64,000 bases of DNA from a virus (lineage: Duplodnaviria > Caudoviricetes), in IMG/VR virus record IMGVR_UViG_3300032320_001009, positions 25,244 through 89,243 of that record; one strand, given 5' to 3'. A model generated the notes under the pieces. It had not been told where the DNA came from and did not search any database. It saw only the letters and a list, made by a program, of their open reading frames with translations. Shown here one piece after another: positions 1-64,000 of the stretch. The translations under genes and the position numbers were made by a program. Each line of letters begins with the position of its first letter. The stretch's first letter is position 1.

Positions 1-1
1 C

Positions 2-79
2 ACCAAGACTAAGGCAATGAAAGGCTGCAAGTGCCAGTGCAATACTTGCAAAGTAGCCCGTTCAGGAAAGGGTAAGTAA
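2..79 (+). CDS. 3' end of a small Cys-motif protein (truncated by window)
   Basis: Open frame TKTKAMKGCKCQCNTCKVARSGKGK*; stop overlaps the next ATG (TAATG). Confidence 0.55.
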   Translation, partial: TKTKAMKGCKCQCNTCKVARSGKGK

Positions 80-342
80 TGGCAAAGCCACTTCCTTACA
101 ATAAGAAGAACGACACAAAGCAAGACCGTCAGACAACTAAAGGCTTGGACAAAGAAGAAAAAGCCAAGTTTGAGAAGATGGACAAGAAGCACCGTAAGCC
201 AAAGAACCAGGCAGATGACCGTCGTATGGACGAAGCCAATGTTCGTAAAATCAAGGCTATGGATAAGCGTCATGAAGCCCGTGAGGGTAAGAAGGGCGAA
301 AAGGCTGAGGACAAGAGAGAACTCAAAGCCAAAAAGAAGTAA
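79..342 (+). CDS. Small K/D/E-rich hypothetical protein
   Basis: 87-aa ORF coupled to the upstream stop and followed by a terminator. Confidence 0.7.
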   Translation: MAKPLPYNKKNDTKQDRQTTKGLDKEEKAKFEKMDKKHRKPKNQADDRRMDEANVRKIKAMDKRHEAREGKKGEKAEDKRELKAKKK

Positions 343-348
343 TGAGTT

Positions 349-383
349 AAGCCCCCGTAGTTATTACGGGGGCTTTATTCTTT
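349..383 (+). terminator. Intrinsic terminator
   Basis: Stem AAGCCCCCGTA/TACGGGGGCTT, 5-nt loop, T-rich tail. Confidence 0.8.
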
Positions 384-457
384 AAGCAGTAATTGACATG
401 CGGTCTTTTACTGCTTTATTTGCTGATTGTTTTGCCTAGCCCTAGGGGGTCTTACCC

Positions 458-649
458 ATGTCTACACCATGGTACGAGCAGATTAGTGATATTCACTCTG
501 CTAATGAGCGTGATGAATTCGTCAAGGGAATGTACGGTATTCGACCAAATAGTCAGCACACTTTCTTAGTTGGATTGCTTGCTGGATATTTCGGAACCAA
601 GTACGCAACCAAAGCGATATTTAAGAAGTCACGCTATGACAGCCGTTGA
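458..649 (+). CDS. Small hypothetical protein with one hydrophobic segment
   Basis: 63 aa, FLVGLLAGYFG segment. Confidence 0.55.
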   Translation: MSTPWYEQISDIHSANERDEFVKGMYGIRPNSQHTFLVGLLAGYFGTKYATKAIFKKSRYDSR

Positions 650-953
650 TTTCCGCCAGGTATTACATCAAGCAGCAACTGACACAGCGAAGGTAATGAC
701 TTCGCAACTCCGTAGTGAGTGCATCGCAAGTGGATGGCCTCCACAGGTTGCAAACAAGATGAAGGTCAAGTATTCAGGCAACAAATTAGTTGTGGACATT
801 CCTGCATCAATAAAGACAGAAGCCGACAATCTTGAGTACGGCAGCCCATCTATTCAACTAACTGCTGCAATTCGACGTTTTGGAAACCGCCCAGAAATGG
901 GTGAAAGTTTCCTATTGAAACGAGCAGCACAACTTATGAAGGGCAAACTATGA
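636..953 (+). CDS. Putative neck/tail-completion protein
   Basis: Start re-called at ATG 636 (MTAVDF); LEYG motif; position upstream of the sheath. Confidence 0.5.
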   Translation: MTAVDFRQVLHQAATDTAKVMTSQLRSECIASGWPPQVANKMKVKYSGNKLVVDIPASIKTEADNLEYGSPSIQLTAAIRRFGNRPEMGESFLLKRAAQLMKGKL

Positions 954-1609
954 CACTAGGCCCGCTATTTTTATCTGAAGACGCTGCTCTAAAAGAACTT
1001 CTCAAAGGCATCGTGGTTACTGACCAACGAGCAAATGCTGAAGGCGAAAACCGTCCTGTGAAGGTGTGGTTTGGTATGCCTGACCAAGAACTCAGAGACC
1101 AGACTTACCCATACATCACTATTGACATGATTGATGTTGCTGAAGACCGTGCTCGTGCAACCCGTGGATTTTTAGATGGAACTTACGATAGTGCATACCT
1201 TCGCCCATCTAACGCAACTGCTGGATTGAAGATAGACACACCCATTCCAATCTACATTGATTATCAAATTACAACGTATGCTCGTAACCCACGGCATGAC
1301 CGACAGATTTTGAGTGACCTCTTGTTTACAAGACTGCCACTCAGATTTGGTGCATTACTTCCAGCCGACGACACAGTTCGTCGTTTGGATGTGTTAGATG
1401 TAGCCAAACGCGACACAGTTGAACAGGCAAAGCGTCTGTTCATCAATGCAATAACAGTGCGTGTTTCAAGTGAAATGCCACTTACCCAATATAAAGAACT
1501 CTACAAGGTGCAAACAGTAATAACTTCGGGACCCCCTCTTCTTCGTCGTGGTGGCGAATTTGTGGGTGTCGATAGGTTCACAATTACGCAACAAACAGGT
1601 CAAAACTAA
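950..1609 (+). CDS. Putative tail terminator/completion protein
   Basis: YPYITID and DYQITTYAR motifs; directly precedes the sheath gene. Confidence 0.6.
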   Translation: MTLGPLFLSEDAALKELLKGIVVTDQRANAEGENRPVKVWFGMPDQELRDQTYPYITIDMIDVAEDRARATRGFLDGTYDSAYLRPSNATAGLKIDTPIPIYIDYQITTYARNPRHDRQILSDLLFTRLPLRFGALLPADDTVRRLDVLDVAKRDTVEQAKRLFINAITVRVSSEMPLTQYKELYKVQTVITSGPPLLRRGGEFVGVDRFTITQQTGQN

Positions 1610-1631
1610 AAACTAGGTTAGGAGAAAAAAC

Positions 1632-3155
1632 ATGGCAGTTTATAACCGCCCAGGTATTTACGTAAGTGAACGCCTATTAACTGCACCTATTGCTGCAGTT
1701 GGTACTTCTACCGCAGCAGGAGCAGTCGCTGCTCCTTTTGCGAGTGGACCAACTACAACAACATTGGTGTCATCTTGGTACGAGTTTTCCAAGATTTTTG
1801 GAGGCTACAACGCCTCTTTTCCAGCAACTTTTGAAGTTGCAGCGTTCTTCCAAAACGGTGGACGTGAGTTATATGTAAAGCGCATTATCGCAGCAGATGC
1901 AATTGCAGCAGTTGTTGCAATTGGTCGTGCTTCTGGAGTAGGAAGCACTATCGAAGTAACAGCAAAGAACAAGGGCGCAGATGGTAACAACCTACGTGTC
2001 CGTTTGACAGCAGGTAATGCTGGAGCAGGTTACTACGACTTTGCTGTATACCGAGAAGGTGTAGCAGGAACAGCCGCTGATAACACTAACGACGTTCTTC
2101 TTGAGTCATACGAAAACATTGTTACAAACAGTGCTTCTTCTACTGACTACATCATGACCGTTGTTAACATGGTGTCACAGTATGTAACAGTTAACGTTAC
2201 AGACCTTGTGAATGCACCAAATGTGACATCAGTTTACCCACTTACAGGTGGTTCAAACGGTTCAGCAGTTGCAATAACAGATTATCAATCAGCAACCCAA
2301 GGCGTTGTTGCAGCGTTTAGCACTATCGACCGACCATTGGTTATTTTTATGCCAGCACTGGACGTTATCATCGGAGCAAACAACGCTAACACCTTCTATC
2401 TTGATGTAATTGGTTTTGCTGCAGCAGATGCAAAGCACTTCGTTGTAGCACAACCACAAGCAGACCGCACTGTTGCCCAGGCTCTTACAATGGCAACTGC
2501 AATTGCTGGCTCAAGCCATGCTGCTGTCTACTACCCTCACTACTTCATCACTGACCCAGTTGGTCGTTCCGCAAGTGCAATCCGTAAGATTGGACCTTCA
2601 GGAGCAGTTGCTGGTCTTTACATGAACACCGATGCTACAACTGGTCCTTTCAAGGCTCCAGCAGGTATTGGAACAACTGTTCAAGGTGCTATTGCAGTAG
2701 AGAAGGTATTTACTTCAACAGAATTAGATAGCCTTAACGGTGCTTCTGCTCCAGTAAATGCTATTCGTCAGATTCCAGGTGCAGGTATCTCAGTAATGGG
2801 TGCTCGTACTTTGAAGCAAGATGGAACAGCAAACAAGTATGTAAACATGCGTCGCTCACTTATTTACTTACGTAAGAAGATAAGCGACCTCACTCAATTT
2901 GCACTATTCGAGAATAACGATGAGAAGTTGTGGGAACGTATTGACGCAGTTCTCGTCTCATTCTTGAATGAATACCGCAATCAAGGCGGTCTTCGTGGTG
3001 CAACTCCAGCAGACGCTTTCTTTGTAAAGTGCGATGCTGAAAATAACCCAGACAACCTGATTGCTCAAGGACAAGTTAACATCGAAGTTGGAGTTGCTCT
3101 GCAATATCCAGCCGAGTTTGTAATCATCACCTTAAGCCAGAAGACAGTAAACTAA
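1632..3155 (+). CDS. Contractile tail sheath protein
   Basis: N-term RPGIYV, FFQNGG, FKAPAG, YVNMRR, FENNDEKLW, EVGVALQYPAEF. Confidence 0.95.
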   Translation: MAVYNRPGIYVSERLLTAPIAAVGTSTAAGAVAAPFASGPTTTTLVSSWYEFSKIFGGYNASFPATFEVAAFFQNGGRELYVKRIIAADAIAAVVAIGRASGVGSTIEVTAKNKGADGNNLRVRLTAGNAGAGYYDFAVYREGVAGTAADNTNDVLLESYENIVTNSASSTDYIMTVVNMVSQYVTVNVTDLVNAPNVTSVYPLTGGSNGSAVAITDYQSATQGVVAAFSTIDRPLVIFMPALDVIIGANNANTFYLDVIGFAAADAKHFVVAQPQADRTVAQALTMATAIAGSSHAAVYYPHYFITDPVGRSASAIRKIGPSGAVAGLYMNTDATTGPFKAPAGIGTTVQGAIAVEKVFTSTELDSLNGASAPVNAIRQIPGAGISVMGARTLKQDGTANKYVNMRRSLIYLRKKISDLTQFALFENNDEKLWERIDAVLVSFLNEYRNQGGLRGATPADAFFVKCDAENNPDNLIAQGQVNIEVGVALQYPAEFVIITLSQKTVN

Positions 3156-3169
3156 GAAAGAAGGCATAA

Positions 3170-3829
3170 ATGGCTGACATCGTTTATCAGAATCGGTCGA
3201 CTCTTGTAACCGACCCGATTCGCAATTTTAGGTTCCTTGTTTCGTTTGCTGCAACCGATACAACCAGTTCATCTATAGGTGTTGCAACAGCAACCCTAGG
3301 ATTTACTTCTGTATCAGGCTTGGCAGTGACAACAGACTCGATTCCTTACCGTGAAGGTGGATTCAACACCACTGTTCACCAAATTCCAGGACAGACCTCA
3401 TTCCAACCAATCACACTACAAAATGGCGTGGTTATTGGAAAGAGCCAGAAGTGGGACTGGATGCGTAATATGTTTGCAACCGTACAAGGCGGAGCACAAC
3501 GAACACTTACAGCAGGATTCCGTTGCGATGTAACTATCAAAGTTCTCGCACACCCTGTCCCATTGCTAAGTGCAGCAGAAAAAGCAGGAACAGCAGATGT
3601 TGCAATGCAGTTCAAGGTGTATAACGCCTGGCCTACTGCTGTGGCATACTCTGACCTAAACGCTGGTGACAACTCTCTATTCGTAGAGCAGATGACTCTA
3701 GTACACGAAGGTTTTGACGCTTCATGGGCTAAGTGGTCCGCTGATGGCAAGACATTCACACCTGCTGGCACAATTGGTGCTGCAGGAGCAGCACCTGCTG
3801 CTGCTACTGGTGGAGCAACACCAGTCTAA
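3170..3829 (+). CDS. Tail tube protein (T4 gp19-like)
   Basis: DPIRNFRF, GFTSVSGL, YREGG, AWPT..YSDLNA; follows the sheath. Confidence 0.92.
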   Translation: MADIVYQNRSTLVTDPIRNFRFLVSFAATDTTSSSIGVATATLGFTSVSGLAVTTDSIPYREGGFNTTVHQIPGQTSFQPITLQNGVVIGKSQKWDWMRNMFATVQGGAQRTLTAGFRCDVTIKVLAHPVPLLSAAEKAGTADVAMQFKVYNAWPTAVAYSDLNAGDNSLFVEQMTLVHEGFDASWAKWSADGKTFTPAGTIGAAGAAPAAATGGATPV

Positions 3830-3853
3830 ACACTTACAGAATAGGAACATAAA

Positions 3854-4675
3854 TTGAGTACACAAACAGATATAACTGTTAAAGGGTCTGAAAATCCAGA
3901 ACTAATTAATAGCATGGTTGCACAGGCTTTGGCTAACGATAAAACGGAAGTCAAGCCAGTCACCATCATGCCTCCTTCTGACACAGTAGTGACCCTCCCT
4001 GGCGGATATTTAACATTCGCTGGGGAGGTTGTCAAAGAGGTAGAAGTACGTGAACTAAACGGTAAGGATGAAGAAGCAATTGCTCGTTCTACTAGCGTAG
4101 GAAAGGCACTGCTTCTAATCCTAAACCGTGGAGTAGTTCGTATTGGTGAAGAAAAAGCCACAGACTCCATGATTGATTCGCTTCTTGCGGGTGACCGTGA
4201 CTACCTAATGATTGCTATTTATAAGGCAACCTTTGGTAACGAGGCTATTCTTCAAGGAATTTGCGGGGAATGTAACGAGATTAAAGATGTCAAGATAAAC
4301 CTTGACACAGACATCAAGGTTCGTCCTATGGCAAATGCTTTAGAGCGTAAATTTACTGTGGATTGCAAGGTAGGTCCTGTAGAGATTGCTCTTCCAACAG
4401 GGCATACTCAAAAGGATTTGGTCAACAACTCTGACAAGACTGTTGCTGAATTGACCACTATTTTGCTAGAAAATTGTGTCAACACAATTGATGGCAATGA
4501 TGTGCTTGGAAAAGCACAGGTTCAAAATCTCGGGCTCAGTGACCGTAAGGCTATTGCAGAAGAGATTAACAGACGAAATTTTGGTCCACTATTCGATAAT
4601 GTCGCAGTCACATGTCCCGACTGTGAGAGCGAGGTAATCGTTCCCATTAATCTGGGCACGTTATTTCGTATCTAG
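3854..4675 (+). CDS. Tail/baseplate-hub assembly chaperone (T4 gp26-like)
   Basis: Two CxxC motifs (CGEC, CPDC), GDRDYL; between tube and tape measure. Confidence 0.75.
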   Translation: MSTQTDITVKGSENPELINSMVAQALANDKTEVKPVTIMPPSDTVVTLPGGYLTFAGEVVKEVEVRELNGKDEEAIARSTSVGKALLLILNRGVVRIGEEKATDSMIDSLLAGDRDYLMIAIYKATFGNEAILQGICGECNEIKDVKINLDTDIKVRPMANALERKFTVDCKVGPVEIALPTGHTQKDLVNNSDKTVAELTTILLENCVNTIDGNDVLGKAQVQNLGLSDRKAIAEEINRRNFGPLFDNVAVTCPDCESEVIVPINLGTLFRI

Positions 4676-4814
4676 TACAACCGACTATTCGTCTTTGTTG
4701 GCGGAGTATCTGGCACTGTCAGACCGTCATCAAGGATGGACACTTACTGAGATAAAGACGTTATCAGTAAGAGAACGTCGAAATTGGATTGAACTCGTTC
4801 GAGAAGGCTATTAG
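4665..4814 (+). CDS. Chaperone C-terminal extension (gp51/GT-like), no ATG; possibly reached by +1 frameshift
   Basis: Open +1 frame ...EYLALSDRHQGWTLTEIKTLSVRERRNWIE...; not in the ORF track. Confidence 0.6.
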   Translation, partial: FVSSTTDYSSLLAEYLALSDRHQGWTLTEIKTLSVRERRNWIELVREGY

Positions 4815-4824
4815 GAGATGACAA

Positions 4825-7473
4825 GTGGCAGGTGAAGTTAACGACTCGTTGGCGCAAACCAACAAAGAGTTAGACGACATTGTAAAAAAACTTGCTGGCA
4901 TTGAAAAGTCACTTAAATCAATAGGTGGCGGTGCTAGTAAGGTTCCTGGTGCTGTCCGTGGGGCTACAAAAGGTGGTGGCGATAGAGGTATAACTGCTGG
5001 TTCAACTAGCATGATGCCTCAAATGGAGAAGGTTTCTTTCTCCGAAAATGTTGACACAGACATTGTTGGTCGCAGCAAAGAGACCTATAGCCGTCTCGGA
5101 TTAGGAAAGTTCACCCCCAGCGACAGGATGCTTGGAGTTGCTCAAGGAGCAACGCAGATAGGCATGGGCCTTATTGGTGGTGCGATGATGGGTTCCCCTA
5201 GCGCAAACTCAGTACTGTCAAGTTCTGCAAATTACTTTGGAGCATCTTTACGTTCAAGTGGTTTGGGCTATCAGCAAATTACTGCTATGACCATGAAAGG
5301 TCTTGGTAATTTAGGAATTACTGGCGAACAATCTCCAGGAGCAACTGCAGCAATGCTTGCTGCTCGTGGTGTTATGCCAGGGTCTTCTCAATACAACACC
5401 TTGCTTCGTGAAATTGGCGGTGCTGCTCGTGGCTATAACATGGCTAACGAGAATGCAGCCCTTGCTCTTTCGGGATTAACACAAGGCCCTATGAGTGCTC
5501 GTTTGTATGGCGCAGGTATTAGTACATATAACGCACAAACACAACAGTTCCGTGGTGGAACTGAGGTATTCCAACAAATTTATGACCGCATGACTATGGG
5601 TCGACCAAAAGCAACTTTGCAACAAACTATGAACAGTATTCAAGGAGGGTTTTTACAGCAAACCGCTTCAGATTTAGGTATGTCAGAAGACCAAAAACAG
5701 TTGTTCTACCAGTTTGCAGTTCAAAAGGCTGGCGGAAAAGAATCAGACTTAGCAAAACTAGGTGTAGGAGATAACCCCACAACTTCTGCAAAGCGAATTG
5801 TTCAATCTGACGTAGAAACGTTGAATTCTTTTGTAAAACCTGTTCTTAAGGGGATGGAAAATGCTGCTGATATTGTAGAGGGAGCAAATAGGCAACTTCA
5901 AAGGTTTGCAGACCAACTTGGTTACGTAAGTGGCTTAATGGGAGGTCTTGGACAAAGCCGTGTAGGTGGCGGTTTAGGGGCTATGGTTGGAAGTTTTATA
6001 GGCGGTGCTGGGACCATTCTTTCAGGATTAGGTTTAAAAAGTTTGTTCTCAAAAGGCAAAGGTGCACCAGCAGCGACTGGTCCCGCTGCATCAAATGTTG
6101 CTAAAGCAAGTAAATTAACAGGGTTTTTAAAGTTCTTAAAGTTTTCTCCTTTAATTGGCGTAGGTGCTGGTGGTTCTTTCACAGTTGACCCAGAAACTGG
6201 GGAAAAAACACCAAGCAAATCTGGATTGCAAGAACTTATGGAGTGGCTAGAAAGTCGCGGTGGTTCAGGTGGAAGCACCAATACTCCTATGGGTGGTTCA
6301 TTCGGCGGTGGAACACCAGGTGGCTCTAATGCAATTGCTCCGATTATGGGTGGAATTGTAGGAACTCCTTATGGCGCAAAAGGAAAGATGTGGAAGGGCT
6401 CTCACACAGGTGATGACTACCCAACTCCAATTGGTACACCTGTAGTTGCAGCCATGGATGGAATTGTTTATAACGATAACCCTGGTCAGGCATACGGAAA
6501 AACCGTACAGATTGACCACGGCAATGGGTATCAAACTTTGTACGGTCACTTATCAGAGGTCATGGCATCTGTTGGTCAGTCAGTTAAAAAGGGACAGACA
6601 ATTGGTAAATCAGGTGACACAGGAAACGTAGATGGTCCTCACTTACACTTTGAAGTACGTCGCGGTAAGAACAACCCTGTAAATCCAAAAGAACTTGTAG
6701 GCAGTTCTTCTTTAGGAAACGGCCTTGTAGGTGGAGCGTCTTTAAGCGTAGAAACAGAAGGGCTCAAGAGTTCTGAAGTACAACTATCTAAGTTATTTGG
6801 CTCAGGTTCAACTAACGCTCTTTTAAAAGCAGGTGTAACAACTGGCGGTTCTTCCTCAGTTGGCTCTGCAAGTGCTGGAGGAACATCAAGGGTTATTCTC
6901 GGCACAGGTAGCGAAAAAGAGTGGGCTACAGGTCTACTACAAAAAATGGGTGCACCTGTTAATGAAAGTTCTATTGCTGCTCTTACAACGTGGATGCGTC
7001 ATGAAGGCGGTCACTGGAAAAATAGCGCAAGTTACAACCCGCTAAATACAACTCTTGACATGAGTAACAATGAGTCAATGAACAGCGTGGGCGTTAAACG
7101 CTACAAGTCTTGGGAAGAAGGTTACGCTGCAACTATCGGTACTCTTACTGGAAATAAAGCAGATGAGCGTGGATACACAGCAATTGTAAATGCTTTGAAG
7201 AGTGGTGCATCTACTGAATCTATTCTTGGAGCAATTAACAACTCTGCTTGGATGACGGGAAAAACAGGAAAAAACCCTTACAAATTCCAAGGTGGACCCG
7301 CAAGTCTTAGTGTTGCAACTCCGTCAGTAAACAGCGGTGGTGGCAGTGGTGCAACTGTCATTATTAATGCCACATTTGGAAAAGCGACAGAGGCAGAGGC
7401 ATACCAACTTGTTCGACTTGTTAAGTCAGAACTCGAAAAAGACTCTTCTCTTAGAACGATGGGTAGGTCATAA
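4825..7473 (+). CDS. Tape measure protein with M23 peptidase and lysozyme-like domain
   Basis: GTG start; HTGDD, YGHL and GPHLHFEVR (M23); later WMRHEGG..YNPLNTT..GVKRY. Confidence 0.85.
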
Positions 7474-8732
7474 TGCCTGGCAAAATCCAAGTTAAATATG
7501 ACCTTGCACTTAAAGACTACAAATACGCTGAAGAGCAACGCCGTTTCTTTAAGAAAAGGGTAGAAACAACTAAAGATAGCGTTCAAGATATTGAAGCAAA
7601 GGTTGCTAAAAACGCAAAAGACTTAAAGTCTGCTAATACCGCCTACAAAAAAGCAGGAGATGCCCTAATTGCAGACCCTAGTAATGCAACTAAAAAAGCA
7701 GCATATAAGACCGCTCAACTTAAAGTACAAGATTTAGAACAACAAAAGGGAGCACTAAGTTCAAGACTTAATGTTGCTAAAAGTTCTTTGTCTTCATACA
7801 ACAGTGTTCTATCAAAACTTACTGACATCACAAATAAAACCAGCAACGGTCTTCTTGACACTGGTGGTAATAACAACACAAATGGGGAAAACGCTTCTGG
7901 TGGACCTACTACAATTGCAAAGTATTACTACAATGCCCCAGCAGCAAAGAGTATTTACTTCTCTAGTTCAACAGGCAACTCTCTTCAAACAAGCCTGACA
8001 AAAGCACAAAAAACTTTACCAACAACCATGTTAAACGCTTTAAGTGATGCTTTTAAAAGCCCTAATGGAAATCGTGGAGCAATTCAGATGTACTCTGAAA
8101 CTGCAAAGCACCTTAAAACAAGGTTTAAAGACGTTAAGCAGGTAACGTATCAAGACCTTAACCCTTATGGATTTAGGTTTCACTACAACCCAACAAGCGT
8201 GAGCCTTACCTACGGCTCTATGGATAAAATGTCTCCTGAACTTATGCGAGATGAAATGCAGGTGTTTAACCCTGTTACTCCTATTAACGTGGGTGGTGTT
8301 AGTTTTGAACTGTATTTAAATCGTATTGATGACCTTTCATTTATTCAGTCTAACGGAACTTTGTCTTTAGGTGGAACAACATTTGGGTCTACAGACTTAT
8401 ACCCAGAAGAAGTAGATGCAACACAACTAAAAGAGATTTATCGCAAAGGAACGATGTATGACCTTGAGTATTTGTTCCGTGCACTTCACGGTGGTCAAAA
8501 TGATTACAACAGCATTATGCGAGGCAAAACTTCTGACATAGGTTGGATTGCTCGTGTTCCAGTTGAAGTTCACTTAGGAGATGGGCTTCGTTATTTATTA
8601 TCGCTTAATAGCATCGGAGTTAACCATATTTTGTTTAACGATAGAATGGTTCCAATGTTGACTGTAATAACTATTTCAGGTTCAAGGTTTTTTGACATGC
8701 CACTGCCTAAGAAGAAGGAGAATAGGGATTGA
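7473..8732 (+). CDS. Baseplate/tube-initiator-like protein with N-terminal coiled coil
   Basis: GFRFHYNPTS motif, follows the TMP. Confidence 0.55.
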   Translation: MPGKIQVKYDLALKDYKYAEEQRRFFKKRVETTKDSVQDIEAKVAKNAKDLKSANTAYKKAGDALIADPSNATKKAAYKTAQLKVQDLEQQKGALSSRLNVAKSSLSSYNSVLSKLTDITNKTSNGLLDTGGNNNTNGENASGGPTTIAKYYYNAPAAKSIYFSSSTGNSLQTSLTKAQKTLPTTMLNALSDAFKSPNGNRGAIQMYSETAKHLKTRFKDVKQVTYQDLNPYGFRFHYNPTSVSLTYGSMDKMSPELMRDEMQVFNPVTPINVGGVSFELYLNRIDDLSFIQSNGTLSLGGTTFGSTDLYPEEVDATQLKEIYRKGTMYDLEYLFRALHGGQNDYNSIMRGKTSDIGWIARVPVEVHLGDGLRYLLSLNSIGVNHILFNDRMVPMLTVITISGSRFFDMPLPKKKENRD

Positions 8733-9007
8733 TTTTTTTAGATAGCAGATATGCAGATGGAACAATTTTTAAAGCGTATAACACTACTAAACTGCAATAC
8801 GACCTTACTGTTCTTCGTAAGTTTCCAGACGTGTTAACCCCCGTTGTTTACTATCAATGGGTAGAGGGAGACCGTATCGATAGGGTTTCTGCTAAATACT
8901 TTGCTGACCCAGAGTATTGGTGGCAAATTATGGATGCTAACCCTGAAATCTCTAACCCATTTGAAATTGCCCCTGGAACAGTTCTGAGGATACCAAATGT
9001 CTCTTAA
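8729..9007 (+). CDS. LysM/gpX-like baseplate protein
   Basis: EGDRIDRVSAKYF..EYWWQIMDANP..GTVLRIP. Confidence 0.85.
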   Translation: MIFLDSRYADGTIFKAYNTTKLQYDLTVLRKFPDVLTPVVYYQWVEGDRIDRVSAKYFADPEYWWQIMDANPEISNPFEIAPGTVLRIPNVS

Positions 9008-10259
9008 TAATCTTCCAGAAGGAGAACAGTCGCGGTTTAATACCACGTACTCTGTTTCATTTCCTGAGTTTCCTACATTTAAGTATCAGCCATACAAAAT
9101 CACTATCATTCAAGAAGAACGTAGTCATGATATTGCTGTGCTTCGATTCCAGAGACAAACTAACTGGTATCACAAAGCACTAAAGACGGGAACTTTGGTC
9201 AAAATTACTTGGCAAAATAATAGAAAAGCCAAAGGTTCGTTTTATGGACACGTAATTTCTTACAAAAGAACTCGTGCTGCTCAAGTAGACCATGAAATTG
9301 AGATTCGCTGTGTTGCTGCCTCTTTTCCTCTTAAAGACAGTGTGGCTAATACTTGGGTAAATAAAACAGTTCCAGAAATTGTTCAAAGCATTGCAAAAAA
9401 AGTAAAAATGAAAGCAATAGTAACTCCGCATCAGGGAAGATTTGCTCAAATATCTCAATACGGCATGTCCTATTGGGAATTCTTACATGAATTAGCCTAC
9501 AAAGTTGGTTATGTGGTTTGGGTGGAAAACACTACTATTTACTTTAAGTCTTTTGATGAGATTATTCAAAAGAATGTTGGAGCAATTCCTCTTTTAAAGT
9601 TTTCAGACGACTTTATTCCACCCTTTCACTCACTTGTTGAAAGAACGCTAGACAAATTTGAACCAATGATTAGTGACTTTGTAGAAGACTCAGACCAACC
9701 AATTCGTTCTGGTAAAACCTTGACGGGTGTAGACCCCATCACAGGAAAGTCATACTCTTCAGTTAACAAAGCAACAAAAAGCATCAAGAAAACTGCTGCC
9801 CAAGTAATTTTTACAGACAACTCTAGCCTTGATGTTGCAAATAGTAAGTCTTTTGCGGATTCCCTTACTAAAGCAAAAGCAGAAAAAACGCGGTTTCAAA
9901 TGCCAGCCAGTTTTTACGCTCAAGGTGACCCACGTATTCGCCCCTTTAATCTTGTGGAGATTCTAGGCGTAGACTCAACCACAGATGGCTATTGGTTAGT
10001 CAGGTCTGTCGTTCATACCATGACTAAAGATGGGCATTACTTTGCAGATGGAGTCGTAGTAAGCGATGGGCGTGGTGAAACGGTTTCTTTGCAAAAACGT
10101 GCCAAAGGAAACGCCATGATGCCCGCACTCAACCTTACAAACTTTGGAAACGGCGATAACCTGTCACTTCCCGCAAAACCTACTCCGTCAAAAAATGTAT
10201 TTATGTACAACGAGACCCAAAGTGGGTACACGATAACTAACCAGACTTGGAAGGTTTAA
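8997..10259 (+). CDS. Baseplate hub (gpD/gp27/VgrG-like)
   Basis: QYGMSYWEFL..LA, GDPRIRP, GYWLVRSVVH. Confidence 0.75.
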   Translation: MSLNNLPEGEQSRFNTTYSVSFPEFPTFKYQPYKITIIQEERSHDIAVLRFQRQTNWYHKALKTGTLVKITWQNNRKAKGSFYGHVISYKRTRAAQVDHEIEIRCVAASFPLKDSVANTWVNKTVPEIVQSIAKKVKMKAIVTPHQGRFAQISQYGMSYWEFLHELAYKVGYVVWVENTTIYFKSFDEIIQKNVGAIPLLKFSDDFIPPFHSLVERTLDKFEPMISDFVEDSDQPIRSGKTLTGVDPITGKSYSSVNKATKSIKKTAAQVIFTDNSSLDVANSKSFADSLTKAKAEKTRFQMPASFYAQGDPRIRPFNLVEILGVDSTTDGYWLVRSVVHTMTKDGHYFADGVVVSDGRGETVSLQKRAKGNAMMPALNLTNFGNGDNLSLPAKPTPSKNVFMYNETQSGYTITNQTWKV

Positions 10260-10260
10260 C

Positions 10261-10662
10261 ATGGCTGAAGTCGCTATCTCTCTTCCGTTTGCATTAAACG
10301 CTTACGGCTCAATCAACTTCACTACATCCCAGTCTAAACTTTGGTCTGACCGTGTTCTTTCTGTTATTGGTACGTTGGTAGGAGAAAGAGTGATGGACCC
10401 TACTTTTGGGACAGAGATTCCAGAAAGCCTGTTTAACTCTACAGAACGAATGCAAGAAGTCATTCCAGTAGAGGTTCAAAAGGCATTTTCAACATACCTA
10501 CCAGCATTAACTTTGGTAGACACTATAATTAACACTGACCCAACCAATGGAAGCGTTTATCTTGACATTGTGTACGGGTTACCAAATGACGAACAAACTA
10601 ACACTGTAGTAGCACTGGTGGCTATTGCAGGTAAAAACCCACCAGTTGAGGAGTACCTATAA
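10261..10662 (+). CDS. Baseplate wedge gp25/gpW-like
   Basis: GERVMDPTFG motif. Confidence 0.9.
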   Translation: MAEVAISLPFALNAYGSINFTTSQSKLWSDRVLSVIGTLVGERVMDPTFGTEIPESLFNSTERMQEVIPVEVQKAFSTYLPALTLVDTIINTDPTNGSVYLDIVYGLPNDEQTNTVVALVAIAGKNPPVEEYL

Positions 10663-12203
10663 TGGCTGACGAAACACCCGTAACGGTTGACTATACAAAT
10701 CGAGATTACTACGCAATTCGTTCTGAATTGATTGCTCGTATTCAAGACAGAATCCCCGATTGGGCTGGAAACGACAACGCTGACTTTGGCCTTGCTTTAG
10801 TAGAAGCGTTTGCCTACATGGGGGACATCGCTAACTATTACATTGACCGAGTTGCAAATGAGCAGTTTATTGCCACAGCAACCCAACGCGACACAATTTT
10901 AGCAATTGCAGAAACTTATGGATATGCTCCATCAGGTTACAAGAACGCTACTACTTTTGTTACCTTTTACAACAACTCAGGAAGTATTGTAACAATTCCT
11001 GCAGGAACTCGTATACAAGGCGAAGTTATTACTGATACCTCAGTTAAAGTAATTACCTACTCAACCTTAGAAACTATTCAAGTTCCAGCATTTGCTAGTG
11101 GTGCACGAGGTGAAGAGTTCACCCTTTGCGAAGAGGGAGAGTACAACACTGTTGAAGCAGGGAATGTTTATGGTGCTTTGCTGGGTAGTTCTGATGGAAC
11201 ATCAGACCAAACATTTGATATTGATGACGACCCTGTAGTAGCCGACAGTATTGAGGTGTATGTTGAAAGTGGAAACACCTTTAAAAAGTGGACTAAAGTC
11301 CAACATTTAATTGACTTTGGACCAAATGACAGCGTGTTTACAACTCGTTACGATAAAAATAATCGACTTTTTGTTTTGTTTGGAGACGGTATCTCTGGAG
11401 CAATCCCTACTGTTCACGCAGCAGTTCGTGTTAAATACACTGTCGGAGGTGGAAGTGTAGGAAATGTTGCAGCAGGAACACTCGATAACCTTGTATATGT
11501 TCCAGGACTTTCTGAGGCTCAAATTGCTGCACTTTCAGGTGTAATAGATGTAGCCAATCTTGACTCTGCAACAGGCGGTTCAGACCCTGAATCAAATGAT
11601 TCTATTCGCCGTAATGCTCCAAAGTTTCTTCGTACAACAGGTCGTGCAATCACTTTAGAAGACTACGAGAACCTTGCTCTTTCTGTAGATAACTGCGGTA
11701 AAGCAAAGGCTGTATCTAGCGGTTGGACATCAGTAACTTTGTACATTGCACCAGAACGTGATGACAATGATGGTGACGCAACCCCAGGTGTAGATAACGT
11801 GGGTGCTGCAACTATTGAATGGACAAACCTTCGCGACACCGTTGTCTCTTTCTTATCGGATAGAACTTTGGCTGGAGTATCTTTAACTATTACACGTCCA
11901 ACTTATGTTCCAGTAACTATGAACATTCAATACGCACGTGACCCTCAATACACAACAGCAGTAGCAGAGGGCAACCTTCGTTCTGCTTTAGTTGATAACT
12001 TTAGTTATAACTACGTTAATTTTGGCGAACTTGTTACTGCTCAAGACATTGAATTTGTTGTGCAAAACATTCCTGGAATTACACGAGCCAAATGTCAGTT
12101 CCTCTTTAAGAGTGGTGGCACACCAAGCCTTTCTCAGATTCAAGCACTTGATAATGAGGTTCTTGTATTTAGCGAAGCAGATATTCTTCTTGAGGTCTTG
12201 TAA
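10662..12203 (+). CDS. Baseplate J-like wedge protein
   Basis: VDYTNRDY, FGDGISG, GGSDPES, RAITLEDY. Confidence 0.9.
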   Translation: MADETPVTVDYTNRDYYAIRSELIARIQDRIPDWAGNDNADFGLALVEAFAYMGDIANYYIDRVANEQFIATATQRDTILAIAETYGYAPSGYKNATTFVTFYNNSGSIVTIPAGTRIQGEVITDTSVKVITYSTLETIQVPAFASGARGEEFTLCEEGEYNTVEAGNVYGALLGSSDGTSDQTFDIDDDPVVADSIEVYVESGNTFKKWTKVQHLIDFGPNDSVFTTRYDKNNRLFVLFGDGISGAIPTVHAAVRVKYTVGGGSVGNVAAGTLDNLVYVPGLSEAQIAALSGVIDVANLDSATGGSDPESNDSIRRNAPKFLRTTGRAITLEDYENLALSVDNCGKAKAVSSGWTSVTLYIAPERDDNDGDATPGVDNVGAATIEWTNLRDTVVSFLSDRTLAGVSLTITRPTYVPVTMNIQYARDPQYTTAVAEGNLRSALVDNFSYNYVNFGELVTAQDIEFVVQNIPGITRAKCQFLFKSGGTPSLSQIQALDNEVLVFSEADILLEVL

Positions 12204-12703
12204 TGAATGGAGACTCCCTTAAGTTTTACGGGATATACCGTGGGGTTGTCATGAAGAATAAAGACCCAGAAGGTCACCGCCGTATACAGGTAAAGATTCC
12301 ACAACTTGGTGGAGGCGAAACCATTACACAAGACTGGCCTTGGGCTTGGCCTCTTTTTGTTGCTGGGCAACGCCCATACATTCCTGAAGTTGGAGAGGGT
12401 GTTTGGATTCAGTTTGAGGCAGGTGACCCTGCTTACCCAATTTGGATAGGTTCATTTGGTAAAAACTTACAACAGAATAGGCACATCAATATTGAGCCTG
12501 TTCCCAATACTGTTGACCTAGCCCCACTAACTGGGTATGTAACGGTGGCTCGTCAAAATGACGGGACTAATGAAGTTGACCTTATGGCAACCATTTTGGC
12601 TATGGCTAATAAAATCAAGGTTTTAGAGACAAGCCTGGCTCAAGTTAAAACTACATTGGCTACTAGAACTACACAAAACCATACCCACACCAGCAATGGT
12701 TAG
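12203..12703 (+). CDS. Baseplate spike (gp5/gpV OB-fold)
   Basis: YRGVV..NKDPE..RIQVKIP, PEVGEGVWIQFEAGDP.YPIW; C-term HTH residues (NHTHT). Confidence 0.85.
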   Translation: MNGDSLKFYGIYRGVVMKNKDPEGHRRIQVKIPQLGGGETITQDWPWAWPLFVAGQRPYIPEVGEGVWIQFEAGDPAYPIWIGSFGKNLQQNRHINIEPVPNTVDLAPLTGYVTVARQNDGTNEVDLMATILAMANKIKVLETSLAQVKTTLATRTTQNHTHTSNG

Positions 12704-12765
12704 TGGTTAAGGCAGTCAAACCTCTTTAAACCCGAGAAAATAGCAAGGTAGATTAGGAGAAAACA

Positions 12766-13431
12766 ATGCCCGCTGTATACCCATCAGGGGTCAAGTCCTT
12801 TCAAAGTAAAACGGACTTTACCGACATCATTTTGGCAGAGCACGTTAATGCTATCCAAGAAGAAATTACTGCAATTGAAGCATCGGTTGGTGTATCACCA
12901 AACGTATCGGGCGGATATGTAGGTGCATTTGATGACACCACAGTTACCTTTGCAACCCTTTCTGCTCGCATTGCTAACATCGAAAAAGGTATCAAAGGCG
13001 ATGTACATAATCAATACCTAAAATTTACTGGTGGCACAATTCAGCCAGCCAACTCTGGCACAGTTCCCCTTACCCTCCAAGGATTTACTAGCCAAGCAGC
13101 AGACTTGCTTAGATTTACAACATCTGCTGGTTCGGTTTTAACCAAAATTGATAAAGATGGAAAAGTAATTGTCAATAACCAAGAACTAAAGCCAATTCTT
13201 ATGGGGTCTACCCAACCAGATGCTGTTGCTCTTGGATTACCTACAGGAACAATTTGGGTTGATTCAGACTCAACTCCTGCCGTACTTGCTGCCGATACAA
13301 CACTACAAATCACAGGAGGAACCCTTACAGGAGACCAAGCACTTACATCCCGTCTTCGTAACATCACGGTCTCAACTTCAGACCCAACTGGTGGTAATAA
13401 CGGAGACATCTGGATTAAGTACATCGCGTAA
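12766..13431 (+). CDS. Tail fibre proximal protein
   Basis: C-term STSDPTGGNNGDIWIKY fibre motif; baseplate context. Confidence 0.6.
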   Translation: MPAVYPSGVKSFQSKTDFTDIILAEHVNAIQEEITAIEASVGVSPNVSGGYVGAFDDTTVTFATLSARIANIEKGIKGDVHNQYLKFTGGTIQPANSGTVPLTLQGFTSQAADLLRFTTSAGSVLTKIDKDGKVIVNNQELKPILMGSTQPDAVALGLPTGTIWVDSDSTPAVLAADTTLQITGGTLTGDQALTSRLRNITVSTSDPTGGNNGDIWIKYIA

Positions 13432-13440
13432 GGGATACAC

Positions 13441-14664
13441 ATGGCTATCGGCTCTAGAGTATCGGGTAACCTTAAGTCTGCTTCTGGGCTATTTGCAAAA
13501 GTAAATGGCGGTTGGAAGAAGGCTCAATTCGGCTATGTAAAAGTTGAAGGTGAGTGGAAGCAATTTTGGGCAGACAAATTAGAGGATGACTTTGGTCGAG
13601 CAAATACGCAAAGTGGTTTAGGTGTTGCAATTTCTGGTCAGGCTTGGTCTGTCTTAAGAAGTTTGTGGCAAATTAAAGATAACGCTGCTAATACTACAGG
13701 AACTAAAACAGACTACCCATTAGCGAATGTTGAATTAGGATTTATAGATTTTGAACTTGAAGCAAACGAATTAACGCCAGGAACAGGTGTTGCAGTACGT
13801 GTTGAAGACGCAAACAACTGGTGGGGAGTTCTTCCGTTTTACAACCAAACTGCTGAGTCTTACTCATACTGTGTTCAATCTGAAACTGTTTCGTACTGTA
13901 TTCAAGCATGTACTGAACCCTACGATTACACTTTGCGGTGTGACCCGCCCAATACTTTAACTTCAGGGGACATTTACGACTTTTATTGTCCTGCTGGTTA
14001 TGTAATTGGTGAACGAATTGAGTTAGTTGACACGGGTGAGGTCGGATGTACTGGAGGCGGGTACGTCTTAGAGTGCGAAGACGTAGAGACTTGCGTAAAC
14101 AAATGTGTTAAATATGGCTCACGTGGACAATGTATTGACAGAGATATTGTCTGTACCACTAAACGCGTCTGTGGTTATGTCAAGCAAGAACCAGTCTGTG
14201 AGCCCATCTTTGAGGAACGAATCGTAGAGTTTGAGTACTGCCCAGGTGGTGAGGCATACGGTGTAGTGGGAAGTTACCAGGAGTGTGGTCCCGATGGATT
14301 TACTAATGTTCCTTTGTACGCTTGTTGCTTTGCTGGCACTTATGAAAGATGCGTTCAATCAGCCACAGGAATTAACTACACAAATTTCTACTATTTACAG
14401 GTAGTTAAAATGGTTGACGGTGTTTTTTCTGTTGTAAGTTCTGTTGAAGTCCCTTCTCGATGGAGTGCCGTAAAGGTTGTAGGAAACCTCAACACTTTGA
14501 CTGCAACGGCGTATACTGACAGCCTATACACAAATGCTATAGGCACATTTACTACAAACACCTTTACTTCAGCGGGTACGGGATATGGGGTAATGTCACG
14601 TGCAAGTAATTTTGAAGATGCTCGTACAATAGGTTCGATAAAAGTAAAAGCGTTAGGACAATAA
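13441..14664 (+). CDS. Tail fibre/receptor-binding protein: beta-sandwich with an 18-Cys insertion
   Basis: N-term AKVNGGWKK..YVKVEGEWK; lectin-like strands flank a 170-aa Cys-rich segment. Confidence 0.6.
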   Translation: MAIGSRVSGNLKSASGLFAKVNGGWKKAQFGYVKVEGEWKQFWADKLEDDFGRANTQSGLGVAISGQAWSVLRSLWQIKDNAANTTGTKTDYPLANVELGFIDFELEANELTPGTGVAVRVEDANNWWGVLPFYNQTAESYSYCVQSETVSYCIQACTEPYDYTLRCDPPNTLTSGDIYDFYCPAGYVIGERIELVDTGEVGCTGGGYVLECEDVETCVNKCVKYGSRGQCIDRDIVCTTKRVCGYVKQEPVCEPIFEERIVEFEYCPGGEAYGVVGSYQECGPDGFTNVPLYACCFAGTYERCVQSATGINYTNFYYLQVVKMVDGVFSVVSSVEVPSRWSAVKVVGNLNTLTATAYTDSLYTNAIGTFTTNTFTSAGTGYGVMSRASNFEDARTIGSIKVKALGQ

Positions 14665-14665
14665 T

Positions 14666-14947
14666 ATGGAAAAAAGACCTTGGGATATTTGGAAAGAAAA
14701 ACAGGCTGGTGACTCTGTTCGTCCTTGGGATTTAGTTAACCCAAAAATTGGAAGGGTAGATGCCGAGACTTACGAGTATAGATACACCAACCACTGTTTA
14801 AATTGCCCATTCCTTATTCAAGCCACTAAGACTTGCAAGAAATGCGGTTGCTTTATGACTAAAAAGGCTGAATTGCCTCATGCTTCATGCCCCATAGGTA
14901 AATGGGGTTCTGTTACAGTATCTACCGAAGGAGAATCAAATGACTGA
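14666..14947 (+). CDS. DUF6171-like Cys-rich protein
   Basis: CLNCP..CKKCGCF..K...HASCPIGKW. Confidence 0.7.
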   Translation: MEKRPWDIWKEKQAGDSVRPWDLVNPKIGRVDAETYEYRYTNHCLNCPFLIQATKTCKKCGCFMTKKAELPHASCPIGKWGSVTVSTEGESND

Positions 14948-15170
14948 ACAAATCACCAGAAAAATCACACCTAGCAATCCAGACGTAACAAAGAACCTCG
15001 CCTTCATCCTAGATGACGAAGTTGTAATAGTTATGGGCACAGATGAGCGTCACGCTGCTGTATTTCTCAGCAACCCAACAGTTGTAGAGTTTACCCGTGG
15101 TGCTGAAAACAACCCGCAACTTGGTTGGAAATGGGACGGCACAAACTTCACACCACCAGTTAGTGAGTAA
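14940..15170 (+). CDS. Small fibre-associated hypothetical protein
   Basis: LAFILDDEV..GWKWDGTNF. Confidence 0.6.
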   Translation: MTEQITRKITPSNPDVTKNLAFILDDEVVIVMGTDERHAAVFLSNPTVVEFTRGAENNPQLGWKWDGTNFTPPVSE

Positions 15171-15172
15171 CT

Positions 15173-15619
15173 ATGCCTAATTACAGAGAAGTCCGAGTAT
15201 GGAGTGGCACTGAGTGGGAAGCACTAGCAATTGCTTACCCTGACTTAACTGCCTTTGCGAACAAAGGAGCCAGCAATACATTTACAGGAACTAACACCTT
15301 TAACGCTCCGATTGTTCGTCCTGCTCAAGTACCTACAGCCTTTGAAGTAGGAACTGTTAATTTAGTTACCTCTGCTAATGGTGACTCACTTATTATCGGA
15401 ACTAAGAACTTTGATTTAGGACGTTTTACCCAAATTCCTTTTGTTATTGCTACGGTTAACTTTCCAACTACAGGTGTAAATGGGTTTGTAACAGTCAAGA
15501 GTCGCAGTACAACTTCTTTTGGTTATGAAGTAGATATGAACGTCCCCGTTCAAAACAGTAACTCAGGCACAGGTTTTCCTCTCAAGATTACTTATTACGC
15601 TATTCAATTAACTGTGTAG
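15173..15619 (+). CDS. Small tail fibre-like protein
   Basis: VRVWSGTEW, NTFTGTNTF repeat, beta-rich C-terminus. Confidence 0.55.
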   Translation: MPNYREVRVWSGTEWEALAIAYPDLTAFANKGASNTFTGTNTFNAPIVRPAQVPTAFEVGTVNLVTSANGDSLIIGTKNFDLGRFTQIPFVIATVNFPTTGVNGFVTVKSRSTTSFGYEVDMNVPVQNSNSGTGFPLKITYYAIQLTV

Positions 15620-15627
15620 GTGTCTAG

Positions 15628-17838
15628 ATGGCAAAGTATTTAAGTGCTGTCTATCGTGGTGCGGTTTATGGAAACCCTCCTCGCCTTATTTACAATGCAG
15701 AGCCGATGGAGGCTTCTGCCATTGACTACGGGAAACTATCTGTTTATTGGAACTCGCCTTCGGGAAATTTTACAAAAATTCGTCTTGTTAGAAACAACGA
15801 TAATTTTCCTGAAACAGAAGAAGATGGCGTAATTCTGTGGGAACAAGCCTCTACAACTTCTTTAAGCGGTTTAGTAAGTCGCAATAGTTTTGTAGACGGA
15901 GAAGATAACTTTACTGATGGTATAACCTCAAACGACCTTCCTGTAACTCCAGGTCAGTTTATTTATTACACCATTTGGCTTTTTACAAACAACAGCGTTT
16001 GGATTCCTGCTGGTTACGCATCTGCTTTAATGCCAGAAAATCGCGGAAGTCAAAAAACTTTATTTGAAATTTTGCCAAAGGTATACACAAGTCTAGAACA
16101 AAGCCCAACAGGGATTCCAAACCCTAATAGTTTTATATATAACTTTCTTCAAGGATTCTCGTTTACATTTGACCAAACATTAACGTATGCGGAATTAGTA
16201 AAGCCTTCCTACGGTCGTCGTAAAACTCCCCCTACACTTTTGCCCGCATTAGAAAATAGTTTGGGGCTAACCCCAGAGCGTGGTATTCCATATCGTAATC
16301 AAAAGAAGTTAATACGTGAAGCAATTTACCTGTACCAAACTAAAGGAACTCTAACTGGTATCCAAAATTACATCGAAGCATTGAGTGGCTATAACCCAAC
16401 AGTCACCATATCTCCAAACCTTATGCTAGATACCCAAGACTCTTCATTCACTAAATCAATTGGTCGTTGGACACGTACTTACGGAACTTTAACTGCCGTT
16501 AGCAATAAGCCTGGACCAACGGGTACAAATGCAATTGATACTGTGTGGTCAGGTCGCATGGTTACTGCTGTATCAGTTGTTACTTTTAAATCGCGCTTAA
16601 ACAACGTTGCTACATTAACTACAGGTGCTGCTCACGGATTAATTGCAGGTGATTCTGTTGCTGTAACAGGTGTGGATTCTTCATTTAACGGCAATGTCAG
16701 CGTTGTCTCTGTCCCTACCCCAACAACATTTACTTATGCAAATACTGATGTAAATGTCACACAAGTGGCTGCTACAGGTTCCGTGTCTAATACCTCATCA
16801 ATGTCTCTTGGACGCGATAACCCTGTAAAAAACGGTATACCTGTTAATGCAAGCACCTCATATAAGTTTACCTATCACGCTGCTTCAGACTCAAATGGAA
16901 GTCTTGTTGCTCAAATTTTTTGGTTTGATTACTTAGGAGCACAGATTGGCGGTGCTGTTGAAGGCACTGTGTACGGAACTACGGGCGTGTATCAAAGAAT
17001 TGAGCAGACCGCTACCTCTCCTGCAACAGCGGTATACGCAGGTCTTCGAATAATTTTCCGCAATCAAAATTCTTATAACATTGACATGGTTCAATTTGGC
17101 GAAGCAGCAAAGGTCTCTACATTTGATGAGGCTAGAGCATTTGACGTATTTCTTGAACCAAGAAAAGTAAACATTATTGCTAATCCTTCTTTTGAAACAA
17201 ACACCGATAACTGGACAACAAACTCATCAAAAACACGAGTAGCGGATGTACCAGCAGGTTTGCCAGGAGCCTATTCAATGAGGTTATCTGGGCAGAATAG
17301 TTTGGCTGTTTCCGCAAACGCAAACAAAGTCCCAACCACATACAAACTTACAGAGGGACAGTCATACACATTTTCTTGCTACTTAAAAGCATCTGCAGCA
17401 GCATCGGTCAATGTAAACATCACAGCAGTAGATGACAATGGTCCAGGTTCAGTTACAGCAACAACAGTTGCTGCATTAACAACAGTGTGGAAAAGGTACT
17501 ATGTGTCACTCTTTGTACCTGAAGGTCTCTCTGTCAGTGGCAACATCACATTGAGCGTAGGGTTAACAGGCACTCTTACTGGACAAAACGTCTTTATAGA
17601 TGCAGTACAGGTTGAACAATCCTTTACTCCAACTGATTACTTTGATGGCTCACTACCTCAAGACGTAGGTGTTTTCTGGTCAGGAACAGCCCATGCCTCC
17701 TACTCGTATTATTACGTAAACCGTTTGTCTAAGATGCCTCGCATTATTCTGACACTTAAAGACTGGGTTCCTTACAACGCCCCGTACAGAATCCGCTCAT
17801 TTAAGGGTTTAGAAGGCACAAGCGACACAGTGATTTAG
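15628..17838 (+). CDS. Baseplate wedge/tail protein I-like with carbohydrate-binding-like modules
   Basis: LYQTKGTLTG motif; NPSFET..W, YTFSCYLK, DAVQVE and YFDG. Confidence 0.7.
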   Translation: MAKYLSAVYRGAVYGNPPRLIYNAEPMEASAIDYGKLSVYWNSPSGNFTKIRLVRNNDNFPETEEDGVILWEQASTTSLSGLVSRNSFVDGEDNFTDGITSNDLPVTPGQFIYYTIWLFTNNSVWIPAGYASALMPENRGSQKTLFEILPKVYTSLEQSPTGIPNPNSFIYNFLQGFSFTFDQTLTYAELVKPSYGRRKTPPTLLPALENSLGLTPERGIPYRNQKKLIREAIYLYQTKGTLTGIQNYIEALSGYNPTVTISPNLMLDTQDSSFTKSIGRWTRTYGTLTAVSNKPGPTGTNAIDTVWSGRMVTAVSVVTFKSRLNNVATLTTGAAHGLIAGDSVAVTGVDSSFNGNVSVVSVPTPTTFTYANTDVNVTQVAATGSVSNTSSMSLGRDNPVKNGIPVNASTSYKFTYHAASDSNGSLVAQIFWFDYLGAQIGGAVEGTVYGTTGVYQRIEQTATSPATAVYAGLRIIFRNQNSYNIDMVQFGEAAKVSTFDEARAFDVFLEPRKVNIIANPSFETNTDNWTTNSSKTRVADVPAGLPGAYSMRLSGQNSLAVSANANKVPTTYKLTEGQSYTFSCYLKASAAASVNVNITAVDDNGPGSVTATTVAALTTVWKRYYVSLFVPEGLSVSGNITLSVGLTGTLTGQNVFIDAVQVEQSFTPTDYFDGSLPQDVGVFWSGTAHASYSYYYVNRLSKMPRIILTLKDWVPYNAPYRIRSFKGLEGTSDTVI

Positions 17839-17856
17839 TTTTGGCGGGGAAAGTAG

Positions 17857-17862
17857 TACTCT
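17857..17862 (+). promoter_or_regulatory. Candidate -10 box (TACTCT) for a leaderless mRNA
   Basis: TAnnnT exactly 6 nt before ATG 17869; no SD sequence. Confidence 0.45.
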
Positions 17863-17868
17863 CCTCCC

Positions 17869-18120
17869 ATGACCACACTAATCGACATCCTCATCACAGC
17901 CCTAGGAGTTTCATACTTCGTAGGACTTATCGACACCTTCATCGACCTTAGAAAACTCAAGGGAATTATTGGGTTGCCCTTTTCTGTAGGCATCCTGTAC
18001 ATCATGGGTTACTTGCCACTTGATTTCTTGGTGCTTGCCCCCGCATCTACATTTGTAGCACTAGGCATTACAATGCTCCTTGACCGCCCAGCAATAATCC
18101 AAGCCCCAAGGAGATTTTAA
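17869..18120 (+). CDS. Small membrane protein (possible holin)
   Basis: Three hydrophobic segments in 83 aa. Confidence 0.5.
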   Translation: MTTLIDILITALGVSYFVGLIDTFIDLRKLKGIIGLPFSVGILYIMGYLPLDFLVLAPASTFVALGITMLLDRPAIIQAPRRF

Positions 18121-18584
18121 TGCGACTACTAATTATCGGCTCAGCAGATGACATTGATGTAACTATGGGTTTGCGAACGCTCTTAGACAAAAAGCCTTTC
18201 ACAGAAATTCTTTTGCCAGATGCAGAGCCAAATGAAACCTACGACCAGATTATGATGACCGCTTCAGAACGCGGTATTCCCGTCCGCCAGGGAGGTCAAA
18301 CTGATTCCTTAATGAACGACCTTCAAGACGATGACGTAGTAGCAATTGCGTGGGATGACTCAGAGGAAGCCTTTGAAGCCGTCTTACATCTTGGCGGAGG
18401 TAGAACAGAACTCTGGGATATTGCAGATGGGCTATCCATCATCGACGTTGAGACAGAAGCCCTTGAAGAACATTTGAGCCACGTCATTGAAGATTTCGTT
18501 GACTCCCTGACTGCAGTTGTCTACAAAATGGTTATGGACAACATCAACGGGGAGGGTCGGTTTAAATACCGCAAGCCTGAATGA
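18120..18584 (+). CDS. Acidic hypothetical protein
   Basis: 154-aa ORF coupled at both ends. Confidence 0.6.
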   Translation: MRLLIIGSADDIDVTMGLRTLLDKKPFTEILLPDAEPNETYDQIMMTASERGIPVRQGGQTDSLMNDLQDDDVVAIAWDDSEEAFEAVLHLGGGRTELWDIADGLSIIDVETEALEEHLSHVIEDFVDSLTAVVYKMVMDNINGEGRFKYRKPE

Positions 18585-19540
18585 GTCAAGAACTAACCCA
18601 CCACCAATTCCGACTACTTGTAATCATCAACTCCTTAGCCGACTCCAAAGGGGTCGTGGAGACCTCGGTCGCCCACCTTGGGGAACTTACCTCAACCAAG
18701 AGCGATTCTCATGTCAGAGCCTCTCTCAAGGCTTTAGAGGGGCACGGTTATCTCGTAGCGCAACGGCGAAAAAGAAACCTTGGCAAGTACACAACAAGTC
18801 GCTACACCCTTTCACCATCGCCTCTACAGAGTCTATGGCAAGGTACACCACCGCCTCCACAGAGGCGAACAACAACTGGTACAGATGGCTATGTGCTTAA
18901 GTCAATAAGTCATAAGCCATTAGTACCTAATACTAATAAGTTAATAAGTTATGAAAATATAAAAATACTCAAAATCGATGAGGAAACAATGAATCGTAAA
19001 TGGCGAGATGAACAAGAGTCCGACGAGTCAATCGGTGGAATCGGCAAGTTGGACACCGAGGAAACCGCCGAGTCCGTGCCCCGCAACAATCCAAAGACAC
19101 GAGGCAAAAGACCACAAGAGCATTGGACAGTCCGCGATGTGGCTGCAGAGTTTTCCTTTCTGGTCGGGCGACGCTTCCCATGGTTGCCAGGAACGGTCAA
19201 CGTCTACAACTTGTCGGGTGCATTAGCCAAGATGCGAAAGACGCACCAAACGACAGCCCTGGTCGAACTAGAGTTGTTAAAGATGTTTATGGCAGATGAG
19301 AGCAACTTTAAGAACGTTGGCAATGAAGCACCACACTTGTATAAAGTTTATTTGGCAATGTTTAGAACTCACATGAATAAGGCTCGGGAGAACCTAGGTC
19401 TTAATCGTCTTGGCGACATGAGCCAAGAACCAGTCGTTGAAAGTGAGGACATGCTTTATGCTTCCGACGGTACGGCATTCCACAACACCCTGCTAGGGCG
19501 CAATGCGTTGGAGCGATATGAAAGGAAACTCAATGCCTAA
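18581..19540 (+). CDS. Replication initiator-like protein (N-terminal winged HTH)
   Basis: N-term HTH (VRASLKALEGHGYL), linker with repeats; DnaC-like gene downstream. Confidence 0.65.
   Translation: MSQELTHHQFRLLVIINSLADSKGVVETSVAHLGELTSTKSDSHVRASLKALEGHGYLVAQRRKRNLGKYTTSRYTLSPSPLQSLWQGTPPPPQRRTTTGTDGYVLKSISHKPLVPNTNKLISYENIKILKIDEETMNRKWRDEQESDESIGGIGKLDTEETAESVPRNNPKTRGKRPQEHWTVRDVAAEFSFLVGRRFPWLPGTVNVYNLSGALAKMRKTHQTTALVELELLKMFMADESNFKNVGNEAPHLYKVYLAMFRTHMNKARENLGLNRLGDMSQEPVVESEDMLYASDGTAFHNTLLGRNALERYERKLNA
18813..18975. other. Candidate replication origin inside the initiator gene
   Basis: Two 19-bp direct repeats (17/19 identical) 33 bp apart, then an AT-rich AATAAGT-repeat tract. 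Confidence 0.5.
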
Positions 19541-19703
19541 GTATGACTTCAAATGCGACACCTGCGAAGGAAGCGTTGTAGAGATGCACTTGTCTTTTGA
19601 TTCAACAGAGCGTCCTTCTTGCGACCGTTGTGGCAATCCTATGAGCAAAGTATTTACACCACCTGCAGTTCAATTCAAGGGAGGAGGTTGGGGCGGACAA
19701 TGA
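19533..19703 (+). CDS. FmdB-family zinc-ribbon protein
   Basis: MPKYDFKCDTC..CDRCG..MSKVFTPPAVQFKGGGW. Confidence 0.85.
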   Translation: MPKYDFKCDTCEGSVVEMHLSFDSTERPSCDRCGNPMSKVFTPPAVQFKGGGWGGQ

Positions 19704-19783
19704 ACCTCACACTTATTCTTGGAATTTTAATTGGCATCCCAATCGGTTGGCTTATCTACGAATTATTTATGGGTGACAACTAG
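19700..19783 (+). CDS. 27-aa single-TM peptide
   Basis: MNLTLILGILIGIPIGWLIYELFMGDN*; coupled ATGA and TAGATG; not in the ORF track. Confidence 0.6.
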   Translation: MNLTLILGILIGIPIGWLIYELFMGDN

Positions 19784-19981
19784 ATGCCTAAGAAAAAGCC
19801 AACACTTCCAGTACTTGCTATTGTTGAGATGCCAGCATGGAAAGCAAAGATTATTGACATTGTTACAAGTATTTTGTTTCCAGGAGAAAAGTACTTTGTA
19901 CTAACATTTCAGGAAACAGGTATTACATCAAACGGCAAAGGCAAGTACACAGACGACAAGGGAGTAACAGTTGACGTATAA
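19784..19981 (+). CDS. Hypothetical protein
   Basis: 65-aa coupled ORF. Confidence 0.55.
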   Translation: MPKKKPTLPVLAIVEMPAWKAKIIDIVTSILFPGEKYFVLTFQETGITSNGKGKYTDDKGVTVDV

Positions 19982-20693
19982 GGTTGAGCAACTTCCGTCT
20001 TTACACCGCCATTGGTTAATGCGTAATTCCAATATCCCCATGCGATTTTTAGGTATTGAACCAACAGACTTAAACGCGGAGGTCCCGTCTGCCATTGGGG
20101 AATGGCTAGATGAGATGCTCGCTGGAACCGTCATCAAGCAGGTGGGTGGTCTCGGACTGACAGGTGTCGGTCTCCTGCTTGATGGCGGGCCAGGTCTTGG
20201 CAAGACAACTATGGCGGTTACGTCTGCTATGGAGTTCGTCCGTCGCTTGCCAACAGATGATATTGAAGCCAGAAAAATACTTAAGTACAGCAAGACAGAT
20301 GACTACGGAATGCTCTCGCGTCCTATCTATTACTTAACATACCCAGAGTTTATGTCGTTGAAGAAATCAACCTTTGATGCAGACCCTGATGAAAAGCGTG
20401 AATTAAACCGCATTATCGAGGGATTACACGGAAGGGCTAAAGAAGATTGGTTAAATGTCCGTCTTTTAATCCTTGACGACCTGGGCAAAGAGTACGGAAG
20501 CAAATACGACGATACATCTTTTGATGAGATTTTACGCAGTCGATATGACCGTGCACTTCCTACAATAGTTACCACCAACGTTCTGCTGGAAAACTGGGGA
20601 ACCCAGTACAGCAAAGCAATGGAAAGTTTTGGTAACGAAGCATTCATCCGAGTGAAATTAGTTAACCAAGACTTACGGAGGATTAGAGCATGA
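19971..20693 (+). CDS. DnaC/IstB-like helicase loader ATPase
   Basis: Walker A GGPGLGKT, Walker B LILDDLGKE, PTIVTTN. Confidence 0.85.
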   Translation: MTYKVEQLPSLHRHWLMRNSNIPMRFLGIEPTDLNAEVPSAIGEWLDEMLAGTVIKQVGGLGLTGVGLLLDGGPGLGKTTMAVTSAMEFVRRLPTDDIEARKILKYSKTDDYGMLSRPIYYLTYPEFMSLKKSTFDADPDEKRELNRIIEGLHGRAKEDWLNVRLLILDDLGKEYGSKYDDTSFDEILRSRYDRALPTIVTTNVLLENWGTQYSKAMESFGNEAFIRVKLVNQDLRRIRA

Positions 20694-20992
20694 AGAAAGG
20701 CTCAAAATTGGATTCGTGGCGTACAGTGCAACTGTTCATCTCACCCACAGGTGTGTATGAAGTGCAACTAAGTCCTGACGACCCAAAGCCACGCTGTTCT
20801 TGCTCTACATACAAAGTACGCAACTCTTGCAAACATACAGACTTTATTAAAGTCCGTATGGAAGAGAACGACGGACACTACGCGATTCTGGTTCCAGATA
20901 ACATCCCAGAAGAACTTGCTGAACAAGCAAGTGAAACCGCAGAAGCATTCCGAGCATTTGTTCTTAAATATGCACGAGTTGAGGTGCTGTGA
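20690..20992 (+). CDS. SWIM zinc-finger protein
   Basis: CSC...CKH motif. Confidence 0.75.
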   Translation: MKKGSKLDSWRTVQLFISPTGVYEVQLSPDDPKPRCSCSTYKVRNSCKHTDFIKVRMEENDGHYAILVPDNIPEELAEQASETAEAFRAFVLKYARVEVL

Positions 20993-21405
20993 GAAACGGC
21001 GACATCTCTAACGAAACCCCTGCCCGCATTATTGTTCTTGCGGATGTAGTTGCAAATCGTAAAGAAGAAACAACACGTAAATTATTACGTACAACAACTT
21101 CTTTTAGTATTGGCGACTTAAAGAAGTTAGAGATTGCAAAATTGTGGACCTTAACAAATCGTTATGGATTATCTGTCGAACTTGCTGGAATTGAATCAGA
21201 CGGGTGGGACCAGCAATTGCTTGATAAGGTTATGGACATTCTTGACAGGCGTGGCGGAAATCCATTTAATTTTGCTCAGGTATACACTTCCACCCAAGAA
21301 CTTGTAGATGACTTGCCGTACCGAGTCAATCTGCGTGGAGTAATTGATGTACAGAGTCGTGTTGCAATGTATGGCTCGAAAGGCGTAGAACTAGATAACT
21401 TGTAA
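20989..21405 (+). CDS. Hypothetical protein
   Basis: GTG start, coupled, in the replication block. Confidence 0.6.
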   Translation: MRNGDISNETPARIIVLADVVANRKEETTRKLLRTTTSFSIGDLKKLEIAKLWTLTNRYGLSVELAGIESDGWDQQLLDKVMDILDRRGGNPFNFAQVYTSTQELVDDLPYRVNLRGVIDVQSRVAMYGSKGVELDNL

Positions 21406-21417
21406 GAGGGGCATAAC

Positions 21418-22671
21418 GTGGCAGCAGATAACGAGCACAGATTAGTTTCAAAAGTAATTCGCGACAGAGACATACTTCCAGTAATACAACGTGGCGTAAA
21501 AGCCGATTGGTTTCTTGATGAAGACAACGTTGATGTGTGGAAGTTTGTCATACGCCATTACACCGAATACTCAGAAGTGCCTACTGCAGTAACTGTTAAA
21601 GACCATTACCCCACCTACAAAATTTTAGATGTACAAGACTCATTAGAGTTTCTTGTTGACCAAGCAGTTGCATTCCGCAGACGACTTATAGTTCGTCAAG
21701 GTTTAGAGCAATCTGTAGACAAACTAACCAGCAACGACCACGAAGGTGCTTTAGTTGCTATGGAAGCAACACTCACTCGTGTTAATGCTTCTGGTGTTCA
21801 AGGAACTAACGAACTTGATTTAACGAAGGATGCAGAAGGTCGTTTTGCTGAGTATCAAGATTTAGCAAATCACACCATGCTAGGAATTCCCACAGGCTTT
21901 GATGTTATCGATGAAGCAACTGCGGGATTACAGGGAGGACAGTTAGTAACGGTAATTGCTCCTCCTAAAACAGGTAAGTCACAAATAGCCCTCGCCATGG
22001 CAATCCATGTTCACACCAATGGTGGGGTTCCAATGTTCCAGTCTTTTGAAATGACAAACCGTGAGCAACAACAACGTCACGATGGAATTCGTGCACAAGT
22101 TTCACATGGTCGTTTACGTCGAGGAAAACTCTTTGCAGATGAAGAGCAGCGATACATCGACATGCTTAAAGCAATGGACGGCATGGCAAACTCATTTCAT
22201 TTAGTTGATGCAGTTAACGGACTTACAGTTGCCTCACTGTCAGCCACCATCACTAAATTAAAGCCAAGCATTGTATTTGTTGATGGTGTTTATCTCATGA
22301 TGGATGAAACGACTGGCGAGATGAACACACCTCAATCTATTACTAACATTACTCGTGCTTTAAAACGCCTTGCTCAACGCCACGACATACCTGTAGTTGT
22401 AACTACACAGACTCTGTTATGGAAGATGAAGGGTGGAAAAGTTTCCGCAGACTCTATCGGTTACTCATCTTCCTTCTTCCAAGATTCAGATGTAATCCTT
22501 GGTCTTGAACCAGTACCTGACTACGACGACCTGCGTAATCTAAAGATTGTAGCCAGCCGTAACTGTCCTACACGAGAAGTCGTATTGACTTGGAATTGGG
22601 AAACAGGTTGCTTCCACGAAGAAACCAAGATGGCTAGTTGTGCTATTTGTAAACGTGGAATTATGCCGTGA
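21418..22671 (+). CDS. dnaB: Replicative DNA helicase
   Basis: APPKTGKS Walker A, SFEM, IVFVDGVYL, QDSDVI. Confidence 0.92.
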   Translation: MAADNEHRLVSKVIRDRDILPVIQRGVKADWFLDEDNVDVWKFVIRHYTEYSEVPTAVTVKDHYPTYKILDVQDSLEFLVDQAVAFRRRLIVRQGLEQSVDKLTSNDHEGALVAMEATLTRVNASGVQGTNELDLTKDAEGRFAEYQDLANHTMLGIPTGFDVIDEATAGLQGGQLVTVIAPPKTGKSQIALAMAIHVHTNGGVPMFQSFEMTNREQQQRHDGIRAQVSHGRLRRGKLFADEEQRYIDMLKAMDGMANSFHLVDAVNGLTVASLSATITKLKPSIVFVDGVYLMMDETTGEMNTPQSITNITRALKRLAQRHDIPVVVTTQTLLWKMKGGKVSADSIGYSSSFFQDSDVILGLEPVPDYDDLRNLKIVASRNCPTREVVLTWNWETGCFHEETKMASCAICKRGIMP

Positions 22672-23630
22672 GTATTAACATCAAAGAGGTTCTAGATAAT
22701 CTCAGCATTGAGACTATCCGTGAACGTGGAGATGAAATTCTTTGCCATTGTCCTTTACACGTGCAGAACCTTGGTAAAGAAGACCGCAACCCATCCTTTT
22801 GGATAAACCAAGAAACAGGAGCAAACCTTTGTTTCTCTTGTGGTTGGAAGGGAAGCGTATTTACCTTAGTTGGACACGTTCAGGGATTCTTTGAAGAGGA
22901 CGGCGTAGTCGACTATGAGCAGGTCAAACAATGGCTTGCTAACATGCAGGAAGTGTCCGTCGAAGAATTGGGCAATCGTTTAAAGAACATGCCAGCGTAT
23001 GTTTCTTTACCGAAACCGATTCCAATGTCTGAAGCACGTCTTGCCCTCTTTACAGAGCCACCAGCATGGGCATTAGAAAAACGAAAATTAACTGCAGAAG
23101 CATGTAAGAAGTACGAAGTGCTTTGGGATAAAGATAAATGGATTATCGTCATTCGTGACCCCTACACTGATGAACTAATGGGTTGGCAAGAAAAAGCAGA
23201 AGGTAAGCGGGACTTTAAAAACCGTCCTACAGGCATAAAGAAGTCTCACACGCTCTTTGGCTACAAGCACATGAGCAGCGAGCAAATAGTTGTTGTTGAA
23301 TCTCCCCTAGATGTGGTGAGGTTAGAAAGTATTGGCGTACACGGTGCTGTTGCTACTTTTGGAGCATTAGTCAGTGACACCCAACGAAAACTGTTGGGTA
23401 GAAGTGTCCGAATAGTTGCAGCCTTTGATAACCCTCGCATTGACGATGCTGGTCGTAAAGCATGTGAAAACTTTTTAGTTTCTGCAAAGAAGTATGGTAT
23501 GGAGGTTAACTTCTTTAACTACAACGGAATTGATGCAAAAGACCCAGGCGATATGCTGGAAGAGGACATTAGATTTGGGATTGCAAATGCACGTGACATG
23601 ATTTTTGGTGAGAGGGCGTACCTTGTTTAA
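22668..23630 (+). CDS. DNA primase (Zn-binding + TOPRIM)
   Basis: CPLH..PSF..CFSC; VVVESPLD; FDN; KDPGD. Confidence 0.88.
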   Translation: MSINIKEVLDNLSIETIRERGDEILCHCPLHVQNLGKEDRNPSFWINQETGANLCFSCGWKGSVFTLVGHVQGFFEEDGVVDYEQVKQWLANMQEVSVEELGNRLKNMPAYVSLPKPIPMSEARLALFTEPPAWALEKRKLTAEACKKYEVLWDKDKWIIVIRDPYTDELMGWQEKAEGKRDFKNRPTGIKKSHTLFGYKHMSSEQIVVVESPLDVVRLESIGVHGAVATFGALVSDTQRKLLGRSVRIVAAFDNPRIDDAGRKACENFLVSAKKYGMEVNFFNYNGIDAKDPGDMLEEDIRFGIANARDMIFGERAYLV

Positions 23631-25191
23631 GGGGACTCTTAAGCCTTATCAAGTTGAAGCCGTAGAACGTATGGCTAATCGCAAGAAGATGCTTGTTGCT
23701 TATGAGATGGGGCTTGGTAAGACTTGTATGACTATTGCTGCAATGGAGCAAATACGAGGTCAGAAGCCTGTGTTGGTAATTGCTTTAGCAAGTCTTAAAT
23801 ATCAATGGGCAAGTGAGATAGCGAAGTTTTCTGACGCAACTTCGATTGTTATTGATGGCTCTAAAGCAGCACGAACACTTCAATACGCAGATGCTGAATA
23901 CCAGAACTACGTTATTACAAACTATGAGTCCATCGTCAATGATTGGGAACTTCTAAAGCATATAGACTTTGGAGCAATAGTGTGCGATGAAGCCACAGCC
24001 ATCAAAGGATTTCGTTCTAAAAGAACAAAGAAGGTAAAAGAACTTGCTGGTGCAATACCTGTACGTTTTGCTTTGACAGGCACACCTATTCAAAACGGTA
24101 AGCCTGAAGAGTTGTACAGCATTATGCAGTTTGTAGAACCTGGTCTCCTTGGTCGTTTTGACTTATTCGACAAAACCTTTATTGTAAGAAACAATTTTGG
24201 CGGAGTTCAGCGTTATCGCAACCTACCTCTTCTGCATGAGAAGATGAAGGAAGCCTCGGTTCGAAAAGCACAGTCTGACCCAGATGTTGCCCCGTATCTG
24301 CCAGAAACGATTCACTTAGACCCTGTACGAGTCAAGATGGATAGCAAATCGCGGGATATTTACGAGAAGATTGCAATGGACTTGTCTAATGAGTTACAGG
24401 AAGCCCAAGAATTATTTGGCGGTGGATTTTCAATAGAAGCACACTACGGACAGGGCTATCAGCCAGGAAGCCCAGCAGATGCACTGCGTGGTTCCATCAT
24501 GTCCAAGATAACTTCTTTACGAATGCTTTGCGACCACCCAAACCTTTTAGTTGAAAGTTCAACTAGATTCAAAGACTCCGAAGGACAGCACGGAAGTGCC
24601 TATGTCTACGGGTTATCCACAGGGGGTCATTTAGACAGCATTTCTAAAAACCACGCCAAATTGGATGCTGTAGTCAATTATGTGTCAGAACACATAGAGA
24701 CAGACGAGAACTCTAAAGTTGTTATCTTTGCTTCATACCTGGGGATGCTGCCTTTGTTGCAGGAGAGGTTAGCCTTAAAGAAGATTGAGTCTCGCATTTA
24801 TTCAGGGGAAATGAACTCTAAGGAAAAAGAAGTTGCCAAACTAGAATTCCAAACTTCTTTAGAAGTTCGTGTTTTAATTTCCTCTGATGCTGGCGGGTAT
24901 GGCGTGGACCTACCCCAAGCCAACCTACTGGTAAACTACGATTTACCGTGGTCTTCAGGCACAGCAGTTCAACGTAACTCTAGAATTCGACGAGCATCAA
25001 GTACATGGAAGTCCGTGGTTATCCAAGACTTCATTGTTTTGAACTCAATCGAAGAACGACAGTTTGAAATGTTAAACCAAAAGAACGCAGTTGCTGATGC
25101 TGTCATTGACGGCGCAGGAATCAATGAACGTGGGGGCGTTGACTTAACAGTCGGTAGCCTCCTAAACTTCTTAATTAAGAACCAAATCTAG
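23623..25191 (+). CDS. SNF2-family SF2 helicase
   Basis: EMGLGKT, CDEA, LTGTP, QRNSRIRR; start re-called at TTG 23623. Confidence 0.9.
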   Translation: MFKGTLKPYQVEAVERMANRKKMLVAYEMGLGKTCMTIAAMEQIRGQKPVLVIALASLKYQWASEIAKFSDATSIVIDGSKAARTLQYADAEYQNYVITNYESIVNDWELLKHIDFGAIVCDEATAIKGFRSKRTKKVKELAGAIPVRFALTGTPIQNGKPEELYSIMQFVEPGLLGRFDLFDKTFIVRNNFGGVQRYRNLPLLHEKMKEASVRKAQSDPDVAPYLPETIHLDPVRVKMDSKSRDIYEKIAMDLSNELQEAQELFGGGFSIEAHYGQGYQPGSPADALRGSIMSKITSLRMLCDHPNLLVESSTRFKDSEGQHGSAYVYGLSTGGHLDSISKNHAKLDAVVNYVSEHIETDENSKVVIFASYLGMLPLLQERLALKKIESRIYSGEMNSKEKEVAKLEFQTSLEVRVLISSDAGGYGVDLPQANLLVNYDLPWSSGTAVQRNSRIRRASSTWKSVVIQDFIVLNSIEERQFEMLNQKNAVADAVIDGAGINERGGVDLTVGSLLNFLIKNQI

Positions 25192-25199
25192 GAGGCAAT

Positions 25200-25637
25200 A
25201 TGGCACGAGCAGCCGATGCACCACGTGACTTCACTGGTGACGACTTAATATCACAAGCAAAGGAATACATTGCTGTAAAGAAAAACATTGACCAGTATGA
25301 AGAAAGGCAGAAAGAACTAAAGGCTGCACTCTTCCTACAAATTGATGAAGGTGGTTTTGAAGACGACAAGGGAAACATCTGGTTAGAACTTCCAGAAGCA
25401 ATTGATGATTACCTTAGCCTTCAAAAGCAAAAGCGTGTATCACGCAAAATTGATGAGGGCGTTGCAATGACTCTCATTGAAGAAAAAGGTTTAAGAGACC
25501 GTCTTATCAAAACTGTTGAAGTTGTTGATGAAGACGAACTAATGGCTGCTCTTTATGACGGCACATTAACTGAAGAAGAAGTCGATGAGATGTTCCCAGC
25601 AAAAATTGTTTGGGCACTAACATTGAGTAAGAAGTAA
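25200..25637 (+). CDS. Hypothetical protein (N-terminal coiled coil)
   Basis: SD GGAGG; 145 aa. Confidence 0.65.
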   Translation: MARAADAPRDFTGDDLISQAKEYIAVKKNIDQYEERQKELKAALFLQIDEGGFEDDKGNIWLELPEAIDDYLSLQKQKRVSRKIDEGVAMTLIEEKGLRDRLIKTVEVVDEDELMAALYDGTLTEEEVDEMFPAKIVWALTLSKK

Positions 25638-25639
25638 TC

Positions 25640-25900
25640 ATGGCATCTTTAGAACACAACAAGCAGTGGGCTCAAAACCCAAAGCCAAAAGTCGTCGCTT
25701 CTACTGAAGAACCAAAGGTTGCTTCATTTCCAACAGGCTCAAACGTTCGTAACAAAATTGTTGCTGACTTAAAAGATGAGTATGTTGCTCACCTTGAACT
25801 CATTATCAATGCTTTGAAAAAAGGCGATACAAATAAAGCAGTTGAGTATGAGATTTGGGCTAAAGCACTAAAGCAAGCGATTGCAATTGCGACTGAATAA
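25640..25900 (+). CDS. Hypothetical protein
   Basis: 86-aa in-operon ORF. Confidence 0.6.
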   Translation: MASLEHNKQWAQNPKPKVVASTEEPKVASFPTGSNVRNKIVADLKDEYVAHLELIINALKKGDTNKAVEYEIWAKALKQAIAIATE

Positions 25901-26377
25901 ATGCCAGGATTACGCGGAGAAGATGAGGTTCTAAAATCATTTGCTGACCTTGAGTACAAACCAGGGTCAAAGCAAAAGAGAAGAACAGACTCTCCTACCG
26001 CAAAAAAACGGCGTGCAATTGCAGATGACGATTGGGACATTAACCCAATTGTTAAAACCCTTGGAGGAAAAGAAACAGAAGTTTTCACGATTGGTGCAAT
26101 GGCGAAGGCTCTTGAAAAGAGCATCATCAGTATCCGTTCGTGGGAAAAGAAGGGGTATCTACCAAGAGCCCCCTACCGTTTACGTTCCAAGACCTTAAAT
26201 GGTCAGAAGGTAAGTGGAAACCGCGTCTACACAAGAGTACTAATAGAAATTGCTATTGAAGAGTTCTCAAAAAGAGGTCTTTTGGGAACTGCTCGTGTAG
26301 AATGGTCTCAGCACACAGACTTAACCGACGCGATTGTTTCGCGTTGGAAAGAGTCCGTTGCTAACGAGAGTCAATAG
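25901..26377 (+). CDS. MerR-like HTH DNA-binding protein
   Basis: FTIGAMAKALEKSIISIRSWEKKGYLP..RVYT. Confidence 0.75.
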   Translation: MPGLRGEDEVLKSFADLEYKPGSKQKRRTDSPTAKKRRAIADDDWDINPIVKTLGGKETEVFTIGAMAKALEKSIISIRSWEKKGYLPRAPYRLRSKTLNGQKVSGNRVYTRVLIEIAIEEFSKRGLLGTARVEWSQHTDLTDAIVSRWKESVANESQ

Positions 26378-26425
26378 ACCTCACTACCAACCGAGTGCGA
26401 AAGCCTCACTACCGAAAGAAGAAAC

Positions 26426-27091
26426 ATGTCAATCTCAGCACCTAACGTCAATGCAGATTCATATTTGGATGCAGACGACGAAAATGCAACACCTAAAGTA
26501 GGCACAACCGTTCAATCTGGATGGGATGCAGCCTCAAAAATCCTAAAGTCAACTGCTAAAGATGGCGAATACCCAAACGACTTTAAGTTCTCTGAAGAGT
26601 CTCAACTAATTAAGTTCATTGGTGACGGACCATTCCGTGCCTATGAGCAACATTGGATTGACCGCTCATCAGGAAAGCGTTCATTCGTTTGCATCGCAGA
26701 TTCTGATGAGGATGGTTGCCCACTATGCGACATCCTTGGAGATAAGCCACGAGGTAAGTTTGCGTTTACAGTTCTTGTCTTGAGTGGAGAAGAAACCAAA
26801 ACGATGATTCTTACTGCACCACCTACTTTGTTCCGTCAAATCAAGGCAGCACATGAGGACACTAAGCGTGGACCATTGAATAAGTTTTATTATTCAATTG
26901 CACGCATGGGTACAGGACCTCAGACAACATACTCACTAGAGCGTGTTCGTCCGACTGACTTGGCAGAAGATTGGGACCTTGACCCTGCTCAGGTCGAGGG
27001 ACTCGTAGCAACGGCAACCCCCTTCACGCCCGATGTAATTTGGGATACACCTCGTCCCGAATTGCTGGAGATTGCTCGTTCGATTGCTTAG
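26426..27091 (+). CDS. Single-stranded DNA-binding protein (gp32-like)
   Basis: HW..SFVC..CPLC; immediately upstream of the polymerase. Confidence 0.65.
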   Translation: MSISAPNVNADSYLDADDENATPKVGTTVQSGWDAASKILKSTAKDGEYPNDFKFSEESQLIKFIGDGPFRAYEQHWIDRSSGKRSFVCIADSDEDGCPLCDILGDKPRGKFAFTVLVLSGEETKTMILTAPPTLFRQIKAAHEDTKRGPLNKFYYSIARMGTGPQTTYSLERVRPTDLAEDWDLDPAQVEGLVATATPFTPDVIWDTPRPELLEIARSIA

Positions 27092-27118
27092 TCCGTCAAA
27101 GTAATCGTCCCAGTACAA

Positions 27119-27161
27119 GTGGGGGGCTTGGTTTTTCGTAGTTGGTTTCCAAGCCCCCCAC
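27119..27161 (+). promoter_or_regulatory. 13-bp stem-loop between the SSB and polA genes
   Basis: GTGGGGGGCTTGG/CCAAGCCCCCCAC, 17-nt loop, followed by a short T run. Confidence 0.65.
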
Positions 27162-27179
27162 ACTTTTAAAAGGAGCATC

Positions 27180-29192
27180 ATGAATATCATTACTACTTCT
27201 CTTGGTTTATCAGAGATGGTTGAGTACTACCTGAAGCAACCAGCATTTGCCTTTGACGTTGAAACTGTAGGCGATGACGATTTTGCACGAGTACACCCCA
27301 TCTTGAACAAAGTTACGTGGATTGCGTTTGCAACAGAAGGACGTGTCGACGTAATTCCTATGGGTCACCCAAACGGAGAGTTTCTTAGTTGGGAAAAACC
27401 CTTACTTGCATCAGGTCAAAAAAGATTAGAGGAAGGCAAGGAAATCCGTGAACAGGATTACTCAAAACGCGAAGATAGTTGGACACCAGTTTTCGATACT
27501 GCTCCCGACCAACTCCTCCCAGGGGATGTGTTTAAAGCACTCAAGCCTCTATTGTTTAGTAACCAAACCAAAGTTGGACACAACCTTAAGTTCGACCTCA
27601 AAGCAGTTGCTAAGTACTATCGCGGAGTCGTACCCACCAAACCATACTTTGATACGTTAGTTGCAGCATTCATTCTTGATAATCGCACAAAGAACATGCT
27701 TGGTCTTGACGACTGTGCAAAGCGTGAACTAGGAAAAGTTGTTGTCAAAGGAATTGGTCACGCTGTAGAGAAACACGCATTTAGTGATGTTGCAAAGTAT
27801 GCAGGTATTGATGCTGAATCAACGTGGGAGTTATACAAAATTTACAACGTTCGATTAAAAGAACGTGGGATGACAACTGTATGGCGATTAGAGATGGACT
27901 TGCTTCTTGTCTTAGCAGACATGGAACTTACTGGAGCATTTATTGATACTGAAGAGTTAGCCCGTTTAAAAACTAAGATTGAAAAAGACATTGTTGAGGT
28001 AACTGGCGAGGCTTACAAACTTGCAGGACGCGAGTTTCACATGAACTCAATTCCAGAAAAACAGAATATTTTGTTTACCCCCAAGTCTGAAGGTGGAAGA
28101 GGTATTCGCCCAAACAAGACTATTAAAATTGCGTTGACCCCTAAAGGATTAGAGGCAATGAGAAATGGCGAAGAGGTTCAGATTAAACATTACTCTGTAA
28201 GTTCTGAAGCCCTTGAGTACTACCGTGAGAAAGACCCTTTAGTTGGAGCAATAATGAGGTATCAAGATTTAAATAAGTTGATGACTACTTATGTAACTCC
28301 TTACGCAGGTGGTGAAGTAACACGCACTACTGGCGGTAAATCAAAGATGGTTAATCGTCAGAGTCTTTTAGTTAGTGGCAAAGTCCATACTAACTTTAAG
28401 TCTTATGGAGCAGAGACTGGTCGTTTCTCTAGTAGTGAGCCAAACCTTCAAAACATTCCATCTCAAGGTGAGTACGGAAAGTTAATCCGTAACCTGTTTA
28501 TTGCTCCTCCAGGGCATAAGTTGATTGTTGCTGACTACTCACAGATTGAACCAAGAATCATTGCTTCATTTTCGCAAGACCCCGCATTCATTAAGAACTA
28601 CATAGAAGGTGGAGACATCTACACGACAATCGGTGGTCGTATGGGTGTTGACCGTCGTGCTGGAAAAGTTCTTGTGCTTGCTATTGCGTACGGGATTGGT
28701 CCAGAAAAGATTGCTGACCAGATTGGGTGTAGCGTTAAAGAAGCCCATCAACTTATGGATTTGTTTAACGATAGGTTTGCTTCTATTAATCATTACAGAA
28801 ACCGCGTTATTCGAATTGCACGACAACAACGTCCTTTGCCTTACGTTTCTACAGTTTTAGGCAGACGTAGATACATTCCTGAATTGAACAGTCCTGACAT
28901 GGGTCCAAAGTCCCGTGCAGAACGCCAAGCCTTTAACACAGTAATTCAAGGCTCGGCTGCTGACCTCATCAAACTTGCAATGGTACGAGCACATTCTTGT
29001 TTCGTAAATGAGCCAACCGTCAATGTGCTATTGACTGTACACGACGAACTGGTGACAATTGCACCAGACCACTTAGCCGAAGAAACGGCTGCAGCAATTA
29101 GAGAATCTATGGAAGGCGTAAAACTTCCAGACATGCTTGTCCCGTTGATTGCTGATACACACATTGTCCAGAAATGGGGAGAAGCAAAATGA
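27180..29192 (+). CDS. polA: Family A DNA polymerase (3'-5' exo + pol, no 5'-3' exo)
   Basis: FDVET, HNLKFD, TGRFSS.EPNLQN, ADYSQIE, motif B K...L...YG, VHDEL. Confidence 0.95.
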   Translation: MNIITTSLGLSEMVEYYLKQPAFAFDVETVGDDDFARVHPILNKVTWIAFATEGRVDVIPMGHPNGEFLSWEKPLLASGQKRLEEGKEIREQDYSKREDSWTPVFDTAPDQLLPGDVFKALKPLLFSNQTKVGHNLKFDLKAVAKYYRGVVPTKPYFDTLVAAFILDNRTKNMLGLDDCAKRELGKVVVKGIGHAVEKHAFSDVAKYAGIDAESTWELYKIYNVRLKERGMTTVWRLEMDLLLVLADMELTGAFIDTEELARLKTKIEKDIVEVTGEAYKLAGREFHMNSIPEKQNILFTPKSEGGRGIRPNKTIKIALTPKGLEAMRNGEEVQIKHYSVSSEALEYYREKDPLVGAIMRYQDLNKLMTTYVTPYAGGEVTRTTGGKSKMVNRQSLLVSGKVHTNFKSYGAETGRFSSSEPNLQNIPSQGEYGKLIRNLFIAPPGHKLIVADYSQIEPRIIASFSQDPAFIKNYIEGGDIYTTIGGRMGVDRRAGKVLVLAIAYGIGPEKIADQIGCSVKEAHQLMDLFNDRFASINHYRNRVIRIARQQRPLPYVSTVLGRRRYIPELNSPDMGPKSRAERQAFNTVIQGSAADLIKLAMVRAHSCFVNEPTVNVLLTVHDELVTIAPDHLAEETAAAIRESMEGVKLPDMLVPLIADTHIVQKWGEAK

Positions 29193-29626
29193 GTTGGTTT
29201 AAACGTAAAAAGAAGTTTGAGTTTGATGGGGATAGGTTTGCTGCAGAAGTTATGTACAGAGTTCGAGGGTTATTCCTTGATTCTCAACTTCAAGACGCTT
29301 TCTCGTTAAGCGTTATTGCTGGCACTACCGCAGTAAGCGATGAAGTTGCCGAGATGGAACAACAGGATAGCGATAAGCGTGTGCAGAAGATTGAGCACTT
29401 AATTCCACTTATTTTGACTCAAACCTATTCAATATCAAAAGCCATGGCAGAGTTAGAAAAAGCCAAAGCAATGCGTACAGAGGTAGACGTTCCAGACGAG
29501 TTTTGGGAACTGTACCAATCCCGAAACCAAGACATAACAATTGCTGCTGTCGTTGGGTGCATTGCTCAGATGGTTGATATAGGATTGTTAACTGTAGGAC
29601 CACGGAAACCAAGGAGTACAAAATGA
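29189..29626 (+). CDS. Hypothetical protein
   Basis: Start at ATGA overlap with the polA stop. Confidence 0.6.
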   Translation: MSWFKRKKKFEFDGDRFAAEVMYRVRGLFLDSQLQDAFSLSVIAGTTAVSDEVAEMEQQDSDKRVQKIEHLIPLILTQTYSISKAMAELEKAKAMRTEVDVPDEFWELYQSRNQDITIAAVVGCIAQMVDIGLLTVGPRKPRSTK

Positions 29627-29997
29627 CCAATGCTGACTGGTGGGCAAAGAAGTTACAGAATAACGCTCCACAACCACGTCGAGATGTCTCCCCTCCAATG
29701 CCCCCCTCACAACAGCCCATGACACGTTACACGCCTCCTCAACCCTTAGCCCCTGAGAGCAAAGCCCAAAGCGCAAAACAAACTCAGTCTTGCCCTGAGT
29801 GCTACAGCAACAACTACATGGCGATTCAAAACGCAGCCCCTCGTTGTTACGACTGTGGTTACCCATTATCCCAATCAGGTAGCAGGTACGGAAGTTTGAC
29901 AGGAGCCCAAGTTGAAGGAGCCGTTAAATCTTCTTTAGGAAATGACAGTCAAAATAATTGGAATCCACAAAACATTATTGGTCGTGTTGACGGATGA
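29623..29997 (+). CDS. Pro-rich zinc-ribbon protein
   Basis: CPEC..CYDCGY. Confidence 0.65.
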   Translation: MTNADWWAKKLQNNAPQPRRDVSPPMPPSQQPMTRYTPPQPLAPESKAQSAKQTQSCPECYSNNYMAIQNAAPRCYDCGYPLSQSGSRYGSLTGAQVEGAVKSSLGNDSQNNWNPQNIIGRVDG

Positions 29998-30380
29998 GCA
30001 AACTTTCTGACTTTGATTTAGATTTAAAATTTGGTCAAGAAGGAGAGGCTCTTGTTAAAGAACTTCATACTTCAGGTAAAACCGTTGAGGTAAAGACAGA
30101 CCGTCAATGGGTACGTACAAATAACTTGTACATTGAAACAGAGTGCTACCACTTATCTTGTAAATGCTGGGAGCCTTCAGGGTTATCAGTTACAAAAGCA
30201 GACTATTGGGTATTTGTTTTGCAAAAAACAATGGTGTCAGTGCCTACCTCTATACTCAGATACGCTGTAGAGTCGTTTGGTAGACCTATCTCTTGTGACA
30301 TACCGCCGAACATGAGTAAAGGGTATTTACTAACAGTAAATGATTTATTAGTTGCAACAAAGGAGAACAAGGATGATTAA
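29994..30380 (+). CDS. PD-(D/E)xK-like nuclease family protein
   Basis: VEVKTD..NLYIE..SGL..TKADYW. Confidence 0.6.
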   Translation: MSKLSDFDLDLKFGQEGEALVKELHTSGKTVEVKTDRQWVRTNNLYIETECYHLSCKCWEPSGLSVTKADYWVFVLQKTMVSVPTSILRYAVESFGRPISCDIPPNMSKGYLLTVNDLLVATKENKDD

Positions 30381-31392
30381 CGACGAAGCAAAAAAAGTCG
30401 CTGCACTATTAAACAAGAGGTTTGGAGATAACGTTGTTGTTGTTGCATCTGACATCCGTGAGGATTTGATACCTAGAATTACTTCAGGGTCAACAACTTT
30501 TGACTTTGTGTTAGGTGGAGGTTTTCCAGGAAACCAATGGAATGAGTTGATTGGCGAATCTTCTCACGGCAAAACCGCTGTCGCTCTAAAAACAATTGCT
30601 GCCAATCAAAAGTTAAACCCAGACCACACAACCGTGTGGGTTGCTGCAGAGCAGTGGGTTCCTGAATACGCTCAAATGTGTGGAGTAGACACTAAGCGTG
30701 TAATCGTTATTGAAACCAACATTATGGAAGAAGCCTACGATGCAGTAATTGCATTTGCTGAGTCTAAGGCTGTTGACGCAATCGTTATTGACTCATTGCC
30801 AGCCCTGTCTCCATCTCCTGAAATGGAGAAGAACATGGATGAGATGACAGTTGGACGTGGAGCATTGTTGACCAACAAGTTCTTTAGAGTGGTGGGTTCA
30901 GCAATCAAAAGAAGTTTGGTAGAAGATGAACGTCCTGTACTAGGACTGGTCATCAACCAATACCGTATGAAAATTGGCGTAATGCACGGAGACCCACGCA
31001 CTACTCCTGGAGGAGAGGGAAAGAACTACGCATTCTTTACTCGTTCTGAAGTTCGTCGTGACGAATGGATTGAGGCTGGAACTGGCAACGACAAGAAACG
31101 TGTTGGGCAGACCATCAAGATTCGTACCCTAAAGAACAAGACCGCACCCCCACAAAGAGTGGCTTTCTTTGACTTTTACTTTGATAAGGGCGGTTCTTGT
31201 GAACCAGGCGAGTACGACTTTGCCAAAGAAATTGCAGCCATGTCAGTTCTGCATGGCATCATTGAACGCAAGGGTGGTTGGTACTACTATGGTGAGCGTA
31301 AATGGCAGGGCACAGAATCTGTTATTGCAAGCATCCGTGAGGAAATCGACCTCATGGAAGAGTTACGAAAGAAGGTGATTGACCTTGGGTGA
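30373..31392 (+). CDS. recA: Recombinase A
   Basis: GESSHGKT, IVIDSL, INQYR.KIG, TTPGG; start re-called MINDEAK. Confidence 0.93.
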   Translation: MINDEAKKVAALLNKRFGDNVVVVASDIREDLIPRITSGSTTFDFVLGGGFPGNQWNELIGESSHGKTAVALKTIAANQKLNPDHTTVWVAAEQWVPEYAQMCGVDTKRVIVIETNIMEEAYDAVIAFAESKAVDAIVIDSLPALSPSPEMEKNMDEMTVGRGALLTNKFFRVVGSAIKRSLVEDERPVLGLVINQYRMKIGVMHGDPRTTPGGEGKNYAFFTRSEVRRDEWIEAGTGNDKKRVGQTIKIRTLKNKTAPPQRVAFFDFYFDKGGSCEPGEYDFAKEIAAMSVLHGIIERKGGWYYYGERKWQGTESVIASIREEIDLMEELRKKVIDLG

Positions 31393-31609
31393 AGGACCAA
31401 ATTGGTTTCTTTCTATGGACCAGTTCCTAGAAATTGTAAACAAAGTTGTGCGTAGTAAAGACTCGATGTTTACAGGTCGCAACATCCACGAGAGTGGTCA
31501 CCCCGAAGATTTAATGGTCATTGTTATGGATATAACTGAGACCGTTGCATCAACCATCGCTGTTCTTGGTGAGACCAAGAATCACATGTTTGAAGCACCA
31601 GCAAAATGA
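31379..31609 (+). CDS. Hypothetical protein
   Basis: In-operon ORF, start uncertain. Confidence 0.5.
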   Translation: MTLGEGPNWFLSMDQFLEIVNKVVRSKDSMFTGRNIHESGHPEDLMVIVMDITETVASTIAVLGETKNHMFEAPAK

Positions 31610-31914
31610 AATCAGAAGGACAGAAGCAATCACGCAAACACGAAGAACGAATAGCCAAAAAGGTTGACGGTTCTCGTACTGCTGCTTCTGGAGCCTTCTG
31701 GTCGCGAAAGGGAGACGTACGTTCAAAGGATTTACTGATTGAACATAAGTGGACTGGCAAGAAGCAAGTCACCATTAAATCAGAGGTCTTAAAGAAAATA
31801 GTGAGAGAGGCAATCTTAGATAGCCGAATACCCGTACTTGGTTTACATCTAGATGGGGAGAACTACGTGGTTCTCCTTGAAGACGATTACCTAGAAATGA
31901 GAGAGAACTTATGA
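31606..31914 (+). CDS. Hjc-like Holliday junction resolvase
   Basis: HEERIAK..ASGA..KGDV..LIEHK. Confidence 0.75.
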   Translation: MKSEGQKQSRKHEERIAKKVDGSRTAASGAFWSRKGDVRSKDLLIEHKWTGKKQVTIKSEVLKKIVREAILDSRIPVLGLHLDGENYVVLLEDDYLEMRENL

Positions 31915-31927
31915 ACAGGAATCGTGA

Positions 31928-32260
31928 ATGGATGAACCTACTTATGCGTGGAGGTATAAAGCACGGTGCAAAGGCGTTGCCGACACCGACATCTTTTACC
32001 CCCCACGTGACAAAGACCTTTACAAAGTAATTGCTGATGAAGCAAAATCTTATTGTTTTGGCGAGAACGGAAAGAACCCTTGTCCTGTCAGACTTAATTG
32101 TCTGTGGGATGCGGTAGAAAGAGAAGAGCCACATGGAATTTGGGGCGGTATGTCACATCGTGAACGTAACGCTTTAATTCGAAAGTGGAAGAAAAGTTAC
32201 AAAAAGAAGATGACATTAGAGCAATACATTATGGGATTGGACGATTGGGATGAGCAGTGA
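31928..32260 (+). CDS. whiB: WhiB-family Fe-S transcription factor
   Basis: Four Cys, IFYP, CPVRLNCL, HGIWGG.S..ER. Confidence 0.9.
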   Translation: MDEPTYAWRYKARCKGVADTDIFYPPRDKDLYKVIADEAKSYCFGENGKNPCPVRLNCLWDAVEREEPHGIWGGMSHRERNALIRKWKKSYKKKMTLEQYIMGLDDWDEQ

Positions 32261-33104
32261 CTTAAAGCGTTTCTTAGACGCAAAGAAGGCTAGTCCAAGA
32301 CTGATTGGTGACATTGAGCGACACCTCATGGCAAAAAAACCCGAGGACCGTCGAACAGATGTTCTACACCCGTCAGAAATGGCAAAGGCTGATTGGTGTT
32401 TACGAGCATCTTATTTTGCGTTAAAGGGCGTATCTGTCAAGAAGACGAACCCTAATTTACGGTTGCAGTCAATCTTTGACGAAGGGCATTTTATCCACGC
32501 TAAATGGCAAAAGTGGTTTAATGAGATGGGTACTCTTCATGGCACTTGGTCGTGTGCTGTCTGTACAACTCTTTTTATAGGTACTTCACCTAAACTTTGC
32601 CCTGGTTGCAACGCTTATCCTAATTTTTTAACTTACGAAGAAGTACCTTTAATTGACACTGATTTAAGAATTGCTGGTCATGCCGATGGTTGGATAAAGA
32701 ATATTGGTGATGATTGCCTTATTGAAATTAAGTCAATTGGTACAGGAACTTTAAGATTTGAGGCTCCTGAGTTAATTGCAAAAGCAGACGGAGACCTTCA
32801 AACAGCGTGGCGAGGTATCCGTCGTCCTTTTAGAACTCACCTTATGCAAGGACAGATTTACCTTGAATTAATGAAACGAGCAGGGCATAAGGTAAACGAA
32901 ATTGTCTTTTTGTACGAACTAAAGGCTGACCAAGATTACAAGGAGTTTGTAGTCAAGGCTGACTTTGAGTTGGTAGAGGATAAATTCCGCAAAGCAAAAG
33001 AAGTTGTAATCGCTGTAGAGAACAACACTCCATTAGAATGCACGAACAAGCCAGGGTTTACTTGCAAATCATGCGAACAGTTTGGAGAGAACGATGACGC
33101 TTAG
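32250..33104 (+). CDS. Cas4-like PD-(D/E)xK exonuclease
   Basis: HPS..C.R, GHADG, IEIKS, QGQIY, C-term C..CKSC. Confidence 0.8.
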   Translation: MSSDLKRFLDAKKASPRLIGDIERHLMAKKPEDRRTDVLHPSEMAKADWCLRASYFALKGVSVKKTNPNLRLQSIFDEGHFIHAKWQKWFNEMGTLHGTWSCAVCTTLFIGTSPKLCPGCNAYPNFLTYEEVPLIDTDLRIAGHADGWIKNIGDDCLIEIKSIGTGTLRFEAPELIAKADGDLQTAWRGIRRPFRTHLMQGQIYLELMKRAGHKVNEIVFLYELKADQDYKEFVVKADFELVEDKFRKAKEVVIAVENNTPLECTNKPGFTCKSCEQFGENDDA

Positions 33105-33585
33105 ACTAGGACCAGCCTCACAAGAAGCGGTAGATACACTGCTTGGTCAGGGGTTTACTTACCCACCTAAAGAAGACGTGTTCCCTGTTATGCCAAAGGA
33201 ACTCACGACCCTAGATAGCGAAGAGTTAAGTGAGTTGTTTAGCACCCTAACTGCTTGGTCAAACTACGTTGCAACTCAGTTGTCTGCAGCACAGGTAGAC
33301 GAACGTTCCTCAGATAGAGCCTTAGAAGTAACTTCGGCACGACTAATGGTTACTCGCATGACACAGAAAGCAACTGGGGAAAGAATCACTGCCATTAAAG
33401 CAGAGGTTTCGATTGACCCAAAAGTTCTTAAACTGTCAGAAGATTTAGACAAAGCCTACGCTTACCGAAAAATGATTGAAGCAATGTTTTACAACTTAGA
33501 GCGTGACACCGCTCTTGTTTCCCGTGAGTTAACAAGAAGAGCGTCAGATTTCCGTGCAAACCGAAAGGATAAGTTTTCATCATGA
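33094..33585 (+). CDS. Helical protein, possible recombination mediator (UvsY-like)
   Basis: Coiled-coil pattern ending SRELTRR; context only. Confidence 0.4.
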   Translation: MTLRLGPASQEAVDTLLGQGFTYPPKEDVFPVMPKELTTLDSEELSELFSTLTAWSNYVATQLSAAQVDERSSDRALEVTSARLMVTRMTQKATGERITAIKAEVSIDPKVLKLSEDLDKAYAYRKMIEAMFYNLERDTALVSRELTRRASDFRANRKDKFSS

Positions 33586-34106
33586 TTATTGGTCTATCAG
33601 GATACGCACAGTCTGGCAAAGACACAGTTGCAGACGTTCTTGTCAAAGAGTATGGGTTTGAACGGGTTACTTTTGCAGACCCAATTCGTAAAATTCTTTA
33701 CGCAATTGACCCTAAAATTAACGGTAACTCCTTGGTTGATTTAGTTGATGAGTACGGTTGGGACATTGCTAAGAAAAACCCTGAAGTTCGTGAAATGCTT
33801 CAACACCTTGGATATTCTGCTCGTGTACACATTTATCAAGACATTTGGATTATGGCTGCATTTAGTAAAATGCGTGAAGATAGCAATTACGTAATTACAG
33901 ATGTAAGGTTTCAAAATGAAGCAGAGGTTATACAGAACCACGGAGGACATATCTGGAGAGTTCAAAGACCAGGAGTTGAAGCCGTAAACGCACATGTTTC
34001 CGAATGGGAAATGGATGACTACAACTTTGACAACATATTAGTAAATGATGGAAACCTTGAACAGTTAGAGTTCTTAGTCAAGAAAACGTATGACAAAACA
34101 ATTTGA
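33582..34106 (+). CDS. Deoxynucleoside monophosphate kinase
   Basis: IIGLSGYAQSGKDT, FADP, ITDVRF.NE, H.SE. Confidence 0.9.
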   Translation: MIIGLSGYAQSGKDTVADVLVKEYGFERVTFADPIRKILYAIDPKINGNSLVDLVDEYGWDIAKKNPEVREMLQHLGYSARVHIYQDIWIMAAFSKMREDSNYVITDVRFQNEAEVIQNHGGHIWRVQRPGVEAVNAHVSEWEMDDYNFDNILVNDGNLEQLEFLVKKTYDKTI

Positions 34107-34659
34107 TGGCGGACTTGAGGTTGGTAAAGAAGTTTACTTAGGTATTGACCAATCATTAACTGGGTTTGCCATCGCTGCTGTACAGGCAGATGATTTGTCT
34201 AAGTACACCGCTTGGGTTTATAAATCCCCTTATTTTGGCGTTGAACGATTGCTAGACATACAAGAGTTTATGCGTGAGGTTATTTACGAATACGAAGTTC
34301 GTGGTGGCAAAATCCTAGATGTGGCAATGGAAGGCTCTGTACTGCAAAGTCCCGCAGCATTAAAGTTAGGTGAGTTAGCAGGAGCCGTTAAGTTAGAACT
34401 TCGTTTGCATAACCATTACCCACTACAAGTTCCTCCAATGACCTTAAAGAAGTTTGCTGCAGGTAAAGGCAACGCCAAAAAACAGGAGATGCTGCTCCAG
34501 ATGTACAAGCGTTGGGGAGTTGAGTTCTCGGATGACAATGCTGCTGACTCCTATGCCTTAGCCCGTTTAATTGCTGGAAAGGGTATAGATGCCGTAGAAA
34601 AGGCGGTAATCAAGCAAATGTCTGACCCAAAGTACAGAGATGAGCCACGTTTAGGCTGA
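34090..34659 (+). CDS. ruvC: RuvC-like Holliday junction resolvase
   Basis: LGIDQSLTG, VAMEG, KKFAAGKGNA.K, DNAADS. Confidence 0.85.
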   Translation: MTKQFDGGLEVGKEVYLGIDQSLTGFAIAAVQADDLSKYTAWVYKSPYFGVERLLDIQEFMREVIYEYEVRGGKILDVAMEGSVLQSPAALKLGELAGAVKLELRLHNHYPLQVPPMTLKKFAAGKGNAKKQEMLLQMYKRWGVEFSDDNAADSYALARLIAGKGIDAVEKAVIKQMSDPKYRDEPRLG

Positions 34660-34729
34660 CGAAGCCTTGATTTATACCTACCTTTGTTGCAGGGATGGCA
34701 TACAAAACGTAGCAAAGGAATACTAAATC

Positions 34730-35023
34730 GTGACCGAACTAGAAAACGCGGTATCTAAAGACGAACCGTTTCTAAGAGTATCAGCAGGAAGCAACCCACA
34801 ATCCGTGGCTTCTGCTATTGCCCATGCTCTTTATGCAGACCATCAGGTTAAACTCCGTGCCGTAGGTGCAGGAGCCGTCAACCAAGCAGTCAAAGCCCTG
34901 GCAATTGCACGTGGGTACGTAGCCCCAAGAGGGTTAGACCTTACTTGCCGACCAGGATTTACTACCATTGAGTCCCGCGATGGAGAAATCTCTGCCATCG
35001 TTTTTAGCATTCAAGCCAGTTAA
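34730..35023 (+). CDS. spoVS: SpoVS-family (Alba-like) protein
   Basis: LRVSAGSNPQSVASAIA..RAVGAGAVNQAVKALAIARGYVAPRGLDL. Confidence 0.9.
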   Translation: MTELENAVSKDEPFLRVSAGSNPQSVASAIAHALYADHQVKLRAVGAGAVNQAVKALAIARGYVAPRGLDLTCRPGFTTIESRDGEISAIVFSIQAS

Positions 35024-35061
35024 AAGAAGGTATCCTTCTTTTAGGGCACAAAGGAGTTCTA

Positions 35062-35472
35062 ATGTCAGATTACAGAAAGCAAGGACATGCTATGCGTCGT
35101 CGTGCAGGAGCAGCATCAAATCACATGGATGGTGCAGGAAAGAAAACTTCAGTTGAGATTCCAAGCAACCTTGAAGCAATGATTTCAGGTGGCAGTGCTC
35201 GCATCGCCGTAGGCGAAATGCGTGGAACACTAATGCCTAAGAAGGGCACTCAGTCAGCAGACCCTGCTGTTATGGGAGCAAAGCCACGTCGTACACCAGT
35301 TAAGGTTGATGCAGGTTCAGCAGAACGCTTAAGTGCAAAGCACTCAATCACTGCAAAGATGCCAACAATTGACCCAGCAGCAGGTGCAACAATGGCAAAT
35401 GCTCGTATTGTTCCTTCAACAATGGGTGCTCGTCAAGGATTTTCTGGTGGCGCATCCGATTCAATGCGATAA
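35062..35472 (+). CDS. Low-complexity G/A/M-rich hypothetical protein
   Basis: SD GGAG; 136 aa. Confidence 0.65.
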   Translation: MSDYRKQGHAMRRRAGAASNHMDGAGKKTSVEIPSNLEAMISGGSARIAVGEMRGTLMPKKGTQSADPAVMGAKPRRTPVKVDAGSAERLSAKHSITAKMPTIDPAAGATMANARIVPSTMGARQGFSGGASDSMR

Positions 35473-35475
35473 GCA

Positions 35476-35709
35476 ATGAACGGCAATCTCTCGTCAGCAC
35501 AAAATCAAGGACAATCGATACAACCGTATCGTGGTGTTACTTCGCCACGTCCACTTGGTTCTACAAACATGTCTTCAGCACAAGCACGTACTGCTTGGGC
35601 AAATCAGAGTGACCCTTACGGAACTCCCACTCCTTTGTCTAAGCAGACTGCTGGCTCCTTCTATAATTGGGGCGACAACTCCCCTAATTACGGAGAATTT
35701 AAGAAATAA
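35476..35709 (+). CDS. Low-complexity hypothetical protein
   Basis: 77-aa in-operon ORF. Confidence 0.55.
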   Translation: MNGNLSSAQNQGQSIQPYRGVTSPRPLGSTNMSSAQARTAWANQSDPYGTPTPLSKQTAGSFYNWGDNSPNYGEFKK

Positions 35710-35740
35710 TTAGTCGGCGAGTCTCTCTCGCGTTTCATCG

Positions 35741-35787
35741 CTACCTTCTGTAAGATTTCCTCAAGTAAATCCTTACAGGAGAGGTAG
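35741..35787 (+). promoter_or_regulatory. Imperfect hairpin occluding the SD of the gene at 35790
   Basis: CTACCT.TCTGTAAG.ATTT pairs with AAAT.CTTACAGG.AGGTAG. Confidence 0.5.
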
Positions 35788-35789
35788 AG

Positions 35790-36062
35790 ATGGAATCATT
35801 AATTATGGAACAAGAAGCGTCAATTGAAGACTTCCAGAAACTTTTAGTTAGACTAAACGACAGACCTGTTACCCCAAAGCACTGTAAATTTTCAAAGTGG
35901 CTCAACAGTTTACCTTCAGATAAAGCAGAAATTGTCCAAATAATGTTGGACTCTGATTTAAGTCATGCCGAATTATGGCGAGAACTCGAAACAGTTATTA
36001 CAACGCAGTTATGTAAAGACACAATGCGGACTCACAGACAAGGAACTTGTGCATGTCGTTAG
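35790..36062 (+). CDS. Small protein with C-terminal HRxGxCxC motif
   Basis: C..HRQGTCAC; precedes the phosphoesterase. Confidence 0.6.
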   Translation: MESLIMEQEASIEDFQKLLVRLNDRPVTPKHCKFSKWLNSLPSDKAEIVQIMLDSDLSHAELWRELETVITTQLCKDTMRTHRQGTCACR

Positions 36063-37264
36063 ATAATAACTGGGAGGAACTTAAGAAGGCTGCAGAGCAT
36101 TCTAAAGTCCGAGAACTTTTAGAGAAACAAGGGTTAGACCCAGATGACTTGGGTCGTATTTCTAAGGTAAGCGTCTCTACATATCAAACAGTTACCAAAG
36201 ATGAAGATGGTAACGCAACTGTTCACGACCTTGAAGGTTACAAGTATGTAATTCACCCTGCATGGGAAGGTTACGAGCCTTTACGTCAAGCAGACCCAGT
36301 ACAGGTAAACCTTGGTTGGACACCTACTCGTCACGACAAAACAAAAACAAAACTTAAATGTGCGGTAATTTTGCCTGACCCACAGATTGGTTATCGTCGT
36401 TACGAAGATGGAACACTAGACCCTTTCCACGATTTAGCAGCAATTGATGTTGCACTTCAGATTACTGCCTACGTTCAAGAAACGTATGGGGTTGATGACA
36501 TCATTAATCTTGGAGATTTTCTTGATTTGCCAGAGCATTCTCGTTTTGCTCAGGAACCTTCTTTTGCTAACACAACTCAGTTAGCCATTAACTACGGTTA
36601 TGAGTTCTTAGCAAAACAACGAGCAATTGCACCCGATGCTCGTATTGCTCTACTAGAAGGTAACCACGACAATCGCCTTAGTCTGTATGCGTTTCGCAAT
36701 GGACAGGCTTCTTACGGATTACGTAAGGCTGATAAGCCGTCAGGTGAACCAGTACTTAGCGTTCAAAACCTTTTGTGTTTAGAGGAGTTAAACGTTGAGT
36801 TTTACGACAAGTATCCTTCTTTAGACTCTCAAATTTGGCTGGGCAAATATCTACGTGCAATGCACGGAACTAAAGTGCGAAGCAATGGCTCAACCGCTGC
36901 TGCATACACAAATGACACACCCCACCTATCCACAATTTATGGACACATTCATCGTCAAGAGTTGCAGTACAGAACTACTTACGATGCTGATGGTCCAATT
37001 CGCAGTGTTGCTGTTTCTCCAGGATGTTTATGCCGTATTGATGGTGCAGTTCCATCCGTTAACTCAGGTGTAAGTTCTGATGGTAAACCAGGAAAACATT
37101 GGGAAAATTGGCAACAGGGTGTAGCAGTGGTTTGGTACAACGAAGAAACGGGACGTTTCGCGGTTGAATTAGTTCACATTATCGAAGGTGCTGCTTTGTA
37201 TCAGGGACAAGAGTTTCTATACAATGAGCCTGTTTCTCCGACTCCGCCAAATCTCGTTGTGTAG
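36047..37264 (+). CDS. Calcineurin-like metallophosphoesterase
   Basis: PDPQ, LGDFLD, LEGNHD, MHG, GHIHR. Confidence 0.9.
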   Translation: MCMSLDNNWEELKKAAEHSKVRELLEKQGLDPDDLGRISKVSVSTYQTVTKDEDGNATVHDLEGYKYVIHPAWEGYEPLRQADPVQVNLGWTPTRHDKTKTKLKCAVILPDPQIGYRRYEDGTLDPFHDLAAIDVALQITAYVQETYGVDDIINLGDFLDLPEHSRFAQEPSFANTTQLAINYGYEFLAKQRAIAPDARIALLEGNHDNRLSLYAFRNGQASYGLRKADKPSGEPVLSVQNLLCLEELNVEFYDKYPSLDSQIWLGKYLRAMHGTKVRSNGSTAAAYTNDTPHLSTIYGHIHRQELQYRTTYDADGPIRSVAVSPGCLCRIDGAVPSVNSGVSSDGKPGKHWENWQQGVAVVWYNEETGRFAVELVHIIEGAALYQGQEFLYNEPVSPTPPNLVV

Positions 37265-37361
37265 TAACTGAGCCAGCCCAACCACATTTAACAGGGTTAC
37301 ATACCGCCTGAAAGCGGTTGTTACCAATTATTGCTATTGCAACGTAGTGCGTATGCCCCAT
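37179..37361 (-). CDS. Small antisense Zn-binding-like protein
   Basis: Strong SD AAAGGAG; H..C....CGW..AE.E..AH. Confidence 0.6.
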   Translation of the reverse strand: MGHTHYVAIAIIGNNRFQAVCNPVKCGWAGSVTTQRDLAESEKQAHCIETLVPDTKQHLR

Positions 37362-37414
37362 TTTGGTTCTCCTTTACCCTGACAAAACTTAGTCTACCCT
37401 AGAACATAGGGTGT

Positions 37415-38035
37415 ATGAGCGAGTCATTGAGCAACGAGCAATTAGCAGCCTACGTTAACCACCCAGACAATTACGGTGCATCTGTCGGCTTTTCAAGCCG
37501 TGAACACGTTAAGGGTAAAGGGTTTATGACTGCATTTGACGGTGCAGAAAAGCCAACTGCTATGCCTGTTAAAGCAGAGGACATCGCTAACTATCGTCAA
37601 GCACATCACCAACTTGCTTCTACACATGAAGGAGCAGTACACGGAGTTTGGAAGAATCCAGCCACCCCAGGTGTAGCAGACCAAGATTTATCTGTACAAG
37701 TTAAGACCCCTAAAGAAGCACAAGAGATGGGTGTTGCTGAAAAGCAAAAAGCATCTTATGGAATGCCAAAGACACGTGTTTCAGCACGTGGTCACAACAT
37801 GGGTGGCGGTGGAGATGTTCTTTTGCATACCGCTGATTTGGGTAAGAACGACGTTGACCCACGCTATCGTCCAGGTGCATTAGATACACCAGGCGAAGGA
37901 AGTTTTACTCGCAATCAGTACAAGAACAAAGACTGGGATAAAAAAGCGGGGATGTTAAACGGGAAACCAATTACATACGAGCACATTCTTCGTACAATAA
38001 ATGAGAATCGCGTTAACCGTATGCGAGGTGAGTAA
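37415..38035 (+). CDS. Hypothetical protein (GxW...DxS...EA...Q motif family)
   Basis: HGVW..DQDLSV..KEA..G..QKASY. Confidence 0.55.
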   Translation: MSESLSNEQLAAYVNHPDNYGASVGFSSREHVKGKGFMTAFDGAEKPTAMPVKAEDIANYRQAHHQLASTHEGAVHGVWKNPATPGVADQDLSVQVKTPKEAQEMGVAEKQKASYGMPKTRVSARGHNMGGGGDVLLHTADLGKNDVDPRYRPGALDTPGEGSFTRNQYKNKDWDKKAGMLNGKPITYEHILRTINENRVNRMRGE

Positions 38036-38565
38036 TGCCATCAAATAACATGAATCCAAGCCAGAACTGGCAAGCATTAGGTGCTGGCGGTTTATCTGGT
38101 TACAACAATCAAGGCGGTGTTGGTGGTCCTTCCGTCCGTTCAGATATGGACTTCATGCGTCTTGGTGTTGGTCGCGTTCCTTCTGCAGAGTATCCAGATG
38201 GTTACCTTGGAACTCTTACAACTCGTCGTCGTGACGACCGTCTTTTAGATTCTCTAAAGAACAATGTCAACAAAAAAGCGTATCAACGCGGAGTTCACAA
38301 AGGTGAACGTGTTGACCCATCCCAGTACTACTGGCCTCCAGAATTACAGCCCACCCGTGGATTAGCACGTCAAGCAAAGTCTAAGTTAGTGAATCACAAC
38401 GGTGTGGCTGTCTTTTTATCTGACCGTTCAAAGCCAGAGGTTGAGTTAACTCCAGCCCCACACTTGGTAAACGACGGAAAAGCAAATCTCCGTGCTGATG
38501 AACCAGGTCAACTGTACGCAAAGCGTTCAGACAAATGGGCATCAATGCGTCCTGTTTGGAGATAA
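38035..38565 (+). CDS. Hypothetical protein
   Basis: TAATG coupling; 176 aa. Confidence 0.65.
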   Translation: MPSNNMNPSQNWQALGAGGLSGYNNQGGVGGPSVRSDMDFMRLGVGRVPSAEYPDGYLGTLTTRRRDDRLLDSLKNNVNKKAYQRGVHKGERVDPSQYYWPPELQPTRGLARQAKSKLVNHNGVAVFLSDRSKPEVELTPAPHLVNDGKANLRADEPGQLYAKRSDKWASMRPVWR

Positions 38566-38566
38566 C

Positions 38567-39187
38567 GTGGACGGAGTAGAAAGAGAAAGATTTAGCCCAC
38601 TGTGGTCACAACAGCAGATGGGAAAACACGTTGCTGAAATTCAACGTCGTTATGAAGGAGCGTCTAAAGAACAAAGAGAAGCAGGACATTCTTGGTACGC
38701 AAAAGCAAATGAAATTGCAACCAAGATAGGCAAAGGCGATGCTCGCAAAGGAGCAGGTATTCTTTCTGCCCTAAGTCCTATGACTGAGTGGGGATTAAAC
38801 GTCCGCAAAGCAGAAGAACTTGTAAAGACAGGCACAACAACATCAACTGGCGGTATGCAAAATGTTCGTAAGGCTCAAAGAATCTTGGAGGGGCAAGACC
38901 CTGACCAAGAGTTTAGCGAAAAGACTGGACCAAAGACCTTCAATTTTTACCATAACATTGCTAATCCTGATTCTCCTCATCATGTAACCATTGACCGTCA
39001 CGCATATAACGCTGCCGTTGCTCAACATGGAGCGTTAGATGATTTGGGTGGAAAAGTAGTAGGTGGTCGTTACAACCATTTTGCTGATGCTTACAAGAAT
39101 GCAACATACAGAATTGGCGGTTCATTAGTTCCGCAACAGGTACAGGCAGCCGTTTGGGTTGCACAACCGAAGGGAAGAAGACAATGA
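38567..39187 (+). CDS. HhH-GPD DNA-glycosylase-like protein (DUF7178-like)
   Basis: WY..A, SALSP..W, GPKT..F, VTIDRHA, QAAVW; GTG start with GGAG SD. Confidence 0.65.
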   Translation: MDGVERERFSPLWSQQQMGKHVAEIQRRYEGASKEQREAGHSWYAKANEIATKIGKGDARKGAGILSALSPMTEWGLNVRKAEELVKTGTTTSTGGMQNVRKAQRILEGQDPDQEFSEKTGPKTFNFYHNIANPDSPHHVTIDRHAYNAAVAQHGALDDLGGKVVGGRYNHFADAYKNATYRIGGSLVPQQVQAAVWVAQPKGRRQ

Positions 39188-39552
39188 GAGGTAACGGTGT
39201 AGATGGTCGTTATGACCACACAAAGCCGTGGGCTAGTCGTCCACCTTTTCAGCCCGACCAAGTAGCAAAGCGTTGGCAGTACAACGGTCCATGGTCGTCT
39301 AACGAAGAACGCTTAACTTCTCAAGCCTTAATGGTTATGAACATTCCAGGGGCAGATATTCAAAAAATGGTACGTCCAACCCTGCCACAGATACGTCTTT
39401 TCCCAGAAAAGTACGGGTATGACCGAAAAGTCTTTGGAATTGATGACATAGTAACTATTGACAGAAACTATGTTGAGCCACGTGTCGCTTGGTATTCAGG
39501 AGGCGTTGCAGGTTATTCAGGTTCAGCACGCAATGAGTTAGGAGCCAACTAA
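39184..39552 (+). CDS. Hypothetical protein
   Basis: ATGA-coupled start re-called. Confidence 0.6.
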   Translation: MRGNGVDGRYDHTKPWASRPPFQPDQVAKRWQYNGPWSSNEERLTSQALMVMNIPGADIQKMVRPTLPQIRLFPEKYGYDRKVFGIDDIVTIDRNYVEPRVAWYSGGVAGYSGSARNELGAN

Positions 39553-39818
39553 TGGGAAATAGCAATGCAGCACGTTGGGCAGGACGTTGGTCAAACCCAA
39601 GTCGATTCCAAACAAAACTAGACATTCGTAGTTCTAATATTGATGCAGCAAAAAACGCAGAGATTAGTTTAAAGAGTGCTCATGAAGGAGCGGTTTACAC
39701 CGCATTTCCAACAGGCGATGGATTAGACATGCGTAGCCAAAGTTCTAACCCTAACCAAAAAGAAATGACCTATCATGACAATGAAAACGTTCGTTCTTGG
39801 CACGCAGGGGAGAAGTAA
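39552..39818 (+). CDS. Hypothetical protein
   Basis: TAATG coupling. Confidence 0.6.
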   Translation: MGNSNAARWAGRWSNPSRFQTKLDIRSSNIDAAKNAEISLKSAHEGAVYTAFPTGDGLDMRSQSSNPNQKEMTYHDNENVRSWHAGEK

Positions 39819-40018
39819 TGGATGACGGCGATGGTGGCTTCATCCTAGAGATGCAAGCCAAAAAAATTGTAGATAACGCTATGAGTTATAACGGTTCACA
39901 CCCATGCCCACAATGTGGCGTAATCATGAATCCTGTTCAAGCGATGTACAGTAAAGGTATGTGTGCAGATTGTTTTTCACAGCATTCAGCCAAACGTCTT
40001 AAGGATAGGATGGCGTAA
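39818..40018 (+). CDS. Small zinc-ribbon protein
   Basis: CPQCG..CADC. Confidence 0.65.
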   Translation: MDDGDGGFILEMQAKKIVDNAMSYNGSHPCPQCGVIMNPVQAMYSKGMCADCFSQHSAKRLKDRMA

Positions 40019-40926
40019 TGGCAAGAAAAAAGGCTAGTTGGGTTGGACCAGTAAATCCAGCAGACCCAACAACAGGTATACTTCGCCCAACAGGTGAACT
40101 GAGTGCAGAAGCACGTGCAGAGTCTGAAAGAACTTCTCCACGCCCTAAAGTTAAACCTAAAGACAGTAAAAAAACACAGACATTAACTAATTCAAGAACA
40201 GGTAAAACTGAAGAAAGAGTAAGCAACGTAAAGTTTTTTAAAGAACCTGTTGTAAAACGTCAAAAGCCAAAAGTAAAAACAACTGAAAACCTTAAAGCAG
40301 CAGAAGTTCGTCCACCAACAAATGCTGAATTAGGTAAAAAAGTTACCTCTGTTTCTACAGTTCCAAAAACCCGTAAGAAAAAGGCTCGTGGAAAATCTGT
40401 TGCACGTGACCCAAAAACAGGTCGTGCAAGAGCAAAAACCACAGAAGAATTAACTACTGTACTTGCTCCTGCTGGTAGAGACGTTGTTGAAGGGGCAACC
40501 CCTCAAACTCCCCGTCCTTTACAACGTGTCTCCACAATTAAAGACGGAGTTCGTGGACACAAGGGTGCAGCAATTAGTCATAAAGAAGTTGCAGATATGG
40601 TTTCTCAAGCCAGAGGACATCTCACTCAAATGACTTTGACCCGTAATACCCCAGCATTCCACGAGCATCACGAGAACTTTAACCTCGTCCATGCCCAACT
40701 AGAAAAACACGCCCCTGCTGCTCACCAAATTTTAGGAATTATGCGCCATTTGACCGTAAACCCAACCCCAGAAAGTGCTGACCACTTTGAGTTAGCAGAC
40801 AAAGCCCTAGGAGATACACTTTCAGCGTATAAGGCTAAAGACTCTCACAATAAGAAGAGTAGTAGATTTGCGTACGCAGAACGTGTTCGCGGGATTAAGG
40901 CAGAAAGAGCAGGTACAACAGAATGA
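40018..40926 (+). CDS. K/R/T-rich disordered protein with helical C-terminus
   Basis: 302 aa, coupled. Confidence 0.65.
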   Translation: MARKKASWVGPVNPADPTTGILRPTGELSAEARAESERTSPRPKVKPKDSKKTQTLTNSRTGKTEERVSNVKFFKEPVVKRQKPKVKTTENLKAAEVRPPTNAELGKKVTSVSTVPKTRKKKARGKSVARDPKTGRARAKTTEELTTVLAPAGRDVVEGATPQTPRPLQRVSTIKDGVRGHKGAAISHKEVADMVSQARGHLTQMTLTRNTPAFHEHHENFNLVHAQLEKHAPAAHQILGIMRHLTVNPTPESADHFELADKALGDTLSAYKAKDSHNKKSSRFAYAERVRGIKAERAGTTE

Positions 40927-41240
40927 TTGGTTGGAATGACCGCCGTAAGGCAAAGAAGGCTGCAAGTAATACGACCAAAGCACAGATTGCTGCTATGGCA
41001 AAAGCGGGAACGCTACGTGCAGAACCAAAGCGTTCAACAGATAAATGGGCAAGTACTGGAAAAGATGAACGCCAGGCTGTTGCTAGTGAAGCACGTCAAG
41101 TTGGTTGGGAAGCAGGAAATGACCCATACGCCAGAGGAAAAAACTACAAGACTGCAGCAAAACGTGTTTCTGATAACCCTGCAAAGTATCACCTAAGTGA
41201 TAAAGAACCAATGCGAGCAAACCCAAAGAAAGCGAAATAA
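40923..41240 (+). CDS. Basic hypothetical protein
   Basis: 105 aa, ATGA coupling. Confidence 0.6.
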   Translation: MIGWNDRRKAKKAASNTTKAQIAAMAKAGTLRAEPKRSTDKWASTGKDERQAVASEARQVGWEAGNDPYARGKNYKTAAKRVSDNPAKYHLSDKEPMRANPKKAK

Positions 41241-41242
41241 TC

Positions 41243-41449
41243 ATGGCTGTTAACTCATCACGTTCAATGAACAAATCACTTGCTGAAGGTTCAACAGACG
41301 GTAAGTACCGTAAGGTTCACCCTGATACAGAAGTTATTGCTGGTGCAGGTAGCGAAGTTACTGACGCAAACCGTCAGTCTCTCCACCCATTCTTTGGTTA
41401 CGGATTCGCAACCACCGAGACACCAAACAAGGTAAACCCAGGAGCCTAA
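41243..41449 (+). CDS. Hypothetical protein
   Basis: 68-aa in-operon ORF. Confidence 0.55.
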   Translation: MAVNSSRSMNKSLAEGSTDGKYRKVHPDTEVIAGAGSEVTDANRQSLHPFFGYGFATTETPNKVNPGA

Positions 41450-41450
41450 C

Positions 41451-41633
41451 GTGGTAAAAAGACCACGAAGCATTGGTGGTCGAGTAGGTAAACACACTGC
41501 CAAAAGTGTAAAGACAGAGTTTACTGAAGACCGCAAATCAGGTGGTGGCGATAAGCCATCTGCCAAAAAAGGTTCACGTGTACGTAAGCCTATTCCGACT
41601 ATACGTAGTCGTAAGAAACACCAAACTTCTTAA
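41451..41633 (+). CDS. Small, highly basic protein
   Basis: GTG start, K/R-rich. Confidence 0.5.
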   Translation: MVKRPRSIGGRVGKHTAKSVKTEFTEDRKSGGGDKPSAKKGSRVRKPIPTIRSRKKHQTS

Positions 41634-41691
41634 CGTTCTTTACCTTTTACATGGGGTAGGGTATCGTTAGCAAAAATACTAGGAGTAACAC

Positions 41692-42258
41692 ATGTCCAAA
41701 ATTCCATTACTAGGTCAACCAAAAGATAAGTCCTACAACCAAGGACCACTCTTGCGTCTTTTGCACTGCATGGTTTGTTCTTCATTAGAAGAACTTCCTC
41801 CTTTTGAAGGTTTACCAGAACATGACCATCTACTAGCAATTGCTTGTGAGCGTCATAAGTTTCCTTCAGGGGAAGAGCACAAGGGATTGCTATTTATTGT
41901 TCCTGTAATGGCGTGGGCTAATAAAGAAGCCCGCGAAGACATCATCCGTCAAATCAAAGGCGGAGGGTCAAAGGGTCTTGCAGAAATCGATGATAAGTAT
42001 TACGAAAGTAAAAGCACTTTTTCTGCAGATGCGATGACCTGCTGGAAGAAGCATAATAGCCCACAAGATTCTTGTGGTGACTATGAGGATTCTTCAAAAC
42101 GTCTTTTACCCGACACAGGTAAAGAGCGTAAAGAACTTGGCTTGGCTTCTTTAAAAGAGGCTCCTGGTCCAAAAAACTATCTATGCCACTTTTGCCCAAT
42201 TCACAGCAAAGTGGTTACCCGCAAACGACAACTGTTAGGAATGTACGATGGCAAATGA
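41692..42258 (+). CDS. Cys/His-rich hypothetical protein
   Basis: HCMVC, C..H, CW..H..C, CHFCP; SD AGGAG. Confidence 0.7.
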   Translation: MSKIPLLGQPKDKSYNQGPLLRLLHCMVCSSLEELPPFEGLPEHDHLLAIACERHKFPSGEEHKGLLFIVPVMAWANKEAREDIIRQIKGGGSKGLAEIDDKYYESKSTFSADAMTCWKKHNSPQDSCGDYEDSSKRLLPDTGKERKELGLASLKEAPGPKNYLCHFCPIHSKVVTRKRQLLGMYDGK

Positions 42259-42580
42259 AAATGCAAAAGAAGTAGAGTTCTATTTTATTGTGGCTGTAGA
42301 AAAAGACGGCTCAATTCAAACACACCGCGAAATGCCAGAAGGCATGGAAGCAGAGCGTCCATTTACAACGCTTGATATTTACAAGGTTGCACAGGAGATT
42401 GTCTCTGACATCAAAGACCAACTTCTTGCAGACCGTGTAATTACAGGTTTGATGAATGTTATGCAAGCACAGCAACAGCCAGTAAGTGCTCGTGTTGCTG
42501 AGGCTCTTAAAGAACGTGGAGTTGAGTTTAATGCTGGAGAACAGACTGTTGAGTTCTCTGCAGAAAACGCCGAGGACTAA
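42248..42580 (+). CDS. Hypothetical protein
   Basis: 110 aa, overlapping start. Confidence 0.6.
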   Translation: MANENAKEVEFYFIVAVEKDGSIQTHREMPEGMEAERPFTTLDIYKVAQEIVSDIKDQLLADRVITGLMNVMQAQQQPVSARVAEALKERGVEFNAGEQTVEFSAENAED

Positions 42581-42583
42581 TAA

Positions 42584-42796
42584 ATGATGGCGATTGAGAT
42601 GTCCTGCGCCTGTGGCAGTTCGCTGTCCATTTCAGGTGATGACAAAGAATCTGAACAGATTTGGCATCTAACCCATCGCTTTACTGCTGCTCATCAAGAC
42701 TGTGGGTTTGTACAACCTCCTGCAGTTGAGTTTGATGCAAAGCGGAAGTTTAAAAGGCACATCATCAAGCCTTTCAACGAGGATGATGACGAGTAA
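42584..42796 (+). CDS. Small Cys/His protein
   Basis: CACG..H..CG. Confidence 0.55.
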   Translation: MMAIEMSCACGSSLSISGDDKESEQIWHLTHRFTAAHQDCGFVQPPAVEFDAKRKFKRHIIKPFNEDDDE

Positions 42797-42805
42797 ACTT
42801 AAACC

Positions 42806-43747
42806 ATGAACCGCAACGACGCTTTAAATCGGGTGGTTGGCTCAGTTACTATGGCTGGGTCAGCCACTTCGTATTTTTCTAAGCCTGAAGAAAACCTAGA
42901 CCCTGGGTTATTTGTTGGGCAACACATGAAGCCGTGGGTTCGCAACAGCATTTTGCGAATGTTAAATGAGTTCTTATCTAAGAAGTACAGCCAACCTTAC
43001 ACATGGTCAACTGTGTGGATTGCTGGTTCAGGGGTTTCCTACCAATGGAGTGCACAACGCAGTCCTGGAGACCTCGACGTTTTAATTGGCGTTGATTACG
43101 AAACCTTCCGTAAGACACACACCGATTACATGGGTTTGTCTGATACAGAAATTAGCAAGATGCTAAATGAAGATTTTCGTAAAGGACTTATGCCTCACAC
43201 AAAAAACTGGGAAGGTTACGAAGTAACGTTTTACGTAAACCCAGGAGCAACAGACATCAGAGTTATTAAACCCTACGCTGCCTATGACCTAACCCATGAT
43301 GAATGGACAGTTCATCCTGACCCTGAAGCACAGGCTCAAATTCAACCTGTGTGGGAAGAAGCAGCAAAACGCGACCACCAAAAAGCAATTGAGATTGTGT
43401 CTCGCTACAGCAAAATAACAACAGATTTACAAGCAGCCAAGAACGACCCTGCTCGTAGAAATGCAGAGTCCTACATGATTGTTCTTTTAGAACAAGCCAG
43501 TGCTCTTTATGAAGACATCCACGGAAGTCGTAAGCAAGCATTCTCTAAAACAGGAGAAGGTTACGGAGACTTCTACAACTACCGTTGGCAAGCAGGAAAG
43601 CGATTGGGAACAGTCGCAGCATTGAAACGTCTTAAAGACTTTTACGACGATTATAAAACCGCAGACGAAGTTACCACTTATGGTGTTGAACTTCCCGACA
43701 CAAGTACCCTCATCAGACGAGCAGCGATGTATAGGGTAGGAAAATAG
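42806..43747 (+). CDS. Pol-beta-superfamily nucleotidyltransferase
   Basis: AGSGVSY...GDLDVLI (GS + DxD) and YEVTFY (third carboxylate). Confidence 0.8.
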   Translation: MNRNDALNRVVGSVTMAGSATSYFSKPEENLDPGLFVGQHMKPWVRNSILRMLNEFLSKKYSQPYTWSTVWIAGSGVSYQWSAQRSPGDLDVLIGVDYETFRKTHTDYMGLSDTEISKMLNEDFRKGLMPHTKNWEGYEVTFYVNPGATDIRVIKPYAAYDLTHDEWTVHPDPEAQAQIQPVWEEAAKRDHQKAIEIVSRYSKITTDLQAAKNDPARRNAESYMIVLLEQASALYEDIHGSRKQAFSKTGEGYGDFYNYRWQAGKRLGTVAALKRLKDFYDDYKTADEVTTYGVELPDTSTLIRRAAMYRVGK

Positions 43748-43753
43748 GAACAC

Positions 43754-44221
43754 TTGAACGTACTCGTATCACTAGAAGGCGTAATGTGTTCGGAACAAAG
43801 CACTCCTAACCGAACAGGCATCCTTCTTTATTACTGGCTAGTTGCCAACAATCGTGTTGCCATCATGACTTCGTGGAAGAAAAAAGACGCTGAATTTTGG
43901 TTGATGTCTAATGGAATCATTGACTATGCCGAACTGATTGATGACTCCTATGAACTTCTTGGTGAAGATTTGCCCAGAAGACAAATCACCGTTGCACGGT
44001 CTAGACAACCTGTAGAACTTCTTTTAACTGCTGACCCTTCCTTAGCAGCGTGGGCATTTGAGCAGGGGATTCCTTCTTTAATGTTTTCCCACCCAGATTC
44101 CATTGGAGTTGCTAACCGACCAGGCATGAGAGCCTGGGGAGAAATCGAGGAAGCGATTACCCAAAAGCACATTAAACGTTCTTTAGATGTCCAAAAAGAA
44201 CATTCAATGTTTACGGATTAA
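43754..44221 (+). CDS. HAD-fold-like protein lacking the DxD motif
   Basis: N-term VLVSLEGV (vs hhhDxDG), VAIMTS. Confidence 0.5.
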   Translation: MNVLVSLEGVMCSEQSTPNRTGILLYYWLVANNRVAIMTSWKKKDAEFWLMSNGIIDYAELIDDSYELLGEDLPRRQITVARSRQPVELLLTADPSLAAWAFEQGIPSLMFSHPDSIGVANRPGMRAWGEIEEAITQKHIKRSLDVQKEHSMFTD

Positions 44222-44225
44222 GTAA

Positions 44226-45743
44226 ATGAACATTGTTTTTGGCGGGGTAGAGGTTGGAAGCAACCGCACACTTTTAGAGTCTATGCAGGTCACCCGTATG
44301 GGGCTGTCTTTTTACGCCCTAAAGAAGCGAGGACTTCCCAAAACGAAGTTATGGCTGGCATCTGAGCACTTCCTACCAGATACCCAATTGGTTTTAGATT
44401 CTGGCATTGCCCAGGCTGAACGTGATGGGCTGTCAAAAGAGGAACTAACTTCTTTAGCCTCCGAATACCAAGAATTTGTCGCCAACAACCTGGAGTTCAT
44501 CTGGGCATTCATTGAGCCAGACTCCCAAGTCCTAGGATTGGACTGGGTTCTTCAGGAGCGAGCCTCCTACGAGCACGACCCTAAACTTTGGGTGGTATGG
44601 CACGAATCCTACGGGGTTCAGAGGCTCAGAGACTGGTCTAAGAGGCACTCTAACATCGCCATACCTCACGAGACGATAGAGGCTGTAACCAGCCTTGCAG
44701 GGCTTACAAGGGCATTGGTAGCCCAGCACCCCGTAGCCTTTCATGGACTAGGCTGTGCCAAGCCTGACAACCTACGTCAGATACCCTTCACAACCGCTAC
44801 AACCCTCTCATGGCTCTCTCCCATGCGTCGGGGGGAAACGATTATTTGGGATGGAACAAAGGTTGTTCGATACCCCAAGAAGATGTTGGAGCAAGCCCGC
44901 AGACGTTACTCGTCAGTAATATCTAAAGAAGGTTTGGACTTCAACAAGTTCTTAAACAACGATGGCGTAGAGTCAGCCAAAGTCGCCGTATGGTCTTACA
45001 AGCAATTGGAGAAATCAATGGACAAGAAACGCCCCGACCTTCACGTTATCAAGGGTCAAAATAACGACCTATTATCTGATAACAGCGATACCCCACTACT
45101 ATCAGGTTTAGGGGAAATAGGGGAGTACCTTTCTGATAACAGCGACCTTGACATGCGGAAAAATTCTGACCTAGAAGAGCCTAAAAAGGTCATAGAAAGA
45201 GACCCTACAGAGGTTACAAGCCTCCCTGTTTTTGGCTACAAGATGAAGACCGTTGTTGAGACTGATGACGATGGAAACGACGTTCTAAAAGACGTTCCAA
45301 TGGTGCAGAGCACAGGGGTTTCCCTACGACAATGTGACACTTGTTTTGTCGCTTCGAACTGTCCAGCCTTCAAACCACAGAACACTTGTGCCTTCAATCT
45401 ACCTGTAGAGGTCAAGACTAAAGAACAACTAAAAGCATTATTAAATGCCGTAATTGAGATGCAGGGAGCAAGAGTTGCCTTTTCTCGCTTCGCTGAAGAA
45501 CTCAATGGTGGCTACCCTGACCCTAATACTTCTCAAGAAATTGACCGCCTTTTCAAGTTGGTCAAGGGTATGAAGGAGTTGGAAGAAAACCGAGAATTCA
45601 TTAGGATAACCGCCGAACGACAGTCGTCGGGTGGAGTGCTTTCAGCCATTTTTGGAGACAGAGCACAGGCTTTAAAAGACCTTCCAAATGGGGGTTTGAC
45701 AGAGGCAGATACCACAAAAATCATTCAGCAAGGCATCGAATAG
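44226..45743 (+). CDS. TGT/DpdA-like barrel fused to a Cys4 plus helical domain
   Basis: LDSG, VWH, HGLG, TATTLSW..RRG; C-term CDTC.....C........C. Confidence 0.55.
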   Translation: MNIVFGGVEVGSNRTLLESMQVTRMGLSFYALKKRGLPKTKLWLASEHFLPDTQLVLDSGIAQAERDGLSKEELTSLASEYQEFVANNLEFIWAFIEPDSQVLGLDWVLQERASYEHDPKLWVVWHESYGVQRLRDWSKRHSNIAIPHETIEAVTSLAGLTRALVAQHPVAFHGLGCAKPDNLRQIPFTTATTLSWLSPMRRGETIIWDGTKVVRYPKKMLEQARRRYSSVISKEGLDFNKFLNNDGVESAKVAVWSYKQLEKSMDKKRPDLHVIKGQNNDLLSDNSDTPLLSGLGEIGEYLSDNSDLDMRKNSDLEEPKKVIERDPTEVTSLPVFGYKMKTVVETDDDGNDVLKDVPMVQSTGVSLRQCDTCFVASNCPAFKPQNTCAFNLPVEVKTKEQLKALLNAVIEMQGARVAFSRFAEELNGGYPDPNTSQEIDRLFKLVKGMKELEENREFIRITAERQSSGGVLSAIFGDRAQALKDLPNGGLTEADTTKIIQQGIE

Positions 45744-45800
45744 TTATCTGATAACAGTAAGTGGAGGAGGGTGGAACAAGGTGGGGGCAAGTGGAGCACT
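45744..45800. repeat. TTATCTGATAA palindrome followed by four GTGG repeats at a 10-bp period
   Basis: GTGG at 45761, 45771, 45781, 45791. Confidence 0.8.
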
Positions 45801-45881
45801 GTTGTTAGGTGCAGACCACTCCGATTTCTGCTTTGATACGTCTTCTTCTTTCCCAAAAATCCAACCCGAAAGGTTTACCAA

Positions 45882-47921
45882 GTGTCCTTATTTTCATTCC
45901 GTTTATCCGAAGAATTCGTCTCAGGCTTTCGTTCCAAGAAGCCTCCGTTTGGCTATAGAGATGCCGCTGGCAACTCGGTCGGGGAGATTACTTTCTTAAG
46001 AACTTACAGCCGTCTCAAAGAGGACGGAACTAAGGAGACTTGGGCTGATGTTTGTGAGCGTGTCATCAATGGCATGTACTCCTTACAGAAAGACCATGCC
46101 AAATCCCAACGCCTACCTTGGAACGACGCTAAGGCACAGGCTTCGGCTAAAGAAGCCTACGAACGTCTTTTTGAATTGAAGTGGACACCACCTGGACGTG
46201 GGTTGTGGGTCATGGGAACTCCCCTAGTAAACGAACAACGTAACTCCGCAGCACTACAGAACTGTGCCTTTGTCTCCACCAACGAAATGACCAAACTCAA
46301 TCCTGCCAAGCCGTTTGCCTTCCTCATGGAAGCCTCCATGCTAGGCGTAGGCGTAGGGTTTGATGACAAGGGTGCGGACAAGGACTTCACTATCTATGAG
46401 CCAAAGGCTGAAGAAGAAACCACCATCATCGCCGATACTAGAGAAGGCTGGGTTGAGTCTGTAACTTCTTTAATCAACTCCTACCTAAAGGCTGAACAAC
46501 CTACGCAACGCTTTGACTACTCGCTAATCCGCCCAGCAGGTTCGCCTATAAAAATTTTCGGGGGAACGGCAGCAGGGCATGAGCCTCTAAAGAAGTTGCA
46601 CGACCATATTGTTAAACTCTTTGCGGGACGTTCTGGTGAAAAAGTTACCAGAAGAGACCTTGCTGACATTGGAAACCTGATTGGTGTCTGTGTTGTATCA
46701 GGCAACGTCCGTCGCTCTGCAGAACTTCTTATTGGTCGCATTGATGACGAAGACTTCCTTAACCTTAAGAACGCAGAGGTTTACCCTGAACGTAACTCCT
46801 ATGACCCAAAGAATCCTGGGTGGGCTTGGATGTCCAACAACTCTGTAGAAGCAAAGGTTGGCTCTGACTTCTCAAAGATTATCGATGGCATTGTTCGTAA
46901 CGGTGAGCCTGGGGTTGTGTGGATGGACGTATCACGAAAGTACGGTCGTCTCATTGACCCACCAAATAACAAAGACTGGCGTGTGGCTGGCTACAACCCT
47001 TGTGCAGAGCAATCACTTGAGTCATTCGAGTGCTGTACTTTGGTAGAGACATACCTAAACCGCCATGATTCTTTAGAAGACTTCAAAAGAACATTGAAGT
47101 TTGCTTATCTCTATGCCAAGACTGTAACTCTTCTTCCTACGCATTGGGAAGAAACCAACGCAATCATGCAACGCAATCGCCGTATCGGTACTTCTATTTC
47201 AGGCATCGCAAACTTCGCAGACAACAACGGCTGGACTACGCTTCGTGACTGGCTTAACGAAGGTTACGCAACAGTTAAGGCTTACGATGAGTCTTACTCT
47301 GAATGGCTTGGCATTCGTCAGTCAATCAAGATGACAACAGTTAAGCCTTCAGGAACAGTCTCAATTCTTGCTGGTGAATCTCCAGGAGTGCATTGGGCTT
47401 CAGGTGGTAAGTTCTTTAACAGAGCAATCCGCTTTGCAAACTCTGACCCAATGCTTCCTCTTTTCAAGATGGCTAACTACAGAGTCGAACCTGCTTCTGA
47501 ATCTCCTGAAACAACTTCTGTTGTCTTCTTCCCAATTGAGACAGAAGCAAAGCGTGCTGAAAAAGAAGTTTCAGTTCATGAGAAGGTTGCTCTTGCTGTA
47601 GTCACACAGCGTTACTGGTCAGATAACTCTGTCTCTGTAACCGTAACCTTTGACCCTGATAAAGAAGCAGACTCTATTGCTTCTATCTTGCACATGCACG
47701 ATGGTCAGTTAAAGACGATTTCATTCTTGCCTATGGGAAATACTGTTTACCCTCAAATGCCTTACACGCAGATTACTCCTGAAGAGTATGAAGAGGGAAA
47801 GATGACTTTGTTCCCAATCGACTTTAGCGGTGTCTATGCAGGTATGGCTTCTGACGCAATCGGTGAGGCTTACTGCACCACAGATGCCTGTGAGGTAAAG
47901 TTAATTAAAGACAATCGTTAA
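45882..47921 (+). CDS. nrdJ: Class II (B12-dependent) ribonucleotide reductase
   Basis: NCAF, GNVRRSA, GYNPCAEQ, VKPSGT, C-term CTTDAC. Confidence 0.93.
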   Translation: MSLFSFRLSEEFVSGFRSKKPPFGYRDAAGNSVGEITFLRTYSRLKEDGTKETWADVCERVINGMYSLQKDHAKSQRLPWNDAKAQASAKEAYERLFELKWTPPGRGLWVMGTPLVNEQRNSAALQNCAFVSTNEMTKLNPAKPFAFLMEASMLGVGVGFDDKGADKDFTIYEPKAEEETTIIADTREGWVESVTSLINSYLKAEQPTQRFDYSLIRPAGSPIKIFGGTAAGHEPLKKLHDHIVKLFAGRSGEKVTRRDLADIGNLIGVCVVSGNVRRSAELLIGRIDDEDFLNLKNAEVYPERNSYDPKNPGWAWMSNNSVEAKVGSDFSKIIDGIVRNGEPGVVWMDVSRKYGRLIDPPNNKDWRVAGYNPCAEQSLESFECCTLVETYLNRHDSLEDFKRTLKFAYLYAKTVTLLPTHWEETNAIMQRNRRIGTSISGIANFADNNGWTTLRDWLNEGYATVKAYDESYSEWLGIRQSIKMTTVKPSGTVSILAGESPGVHWASGGKFFNRAIRFANSDPMLPLFKMANYRVEPASESPETTSVVFFPIETEAKRAEKEVSVHEKVALAVVTQRYWSDNSVSVTVTFDPDKEADSIASILHMHDGQLKTISFLPMGNTVYPQMPYTQITPEEYEEGKMTLFPIDFSGVYAGMASDAIGEAYCTTDACEVKLIKDNR

Positions 47922-47930
47922 GGGAATCAC

Positions 47931-49484
47931 ATGGCATACAAAACGGACAACATAGTAATTCTTGGTGGGGGTTCTGCTGGCTGGATGTCAGCAGCAACCC
48001 TCATTAAGGCTTTTCCTCATAAGAAGATTACTGTCGTAGAAAGTTCTTCTATCCCAAAGGTTGGTGTTGGAGAAAGCACTTTAACCAACATAAACATTTG
48101 GCTTGACTTCTTAGATGTTGATAGAACTTCTTTTATGAAGTACACGAACGCTGCTTTTAAAACCTCTATTGGATTTACAAACTTCTTTAAAGAAAAATCT
48201 GACACGTTTTTTGTCCCGTTTGGTGATGCAGACTTTATTCCAGGAAGTTTTGGGCACAACAACTGGTTCTTTAAGAAAGCCCTGTACCCCGAAACCCCTA
48301 ACACAGATTACTTTGAGTTCTTTTTCCCTAGTGCTCACCTTGTTAAAGACAACAAACTTGTAATGTGGGAACACCCTGACATGCCTGTGTACAAACCTGA
48401 CCGAGATGTGGTGTACCAGTTTGACGCTGCTTTGTTTGGTGCATGGCTTGCAGAAGAATACGCAATTCCAAAAGGTGTTAACAGAATTATTGGTACAGTT
48501 AAAGAGGTTATCTCCGATGAGTATGGGGTTAAAGAACTTCTTTTAGAAGACGGCACTCGTGTTGCTGGTGATTTATTTATTGATTGCTCAGGCTTCAGAA
48601 GCATCTTGCTTGGTCAACACCTAAAAGAACCATTCATTACTACAAAAGATGTTTTGCCAAACAATAGGGCTTGGGCTTCTCCGATTCAGTACACCAACAA
48701 AGAAAAAGAACTTCAAGTATTTACAAATTGCACAGGATTAAAGAACGGCTGGGTTTGGAATACACCGTTGTGGTCACGCATTGGTTCAGGGTATGTGTAT
48801 AGCGATGAGTTTATTGATGATGAAACAGCCTTGAAAGAATTTAAGGCTCATCTTGATTCTGAAAACATGGTTGTTTATAACCCTAACCGTTCGAAAGAAA
48901 TGGACTTTCGTCAGATTGAAATAAAGAACGGCTACTACGAAAGGTTTTGGGTAAAAAACGTAGTTGCCATAGGTTTGTCAGGTGGATTCCTTGAGCCTTT
49001 AGAAAGTACAGGGCTTTACTTTATCCACGAGTTTCTGTTGTTACTCGTTGACGCTTTAGAGCGTGAGCAGGTAACCCAATGGGATATAGCAACGTGGAAC
49101 AAAGCAACAAGAAACAACTTTGAGATTCAACTTGACTTTGTTGCTTTGCATTTTGCGATGTCTTTAAGAGACGATAGCCTTTATTGGAAGAAACTTACAA
49201 TGCAAGACATGAAAGACAGTTTTGTAAAGCGTGGCACTGAAAAGTATTACGACCGACAATTTAGTGGCTTTCAATTTAACGCTCTTGCTGCAGGAATGGG
49301 CTACAACCCTATAACTGCTAGAGTGGTTAAAGACGTTAAGTGGTCATACGGTATTGACAGGAAGTTTGAAGCAGACATAATCATAGGAATACAGCACGAC
49401 AAGGTTGAGAAGTGGAAATTAGCAATTGCTGGATTCCCGAGCCATTACCAATACTTAAAGGAAAACATTCATAATGAATCTTAA
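47931..49484 (+). CDS. Flavin-dependent (tryptophan-type) halogenase
   Basis: GGGSAG, VGES, FK.SI.F (catalytic Lys), FIDCSG, GWVWNTP, FLEPLESTG. Confidence 0.9.
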   Translation: MAYKTDNIVILGGGSAGWMSAATLIKAFPHKKITVVESSSIPKVGVGESTLTNINIWLDFLDVDRTSFMKYTNAAFKTSIGFTNFFKEKSDTFFVPFGDADFIPGSFGHNNWFFKKALYPETPNTDYFEFFFPSAHLVKDNKLVMWEHPDMPVYKPDRDVVYQFDAALFGAWLAEEYAIPKGVNRIIGTVKEVISDEYGVKELLLEDGTRVAGDLFIDCSGFRSILLGQHLKEPFITTKDVLPNNRAWASPIQYTNKEKELQVFTNCTGLKNGWVWNTPLWSRIGSGYVYSDEFIDDETALKEFKAHLDSENMVVYNPNRSKEMDFRQIEIKNGYYERFWVKNVVAIGLSGGFLEPLESTGLYFIHEFLLLLVDALEREQVTQWDIATWNKATRNNFEIQLDFVALHFAMSLRDDSLYWKKLTMQDMKDSFVKRGTEKYYDRQFSGFQFNALAAGMGYNPITARVVKDVKWSYGIDRKFEADIIIGIQHDKVEKWKLAIAGFPSHYQYLKENIHNES

Positions 49485-49758
49485 TGACATTAAAGGCGTT
49501 ACTAAACAACTAGGTCAAAGAAGTTATTGGACTAAGGTAAACGTTATAGAGTTTTGGGCATTTTCTACAAAGTTAACTATCATCATTCCAGGGTTATTAT
49601 TTGGAAAACAGTGGTGGTGGCTTTATCTATTTGCATTTGCTTCTTCTTTAGCCCTAATTTTAACCTCAACAATAAAGACCTTACCAACAATCATTTACTT
49701 TAATGTTGTTTGGTGTTTGTTGGCTTTAACGGCACTTGCAAAACATTTTTTCTTTTGA
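49474..49758 (+). CDS. Small multi-TM membrane protein
   Basis: Hydrophobic segments; overlaps the halogenase stop. Confidence 0.65.
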   Translation: MNLNDIKGVTKQLGQRSYWTKVNVIEFWAFSTKLTIIIPGLLFGKQWWWLYLFAFASSLALILTSTIKTLPTIIYFNVVWCLLALTALAKHFFF

Positions 49759-49784
49759 TACTCTTTAAATCCTTGTGGAAGGAG

Positions 49785-49827
49785 AGAAGCCCCTGCTTAA
49801 TTTTGGTTAGCAGGGGCTTCTTCTTTT
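49785..49827. terminator. Terminator at the convergence of the + and - arms
   Basis: GAAGCCCCTGCT/AGCAGGGGCTTC stem plus TTCTTTT. Confidence 0.8.
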
Positions 49828-50176
49828 ACTTCGACTTTGGTGGGTTTCTTAAATGCTTCTTGGCTAATCGTGCTGCTTGACGTTCTGCAGAAGTTTGTTG
49901 TCTTTGTTTTTCTGCTGTCTCACGCAATTTAGACTGCTCTAACGACTGTGCAGGATTTCCCATGTTTTTTCTACGAATGGCTGTGACAATCTTCTTGCGG
50001 TCAGGGCTTGTTACTACGCGAATGACATGTTCTACATTGTCAGGGTCTCTTACATCATGCACAAGATTTCCATTTTCGGCTTTGGTTACACGACCTGAAG
50101 CAAGGGCAAGTTTTACGTGTTCCCAAGTGACATCGCGTTCAAAGGAACGGTCACCTGCATGTCTTGAAGCGTCCAT
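49826..50176 (-). CDS. DUF4258-like (RelE/BrnT-like RNase fold) protein
   Basis: SRHAGDRSFERDV..V..AL..G; start re-called with -10 TATCAT 6 nt upstream. Confidence 0.6.
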   Translation of the reverse strand: MDASRHAGDRSFERDVTWEHVKLALASGRVTKAENGNLVHDVRDPDNVEHVIRVVTSPDRKKIVTAIRRKNMGNPAQSLEQSKLRETAEKQRQQTSAERQAARLAKKHLRNPPKSK

Positions 50177-50193
50177 TTCAAAATGATACAAAA

Positions 50194-50226
50194 AAACCCC
50201 CGATAGCACTTGGCTATCGGGGGTTT
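50194..50226 (-). terminator. Intrinsic terminator
   Basis: 14-bp perfect stem AAACCCCCGATAGC/GCTATCGGGGGTTT; U-tract on the - strand. Confidence 0.85.
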
Positions 50227-50228
50227 AA

Positions 50229-50387
50229 TTACTTGCCTAATCGTTTCTTTGCTTCATCGGACTTGATACTTGAGTATCCAGTCTTCTTTTTGTTCATACT
50301 TCCAGGAACTTTGCCACCTTGTCCTGTTTTGTGATTAGCCCTGCGTACTTCTAGGCTGGCTTGAATCTTGTCTAGATGTTTTCCCAT
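50229..50387 (-). CDS. Small basic protein
   Basis: SD GGAGG; MGKHLDKI start. Confidence 0.6.
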   Translation of the reverse strand: MGKHLDKIQASLEVRRANHKTGQGGKVPGSMNKKKTGYSSIKSDEAKKRLGK

Positions 50388-50418
50388 ACTTGCACCTCCT
50401 TGATTTATCTTAGCAAAC

Positions 50419-50455
50419 AAAAGCCTCTCCAACCACCAACGGAGGAGAGGCTTTT
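50419..50455 (-). terminator. Intrinsic terminator
   Basis: AAAAGCCTCTCC/GGAGAGGCTTTT stem. Confidence 0.75.
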
Positions 50456-50471
50456 GCTTGTGTTTATTGTA

Positions 50472-51041
50472 TTACTTTGGAAACTTCTTTAGCCATTCTT
50501 TTGCTCGGGGGGTCATACCCTTCCAAGCCGACCAATCATTTCCACCATCGCTCATGTAATAAGCGATTTGGGCATTTGTCACAGGGTCTAACAACATTGC
50601 ATTAGAGACCATGCCGAACTTTTCTCTGCGTGAATCACCTACTTCTTTAATCATATTGATTTGAAAGATTCCGTAGGAGTTATCTCCTGTCTTCTCGTTG
50701 CCGTTGTAGGCATGAGAGCGACAGTTGCTTTCACGCATGACGATAGCCCATGCTTGTGCTAAGGCTTTGCCTTTAAACCCAACCTCTTTTAAAAGCCCTT
50801 TGCATTCTACGTGAGAGAGGGTTACCTTGTTACGGTACTTCTCTAACTTTTCTGCTGGGGTTTTTATCTTTAGTTGTTTCTCGACTGGGGATTGGGAAAG
50901 CAGGACTGGCTGTACTACCTTCTCTTCACGCACTACAGGCTCTAATGCTTTAGCGACCGCAAAACCGCTAAGGAATAAAGAACCTGCTATTAGTGCAATT
51001 GCTGTGGTTACTACTTTTTTTCCTCGTTTTGTTAGTTTCAT
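50472..51041 (-). CDS. Membrane-anchored lytic transglycosylase (SLT/lysozyme-like)
   Basis: N-term TM; AIVMRES, SYGIFQIN, DPVTNAQIA, DWSAW; start re-called MKLTKRG. Confidence 0.85.
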   Translation of the reverse strand: MKLTKRGKKVVTTAIALIAGSLFLSGFAVAKALEPVVREEKVVQPVLLSQSPVEKQLKIKTPAEKLEKYRNKVTLSHVECKGLLKEVGFKGKALAQAWAIVMRESNCRSHAYNGNEKTGDNSYGIFQINMIKEVGDSRREKFGMVSNAMLLDPVTNAQIAYYMSDGGNDWSAWKGMTPRAKEWLKKFPK

Positions 51042-51048
51042 AGTTTCC

Positions 51049-52344
51049 TCACCTTTCTCCCAACAGATACTCGTCGGCAAGTTCCCCTGCTTTCGACTGC
51101 TGGTGACGGATACGGTGTAAGTACCGCTCCGTAGTTGTGATTGACTGATGACCCAAACGTTCTTTAACCTCGTGTATGTCAACCCCACCCTTCAAAAGAA
51201 GTGTGGCATTGGCATGTCGTAGGTCATGCGTTCTTGGATACCAACCAATACCTGACTTTTCTATGGCATCGTTCCAAGTGGCTCGCCACCTTTCACGACT
51301 TAAGTGCCCCGAGAAATTACTTCTAGAGACGCTTCTGCCTTTTGATTTGTCCTTTCTGTATTGTTTACGGTATTTGTTAACCGCTTGTTTACACAGGTCA
51401 CACCTGCACCCACCGACGTTATAGGAGTACGGAGTTGCGTGTTGGAATCGTTTGACTCCAACGGTGTAGTGCGATTCAGTCCTTTCTGTCAGACTTCCTG
51501 TTGCTATTAGTTTAACACTAGGAGTAACAGTCTCCCTAGAAAATAGCAATCCATTTGTGGTCAATTTGTGCTTAGCGATGTGTTTTTGTAATGTATTTAA
51601 CACCGCTTTGCTTAAAACGATAGTTCTTTTATGACCAGTTTTTGTAGTCGGAACGATGAGATAACGTGACCCATTATTGTGCTGACTACCTACATCACTT
51701 ACTGTGCGACGAACGTAAACTTCTTTTGACTTAAAGTTAATATCCTTCACACGTAGTTCTGTTGCTTCTCCAAAGCGACAACCACTAGCAATCAGAAACT
51801 CAGCAAAGAGTCGAGCACCTTCTGTAGGTAAGTGCTCAAGTATCTTCTTAAAGTCGTCAGGCTCTAGGTTATTGAATGGGTCAGCGTGAGGTACTTTGAC
51901 TTTAACGCCATGCGTAGGGTTGCTTGGCATTTGCTCATCTTCCACAAGTGGGCGAAAAGCAGACCCCAAAGCAATCTTTACATGGGCTATCGTCGATGGG
52001 CTTACACCTTCTTTAAGAAGTTTCTCGAAAAGGCTACGCACATCACGTTTCGTTATGGTAGTTACTTGTCTGTGACCTAAAGAAGGAACAACATACTTCT
52101 TTAATGCCACAGCATAAGTTTTGCGGGTGCTTATACGAACATCTGTTCTAGAGAGCCAATCTTTTAAATAGGCTTCTAGCGTTGTACGCAATTCAGGGTT
52201 GTCAGAGATTAATCCTTCTTCAGCAAGAAGTGCAGAATTCAAGGCTTTGGCTCTTGAACCGAATGTACCTGCACTCCTTACCTTGTTTAGACTGTCTTTG
52301 TAATAACCTGTAAAGCGTTTGTTTCTTGCTACGACATAAGCCAT
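51049..52344 (-). CDS. int: Tyrosine integrase with a Zn-finger insertion
   Basis: GCRFGE (R), TK (K), HDLRH, LGH, TTERY; N-terminal arm-binding region. Confidence 0.93.
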   Translation of the reverse strand: MAYVVARNKRFTGYYKDSLNKVRSAGTFGSRAKALNSALLAEEGLISDNPELRTTLEAYLKDWLSRTDVRISTRKTYAVALKKYVVPSLGHRQVTTITKRDVRSLFEKLLKEGVSPSTIAHVKIALGSAFRPLVEDEQMPSNPTHGVKVKVPHADPFNNLEPDDFKKILEHLPTEGARLFAEFLIASGCRFGEATELRVKDINFKSKEVYVRRTVSDVGSQHNNGSRYLIVPTTKTGHKRTIVLSKAVLNTLQKHIAKHKLTTNGLLFSRETVTPSVKLIATGSLTERTESHYTVGVKRFQHATPYSYNVGGCRCDLCKQAVNKYRKQYRKDKSKGRSVSRSNFSGHLSRERWRATWNDAIEKSGIGWYPRTHDLRHANATLLLKGGVDIHEVKERLGHQSITTTERYLHRIRHQQSKAGELADEYLLGER

Positions 52345-52369
52345 TGGCTCTCTCCTCTCTCTTTGTTCT

Positions 52370-52582
52370 TTAGACTTGCTCTTGCGGTTTATCTTTACGC
52401 TTAAGGGTGCGTCTACCTTGAAGCCATGTGTCGATAGTTTCTTCAGACCAAACTGGTGTTCTGCTGAAGTAGTTATCGGGCTTAGGCATTCCGTTTAACC
52501 CTCTATGGGCATAGTTCTTTAACGTGTGGTAACTAAGACCAGTTTTGTTGGCTATGTCTTTAGTCGTTAACCATGTTGCCAT
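52370..52582 (-). CDS. Excisionase/AlpA-like HTH protein
   Basis: LTTKDIA..TGLS..TL..Y..MPKPD..PVWS..TI..W; upstream of int. Confidence 0.75.
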   Translation of the reverse strand: MATWLTTKDIANKTGLSYHTLKNYAHRGLNGMPKPDNYFSRTPVWSEETIDTWLQGRRTLKRKDKPQEQV

Positions 52583-52605
52583 GTTGTGTTCCTTTCCTGT
52601 AGTAG

Positions 52606-52851
52606 TCACATCTTACCTAATTCAGCCTTAGCCACAAGAATCTCGGTTTGAGCCTGAATCATGTTGGTTAGGGCATCTGCGGTCGTAGTTATCCCGAAAG
52701 TAAAGGAGAGTAAGTCCGTAATCTGTGGGGGCATGTAGCCCTTGTTAATCAGGCTACGTAATAGTTCTCCCTGCATTTGTGTGACCTCCGCAAGCATTCG
52801 GAGACCTTCGGCGTAGTGAACCTCTATGTCATTCTTCTTATCAGACGGCAT
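52606..52851 (-). CDS. Hypothetical protein
   Basis: 81-aa in-operon ORF. Confidence 0.6.
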   Translation of the reverse strand: MPSDKKNDIEVHYAEGLRMLAEVTQMQGELLRSLINKGYMPPQITDLLSFTFGITTTADALTNMIQAQTEILVAKAELGKM

Positions 52852-53272
52852 TCATTTGCTCCTCACTTTCGAATTCACGCTGTTGTGCACCAGCGTAACC
52901 CGAATCGTTTGTAATTAATCTTCCCTCACGCCATGTGAAAGGAGTTGTCTGTCCTTCAGGCAATACCCAAAGATGATACTGATTTGCTCCGTCAACCAAT
53001 TGAGACTGTGGTGGGAAGATTTCTACTGCTTCTCTTTCGCCACCTGCCAGTTCATTCTTTATGCGTTGCAAGTGTCGCCAATCCCGAATTGCTTTGCGGT
53101 CTTGACGGCGTATAGATAACCAAAGTGCACCTTCTTTAAGTTCTTTTACGTGAACAACGTAAAACTTATTTATCCATACAGTCTCTCCCTCATCGAGAGT
53201 GACTTTCTCTTTTGTTTCCGAGTTGTAATGCGTATCTGCTTTAATGAATTTATCCCATGTTGGTTGACTCAT
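52841..53272 (-). CDS. DUF7694-like protein
   Basis: WLSIRR.DR..IRDWRHLQRIKNEL.G..EAVE.FP..LVD.ANQYHLW. Confidence 0.7.
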   Translation of the reverse strand: MSQPTWDKFIKADTHYNSETKEKVTLDEGETVWINKFYVVHVKELKEGALWLSIRRQDRKAIRDWRHLQRIKNELAGGEREAVEIFPPQSQLVDGANQYHLWVLPEGQTTPFTWREGRLITNDSGYAGAQQREFESEEQMNAV

Positions 53273-53493
53273 AACGACACCACCTTCCATTCTCCGTTGT
53301 TGAACCCGACGAACAGTTGTTCTTCAGGATAAAGCCAAAAGAAGATTTCCTCATCTTTTGGGTGTTGGTCTAATTTGTTAGACCACCCGTCAGGAATAAT
53401 TCCAAAAGAAACTTCATGCTTCTTTTGGCTTGGGTCATCGTTCCAAACGATAGTTGCTTCGATAACTTGAATTGCTGGTGCTGTTATTGTCAT
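53269..53493 (-). CDS. Hypothetical protein
   Basis: SD AGGAGG; MTITAP start. Confidence 0.6.
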   Translation of the reverse strand: MTITAPAIQVIEATIVWNDDPSQKKHEVSFGIIPDGWSNKLDQHPKDEEIFFWLYPEEQLFVGFNNGEWKVVSL

Positions 53494-53711
53494 GCGACTT
53501 CCTCCTTTTGCTCTCCTTGAGACCATGCCCAGTCATTTACGTGACCGATACAGTTCTCTAGTTGTACTTGTGCATTTCCAATTGCTTCTTCGGGGTCTTT
53601 AAATGAATCAAAGTCTGACTCTTGCCACCATGTGATTAGCAAGGTGTCTTCAGGCTTGTAGTGCTTTTGAAGTTCTTCGATAACTTCTTTAACTGTTTGA
53701 ATCTGTGCCAT
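53490..53711 (-). CDS. Hypothetical protein
   Basis: SD GGAGG. Confidence 0.6.
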   Translation of the reverse strand: MAQIQTVKEVIEELQKHYKPEDTLLITWWQESDFDSFKDPEEAIGNAQVQLENCIGHVNDWAWSQGEQKEEVA

Positions 53712-54090
53712 TTGTTACCTCCTGAGTTGATTGTGATTTGCACCAGTCGCAGACACCAACCTGTGGAGTTCCACAGATACGGACACCGCAGTCGAATCGC
53801 CATTGGTTGAAGTCTTCGACTTCGAGTGCTTCACCAAGTGCTTCGATGATGTTTGAGAGTTGAATCAGCATTCCTGACTTGATGTCACGTTCAGGCTCTG
53901 ACATGTCTTCGTACGCAGGGTCATTTTCAAACCGCATGTACTGATGAGCGATAGTTGTAGAGACAAGTTCTTTTAGGTTAGTTGCCTCTACCTCTTGTGC
54001 ATGTAGTACAGCCAAAAGATAATCTATCTTTTGAAGTGGTGCTAAAGACGATACAAAGTCTTTTACTTGCTGTGGTGCTTCTTTACTCAT
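53689..54090 (-). CDS. Hypothetical protein with C-terminal Cys cluster
   Basis: DCG..ICG..CDWC. Confidence 0.6.
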   Translation of the reverse strand: MSKEAPQQVKDFVSSLAPLQKIDYLLAVLHAQEVEATNLKELVSTTIAHQYMRFENDPAYEDMSEPERDIKSGMLIQLSNIIEALGEALEVEDFNQWRFDCGVRICGTPQVGVCDWCKSQSTQEVTNGTDSNS

Positions 54091-54260
54091 TTCTTTCTCC
54101 CTTCGATACAGTCACGATAAGTGACCCAGTTACATGTTTCGCAGTAGGTTACAAAGCAACCTTCTTCATGACCCTTGAGTTCGCAGTCACGCCATACTTC
54201 TGTAGCCTTACAGCATTTACTGACAGTTGGTGTGCCAGTACTTAGTTCTCCTGTGTTCAT
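54087..54260 (-). CDS. 57-aa Cys-rich protein
   Basis: MNTG..KCC..DC..GC..YCETC..DC; coupled both ends; not in the ORF track. Confidence 0.6.
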   Translation of the reverse strand: MNTGELSTGTPTVSKCCKATEVWRDCELKGHEEGCFVTYCETCNWVTYRDCIEGRKK

Positions 54261-54583
54261 GATGAGACCTTGATTGAGAATTCATCTTCATCTTTCCATG
54301 GAACAGGACTGATGAAGTACCCAATACGATTTACGAATGCACGACCATTGATGATGTATGTGCCTCCGTTGTTGCCGTCAACAAGTGTCCATACGTTGTG
54401 ATAATCGCAAGCATAAACAAAGGCTTGCTCTTCTCCGTAGGTCTCATAAAGAATCCCTACGCCATTCTCATCTTGCCAAGAGGCGTTTGAATCTAACGTG
54501 TTGTTGATTGGCTTGAATACCTCATGCCACTTATCAAGTGTCATACGGCGATTTTTTGTAGGCGGTGGTGTTGTTGTTGTCAT
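54257..54583 (-). CDS. Hypothetical phage protein
   Basis: FKPI.N..YETYGEE..VWTLVD..FVNRIGY. Confidence 0.65.
   Translation of the reverse strand: MTTTTPPPTKNRRMTLDKWHEVFKPINNTLDSNASWQDENGVGILYETYGEEQAFVYACDYHNVWTLVDGNNGGTYIINGRAFVNRIGYFISPVPWKDEDEFSIKVSS
54552..54565 (-). repeat. CCRMCTACAAAAAA motif copy
   Basis: CCGCCTACAAAAAA inside the 5' end of the CDS. Confidence 0.6.
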
Positions 54584-55182
54584 TAGTTTTCCTCCATGTA
54601 CGCTGCTAGTTGTTCAGGGGTTAATGAGGTTGGGTATCCATACTCATCTGTTTCGGTTGCTGATACGACTACGTTGCCAAGCAATACTGTGTTGTCGGTA
54701 TTGCCAAACGCACGAACCCATAGTCGTGTTGCGTTGAAGTTCGGTAGAAACTTCTTTGTATCAAGTCGTGCGTCTTCGTTAAACCACAACGTGATACCTA
54801 ATTCAGAAGGAAGGCTCTTTGCCTCTACGTATCCGCCACATTCTTTTTGAAAGTGTGCGAGTGCGTCTTTCTTCTTTATGTTAGCGATTGACTTCGAGCC
54901 GTCTTCGTGCATTGTGAATACACGAATCAAACCTAAGTCGACGTACGAGTTCTGTGAACCGCACACAAGGCATGAGACCTTAGTCTCTACCTCATCTACG
55001 GCTTCAACCCACACGTTAACGTCGTGGTATGGGTCGAATGGTGTAGAGGACTCACATGGCTCACACCATGTCCACTTGATGTTGTCGAATTGACCTACGA
55101 AGTCAAACACTCCGTATTGACCATGACGTGAATAAATTTCATTACACAAGTCATAGATGTTCTTTGGTGCAGGATTACTCAT
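54583..55182 (-). CDS. Protein with C-terminal DUF3846-like domain
   Basis: Q..CGGYVE..WFNED..N.NATRL..L.GNVVV. Confidence 0.65.
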   Translation of the reverse strand: MSNPAPKNIYDLCNEIYSRHGQYGVFDFVGQFDNIKWTWCEPCESSTPFDPYHDVNVWVEAVDEVETKVSCLVCGSQNSYVDLGLIRVFTMHEDGSKSIANIKKKDALAHFQKECGGYVEAKSLPSELGITLWFNEDARLDTKKFLPNFNATRLWVRAFGNTDNTVLLGNVVVSATETDEYGYPTSLTPEQLAAYMEEN

Positions 55183-55382
55183 GCGTTCACCTTTCCTAGT
55201 CGGGTTTCTTCTTTAGAAGTTAAATAGATAGCAAGACGAATGCCGTCTATCTTTCCTTCGATGTAGTGAAAGTTAGCGTCTGCTCCGTCTGCATTGGCAT
55301 GTGCTTTCTCTAAAGTATTTAGTTCAGAACGTAACTTCTTTTTGATGTTCTCAAACGGAAGTTGTATCTCTTTAATTGCCAT
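55179..55382 (-). CDS. Hypothetical protein
   Basis: SD AGAGG; MAIKEI start. Confidence 0.55.
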   Translation of the reverse strand: MAIKEIQLPFENIKKKLRSELNTLEKAHANADGADANFHYIEGKIDGIRLAIYLTSKEETRLGKVNA

Positions 55383-55632
55383 GTGCCACCTCTTTCTTTT
55401 GGTCTGCTTGTTCGAATACAAGTGCATAGATAAGTCCATACACCTTTTGCATAGCGTCTGCATAACCTCGGTGATACTCGTAGTTAGCAGAGCCTTGTTC
55501 ATCTTCTCCAAGTTCGAGCATGATGTCTTGTTCGTTAACGATTTCGTTCAACACCTCGCCATGAACGATGTCGTGTAACGGAACGTCTTTTGCAATTGCT
55601 TTCTTGATGTTGTCGGTAAGTTCAAGAGTCAT
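55372..55632 (-). CDS. Hypothetical protein
   Basis: TAATG-coupled MTLELT start. Confidence 0.6.
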   Translation of the reverse strand: MTLELTDNIKKAIAKDVPLHDIVHGEVLNEIVNEQDIMLELGEDEQGSANYEYHRGYADAMQKVYGLIYALVFEQADQKKEVAHGN

Positions 55633-55736
55633 TAGTCGCTCACTCCTGTATCCCAACCGCAGTCAGAGCATGACCAGTTACCTTCTTCAGACATGCTCTC
55701 GTACGTAATCTTTGCACCGCATTCTTTACACTTCAT
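55632..55736 (-). CDS. 34-aa zinc-ribbon peptide
   Basis: MKCKECG..WSCSDCGW; SD GGAGG; not in the ORF track. Confidence 0.65.
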   Translation of the reverse strand: MKCKECGAKITYESMSEEGNWSCSDCGWDTGVSD

Positions 55737-56039
55737 TTATGCCTCCCATAGTGCTAGTTCTTGCTTATCGATTTCTTTTTGGTCTCTAGCGATACTTACA
55801 AATTCATGATGTACGAATTCGAAGAGACTGTCGGCTAGTTGCTCCCATTGGATTCTGTTAGTAACTGTGTCGACAACGTTGTTCCAAACTTCTTTTGGAA
55901 GTTCTATGTATTCGCCGTCCTGCGTTAGTTCACAACCCCAGTCATTCTCATCTGCATGACGTTTTGCAACGAAGTCAAAAAGAATTTCTTCATCGGGGTC
56001 TAACTTCTGTAGAACAGCGATTGCGTTAGATACTTTCAT
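55737..56039 (-). CDS. Acidic hypothetical protein
   Basis: MKVSNAI start. Confidence 0.6.
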   Translation of the reverse strand: MKVSNAIAVLQKLDPDEEILFDFVAKRHADENDWGCELTQDGEYIELPKEVWNNVVDTVTNRIQWEQLADSLFEFVHHEFVSIARDQKEIDKQELALWEA

Positions 56040-56733
56040 ACTTGCCCTCGCAGACTCTTCCCATTCCTTTTGCAACAGAAGAAGCAAGAGTGAGAGTGCG
56101 ACCACAATGGCAACAAGAGCCAGTATTAGCCGACACTTGAATTGCTTCTCTAAGAGTTAAACGATGTTCGTCACGTAACTCAAAAAGAATTCCGTAGTTC
56201 TTTGAATCTAGAAACCACTTATTGGTATCAGGATTGATTGACCACACTTGCCACTTGCGACTCTCTCTGCCCTTGCGGATAGAGAAGACTGTGCCGTTAA
56301 TGCGATATGCACCAACGTCGCTAAGTTTGATTGTCTTGTGATTTGCTTGCACAAGTGTGTTGATTAATGTCTGCGCTGTTTCAAAAGAAAGATTGGCTGA
56401 ATCAGTAATCTTCTCTTGTGATAAAGCACCAGCAAGAAGTTGCTCTCCTTCTTCTTTAAGACGTACTAGATGAAGTAAGAAGTTGTGTTGCTTCTCTGAG
56501 ATGTAGCGTTTGATGTTTACCTTGTTGGGTAACTTCACAAGTTGTTCGATAAGTTCTCTCGCTCCTTGTACGTTCAGTTCTTCCCAGTTCGGTTCTGTAA
56601 AAGAATGTTGTTTCAATTCTAGTAAGTTCTTTAAGAATTGAACCTGACGTGGAGACGCGTAACGTACTTTGTACGCTCCGTATTGATTGCCTCCTCGTGA
56701 CCCTGCTTTGCGGTGTGCTGATGTTTGTGTCAT
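56026..56733 (-). CDS. Protein with two S..Q..FL repeats and a C-terminal DUF6011-like Zn ribbon
   Basis: SPRQVQFL, SEKQHNFL, CCHCGRTLT..S..GMG.VC. Confidence 0.7.
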   Translation of the reverse strand: MTQTSAHRKAGSRGGNQYGAYKVRYASPRQVQFLKNLLELKQHSFTEPNWEELNVQGARELIEQLVKLPNKVNIKRYISEKQHNFLLHLVRLKEEGEQLLAGALSQEKITDSANLSFETAQTLINTLVQANHKTIKLSDVGAYRINGTVFSIRKGRESRKWQVWSINPDTNKWFLDSKNYGILFELRDEHRLTLREAIQVSANTGSCCHCGRTLTLASSVAKGMGRVCEGKYESI

Positions 56734-56747
56734 GTGTGCCTCCTAGA

Positions 56748-56761
56748 TTTTTTGTAGTTGG
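56748..56761 (-). repeat. CCRMCTACAAAAAA motif copy
   Basis: CCAACTACAAAAAA between a stop codon and an SD. Confidence 0.75.
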
Positions 56762-56762
56762 G

Positions 56763-56912
56763 TTACTTGTCATCGGATTCGATTACTGCTGGTGTTGCCA
56801 TTCTTTTGAAACGAATTGAAACTTCTTTTGCAATTGGATTCGTTTCTTTACCTAGTGCTTGAAGAACAACGTTTAGTTGCTCATCGTTAACTGACAAGAT
56901 GTGTAGTGCCAT
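56763..56912 (-). CDS. 49-aa hypothetical protein
   Basis: MALHILSVNDEQL...DDK*; SD GGAGGA; not in the ORF track. Confidence 0.6.
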   Translation of the reverse strand: MALHILSVNDEQLNVVLQALGKETNPIAKEVSIRFKRMATPAVIESDDK

Positions 56913-57164
56913 TTATTCCTCCTCTGTTGCAGTTACTTCAATTAGTGAGATTGCTGTGCCGACTGCAGACCACACAATTGCGTTGCGTAGATACAGTTCG
57001 AGATACCTTGTTAGGTCATCGGTGTTAATGATGTTCTTTAAGTTCTGCACCTGTCTCTCATTCCAGTCGATACGGATTGAAAGAGAGACAGGCGCAGTTG
57101 CGGTCTTACGCCTTCCAGAGTTGGAGGTCTGCGTTTTCTTCTGCGATGTACGCTTCAAGAGCAC
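56913..57164 (-). CDS. Hypothetical protein, start uncertain
   Basis: Fills a gap; 3' end coupled to the next gene. Confidence 0.35.
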   Translation of the reverse strand: MLLKRTSQKKTQTSNSGRRKTATAPVSLSIRIDWNERQVQNLKNIINTDDLTRYLELYLRNAIVWSAVGTAISLIEVTATEEE

Positions 57165-57390
57165 GCACTACCTTTTCTTTTGATGAGTCATAGTGATTGA
57201 GACTGTTGATGTTGTTGACATAATCATCTTTGATTGCGTGCCAACCCCATGACGTGTTATCGATTTTGTAAACGAAGAAGCGAGAGTCTTCCGAGATGTA
57301 AGTCGACTCTTTAATTGCACGTGCAGGTAGATTTGGGAAGTGCTTACCTTGTTTTTCTAGTGTTGTTACTCGTGTAAGTGTTATAGACAT
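57106..57390 (-). CDS. Hypothetical protein
   Basis: TAATG coupling. Confidence 0.6.
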   Translation of the reverse strand: MSITLTRVTTLEKQGKHFPNLPARAIKESTYISEDSRFFVYKIDNTSWGWHAIKDDYVNNINSLNHYDSSKEKVVRALEAYIAEENADLQLWKA

Positions 57391-57998
57391 TATGCAACCT
57401 CCTCTTGGTTGTCGAATGCGAGTTCGATTAGACGTTCGATGTCACGTAAAGAAAGTGTGACTGTTGGACTTGGATTATCTGAATACGATGAATAACTAAC
57501 TTCAACGTTTCCATTTAACGTTACAAGTAACTTCTTTAACGTGTTAGGTAGATTGGTTTGTGCACGTTCTGCATGTAGACGTGCGTTGTCACGTTTGCGA
57601 TTGAGTTCCTCTTGAAGTCGCTGTTGCTTGAGTTGCTGTATGCGTTCCTCTTCTTCTTTTGCAAGCCATAGAGGTTCGAGTACAGACCATTCAACAATTA
57701 CTTCTGATAGACGAGAGACGAAGTAACGAACAACGCCCGAGTTATCTGTTGCACTTAAAAGAACGCCGAGATTTGATTTGGCATTCTTTGGTGCAAGAGT
57801 GAATGACTCTTTGTCTTCACTCATGTTGTAACGACTGTCTTGTGTGTATTGGTATTTATCAGTAGACACAAGAGTTGCTTGAACAACGTCTCTGCGACCG
57901 ATGTTCTTTAAGTCGTTGTAGTAGTGATTGTTGTGCATTGATGTCCAGCCCATTACGACTGCGTACTGTGTATCTGCTTGTAGTGCGGATAGTTTCAT
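57390..57998 (-). CDS. Hypothetical protein with coiled coil
   Basis: SD GGAGG; 202 aa. Confidence 0.7.
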   Translation of the reverse strand: MKLSALQADTQYAVVMGWTSMHNNHYYNDLKNIGRRDVVQATLVSTDKYQYTQDSRYNMSEDKESFTLAPKNAKSNLGVLLSATDNSGVVRYFVSRLSEVIVEWSVLEPLWLAKEEEERIQQLKQQRLQEELNRKRDNARLHAERAQTNLPNTLKKLLVTLNGNVEVSYSSYSDNPSPTVTLSLRDIERLIELAFDNQEEVA

Positions 57999-58026
57999 GC
58001 TGTTACCTCCCTGATTGGTGTGCGGA

Positions 58027-58067
58027 TTTTTTGTAGGCGGGGCAGAGACTGCTCATGTCTCTGCCCC
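58027..58067 (-). promoter_or_regulatory. 11-bp hairpin fused to a CCGCCTACAAAAAA motif
   Basis: GGGGCAGAGAC/GTCTCTGCCCC (58039-58067); motif at 58027-58040. Confidence 0.7.
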
Positions 58068-58076
58068 ATAACTTCT

Positions 58077-60125
58077 TTATCGGCTAACAAGATTGCGAGC
58101 AATTGCTAGACGAACAAGTTGTCTTCCCAAAAGAAGAATGTCCTTCGCAGATTTAATCTGATGAAGTAATTCAAACTGATGACGATGACGTTCGAGCGAC
58201 TCTGCATTACGTTCGTACTGCTCGATGATTGCGTTGCAAGTGATGACACCTGCTTCACGCATTTTGCGTACAGACTCTTCTGCTTTATCTGAATCCCACG
58301 CTCCGTCTGTAATCATGAACAACAAACGGATTGGCTTATCAGTTGTAGCGAAGATGTTCTGCGCTGTAAGAATTGCATTGGTTGGATTAGTTCCACCACT
58401 TGCACCTGCGTCACGAATGACACCAGCGTCAGCCTTATCTTCTGCAGAATAAAGAATGCGAGTACTGCTATCGAAAGTAATAACAGTTGCATTTGCACCT
58501 GCTTTATCTAACGAACGCTTGATAGCCCACATTGATTTGTATGCTTCTTTAGCATTGTTACCTTGCATTGATTGAGAGCGGTCAAGAAGAATGACTGCTT
58601 CGATTGCAGTCACGTCATCTTTACCTTCACTCCACTTGTCGAAGACTTTGTTGAGTGACGCACCTTGTAAGTATCGGCGCATGTTCAAACGTCCGCGACG
58701 TGTTTCGTACTCCCACGCAGGGTCATAGTTGGCTTTAATTCGCAGAAGTTCTTTTGCGAATTGTTGTTGAATCAAAACAAGTTCTGCATTAGCACGTGCT
58801 TCGCTGAAGTTTGCTTTGCTCAACGAACCGACATTCGTTGTACCCATAAGAGGCTTGTCTGTAATCTGCGAAGACAAGCGGTCAAGGTCTTTCATAAGAG
58901 TTTCAGTAACACTTTCGATTATGTCTTCAAGTGCGTCTGTAACTTCTTTTGAATTGTTATCTAGACCTTGTGTTGAACCTGCATGACGTGACTTGTTGTC
59001 TGCGTTGTAATCGTCATCGAAGAGTGACTCATCGATTTCTGAATCGTCGACAGTTACATCGTCATCGAAGTCACCACGTGGTGAATCTTCTTTTGACTTT
59101 TCATCTGAATCAGAATCTGAATCAGAATCTGAATTTGATTTGCCATTACCTTCTGAATCAGAATCGTCATCTGAATCAGTAGGAGCAGGACAACCATTTT
59201 CTGAATCGTCATCTGAATCAGAATCGTCATCAGAATCTGCAGGAGAAGAATCAGACTCTGAATCAGTTGCGTCATCTTCTTTATCGATTTTCTTTGAACG
59301 CTCTGCGTCTTGCTGTTGTTCTTCTTTTGGTGCAGGGCGTGAATCAGAAGACTCATGACCATTGAATGGTCTGTCATCGTGACCATTCGGGTCATGTAAC
59401 TTCTTGCGTGAAGTTTGTTCTGAATCGTCATTTGAATTGTCACCATTTGGGTCATCAATTCGCGGTAACGATTTAAGAATGTCATTGAAACGTTCGATAA
59501 GTTCTTTTGCACGTTCTGTATCGCGTGGATAAAGAAGTGTGCGGTACGAATCTACGATTTCAATAATTGCAGGTACATGTTCTTGAGACTTGAATGCCTC
59601 ACGAGACATGCGACGAATCTCCACAGGAAGATAACGTCGACCACGTAGCAACGCATAAGAAGTTGCAAACGCTTCAGGAGTGTTAAGCAAGTATTGTGCA
59701 ACAGTTGCAACAAACCAGTTAACAGTTGAAGGAAAGCGTGCTGTCATAAGTGTTTCGATACGTTGGTCTTCAAGTGCATTGAATGCAGACCAATAGTTGT
59801 TATCGATAACCCATTGACAGATTTCGCTTCCGTTGCGTGGTGTGTAACGAACGTGTGCTAACTCGTGAAAGTTAAGTCCGTTGAGTGCAAGCAATTGTTG
59901 TACGTCAAACTCTGCATTGATATGCGAAGCATTGAAGTACACGTCGTTAGCACTAGACCAAGCAGGTGCACCGCCTTCTTGATTGACGATGTGCACGTTG
60001 ATTGGACGTAGTGCAAGTGTTGAATCGGCACGTGTAAATACTTGTGCCATTTTTGTTAAGCGATTTTGCTTAATGCGTTCTTGCTCTAACTTTAATGCGA
60101 CTGCATTGTTGTTATCTGTAAACAC
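58077..60125 (-). CDS. CobT-like metallopeptidase / acidic linker / VWA protein
   Basis: HELAH (HExxH), D/S-rich linker, MIDAS DRSQS and TDG; GTG start. Confidence 0.85.
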   Translation of the reverse strand: MFTDNNNAVALKLEQERIKQNRLTKMAQVFTRADSTLALRPINVHIVNQEGGAPAWSSANDVYFNASHINAEFDVQQLLALNGLNFHELAHVRYTPRNGSEICQWVIDNNYWSAFNALEDQRIETLMTARFPSTVNWFVATVAQYLLNTPEAFATSYALLRGRRYLPVEIRRMSREAFKSQEHVPAIIEIVDSYRTLLYPRDTERAKELIERFNDILKSLPRIDDPNGDNSNDDSEQTSRKKLHDPNGHDDRPFNGHESSDSRPAPKEEQQQDAERSKKIDKEDDATDSESDSSPADSDDDSDSDDDSENGCPAPTDSDDDSDSEGNGKSNSDSDSDSDSDEKSKEDSPRGDFDDDVTVDDSEIDESLFDDDYNADNKSRHAGSTQGLDNNSKEVTDALEDIIESVTETLMKDLDRLSSQITDKPLMGTTNVGSLSKANFSEARANAELVLIQQQFAKELLRIKANYDPAWEYETRRGRLNMRRYLQGASLNKVFDKWSEGKDDVTAIEAVILLDRSQSMQGNNAKEAYKSMWAIKRSLDKAGANATVITFDSSTRILYSAEDKADAGVIRDAGASGGTNPTNAILTAQNIFATTDKPIRLLFMITDGAWDSDKAEESVRKMREAGVITCNAIIEQYERNAESLERHRHQFELLHQIKSAKDILLLGRQLVRLAIARNLVSR
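59101..59266 (-). repeat. Coding Asp-Ser microrepeats
   Basis: TCTGAATCAGAATC-type repeats encoding DSDSD/DSDDDSD. Confidence 0.85.
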
Positions 60126-60137
60126 GTTGCTCCTTAG

Positions 60138-60152
60138 TTTTTTTGTAGTTGG
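60138..60152 (-). repeat. CCRMCTACAAAAAA motif copy
   Basis: CCAACTACAAAAAAA between the AAA stop and the VWA SD. Confidence 0.75.
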
Positions 60153-60154
60153 AC

Positions 60155-61534
60155 TTAGTTGTCATCGCCGTTGTCGACGATTGGTGTATCAACACTTGCA
60201 CCGAGTTCGGTTGAGATGTTGCTTGAGTATGCTTCCAAAAGAAGTTTGACACTTGGTCGCTCTTCTTCTGTAAACGCATTGAGGAATGAGTGCACAGCAA
60301 ACTCATAGTTGAAAGACTTTGCGTGCCACACAAAGTTCTTTAGCAAACGCAAACTGATTGGTGTTTCATAAATACCAGTAATCGAATCTGCTCTCATCTT
60401 GTCGGCAAGGTCTAACAAAGACTTTGACGGAATGATTTGCTTTTCGATTTTCTTGTCGTACTCGAATACCAATTTAGTTGCAAAGCGGTCATGGAATGCC
60501 TCATTGAGAGGACGTGTACCACGATAGCCAGCGTTGTATGCACCGATGAGCAACAAGTTTGGGTGTGCAGTAATAACTTCGTTGTTGTTACCACGCAAAG
60601 TTACTTGTCGCAGATTGTCGAGTGCATTGTGAAGTGACGCAGAGCAACCTTCTTTAATGAATGACAATTCATCTAGAAGAACAACGCCACCGAATTTAAA
60701 CGCAAGTGCAAGTTGTCCGTAAATAAACTTGAGACCTTCGTCGGTTGGTTCAACACCACCGATAAAGTCTGCAGGTTCACTTGCAACGTTCATGCTGATT
60801 GAATAAAAAGGCAAACCCATTTTTGCTGCAAATACTTTTGCAGATGTAGTTTTACCTGTACCAGCATGACCTTCGATAACGATGTTGCGCTTTTGTTCCA
60901 TGTGAGTTTTGTAAAGTTCAAACTCTTTTACGCCGAACAAAGTGCGTTCGATGTAGTTTGCAATTTCTGAATCAGATAAAGAAGGAACGTATCGCAATAC
61001 TTCTTCAGGATACGAAACTTCTGTAGCAAGTGGTGCAACAGAAATTGCAGGAGCAGAAACTGTTGGTACAAGAATTGTTTTCATGTTGGTTGGTGCAACA
61101 CGATTAGAACGTAAGTCATTCTTGTACTGTGCAAGTTGTGTTGAATCAGTTGTAACGATGTTGTCGATTACTTTCACGATGTCTCCTAGTGTTGTATCGA
61201 TGATTACTTCAGGACGATTTGAATACATCTTTGATAACTTCTGAAAGACATTGATTGGTGTCTCTCCGATTGATAAAGAAGATGTATCAGTATCGGTAAG
61301 TGAAACTGCAATTGGATTACCGATTAACTTGTCGTTGTAGTCATAGCAAGAAAGAAAGTCTGCATAGTCAACAGACTTCCATGCGTTGCTCTCACCACGT
61401 CCGCCGTTTGTAACACGTGTGAATGTGTGACGTTGTGTATCGAGTACTGCGATTATGAATTGACGCTTGTAGTCAACGTCTTTTGTTTGTGCTGTTACTT
61501 GTACTGCGTATTGTGTTGCTGTTGTAGTTGTCAT
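60155..61534 (-). CDS. MoxR/CbbQ-like AAA+ ATPase
   Basis: EGHAGTGKT, VLLDE, YNAGYRG.RPLNEAF.DRF. Confidence 0.88.
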   Translation of the reverse strand: MTTTTATQYAVQVTAQTKDVDYKRQFIIAVLDTQRHTFTRVTNGGRGESNAWKSVDYADFLSCYDYNDKLIGNPIAVSLTDTDTSSLSIGETPINVFQKLSKMYSNRPEVIIDTTLGDIVKVIDNIVTTDSTQLAQYKNDLRSNRVAPTNMKTILVPTVSAPAISVAPLATEVSYPEEVLRYVPSLSDSEIANYIERTLFGVKEFELYKTHMEQKRNIVIEGHAGTGKTTSAKVFAAKMGLPFYSISMNVASEPADFIGGVEPTDEGLKFIYGQLALAFKFGGVVLLDELSFIKEGCSASLHNALDNLRQVTLRGNNNEVITAHPNLLLIGAYNAGYRGTRPLNEAFHDRFATKLVFEYDKKIEKQIIPSKSLLDLADKMRADSITGIYETPISLRLLKNFVWHAKSFNYEFAVHSFLNAFTEEERPSVKLLLEAYSSNISTELGASVDTPIVDNGDDN

Positions 61535-61545
61535 GTTGCTCCTTG

Positions 61546-61561
61546 TTTTTTTTGTAGGCGG
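61546..61561 (-). repeat. CCRMCTACAAAAAA motif copy
   Basis: CCGCCTACAAAAAAAA between a stop codon and an SD. Confidence 0.75.
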
Positions 61562-61562
61562 G

Positions 61563-61790
61563 TTAGTTGTTACGGAATTTATTTATTGCTTGCTGTAATA
61601 GTTCGCTGTTCTCTTCGAGTTCAACGAGTTGCAATTCAAAAGCAATTGCTTTTTTCTTTTCATTAGAACGAACGTAAAGCATTTCAGGTTTGCACCATTC
61701 ACACTTCTTACAAACTGAATAGTGATTGCGTTCTAATTGTTCTGCAGGTGATAGGTATTCCTTCTTTATATCTTTGAATGTGCGAGACAT
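61563..61790 (-). CDS. Hypothetical protein
   Basis: MSRTFK..CKKCEWC; coupled. Confidence 0.6.
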   Translation of the reverse strand: MSRTFKDIKKEYLSPAEQLERNHYSVCKKCEWCKPEMLYVRSNEKKKAIAFELQLVELEENSELLQQAINKFRNN

Positions 61791-62149
61791 TATTCTGTTT
61801 CTTCTTCCGCTAGTAGTTGATTAACAATTGCGTCGTACTCATGTGCAATTGCGTTGTACTTTGCAAGACCTTCTGCAACAGCAAGGTCAAAGTTCTTTTG
61901 CGAATAACGATTGCAAGGCGTTACTGCAATTGTTCGATTGAACAAGTCACCAAAGATTGAACCGATTGACTTTTCAATAACAAAGTTGCCACTCTCTTCG
62001 TATCGCACAACAGAAATGTTTGTGCGAAATTCTTTTCGTGCCAAGTTGTGCCATGTAGAAACTTTTACACGAATACGATTTTCGTATGTGTAGTTAGTTG
62101 TGAATGAACGTTCACGAGATGAGCGAGTTGTAATTGTTGCTGTTGTCAT
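61790..62149 (-). CDS. Hypothetical protein
   Basis: SD AAGGA; TAATG coupling. Confidence 0.65.
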   Translation of the reverse strand: MTTATITTRSSRERSFTTNYTYENRIRVKVSTWHNLARKEFRTNISVVRYEESGNFVIEKSIGSIFGDLFNRTIAVTPCNRYSQKNFDLAVAEGLAKYNAIAHEYDAIVNQLLAEEETE

Positions 62150-62340
62150 TAGTTGTTTTCCTTTTCTGTTGTTAGTGAATCGTCAATGAATTTTGTGCAA
62201 GAACCATAACCAAAAGAATTTGCGTAAGGTTTATCAGTACCTACATAACAAGTGTCACGTGTTACGTAAGTGAATAGCGATACCAAAAGAAGTATCGGAA
62301 TGATTACGAGAACAACCCAACCGCGAGTAGTTAGTTTCAT
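62149..62340 (-). CDS. Small membrane-anchored protein
   Basis: MKLTTRG + TM + C...C. Confidence 0.6.
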   Translation of the reverse strand: MKLTTRGWVVLVIIPILLLVSLFTYVTRDTCYVGTDKPYANSFGYGSCTKFIDDSLTTEKENN

Positions 62341-62343
62341 TAT

Positions 62344-62583
62344 TTATTTTCTCCCGTCAATTGTGAATCGATTAAGAAGTGCGTGTTGTTTTTCTAATTG
62401 TGTATCGAGATACGACTGAGCGACTGAAGCGTTAGCAATTAATTCGTTAACAAGTTGACCGATTTCAGAATCGTTATCGAATTCAGTTGCTGTTTTTGTT
62501 AGTGCAACAAAGTCACGCATTAATTGTCGTGAGTAAGTGAATGCACTAAGTACGTCAGATTTAGTTGTGTTGTCGTACGCCAT
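62344..62583 (-). CDS. Hypothetical protein
   Basis: SD GGAGG. Confidence 0.6.
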   Translation of the reverse strand: MAYDNTTKSDVLSAFTYSRQLMRDFVALTKTATEFDNDSEIGQLVNELIANASVAQSYLDTQLEKQHALLNRFTIDGRK

Positions 62584-63119
62584 TAGTTGTTACCTCCAGT
62601 AGTTAGTAGTTGTGAATCAGAAGAAACAAAGTTCTTTATGAATTGATTACGTGCGAATTCAGATAGTGAATTGAATTGTGAATTGAATTCACGTAGTTCA
62701 GTTTCTGCAGTTACTTCTTCAAAGAATTCGTGCAAGTAACTTTCGATAGTTTGTAGTGCGATGTGTTGTGAAGCGATAAGTGCAACGTCGTGGAATTGTT
62801 CGAGTTGTTTATCGGAGAAACGATTAACAAATGAATCAGTTCCGATGTATCGACGATTGTTTTCGAATTGTTGGAAGCGTGAGATTGAACGATTAGACGC
62901 ACCATGTATGCCGTCGTATTGTGAATTAATTGCGAATGTAAAGTTTGAGAACAACGTTTTGTTATCGTCGGAATAATAAGAAGTAATAACTACTTCGAGT
63001 CCGTAGATTGAATACGTTGTATGTAGTTTGCGATAAGAGAATGAATTTGATTTTGTTTTAACAGCGTATGAACGAAGTGTGCGATTGAATGAAGTGTTGA
63101 AGTTATCGATGTTGTACAT
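62583..63119 (-). CDS. Hypothetical protein, first gene of the leftward arm
   Basis: SD GAAAGG; 178 aa. Confidence 0.65.
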   Translation of the reverse strand: MYNIDNFNTSFNRTLRSYAVKTKSNSFSYRKLHTTYSIYGLEVVITSYYSDDNKTLFSNFTFAINSQYDGIHGASNRSISRFQQFENNRRYIGTDSFVNRFSDKQLEQFHDVALIASQHIALQTIESYLHEFFEEVTAETELREFNSQFNSLSEFARNQFIKNFVSSDSQLLTTGGNN

Positions 63120-64000
63120 GTTGTTACCTTTCGAGTAGTTGATTGATTAAGTGATTACGTTGCGTAGTTAGTTTTAATAACTACACACCACCGAATTAAT
63201 TTCTGTCACGAATTAATTCGATAGTGCGTATTTATTTATTGAGCAACCGATTTAGTTTTCGCAGAGTGCGTAGTTGCAATTGGTCAGTTACGAGTTTGTA
63301 TTGCAAAGTACAAACAAGAAAGTTGTTTCCGTATTAACAACCGCAAGTTGTTACTGTACGAATTTAATCGAGTAACTGTTAGCAAGTTGTTACAACGTCA
63401 GGTAGTTATTTAAAAAGTCATAAATATTATTTTGTTTTTTATTTTGTAAATAAATTTATTGGTGAAATTTATTTTGCAAAAGAAATTACAAAACCTTTTT
63501 TAACTACCGCCTCGACAAAGACCCTCGGGCTGACCAACAAGAGAATTCTCTCATGACTTGGGGTAGTTATGCAACCTGCGTGTCTTACGCATAAATAGTG
63601 CAATTTTTGGCGTGCATTCTCGGGGCACGTCGATGATTGGGGTTTAAGGGGCGAAGCCCCTTTAGTAATAAATAAATGATTGTTGATTATGTTTATTGAT
63701 ATAGATAAGAGATAGAAGATAGATAAACACTTATGCACTTAGCAATTAGTAATTGATTTAAATAGATAATTAATAAGTAATTAAAGTAGTTAGTAACAAT
63801 GTGTTTACACGTTGTATGTATCTGATAACAGCGTGGTGTACTGCTTGTTTGGCTGGTGTTATTCGCACAAGCAATTGCATTACAAATACAGTAGCCAACA
63901 CTAACTATCACGTGCACTATCAATGCTTATTTTATTTATTTATTTACACGTGAATAGAACACGTAACACAAGTGTTAGAAACTAATTGTTAAAGAAGTTA
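63120..64000. promoter_or_regulatory. AT-rich non-coding control region
   Basis: No credible ORF; palindromes, direct repeats and a mini-hairpin; upstream of the leftward arm. Confidence 0.6.

Follow-up and report, generated by a model that had tools for sequence, protein, structure and literature searches.

The window comprises 64,000 nt of a viral sequence from the IMG/VR database (IMGVR_UViG_3300032320_001009; 89,243 bp, estimated to be 93% complete). The gene P0002 sits in a contractile-tail baseplate module, together with genes for a sheath protein, a tape-measure-like protein with an M23 peptidase, a gpD-like hub and gp25-like, Baseplate_J and gpV-type OB-domain proteins. From the gp25-like gene onwards the order is Baseplate_J, the gpV-type OB domain, the fibre protein P0075, P0002 and the DUF6171-like P0074, followed by two small genes and a P2 gpI-like protein with CBM_4_9. 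The order of the tail module is kept in ~40 related viral contigs. P0002 is presumably part of the virion, and may be attached to the shaft that P0075 would provide. The KV.GGxWK N-terminus of P0002 is also joined to unrelated C-terminal domains in L046-L050, and this ability to head quite different domains fits a modular attachment adaptor. The phage genome contains a WhiB gene, which within the control set occurs only in Corynebacterium, and an actinobacterial host is therefore indicated. The virus is an uncultured myovirus of ~89 kb that probably infects actinobacteria.

Database searches with P0002 returned little. A tblastn search against 50,697 GenBank phage records gave zero matches, Pfam gave no family at E up to 1, and PHROGs gave only weak matches, to families of unknown function. 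The relatives found in UniProt/BFVD are uncharacterized proteins of uncultured Caudovirales. A profile search of 1.84 billion cluster representatives recovered 1802 relatives at E <=0.001, and the family is present on at least 160 viral contigs. The close homologue set consists of 72 full-length sequences (31-88% identity).

The initial annotation had described a pseudo-symmetric, cysteine-rich insert within a lectin-like domain of an otherwise cysteine-free protein. The translation of 13861-14370 does consist of 170 aa with 18 Cys, opening with YSYCVQSET and closing with CVQSATG. All of the cysteines fall between residues 144 and 304 (nt 13870-14352), at positions 144, 153, 157, 167, 183, 203, 212, 218, 222, 231, 238, 244, 253, 267, 282, 295, 296 and 304, and the rest of P0002 contains none. 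The long ORFs of the window average 0.72% Cys, and at this rate the probability of at least 18 Cys in 161 residues is 3e-16. The other structural genes of the phage encode 0-5 Cys each. The insert was also scanned for His, Met, Trp and CxxC, and none were found. The positions of the features discussed below are given in Table 1.

Table 1. Positions in the window of P0002, its predicted parts and the genes on either side
Feature	Position	Strand	Basis
Upstream fibre-like protein P0075, 221 aa, possible adhesin shaft	12766..13431	+	C-terminus matches the end of a tail-fibre PHROG; synteny conserved
P0002, whole gene, 407 aa, distal tail/baseplate adhesin-like protein	13441..14664	+	ORF; conserved tail module
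N-terminal adaptor, ~45 aa, repeated KV.GGxWK hairpin motifs	13441..13575	+	Weak PHROG matches, residues 1-44 only
ConA-like beta-sandwich, N-terminal half, aa 46-140	13576..13860	+	Structural match; low entropy
Insert, aa 141-307, predicted long two-stranded beta-hairpin, 18 Cys, 9 nested rungs	13861..14361	+	Cys statistics; AlphaFold2 models
Kink 1, N arm, C167-DPPN; mirrored by PDGF at 14290-14301, just after C282	13939..13953	+	Non-strand breaks in both models
Kink 2, N arm, C183-PAGY; mirrored by C267-PGGE at 14239-14253	13987..14001	+	CPxG on both arms at the same level; conserved
Tip loop, C222-VKYGSRGQ-C231	14104..14133	+	Turn at 226-230 in both models; C222/C231 lost together in P0005
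ConA-like beta-sandwich, C-terminal half, aa 308-407 and stop codon	14362..14664	+	AlphaFold2 model; structural match; entropy
P0074, DUF6171-like, 93 aa, six invariant Cys (C-x2-C-x9-C-x2-C-x-C-x12-C)	14666..14947	+	Pfam score near cut-off; linkage

The body of P0002 is predicted to be a two-sheet sandwich of the ConA-like/CBM66-like type, resembling the receptor-binding domains of actinophages. An AlphaFold2 model of the full protein, built with the 72-sequence alignment (pLDDT 89.3, pTM 0.60), is matched best by the CBM66 structure 4b1m (Z 17.4, rmsd 2.3 Å, 148 aa). Other matches are the receptor-binding domain of TM4 gp23 (9n6a, Z 15.3), a baseplate protein of Douge (8zdo, Z 15.2) and CBM2 of the evolved Dit of Lactobacillus phage J-1 (5ly8, Z 12.8), so that the beta-sandwich fold is common to P0002 and all four proteins (Z 12.8-17.4). 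In the comparison with PDB representatives the match runs across the insert, from model residue 52 to 404. The flanking segments NNWWGV and YYLQVVKMVDG, which had been assigned to one interrupted sandwich, lie in the same ConA-like sandwich of the model. The phage ConA-like receptor-binding domains are located in tail-tip or baseplate modules, as is P0002, and the actinophage examples (TM4 and Douge) likely share the host phylum as well. However, P0002 shows no sequence-level relation to TM4 gp23, Douge, J-1 Dit or CBM66 in Pfam or in a search of PDB sequences with the family profile, where the best hit reached only E 0.34 and no relative was found. Foldseek, with the full model against the PDB, returned nothing at E <=0.001; its weak matches are pore-form protomers and phage collar proteins, which combine a globular domain with a long hairpin.

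The cysteines of the insert are even in number and symmetrically placed. Their number is even in all 72 close homologues, where it ranges from 14 to 34, and they always fall inside the insert. Among the best 146 of the 1802 relatives, the whole-protein count is even in 128 (p = 1e-21). More distant representatives were taken as clusters at 50% identity, with the insert borders set by HMMs of the two scaffold halves, and in the 55 for which these borders could be mapped the insert count is even without exception. In a mirror test, the k-th Cys from the N side was paired with the k-th from the C side, and the positions were added (i+j). The sums for P0002 are 448, 449, 452, 449, 450, 456, 456, 456 and 453, with an SD of 3.1 as compared to 13.8 for random placement. 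Nearly all 72 homologues have an SD of 1.5-3.6 (null ~13), independent of how many rungs they possess. Such a near-constant sum is characteristic of residues that lie opposite one another on the two strands of an antiparallel hairpin. The predicted rungs are 144-304, 153-296/295, 157-295/296, 167-282, 183-267, 203-253, 212-244, 218-238 and 222-231.

Gains and losses of cysteines follow the same pairing. Alignment columns that are partners in the ladder co-occur with a phi of 0.63, versus 0.02 for non-partners (e.g. 28/28/28 and 8/8/8). The partner of C167 slides among four mutually exclusive positions while C167 itself stays fixed. P0005 is without Cys 222 and 231, one whole rung, and P0010 lacks both these and 212/244, while P0007 and P0009 gain Cys 193 and 261. 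Parity, mirror spacing and the coupled gain and loss of pairs indicate that the staples are disulfides. Taken with the structure prediction, these statistics suggest a nested connectivity across two antiparallel strands, in which the nine cysteine pairs almost certainly pin the hairpin rung by rung, and the corresponding S-S bonds would be expected in P0002 itself. Of the two kinds of staple first proposed, disulfide or metal, the former thus fits the data and the latter is unlikely. The pseudo-symmetry is likewise retained for the cysteine positions but does not extend to the sequence: no match is obtained when the N half is compared with the C half by blastp, and internal duplication was rejected as the origin of the symmetry.

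The predicted structures show the same arrangement. An insert-only AlphaFold2 model was made from 28 sequences (pLDDT 90.3, pTM 0.40). In both this and the full model the N arm consists of strands 130-166, 172-182, 188-204 and 207-225 (full-length numbering), mirrored in the C arm by strands 231-249, 252-266, 272-283 and 288-321. Strands and breaks are mirror-symmetric about residue 228, with a turn at 226-230. The long hairpin proposed at the outset is therefore borne out by the mirrored strands of both models as well as by the constant ladder. The AlphaFold2 register places C222 opposite residue 234, not 231, and AlphaFold2 may over-regularise the strands. The ribbon is predicted to carry three conserved kinks, each mirrored on both arms. 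These resemble disulfide-clamped breaks; at one of them C167-DPPN faces PDGF and at another CPxG faces CPxG, and the entropy of kink 1 is low (0.3-0.6).

Comparison of the insert-only model with PDB representatives returned 7 chains at Z >=2, with a best Z of 2.9, where a typical model would find Z 7-8. These chains are either short hairpins or come from the long pore stems of anthrax protective antigen and lysenin. Against BFVD no meaningful match was found, and the superpositions have an rmsd of 30-50 Å over ~200 columns. The lack of a PDB match and the large rmsd point to a strongly elongated, non-globular model. An extended shape is the probable one for the insert, whose ribbon of ~165 residues, ~80 per arm, would measure up to ~25 nm if straight; at the low pTM of both models, the ribbon may be either straight or folded at the kinks. 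The insert contains 26 acidic and 11 basic residues (net charge about -15), and on both modelled faces beta-branched residues occur together with charged ones, a composition that fits a single layer exposed to solvent better than a surface that is buried or in a membrane. The ladder is nested right up to the 10-residue tip loop. This, and the best Z of only 2.9, argue against the globular knob that had been envisaged at the end of the stalk, and the insert reads in the models as a stalk without a knob. Two outcomes that had been named as contrary to the hairpin, a separate globular domain and independent Zn ribbons, were not encountered either, the latter for want of CxxC and His.

The insert is the most variable part of the protein. 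Over the whole family, the N and C domains have entropies of 1.07 and 1.45 bits, and the insert one of 2.21, or 2.40 when the Cys are left out. This agrees with the suggestion that an alignment of homologues might reveal a hypervariable insert, and indels in the family alignment are confined to it. Within the close clade, entropy is 0.5-0.6 in the scaffold, 0.9-1.0 at the base of the hairpin and 0.3-1.0 at the kinks. It is 1.6-1.8 in R2 (strands 172-182 and 272-283), 1.7-1.9 in R3 (188-204 and 252-266), 2.0 in R4 (207-221 and 235-249) and 1.6 in the tip loop. The distal two thirds of the insert are hypervariable while the three kinks are conserved; the distal arms vary most, and the tip loop slightly less than the arms beside it. 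At non-Cys sites of the insert, dN exceeds that of the flanks by a factor of 3-10. In the insert omega is 0.2-0.58, versus 0.05-0.25 in the flanks, so that on average it stays below 1, the value above which positive selection could be claimed. Over its full length the gene has changed far more rapidly than those around it, with 38% identity to its counterpart in L015 compared to 69-76% for the flanking genes. Hairpin length differs among relatives at a constant i+j, so that indels must be matched on both arms. A diversity-generating retroelement (DGR) was considered as the source of this diversity and rejected: PF00078 is absent from the genome, and blastn of the insert finds no second copy.

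The gene directly 3' of P0002, P0074, scores 26.0 bits against Pfam DUF6171 (25.3 in a second run), just under the cut-off of 27, and a relative at L115:6927-7193 scores 31.1 bits. PF19668 is carried by 20-33% of the members of its atlas neighbours. Its invariant residues are R39, C44, C47, C57, C60, C62, M64, K67, C75, P76 and W80. A search of PDB sequences with P0074 found nothing, and a literature search found no mention of DUF6171. A six-Cys ORF occurs <=500 nt downstream in 64 of 92 distinct Cys-rich family loci, which come from diverse phages, and within 3.5 kb in 7 more, and is absent in all three loci where the family member is Cys-free. Conversely, P0074-like proteins are encoded on at least 575 viral contigs, and a family member lies upstream in 32 of the 65 sampled loci with enough upstream sequence. 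Most of the others have different Cys-rich adhesin-like genes upstream (6-38 Cys, with fn3 or PASTA domains). The P0074-like gene sometimes follows Cys-poor genes, and in one locus a thioredoxin-fold gene lies 2 nt upstream of it. Based on these observations P0074 is not a specific partner of P0002, and seems to accompany Cys-rich virion adhesins in general. The phage genome was also searched for Erv1/ALR, thioredoxin, glutaredoxin, DsbA and VKOR, all of which are absent. With no recognizable thiol oxidase in the phage, the DUF6171-like protein is the only candidate helper, and it may assist in the maturation of P0002.

The explanation favoured here, with a probability of roughly 60%, is that P0002 is a distal baseplate or tail-fibre adhesin with a ConA-like body, and that the insert forms a single long antiparallel beta-hairpin held shut by nine nested disulfide bonds, the likely probe for contact with the host. 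The N-terminal adaptor would dock P0002 on the baseplate or the upstream fibre, and the putative glycan-binding body may recognize the cell wall. Two neighbouring edge strands of the sandwich would be drawn out into the ribbon, and the nine nested cross-strand disulfides would make this thin, single-layer structure rigid and resistant outside the cell. Thus locked by oxidation, it could offer the host envelope an extended variable surface. During synthesis in the cytoplasm the cysteines are probably in the reduced state, and they would be oxidized once the hairpin has brought each pair into line, be it in oxic water following lysis or with assistance from the DUF6171-like protein. As the register of the hairpin aligns the pairs beforehand, oxidation would need no isomerase. 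Fast distal evolution together with matched indels suggests that the distal ribbon is the part that touches the host and sets specificity, and receptor contact by the hairpin is plausible on these grounds. A more specific combination, a free-standing cystine-ladder needle of ~25 nm matured in the reducing actinobacterial cytoplasm by a six-Cys DUF6171-like metalloprotein, is unlikely; it would join an architecture without solved precedent to a new kind of disulfide-forming factor.

The laddered hairpin could also be real but serve a structural role, as a strut or latch on the baseplate or as one subunit's share of a barrel or sheet bundle, as in the phi29 collar or in beta-pore-forming toxins with their stems. 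Most tail proteins are oligomeric, and the weak Foldseek matches are to pore protomers and phage collars with just such a long hairpin; the conservation of the kinks and hairpin base, and a tip loop less variable than the adjoining arms, could be read in the same way. However, nothing in the tail module is as variable as the distal arms, and their length changes freely among relatives; both are hard to reconcile with a packing interface that is conserved. Polar and charged residues also make up both faces, unlike a buried or membrane surface, and a purely structural role is unlikely. The low pTM leaves some room for a compact cysteine-rich domain, with the ribbon folded back on itself at the three kinks as an accordion or sandwich, or built as a knottin- or EGF-like core. 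The ribbon could reverse direction at its breaks of four to five residues (167-171, 183-187, 267-271 and 284-287), and isolated two-stranded ribbons of this length are without solved precedent. When the insert is modelled alone, though, two of these breaks are only two residues long, and a ladder with constant i+j demands that the two arms pair with each other from end to end. A compact domain should also have found many PDB matches rather than 7 chains, and superposition rmsd values of 30-50 Å indicate a very elongated model, making this fold distinctly unlikely.

Binding of metals (Zn, Fe or Fe-S) by the cysteines in place of disulfides would be in keeping with synthesis in the reducing cytoplasm and with a phage that has no recognizable thiol oxidase, and residues 153/157/295/296 and 218/222/231/238 could form Cys4 groups. 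Yet five of the rungs are at least 9 residues from any other Cys and allow two-by-two pairing only, homologues include counts such as 14, 18, 22, 26 and 34 cysteines, which are not multiples of four, and cysteines are gained and lost in twos. Given in addition an insert that has neither His nor CxxC, metal binding is very improbable.

The favoured disulfide-laddered hairpin has partial parallels in known systems. Theta-defensins, protegrins and tachyplesins are secreted hairpins of 17-20 residues with 2-3 nested, parallel cross-strand disulfides. The antiparallel hairpin with nested cross-strand disulfides is the arrangement predicted for P0002, which differs in having a ~165-residue insert with 9 rungs (7-17 in relatives) and in being a cytoplasmically made virion protein. 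In bovine antibodies with an ultralong CDR-H3, a beta-ribbon stalk lifts a variable, Cys-containing knob off a beta-sandwich, and Cys counts remain even despite the variation. P0002 is similarly predicted to project a variable Cys-containing element from a beta-sandwich on a ribbon, and keeps an even number of cysteines. However, it has no globular knob, its ladder runs the full length of a ribbon that is several times longer, and its diversity arises by ordinary divergence with no dedicated mutator. The likeness to CDR-H3 drawn in the initial annotation therefore covers the stalk only. To our knowledge, no hairpin insert of ~165 residues with a Cys ladder occurs in the TM4 gp23, Douge, J-1 or CBM66 proteins, and the ladder of P0002, if confirmed, would be the longest natural cystine ladder known.

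Disulfides in phage virions do have a precedent. In the freshwater cyanomyophage Pam3 they were shown by mass spectrometry and DTT treatment, and are functional in the baseplate and fibres of this myovirus despite its cytoplasmic assembly (PMC9942802). The Pam3 bonds link fibres to wedge proteins and stabilize the wedge, rather than forming an intrachain hairpin ladder (PMC9942802), so that the chemistry proposed for P0002 is precedented but the architecture is not. The layout of P0002 also resembles that of Mtd and the tentaclins, DGR-diversified receptor-binding proteins in which a lectin-type scaffold displays a variable, ligand-binding beta-hairpin (PMC10743442). These have a C-type lectin fold, a short hairpin and a DGR, whereas P0002 is ConA-like and its genome is without a reverse transcriptase or template repeat. 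P0002 was accordingly rejected as a tentaclin, which has another fold and depends on a DGR (PMC10743442). A literature search found no description of the P0002 family, nor of a phage adhesin with a long cystine-ladder hairpin, and P0002 is best regarded as a ConA-like type of phage receptor-binding protein with an insert unprecedented in that literature.

The family appears to have an unusual way of displaying a variable surface far from the particle, by means of a two-stranded ribbon. Both the length and the sequence of this ribbon would be free to change, since a separate disulfide rung holds every level in place. If confirmed, this would represent a new, highly evolvable and chemically robust display scaffold. 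It would also allow one to study how viruses that assemble in the cytoplasm come by many disulfides, for which the DUF6171-like gene is a candidate factor. Host range is determined mainly by the receptor-binding proteins of a phage, and the P0002 family may help to connect uncultured freshwater actinophages with the bacteria they infect.

The wider superfamily is more diverse than the close homologues. Mapped inserts range in length from ~70 to ~240 aa and are longer in the largest members, and many members are rich in S/T/G/Y/C. About half of the distant representatives show a significant simple nested ladder, and the remainder probably have different topologies. A few members are Cys-free and carry Tyr-rich inserts instead, for example P0103 and, with PPSYYAG repeats, P0178 and P0182.

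The DUF6171-like gene immediately downstream of that for P0002 (the adhesin-like tail protein with the 18-Cys hairpin insert) is found on at least 575 viral contigs. The gene upstream of it usually encodes a Cys-rich adhesin-like protein, either of the ConA family or an fn3/PASTA protein with 6–38 Cys. In one contig (L156) a thioredoxin-fold gene (PF00085, 43.5 bits) ends 2 nt before it. Possibly the DUF6171-like protein serves Cys-rich proteins of the virion in general as a maturation factor. Across the whole phage genome, the structural genes other than P0002 are almost devoid of Cys (0–5 each), with none in the tape-measure-like protein. Paired CxxC motifs occur in several small early-region ORFs.

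Some relatives of P0002 have no Cys in the insert, which is instead rich in Tyr, Thr and Ser, with PPSYYAG-type repeats in some. The DUF6171-like gene is absent from their loci. These inserts may form an aromatic ladder substituting for the predicted cystine ladder.

The N-terminal KV.GGxWK adaptor of P0002 also heads proteins with unrelated C-terminal domains in five contigs (L046–L050), including Gly-rich proteins, a beta-propeller-looking repeat protein and a Hint-like segment, which suggests a docking module common to interchangeable tail-tip proteins. In six giant proteins the N-terminal half of the scaffold (profile positions 47–128) is matched 5–8 separate times; these are tandem arrays of the lectin-like module.

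Features of the window and of related loci
Feature	Location	Strand	Detail
Tape-measure-like protein	4825-7473	+	882 aa; Peptidase_M23, 110 bits
DUF6171-like six-Cys gene	14666-14947	+
DUF6171-like gene and thioredoxin-fold gene, L156 locus	L156:3313-3993
P2 gpI-like baseplate segment plus CBM_4_9 carbohydrate-binding domain	15628-17838	+	736 aa
WhiB-family gene	31949-32176	+	58.1 bits; within ORF 31928-32260
Cys-free family members	P0103, P0178, P0182; L051:5001-6134
Adaptor on other proteins	L046-L050, e.g. L046:5971-6978, L048:2195-3481
Giant proteins with repeated scaffold matches	P0087, P0112, P0119, P0139, P0173, P0177		2471, 1848 and 1899 aa (first three)

The gpI-like/CBM_4_9 protein is likely a second host-binding protein within the tail module that includes P0002, and the Peptidase_M23 domain of the tape-measure-like protein likely provides cell-wall-degrading activity for entry. 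The WhiB-family gene indicates an actinobacterial host, since among the control genomes such a gene is present only in Corynebacterium. The GC content of the window is 43%.

Follow-up and report, generated by a model that had tools for sequence, protein, structure and literature searches.

What does a protein of the TGT/DpdA fold do for a phage when the catalytic aspartate is missing and no genes for base synthesis accompany it? DpdA is currently taken as the signature of 7-deazaguanine DNA modification (PMC10516641), and the function of singleton DpdAs was an open question in 2019 (PMC6884629). The question is raised here by three neighbouring genes, called A, B and C, in a stretch of 64,000 nucleotides (the window) from a phage contig of 89 kb, which is estimated to be 93% complete. 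The word actinobacterial is used below as a label of the phage lineage, and no host is assigned to the window phage itself.

Genes A, B and C (42806-45743, plus strand, like all features given below with a strand) are coupled open reading frames of 313, 155 and 505 amino acids, and the gaps in the ORF list are 6 nt between A and B and 4 nt between B and C. They are thus as tightly spaced and co-oriented as the initial annotation had described, and every motif quoted there is present. Gene A (42806-43747, plus) encodes a nucleotidyltransferase (NTase) with an MNT-like core and a helical C-terminal bundle, gene B (43754-44221, plus) a small partner protein with a TTG start and an alternative ATG at 43784, and gene C (44226-45743, plus) a protein in which a disordered linker joins a TGT/DpdA-fold barrel to a Cys4-helical domain. 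Two genes upstream of the trio travel with it, X (41692-42258, plus, 188 aa) and Y (42248-42580, plus, 110 aa). Relatives of X are found as ORFs in 94 loci, including distant ones and those of phages BRock and GiJojo, and the Y family includes GiJojo gene 176 and neighbours in loci L085, L092 and L128. Neither X nor Y matched a Pfam or PHROG family, and they are uncertain members of the module. Further upstream are genes for DnaB, primase, DNA polymerase, recombinase and exonuclease, and nrdJ lies downstream, so that the trio stands at the end of a replication and nucleotide-metabolism block, with the ribonucleotide reductase gene next in line. An integrase is encoded at 51049-52344; the element is temperate and also has copies in chromosomal contigs of Actinomycetota.

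The barrel of C (residues 1-268; 44226-45029, plus) was assigned from a structure model, Foldseek, VIA-align, hhalign and PHROG. The model has a pLDDT of about 97 over residues 1-267; the best Foldseek matches are all TGTs (E 3e-6), and the top 50 consist of TGTs and Cap10, with probability 1.0. VIA-align gave Z scores of 17.1-17.8 over 238-270 aligned residues against 1iq8, 2qii, Cap10 (9ntn_A) and DpdA (7ui4), so the structural relatives at Z of about 17 are ArcTGT, TGT, Cap10 and DpdA. In addition, hhalign of the C-family alignment against DpdA of phage CAjan gave Prob 97.4% and E 1.3e-11 over 229 columns, C matched phrog_887 at E 5.6e-54, and phmmer with CAjan DpdA as the query against the locus set retrieved distant C-family members at 7e-6 to 1e-2. 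The significant sequence link of C is to the DNA-acting phage DpdA and not to tRNA TGT. No Pfam, NCBIfam or PADLOC model of TGT or DpdA matched C, Pfam TGT had no match anywhere in the 89-kb contig, and no catalytic TGT or DpdA was found in this phage genome. C is a true TGT/DpdA-fold barrel, having both the TGT-type (beta/alpha)8 architecture in the model and sequence homology to DpdA, and the likeness first read from its motifs is upheld by the structure search and the profile alignment.

These motifs are LDSG (57-60), VWH (124-126), HGLG (173-176) and TATTLSW (190-196), and it had been proposed that the last carries Thr in place of the nucleophilic Asp. The proposal was correct: T192 (codon 44799-44801, plus), 19 residues past the conserved His (a spacing comparable to that of the catalytic D248/H226 pair of Cap10), falls in the profile-profile alignment exactly on the Asp of CAjan CDSSSW, the position of bacterial DpdA (bDpdA) Asp256, Zm TGT Asp280 and Cap10 D248. 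None of 120 close homologs has Asp at this position (Ser in 103, Thr in 16, Met in 1). Of the 132 family sequences aligned, made up of the window's own and 131 representatives, a single one has it, the other 131 having S/A/T/G and other residues, with Ala or Gly in 34 representatives. The other two catalytic aspartates are present. D58 of LDSG (codon 44397-44399, plus) aligns with the Asp of CAjan LDSG and is equivalent to the general acid/base (bDpdA Asp95, Zm TGT Asp102), and D99 aligns with CAjan D105, equivalent to the base-recognition residue bDpdA Asp130, and is unchanged in all 120 close homologs. Position 58 is Glu in 100 and Asp in 20 of these, and many representatives of the wider family have Tyr or His; with E, Y and H taken together, one in two family representatives has an altered pocket at this residue. 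Within the window's clade, acidic residue 58 is joined by invariant E97, D99, W125, H126 and H173 and by an invariant or nearly invariant S59, a pattern that points to purifying selection on the pocket. The name pseudo-TGT is therefore overstated, because the pocket residues are strictly conserved in the clade, and C is more than a degenerate fold.

The barrel is followed by an acidic, Ser-rich linker with two SDNSD repeats (residues 269-330; 45030-45215, plus), predicted to be disordered, which has a pLDDT below 50 and 14.6% mean identity across representatives. The rest of C (residues 331-505 and the stop codon; 45216-45743, plus) consists of a beta-hairpin, a Cys4 knuckle and four helices. 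The initial annotation had noted a CxxCx5Cx8C motif with a helical domain after the barrel, and this was found as C370-x2-C373-x5-C379-x8-C388 at 45333-45389, and in 118-132 sequences the first three Cys never vary and the fourth hardly does. The Cys4-helical domain, with 41% mean identity as against 30.5% for the barrel, is the best-conserved part of C; Bacteroides phage BS162P1 encodes it as a gene of its own, and a search for a named relative of it found none. Furthermore, two C homologs carry an N-terminal HNH nuclease domain.

In the AF2 model of A (pLDDT 88.6), an MNT-like alpha/beta core spans about residues 31-164, and residues 178-310 form a long C-terminal bundle of helices. The pattern of the Pol-beta-type NTase superfamily, hG[GS], [DE]x[DE] and a third carboxylate, is represented, in the family alignment, by G74-S75 and D89-L-D91 (43025-43078, plus) and by E139; across 25 family members of 33-84% identity the first four residues are invariant and E139 is nearly so, so the GS..DxD..E signature first noticed is genuine. 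Fold comparison agrees with a minimal NTase at modest scores, the N-terminal domain aligning with 1ylq_B at Z 6.6 over 89 of 93 residues and with HI0073 (1no5_B) at Z 6.4 over 97 of 102 residues with 20% identity. Foldseek against the PDB returned an NTase-rich but weak list (E of at least 0.036, with no match at E<0.001), in which MNT-type and TUT-type enzymes are present and CD-NTases occur solely at E 0.04-0.2; BFVD holds an ortholog at TM 0.93 and 10 phage relatives. No curated-model threshold was reached by A, as the best Pfam model, DUF6932, scored 20.2 bits where the cut-off is 27, and this model is matched by 5 of the 25 family members (E up to 0.1, best 5.4e-4). The protein begins with MNRNDAL, lacks an M(G/S)G(G/S)GG N-terminal tail, and has an invariant N-terminal motif, SYFS.P...LDP.LF., and a second unique motif, H239..R242..G.GY.D..N.RWQ..K. 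A is an MNT/ANT-like nucleotidyltransferase that looks catalytically intact.

Gene B was thought to be a pseudo-HAD protein. Its start, MNVLVSLEG, places SLEG (residues 6-9) where HAD motif I is expected, and S-L-E stands there without the nucleophilic Asp; among 30 members the first HAD-Asp position is hydrophobic or small and never Asp, and the second is E, D, N, S or W. That part of the proposal stands, but the support for the HAD fold is sub-significant: none of the 30 members matched Pfam, the PDB profile search gave HAD 3u26 at a sub-significant E of 1.6, hhalign against GmhB gave Prob 0.5, and the ESM features are nearest NIF-type HAD (0.87), which is a lead only. One of the 30 members matched a polynucleotide kinase PHROG at E 1.6e-3. 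B may thus be called putatively HAD-like by its motif pattern and these sub-significant hits.

The family of C is very large: clustering at 90% leaves at least 1554 homologs, and clustering at 50% identity 813 representatives. The order A-B-C is kept in all 57 close loci with enough upstream DNA, and B-C persists in the majority of distant loci as well as in Actinomycetota genomes. The trio is thus co-conserved in the close loci and in most distant ones, but A is absent from roughly a third of the latter, so that the conserved core is B-C and A may be accessory or unrelated. In nearly all Asp-less loci a homolog of B directly precedes C, usually together with A. Within the window's clade, B and C are separated by a median of 2 nt; gaps of this size, or overlaps of the two genes, suggest translational coupling.

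Two relatives of C keep the Asp, those of Bacillus phage BCD7 and Bacteroides phage BS162P1, and both adjoin QueC: in BCD7, FolE, QueC (E 4e-35), QueD and QueE are near the gene, and in BS162P1 QueC (E 1.6e-12) is directly upstream. Within the family, therefore, Asp retention is linked to QueC next door. No homolog of A or B was found in about 14 kb (BCD7) and about 8 kb (BS162P1) around these genes. Conversely, about 140 loci showed no Que gene at distances up to about 6-7 kb from C, and no QueC was found in the complete BRock and GiJojo genomes. The absence of QueC/D/E and FolE first reported for the window extends to the rest of the 89-kb contig, which has no phage-encoded preQ0/7-deazaguanine supply (FolE, QueD, QueE, QueC) and no radical-SAM genes. 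As had been supposed, canonical 7-deazaguanine DNA modification is unlikely, with both the Asp nucleophile and the Que genes missing.

The trio therefore probably does something other than known DNA modification, and our reading is that of a neofunctionalised DpdA module rather than a dead one. C would come from a phage DpdA, a DNA guanine transglycosylase that carries a Cys4/helical domain at its C-terminus, and in the large actinobacterial phage lineage the Asp forming the covalent sugar intermediate would have been lost while the guanine-type base pocket was kept. Because that Asp is lost, C would no longer carry out 7-deazaguanine insertion by the TGT double displacement. Instead, it may serve as a base-recognising, probably base-flipping, DNA-directed subunit paired with B, and A, presumably the sole conventional catalyst of the module in most genomes, would nucleotidylate a target presented by B-C, either a DNA base or end or a partner protein. 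What is inferred here is that the substrate is DNA, that B and C (with or without A) form a complex, and that the chemistry is nucleotidyl transfer; the DNA-directed role is suggested by the replication-block context, the HNH-fused homologs and the relationship to bDpdA and its relatives, which act on DNA (PMC10164549). A pocket that is altered in half of the representatives is more in keeping with binding or scaffolding than with a single defined chemistry. Taken as a whole, this proposal is tentative, and its chance of being right is put somewhat below even. A more specific form is a long shot: B-C as a DpdA-derived base-flipping platform would present a guanine, another DNA group or a protein group to A, which would give phage DNA a novel modification of nucleotidyl type or yield a nucleotidylated intermediate of protein and DNA, a chemistry that would replace 7-deazaguanine insertion where actinobacterial hosts make no preQ0.

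The strongest rival keeps C as an enzyme with a rewired site (D/E58, H173 plus Ser/Thr192, or an acidic residue 204), either a transglycosylase acting on DNA or a hydrolytic glycosylase, which would insert a host-derived base or remove a base, with A and B as accessories. The pocket is invariant in the window's clade, residue 204 is acidic in 127 of 132 family sequences (E in 71, D in 56), and E9 is kept in 116 of 132; inteins interrupt C homologs at three conserved sites, one of them the E204|T205 junction. These inteins and the number of homologs, which count for the main reading as well, indicate that C matters to the phage, and the invariant pocket, the acidic 204 and the intein targeting together argue for a working site, in which acidic 204 or E9 could supply catalysis. 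Moreover, the family was entered as DpdA by Hutinet 2019, and singleton DpdAs of other phages draw on host preQ0 (PMC6884629). On the other hand, bDpdA is inactive when the equivalent Asp256 is replaced by Ala, and all three Asp are said to occur without exception in TGT and DpdA (PMC10164549), whereas position 192 of C tolerates Ala or Gly and D58 gives way to Tyr or His in many representatives. Residue 204 is also acidic in BCD7, but Thr in BS162P1 and Ser in CAjan, so it does not track Asp loss, and Mycobacterium, one actinobacterial host genus, is reported to be without Q/preQ0 pathway genes (PMC6884629). This rival is unlikely, with an appreciable chance nonetheless.

Somewhat deeper doubt attaches to the view that three unrelated neighbours are co-inherited in one phage lineage, C being a DNA-binding or structural protein and its barrel a relic. 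The window, BRock/GiJojo and BCD7 have a DNA polymerase (31-41%) and a tail sheath (32-37%) in common, so part of the synteny is vertical inheritance; other genes can also come between Y and A or separate B from C, many loci have no A, and the C-terminal domain is better conserved than the barrel. This view has to contend with the persistence of B beside C down to about 30% identity and through rearrangements, with the coupled spacing, with the invariant pocket, and with the absence of A and B from the roughly 14 kb and 8 kb around C in exactly the two Asp-keeping, QueC-linked relatives. We regard it as distinctly improbable.

A role in counter-defence or exclusion, where the Asp-less pocket binds a 7-deazaguanine-type ligand without turnover and A modifies or mimics an immune component, is given only a slim chance. 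The ligand might be free preQ0-like bases, the deazaguanylated CD-NTase N-terminus of type IV CBASS, Dpd-modified DNA or the modified DNA of a rival phage. Retention of base-reading residues with loss of the nucleophile is what would be expected of a binder; the TGT fold of Cap10 can hold a protein-linked deazaguanine and clamp an NTase (10.1101/2025.04.06.647259), defence glycosylases targeting 7-deazaguanine DNA exist (10.1101/2025.10.29.685425), the element is temperate and resident in chromosomal contigs, and two distant loci have Acb2/Tad1-hairpin genes 1-4 genes upstream. Yet no Acb2/Tad1 match was found in the window, the match of A to CD-NTases is not significant, A lacks the Gly-rich N-terminus, there is no Cap9/QueC, and the module is near-universal and syntenic within a replication block of a very large lineage, whereas anti-defence genes are patchy. 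RNA or tRNA repair or tailoring by a TGT-like anticodon-loop binder, a PNK-phosphatase-like HAD relic and a nucleotidyltransferase is very improbable indeed, for although TGTs bind tRNA, one B member resembles polynucleotide kinase and MNT-type and TUT-type enzymes are in A's weak fold list, the sequence link is to a DNA-acting DpdA, the Asp-keeping relatives sit in DNA-modification clusters, B has no phosphatase nucleophile, and no tRNA genes were found in the window, so that the tRNA tailoring suggested by the initial annotation has no specific pointer, just as nothing points specifically to its suggestion of nucleotide sensing.

The analysis thus brings out one very large clade that has neither the catalytic nucleophile nor base-synthesis genes and has acquired fixed partner genes instead. 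Annotations such as "queuine tRNA-ribosyltransferase" or "DpdA" therefore probably mispredict modified DNA in this clade. Since the clade includes the isolated Streptomyces phages BRock and GiJojo, experiments are possible. Set against the Asp-keeping, QueC-linked BCD7 and BS162P1, the clade offers a natural experiment in the re-purposing of a base-exchange enzyme, alongside Cap10 and ArcS.

Among known systems, phage DpdA (DpdA1, for example that of Escherichia phage CAjan or 9g) has a TIM barrel homologous to C with an identical motif order (DSG, E.D, H, ..S.SW), but its nucleophilic Asp is replaced by Thr in the window and by Ser, Ala, Gly or Thr in almost the whole clade. BCD7 gp21 is 23% identical to C over the full length and shares the Cys4/helical C-terminal domain; unlike it, C has no preQ0 genes nearby and has B as an obligate and A as a frequent neighbour. 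Supplementary Data 1 of Hutinet 2019 already counts the BRock ortholog of C among the singleton DpdAs. Bacterial DpdA (PDB 7UI4, Salmonella Montevideo dpd) has the same fold (Z 17.1, rmsd 3.3 A, 259 residues) and its Asp95 and Asp130, but not its Asp256, have equivalents in C; it has a DpdB-type ATPase partner that the trio lacks, and Ins8 where C has the long linker and Cys4 domain. As for A, the nearest systems are minimal NTases (the MNT of MNT-HEPN pairs, HI0073) and ANT-type aminoglycoside nucleotidyltransferases: its core matches HI0073 and 1ylq over nearly their whole length at Z 6.4-6.6 and 18-20% identity, and ANT, AadA and KNTase likewise have an NTase core followed by a helical bundle; all these matches are weak, and the N-terminal and H239..R242 motifs are unique to A.

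Eukaryotic QTRT2 and the TGT-like domain of archaeal ArcS have the TGT fold without transglycosylase chemistry and act on tRNA as a partner subunit or as a reaction platform on a flipped base, in cells that also have a catalytic TGT, unlike the window phage genome. We know of no DNA modification that combines an NTase with a TGT fold. The nearest parallel is Cap10-CdnD of type IV CBASS (PDB 9NTN), in which a protein of TGT fold (Z 17.1 to C) is encoded with, bound to and working with an NTase-fold partner (10.1101/2025.04.06.647259). Cap10 differs in keeping its nucleophile (catalytic pair D248/H226, as against T192 in C), in having no Cys4 domain, and in needing a QueC-like Cap9 and a Gly-rich CD-NTase N-terminus, neither of which the window phage has, and A is MNT/ANT-like rather than demonstrably a CD-NTase. 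Nevertheless, Cap10 demonstrates that the TGT scaffold can serve purposes other than tRNA base exchange.

The trio is encoded by three ORFs on the plus strand, namely gene A for a nucleotidyltransferase (42806-43747, 313 aa), gene B for its small partner (43754-44221, 155 aa, TTG start) and gene C for a TGT/DpdA-like protein (44226-45743, 505 aa), which are separated by 6 nt (A-B) and 4 nt (B-C), and every motif quoted for them in the initial annotation is present in these ORFs. The start of B is ambiguous between TTG 43754 and ATG 43784, 10 codons later; the N-terminal strand conserved in B homologs is supplied by the TTG start, and the ATG-start version is an entry in the ESM Atlas. The window covers the final 64 kb of a viral contig from IMG/VR that is 89 kb long (completeness estimate, 93%). 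Upstream of the trio there is a replication block (DnaB-like helicase, primase, helicase, DNA polymerase, UvsX-like recombinase, Cas4-like exonuclease and metallophosphoesterase), and directly downstream are a class II ribonucleotide reductase gene and a flavin-dependent Trp-halogenase-family gene (47931-49484, directly after nrdJ; Pfam 3.6e-101, phrog_2928). The phage genes also include tail sheath and baseplate genes, and an integrase gene located on the opposite arm. Two genes of unassigned family precede A: X (41692-42258, 188 aa, Cys/His-rich) and Y (42248-42580, 110 aa); in the phage GiJojo an endolysin gene lies between Y and A. Just upstream of X, at 40018-41633, are four small-to-medium ORFs with a very high Lys and Arg content, which gave no match in family searches and could encode DNA-binding or internal proteins. 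A scan detected no tRNA genes in the window, promoter and terminator scans gave no signal above shuffles, and the phage records searched at the DNA level gave no match.

C is not recognised by any Pfam, NCBIfam or PADLOC model, and phmmer against PDB sequences found no match for A, B or C. The family phrog_887 ("queuine tRNA-ribosyltransferase"), however, matches C end to end (5.6e-54), and a C-family profile of 118 members matches DpdA of Escherichia phage CAjan with 97.4% probability and an E value of 1.3e-11 (hhalign), while its alignment with E. coli Tgt is a non-significant one of 28 columns on the DSG motif. The AF2 model of C has a pLDDT of about 97 at residues 1-267, is disordered at 270-320 and is moderately confident in the C-terminal domain. 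Foldseek returned tRNA-guanine transglycosylases and Cap10 only, and VIA-align with residues 1-273/289 gave Z values of 17.1-17.8 against archaeosine TGT, bacterial TGT, Cap10 (9NTN) and bacterial DpdA (7UI4). C is therefore a real DpdA relative, and its ortholog in the Streptomyces phage BRock has been catalogued as a singleton DpdA (Hutinet et al. 2019).

In the alignment with CAjan DpdA, the general acid/base Asp of that enzyme falls on D58 of C (in LDSG), its base-recognition Asp on D99 and its conserved His on H173. T192 aligns on the Asp of CDSSSW, 19 residues past the His, so the proposed replacement of the nucleophile by Thr holds; the spacing of the T192/H173 pair is identical to that of the catalytic pair D248/H226 of Cap10. 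For bacterial DpdA, published work calls the three Asp invariant and reports that exchange is lost when either the general-acid or the nucleophile residue is changed to Ala (PMC10164549). Among 131 full-length C-family representatives (50% clustering) and the window's C, position 192 is mostly Ser (57), Ala (19), Thr (15) or Gly (15), and Asp is found once; in the closest 120 homologs (63% identity or more), the counts at this position are Ser 103, Thr 16 and Met 1. All 120 keep E97, D99, W125, H126, H173, T193, S195, W196 and the four Cys, and have an acidic residue at position 58. Since these pocket residues are invariant, the site in the window's clade is under purifying selection and not decaying. 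Position 189, an Asp in 42 representatives, was considered as the site of a displaced nucleophile and rejected, because the window has Thr there and because, lying at the start of strand 188-193, it is remote from the catalytic end. A rewired transglycosylase or glycosylase would be another way of explaining the loss of the nucleophile; it remains a rival because position 204 is acidic in 127 of the 132 sequences and E9 is also nearly invariant family-wide, and on balance it is judged unlikely.

Two relatives keep the Asp. Bacillus phage BCD7 gp21 (GDSTTW), catalogued as a DpdA with preQ0 genes (Hutinet et al. 2019), adjoins FolE, QueC, QueD and QueE and is without further relatives in IMG/VR. 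Bacteroides phage BS162P1 has the family divided between two genes, the order at L160:2070-4501 being a QueC-family gene, a 275-aa barrel gene with the Asp kept in VDSVTW (98.5% and E 1.6e-15 by hhalign) and a 251-aa gene for the Cys4/helical domain. The fetched DNA around the C-family genes of these two phages contains no A or B homologs; no QueC is found in the complete genomes of BRock and GiJojo (both Streptomyces phages) or in the window's contig, and about 140 other loci lack Que genes up to 6-7 kb from C. Thus, the Asp is kept together with deazaguanine synthesis genes and lost together with B, with or without A, an association taken as a lead and given no statistic, because the Asp-keeping examples number two.

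In the synteny survey, all 57 close IMG/VR loci having enough upstream DNA showed the order A-B-C, and the B-C gap had a median of 2 nt. Among 32 distant IMG/VR loci, whose C is 30-35% identical to the window's, jackhmmer detected the whole trio in 25 and the B-C pair in 4 others. The order in GiJojo and BRock is A (38% identity), B (28%), a further gene and then C (31%). The 17 loci in GTDB genomes are nearly all from Actinomycetota (Streptomyces, Kitasatospora, Nonomuraea and others) and contain B in 16 and A in 8. Because A is less frequent than the B-C pair, the module has B-C as its core and A as a frequent addition. That A, B and C are functionally unrelated neighbours is improbable in view of this linkage, even though the synteny is partly due to vertical inheritance: a DNA polymerase and a tail sheath are common to the window phage, BRock/GiJojo and BCD7, and X and Y are co-conserved with the trio across distant loci, BRock/GiJojo included. 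Single-protein scans of IMG/VR with P0340 and P0324 gave no match.

Several other genes were observed around the module. The BRock-type extra gene between B and C (276-388 aa) occurs in 13 loci, including L001:5008-5838 and L002:4787-5953, and matched no known family. In two distant lineages, Acb2/Tad1 hairpin Pfam genes (anti-CBASS and anti-Thoeris sponges; L085:1126-1356, L087:5561-5908, L088:1883-2230) lie 1-4 genes upstream of the module; this family has no match in the window. At L087:5908-6540 and L088:2230-2862 the place of A upstream of B is taken by a 210-aa protein whose VWA_2 match is below threshold, and the C pocket of that lineage is strongly altered (YTS..GP..WT..V).

Conservation within C is highest in the C-terminal domain (41% mean identity versus 30.5% for the barrel), where three Cys are invariant and the fourth nearly so. 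This domain is also present in the Asp-keeping relatives, and it has no named relative in the ESM Atlas. C homologs of 814-865 aa (P0319, P0368, P0371 at L090:7001-9565, and P0390) contain inteins with LAGLIDADG domains at three sites (in window numbering, before or at C373, close to C388 and on the G203-E204/T205 junction), a placement typical of conserved, functionally important sites. An HNH endonuclease domain (Pfam HNH, 30 and 32.6 bits, both exceeding the cut-off) lies in frame at the N-terminus of P0272 and P0279; it fits a DNA-directed role and could represent either a true fusion or a homing endonuclease gene that is read through. No natural A-C or B-C fusions occur among 150 representatives; the N-terminal extensions and long forms of C, considered as such fusions, are these HNH domains and inteins. 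In addition, TCTGATAACAG occurs in four exact copies in the window (45075-45085, 45132-45142, 45747-45757 and 63821-63831; about 0.03 expected by chance). Two are inside the C linker and code for repeated SDNS, the third is intergenic, 3 nt past the C stop codon, and copies 1 and 3 are part of a longer match, TTATCTGATAACAG, containing the palindrome TTATC-T-GATAA, which suggests a putative protein-binding site overlapping the coding sequence.

In the AF2 model of A (pLDDT 88.6), a long helical bundle accompanies an alpha/beta core. Two minimal nucleotidyltransferases, 1ylq and HI0073, match this core over almost all of their length (Z 6.4-6.6), and the sub-significant Foldseek list includes many CD-NTases, TUT7, ANT(6), AadA, FAM46 and MNT. 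A BFVD search gave an ortholog (TM 0.93) and ten uncharacterised phage proteins (E 1e-10 to 2.5e-7), among them one with an NTase annotation and another fused to an amidoligase. G74, S75, D89 and D91 are invariant in the A family, which has its own N-terminal motif and a C-terminal one, H..R..G.GY.D..N.RWQ..K. With these fold matches and invariant residues the label "intact Pol-beta NTase" is fair, and A is reasonably predicted to be one. The B family shows a hydrophobic strand, x-[EDN]-G-[VI]-h, a strand ending in T/S and then ..DP...A.....G.P, a pattern resembling HAD motifs I, II and IV minus the first Asp. However, 30 members gave no match in Pfam, window B none in PHROG and the B profile none in the E. 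coli chromosome; hhalign with E. coli GmhB gave a probability of 0.5 and the best HAD match in the PDB profile search an E value of 1.6 only, so that the pseudo-HAD assignment may serve as a lead whose statistical tests failed or were marginal.

The best-supported reading, which is put forward tentatively, is that the trio is a neofunctionalised DpdA module. The barrel of C would still read a guanine-like base, would be unable to form the covalent intermediate without the nucleophile and would work with B, and A would supply nucleotidyl-transfer chemistry in most genomes; as to the specific chemistry, this is what we infer. A ligand-binding counter-defence or exclusion factor seems decidedly improbable, and a role in RNA repair can be given hardly any weight. 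The C family itself and its DpdA annotation are already known, and the literature searched contains no description of the family-wide nucleophile loss, its link with Que absence or the fixed B(+A) partners. Compared with Cap10-CdnD, the module has no Cap9, Gly-rich N-terminus or nucleophile, so by the defining features it is not a Cap10-CdnD system; Cap10-CdnD is nevertheless a precedent for a TGT fold re-purposed to partner an NTase-fold protein (10.1101/2025.04.06.647259).
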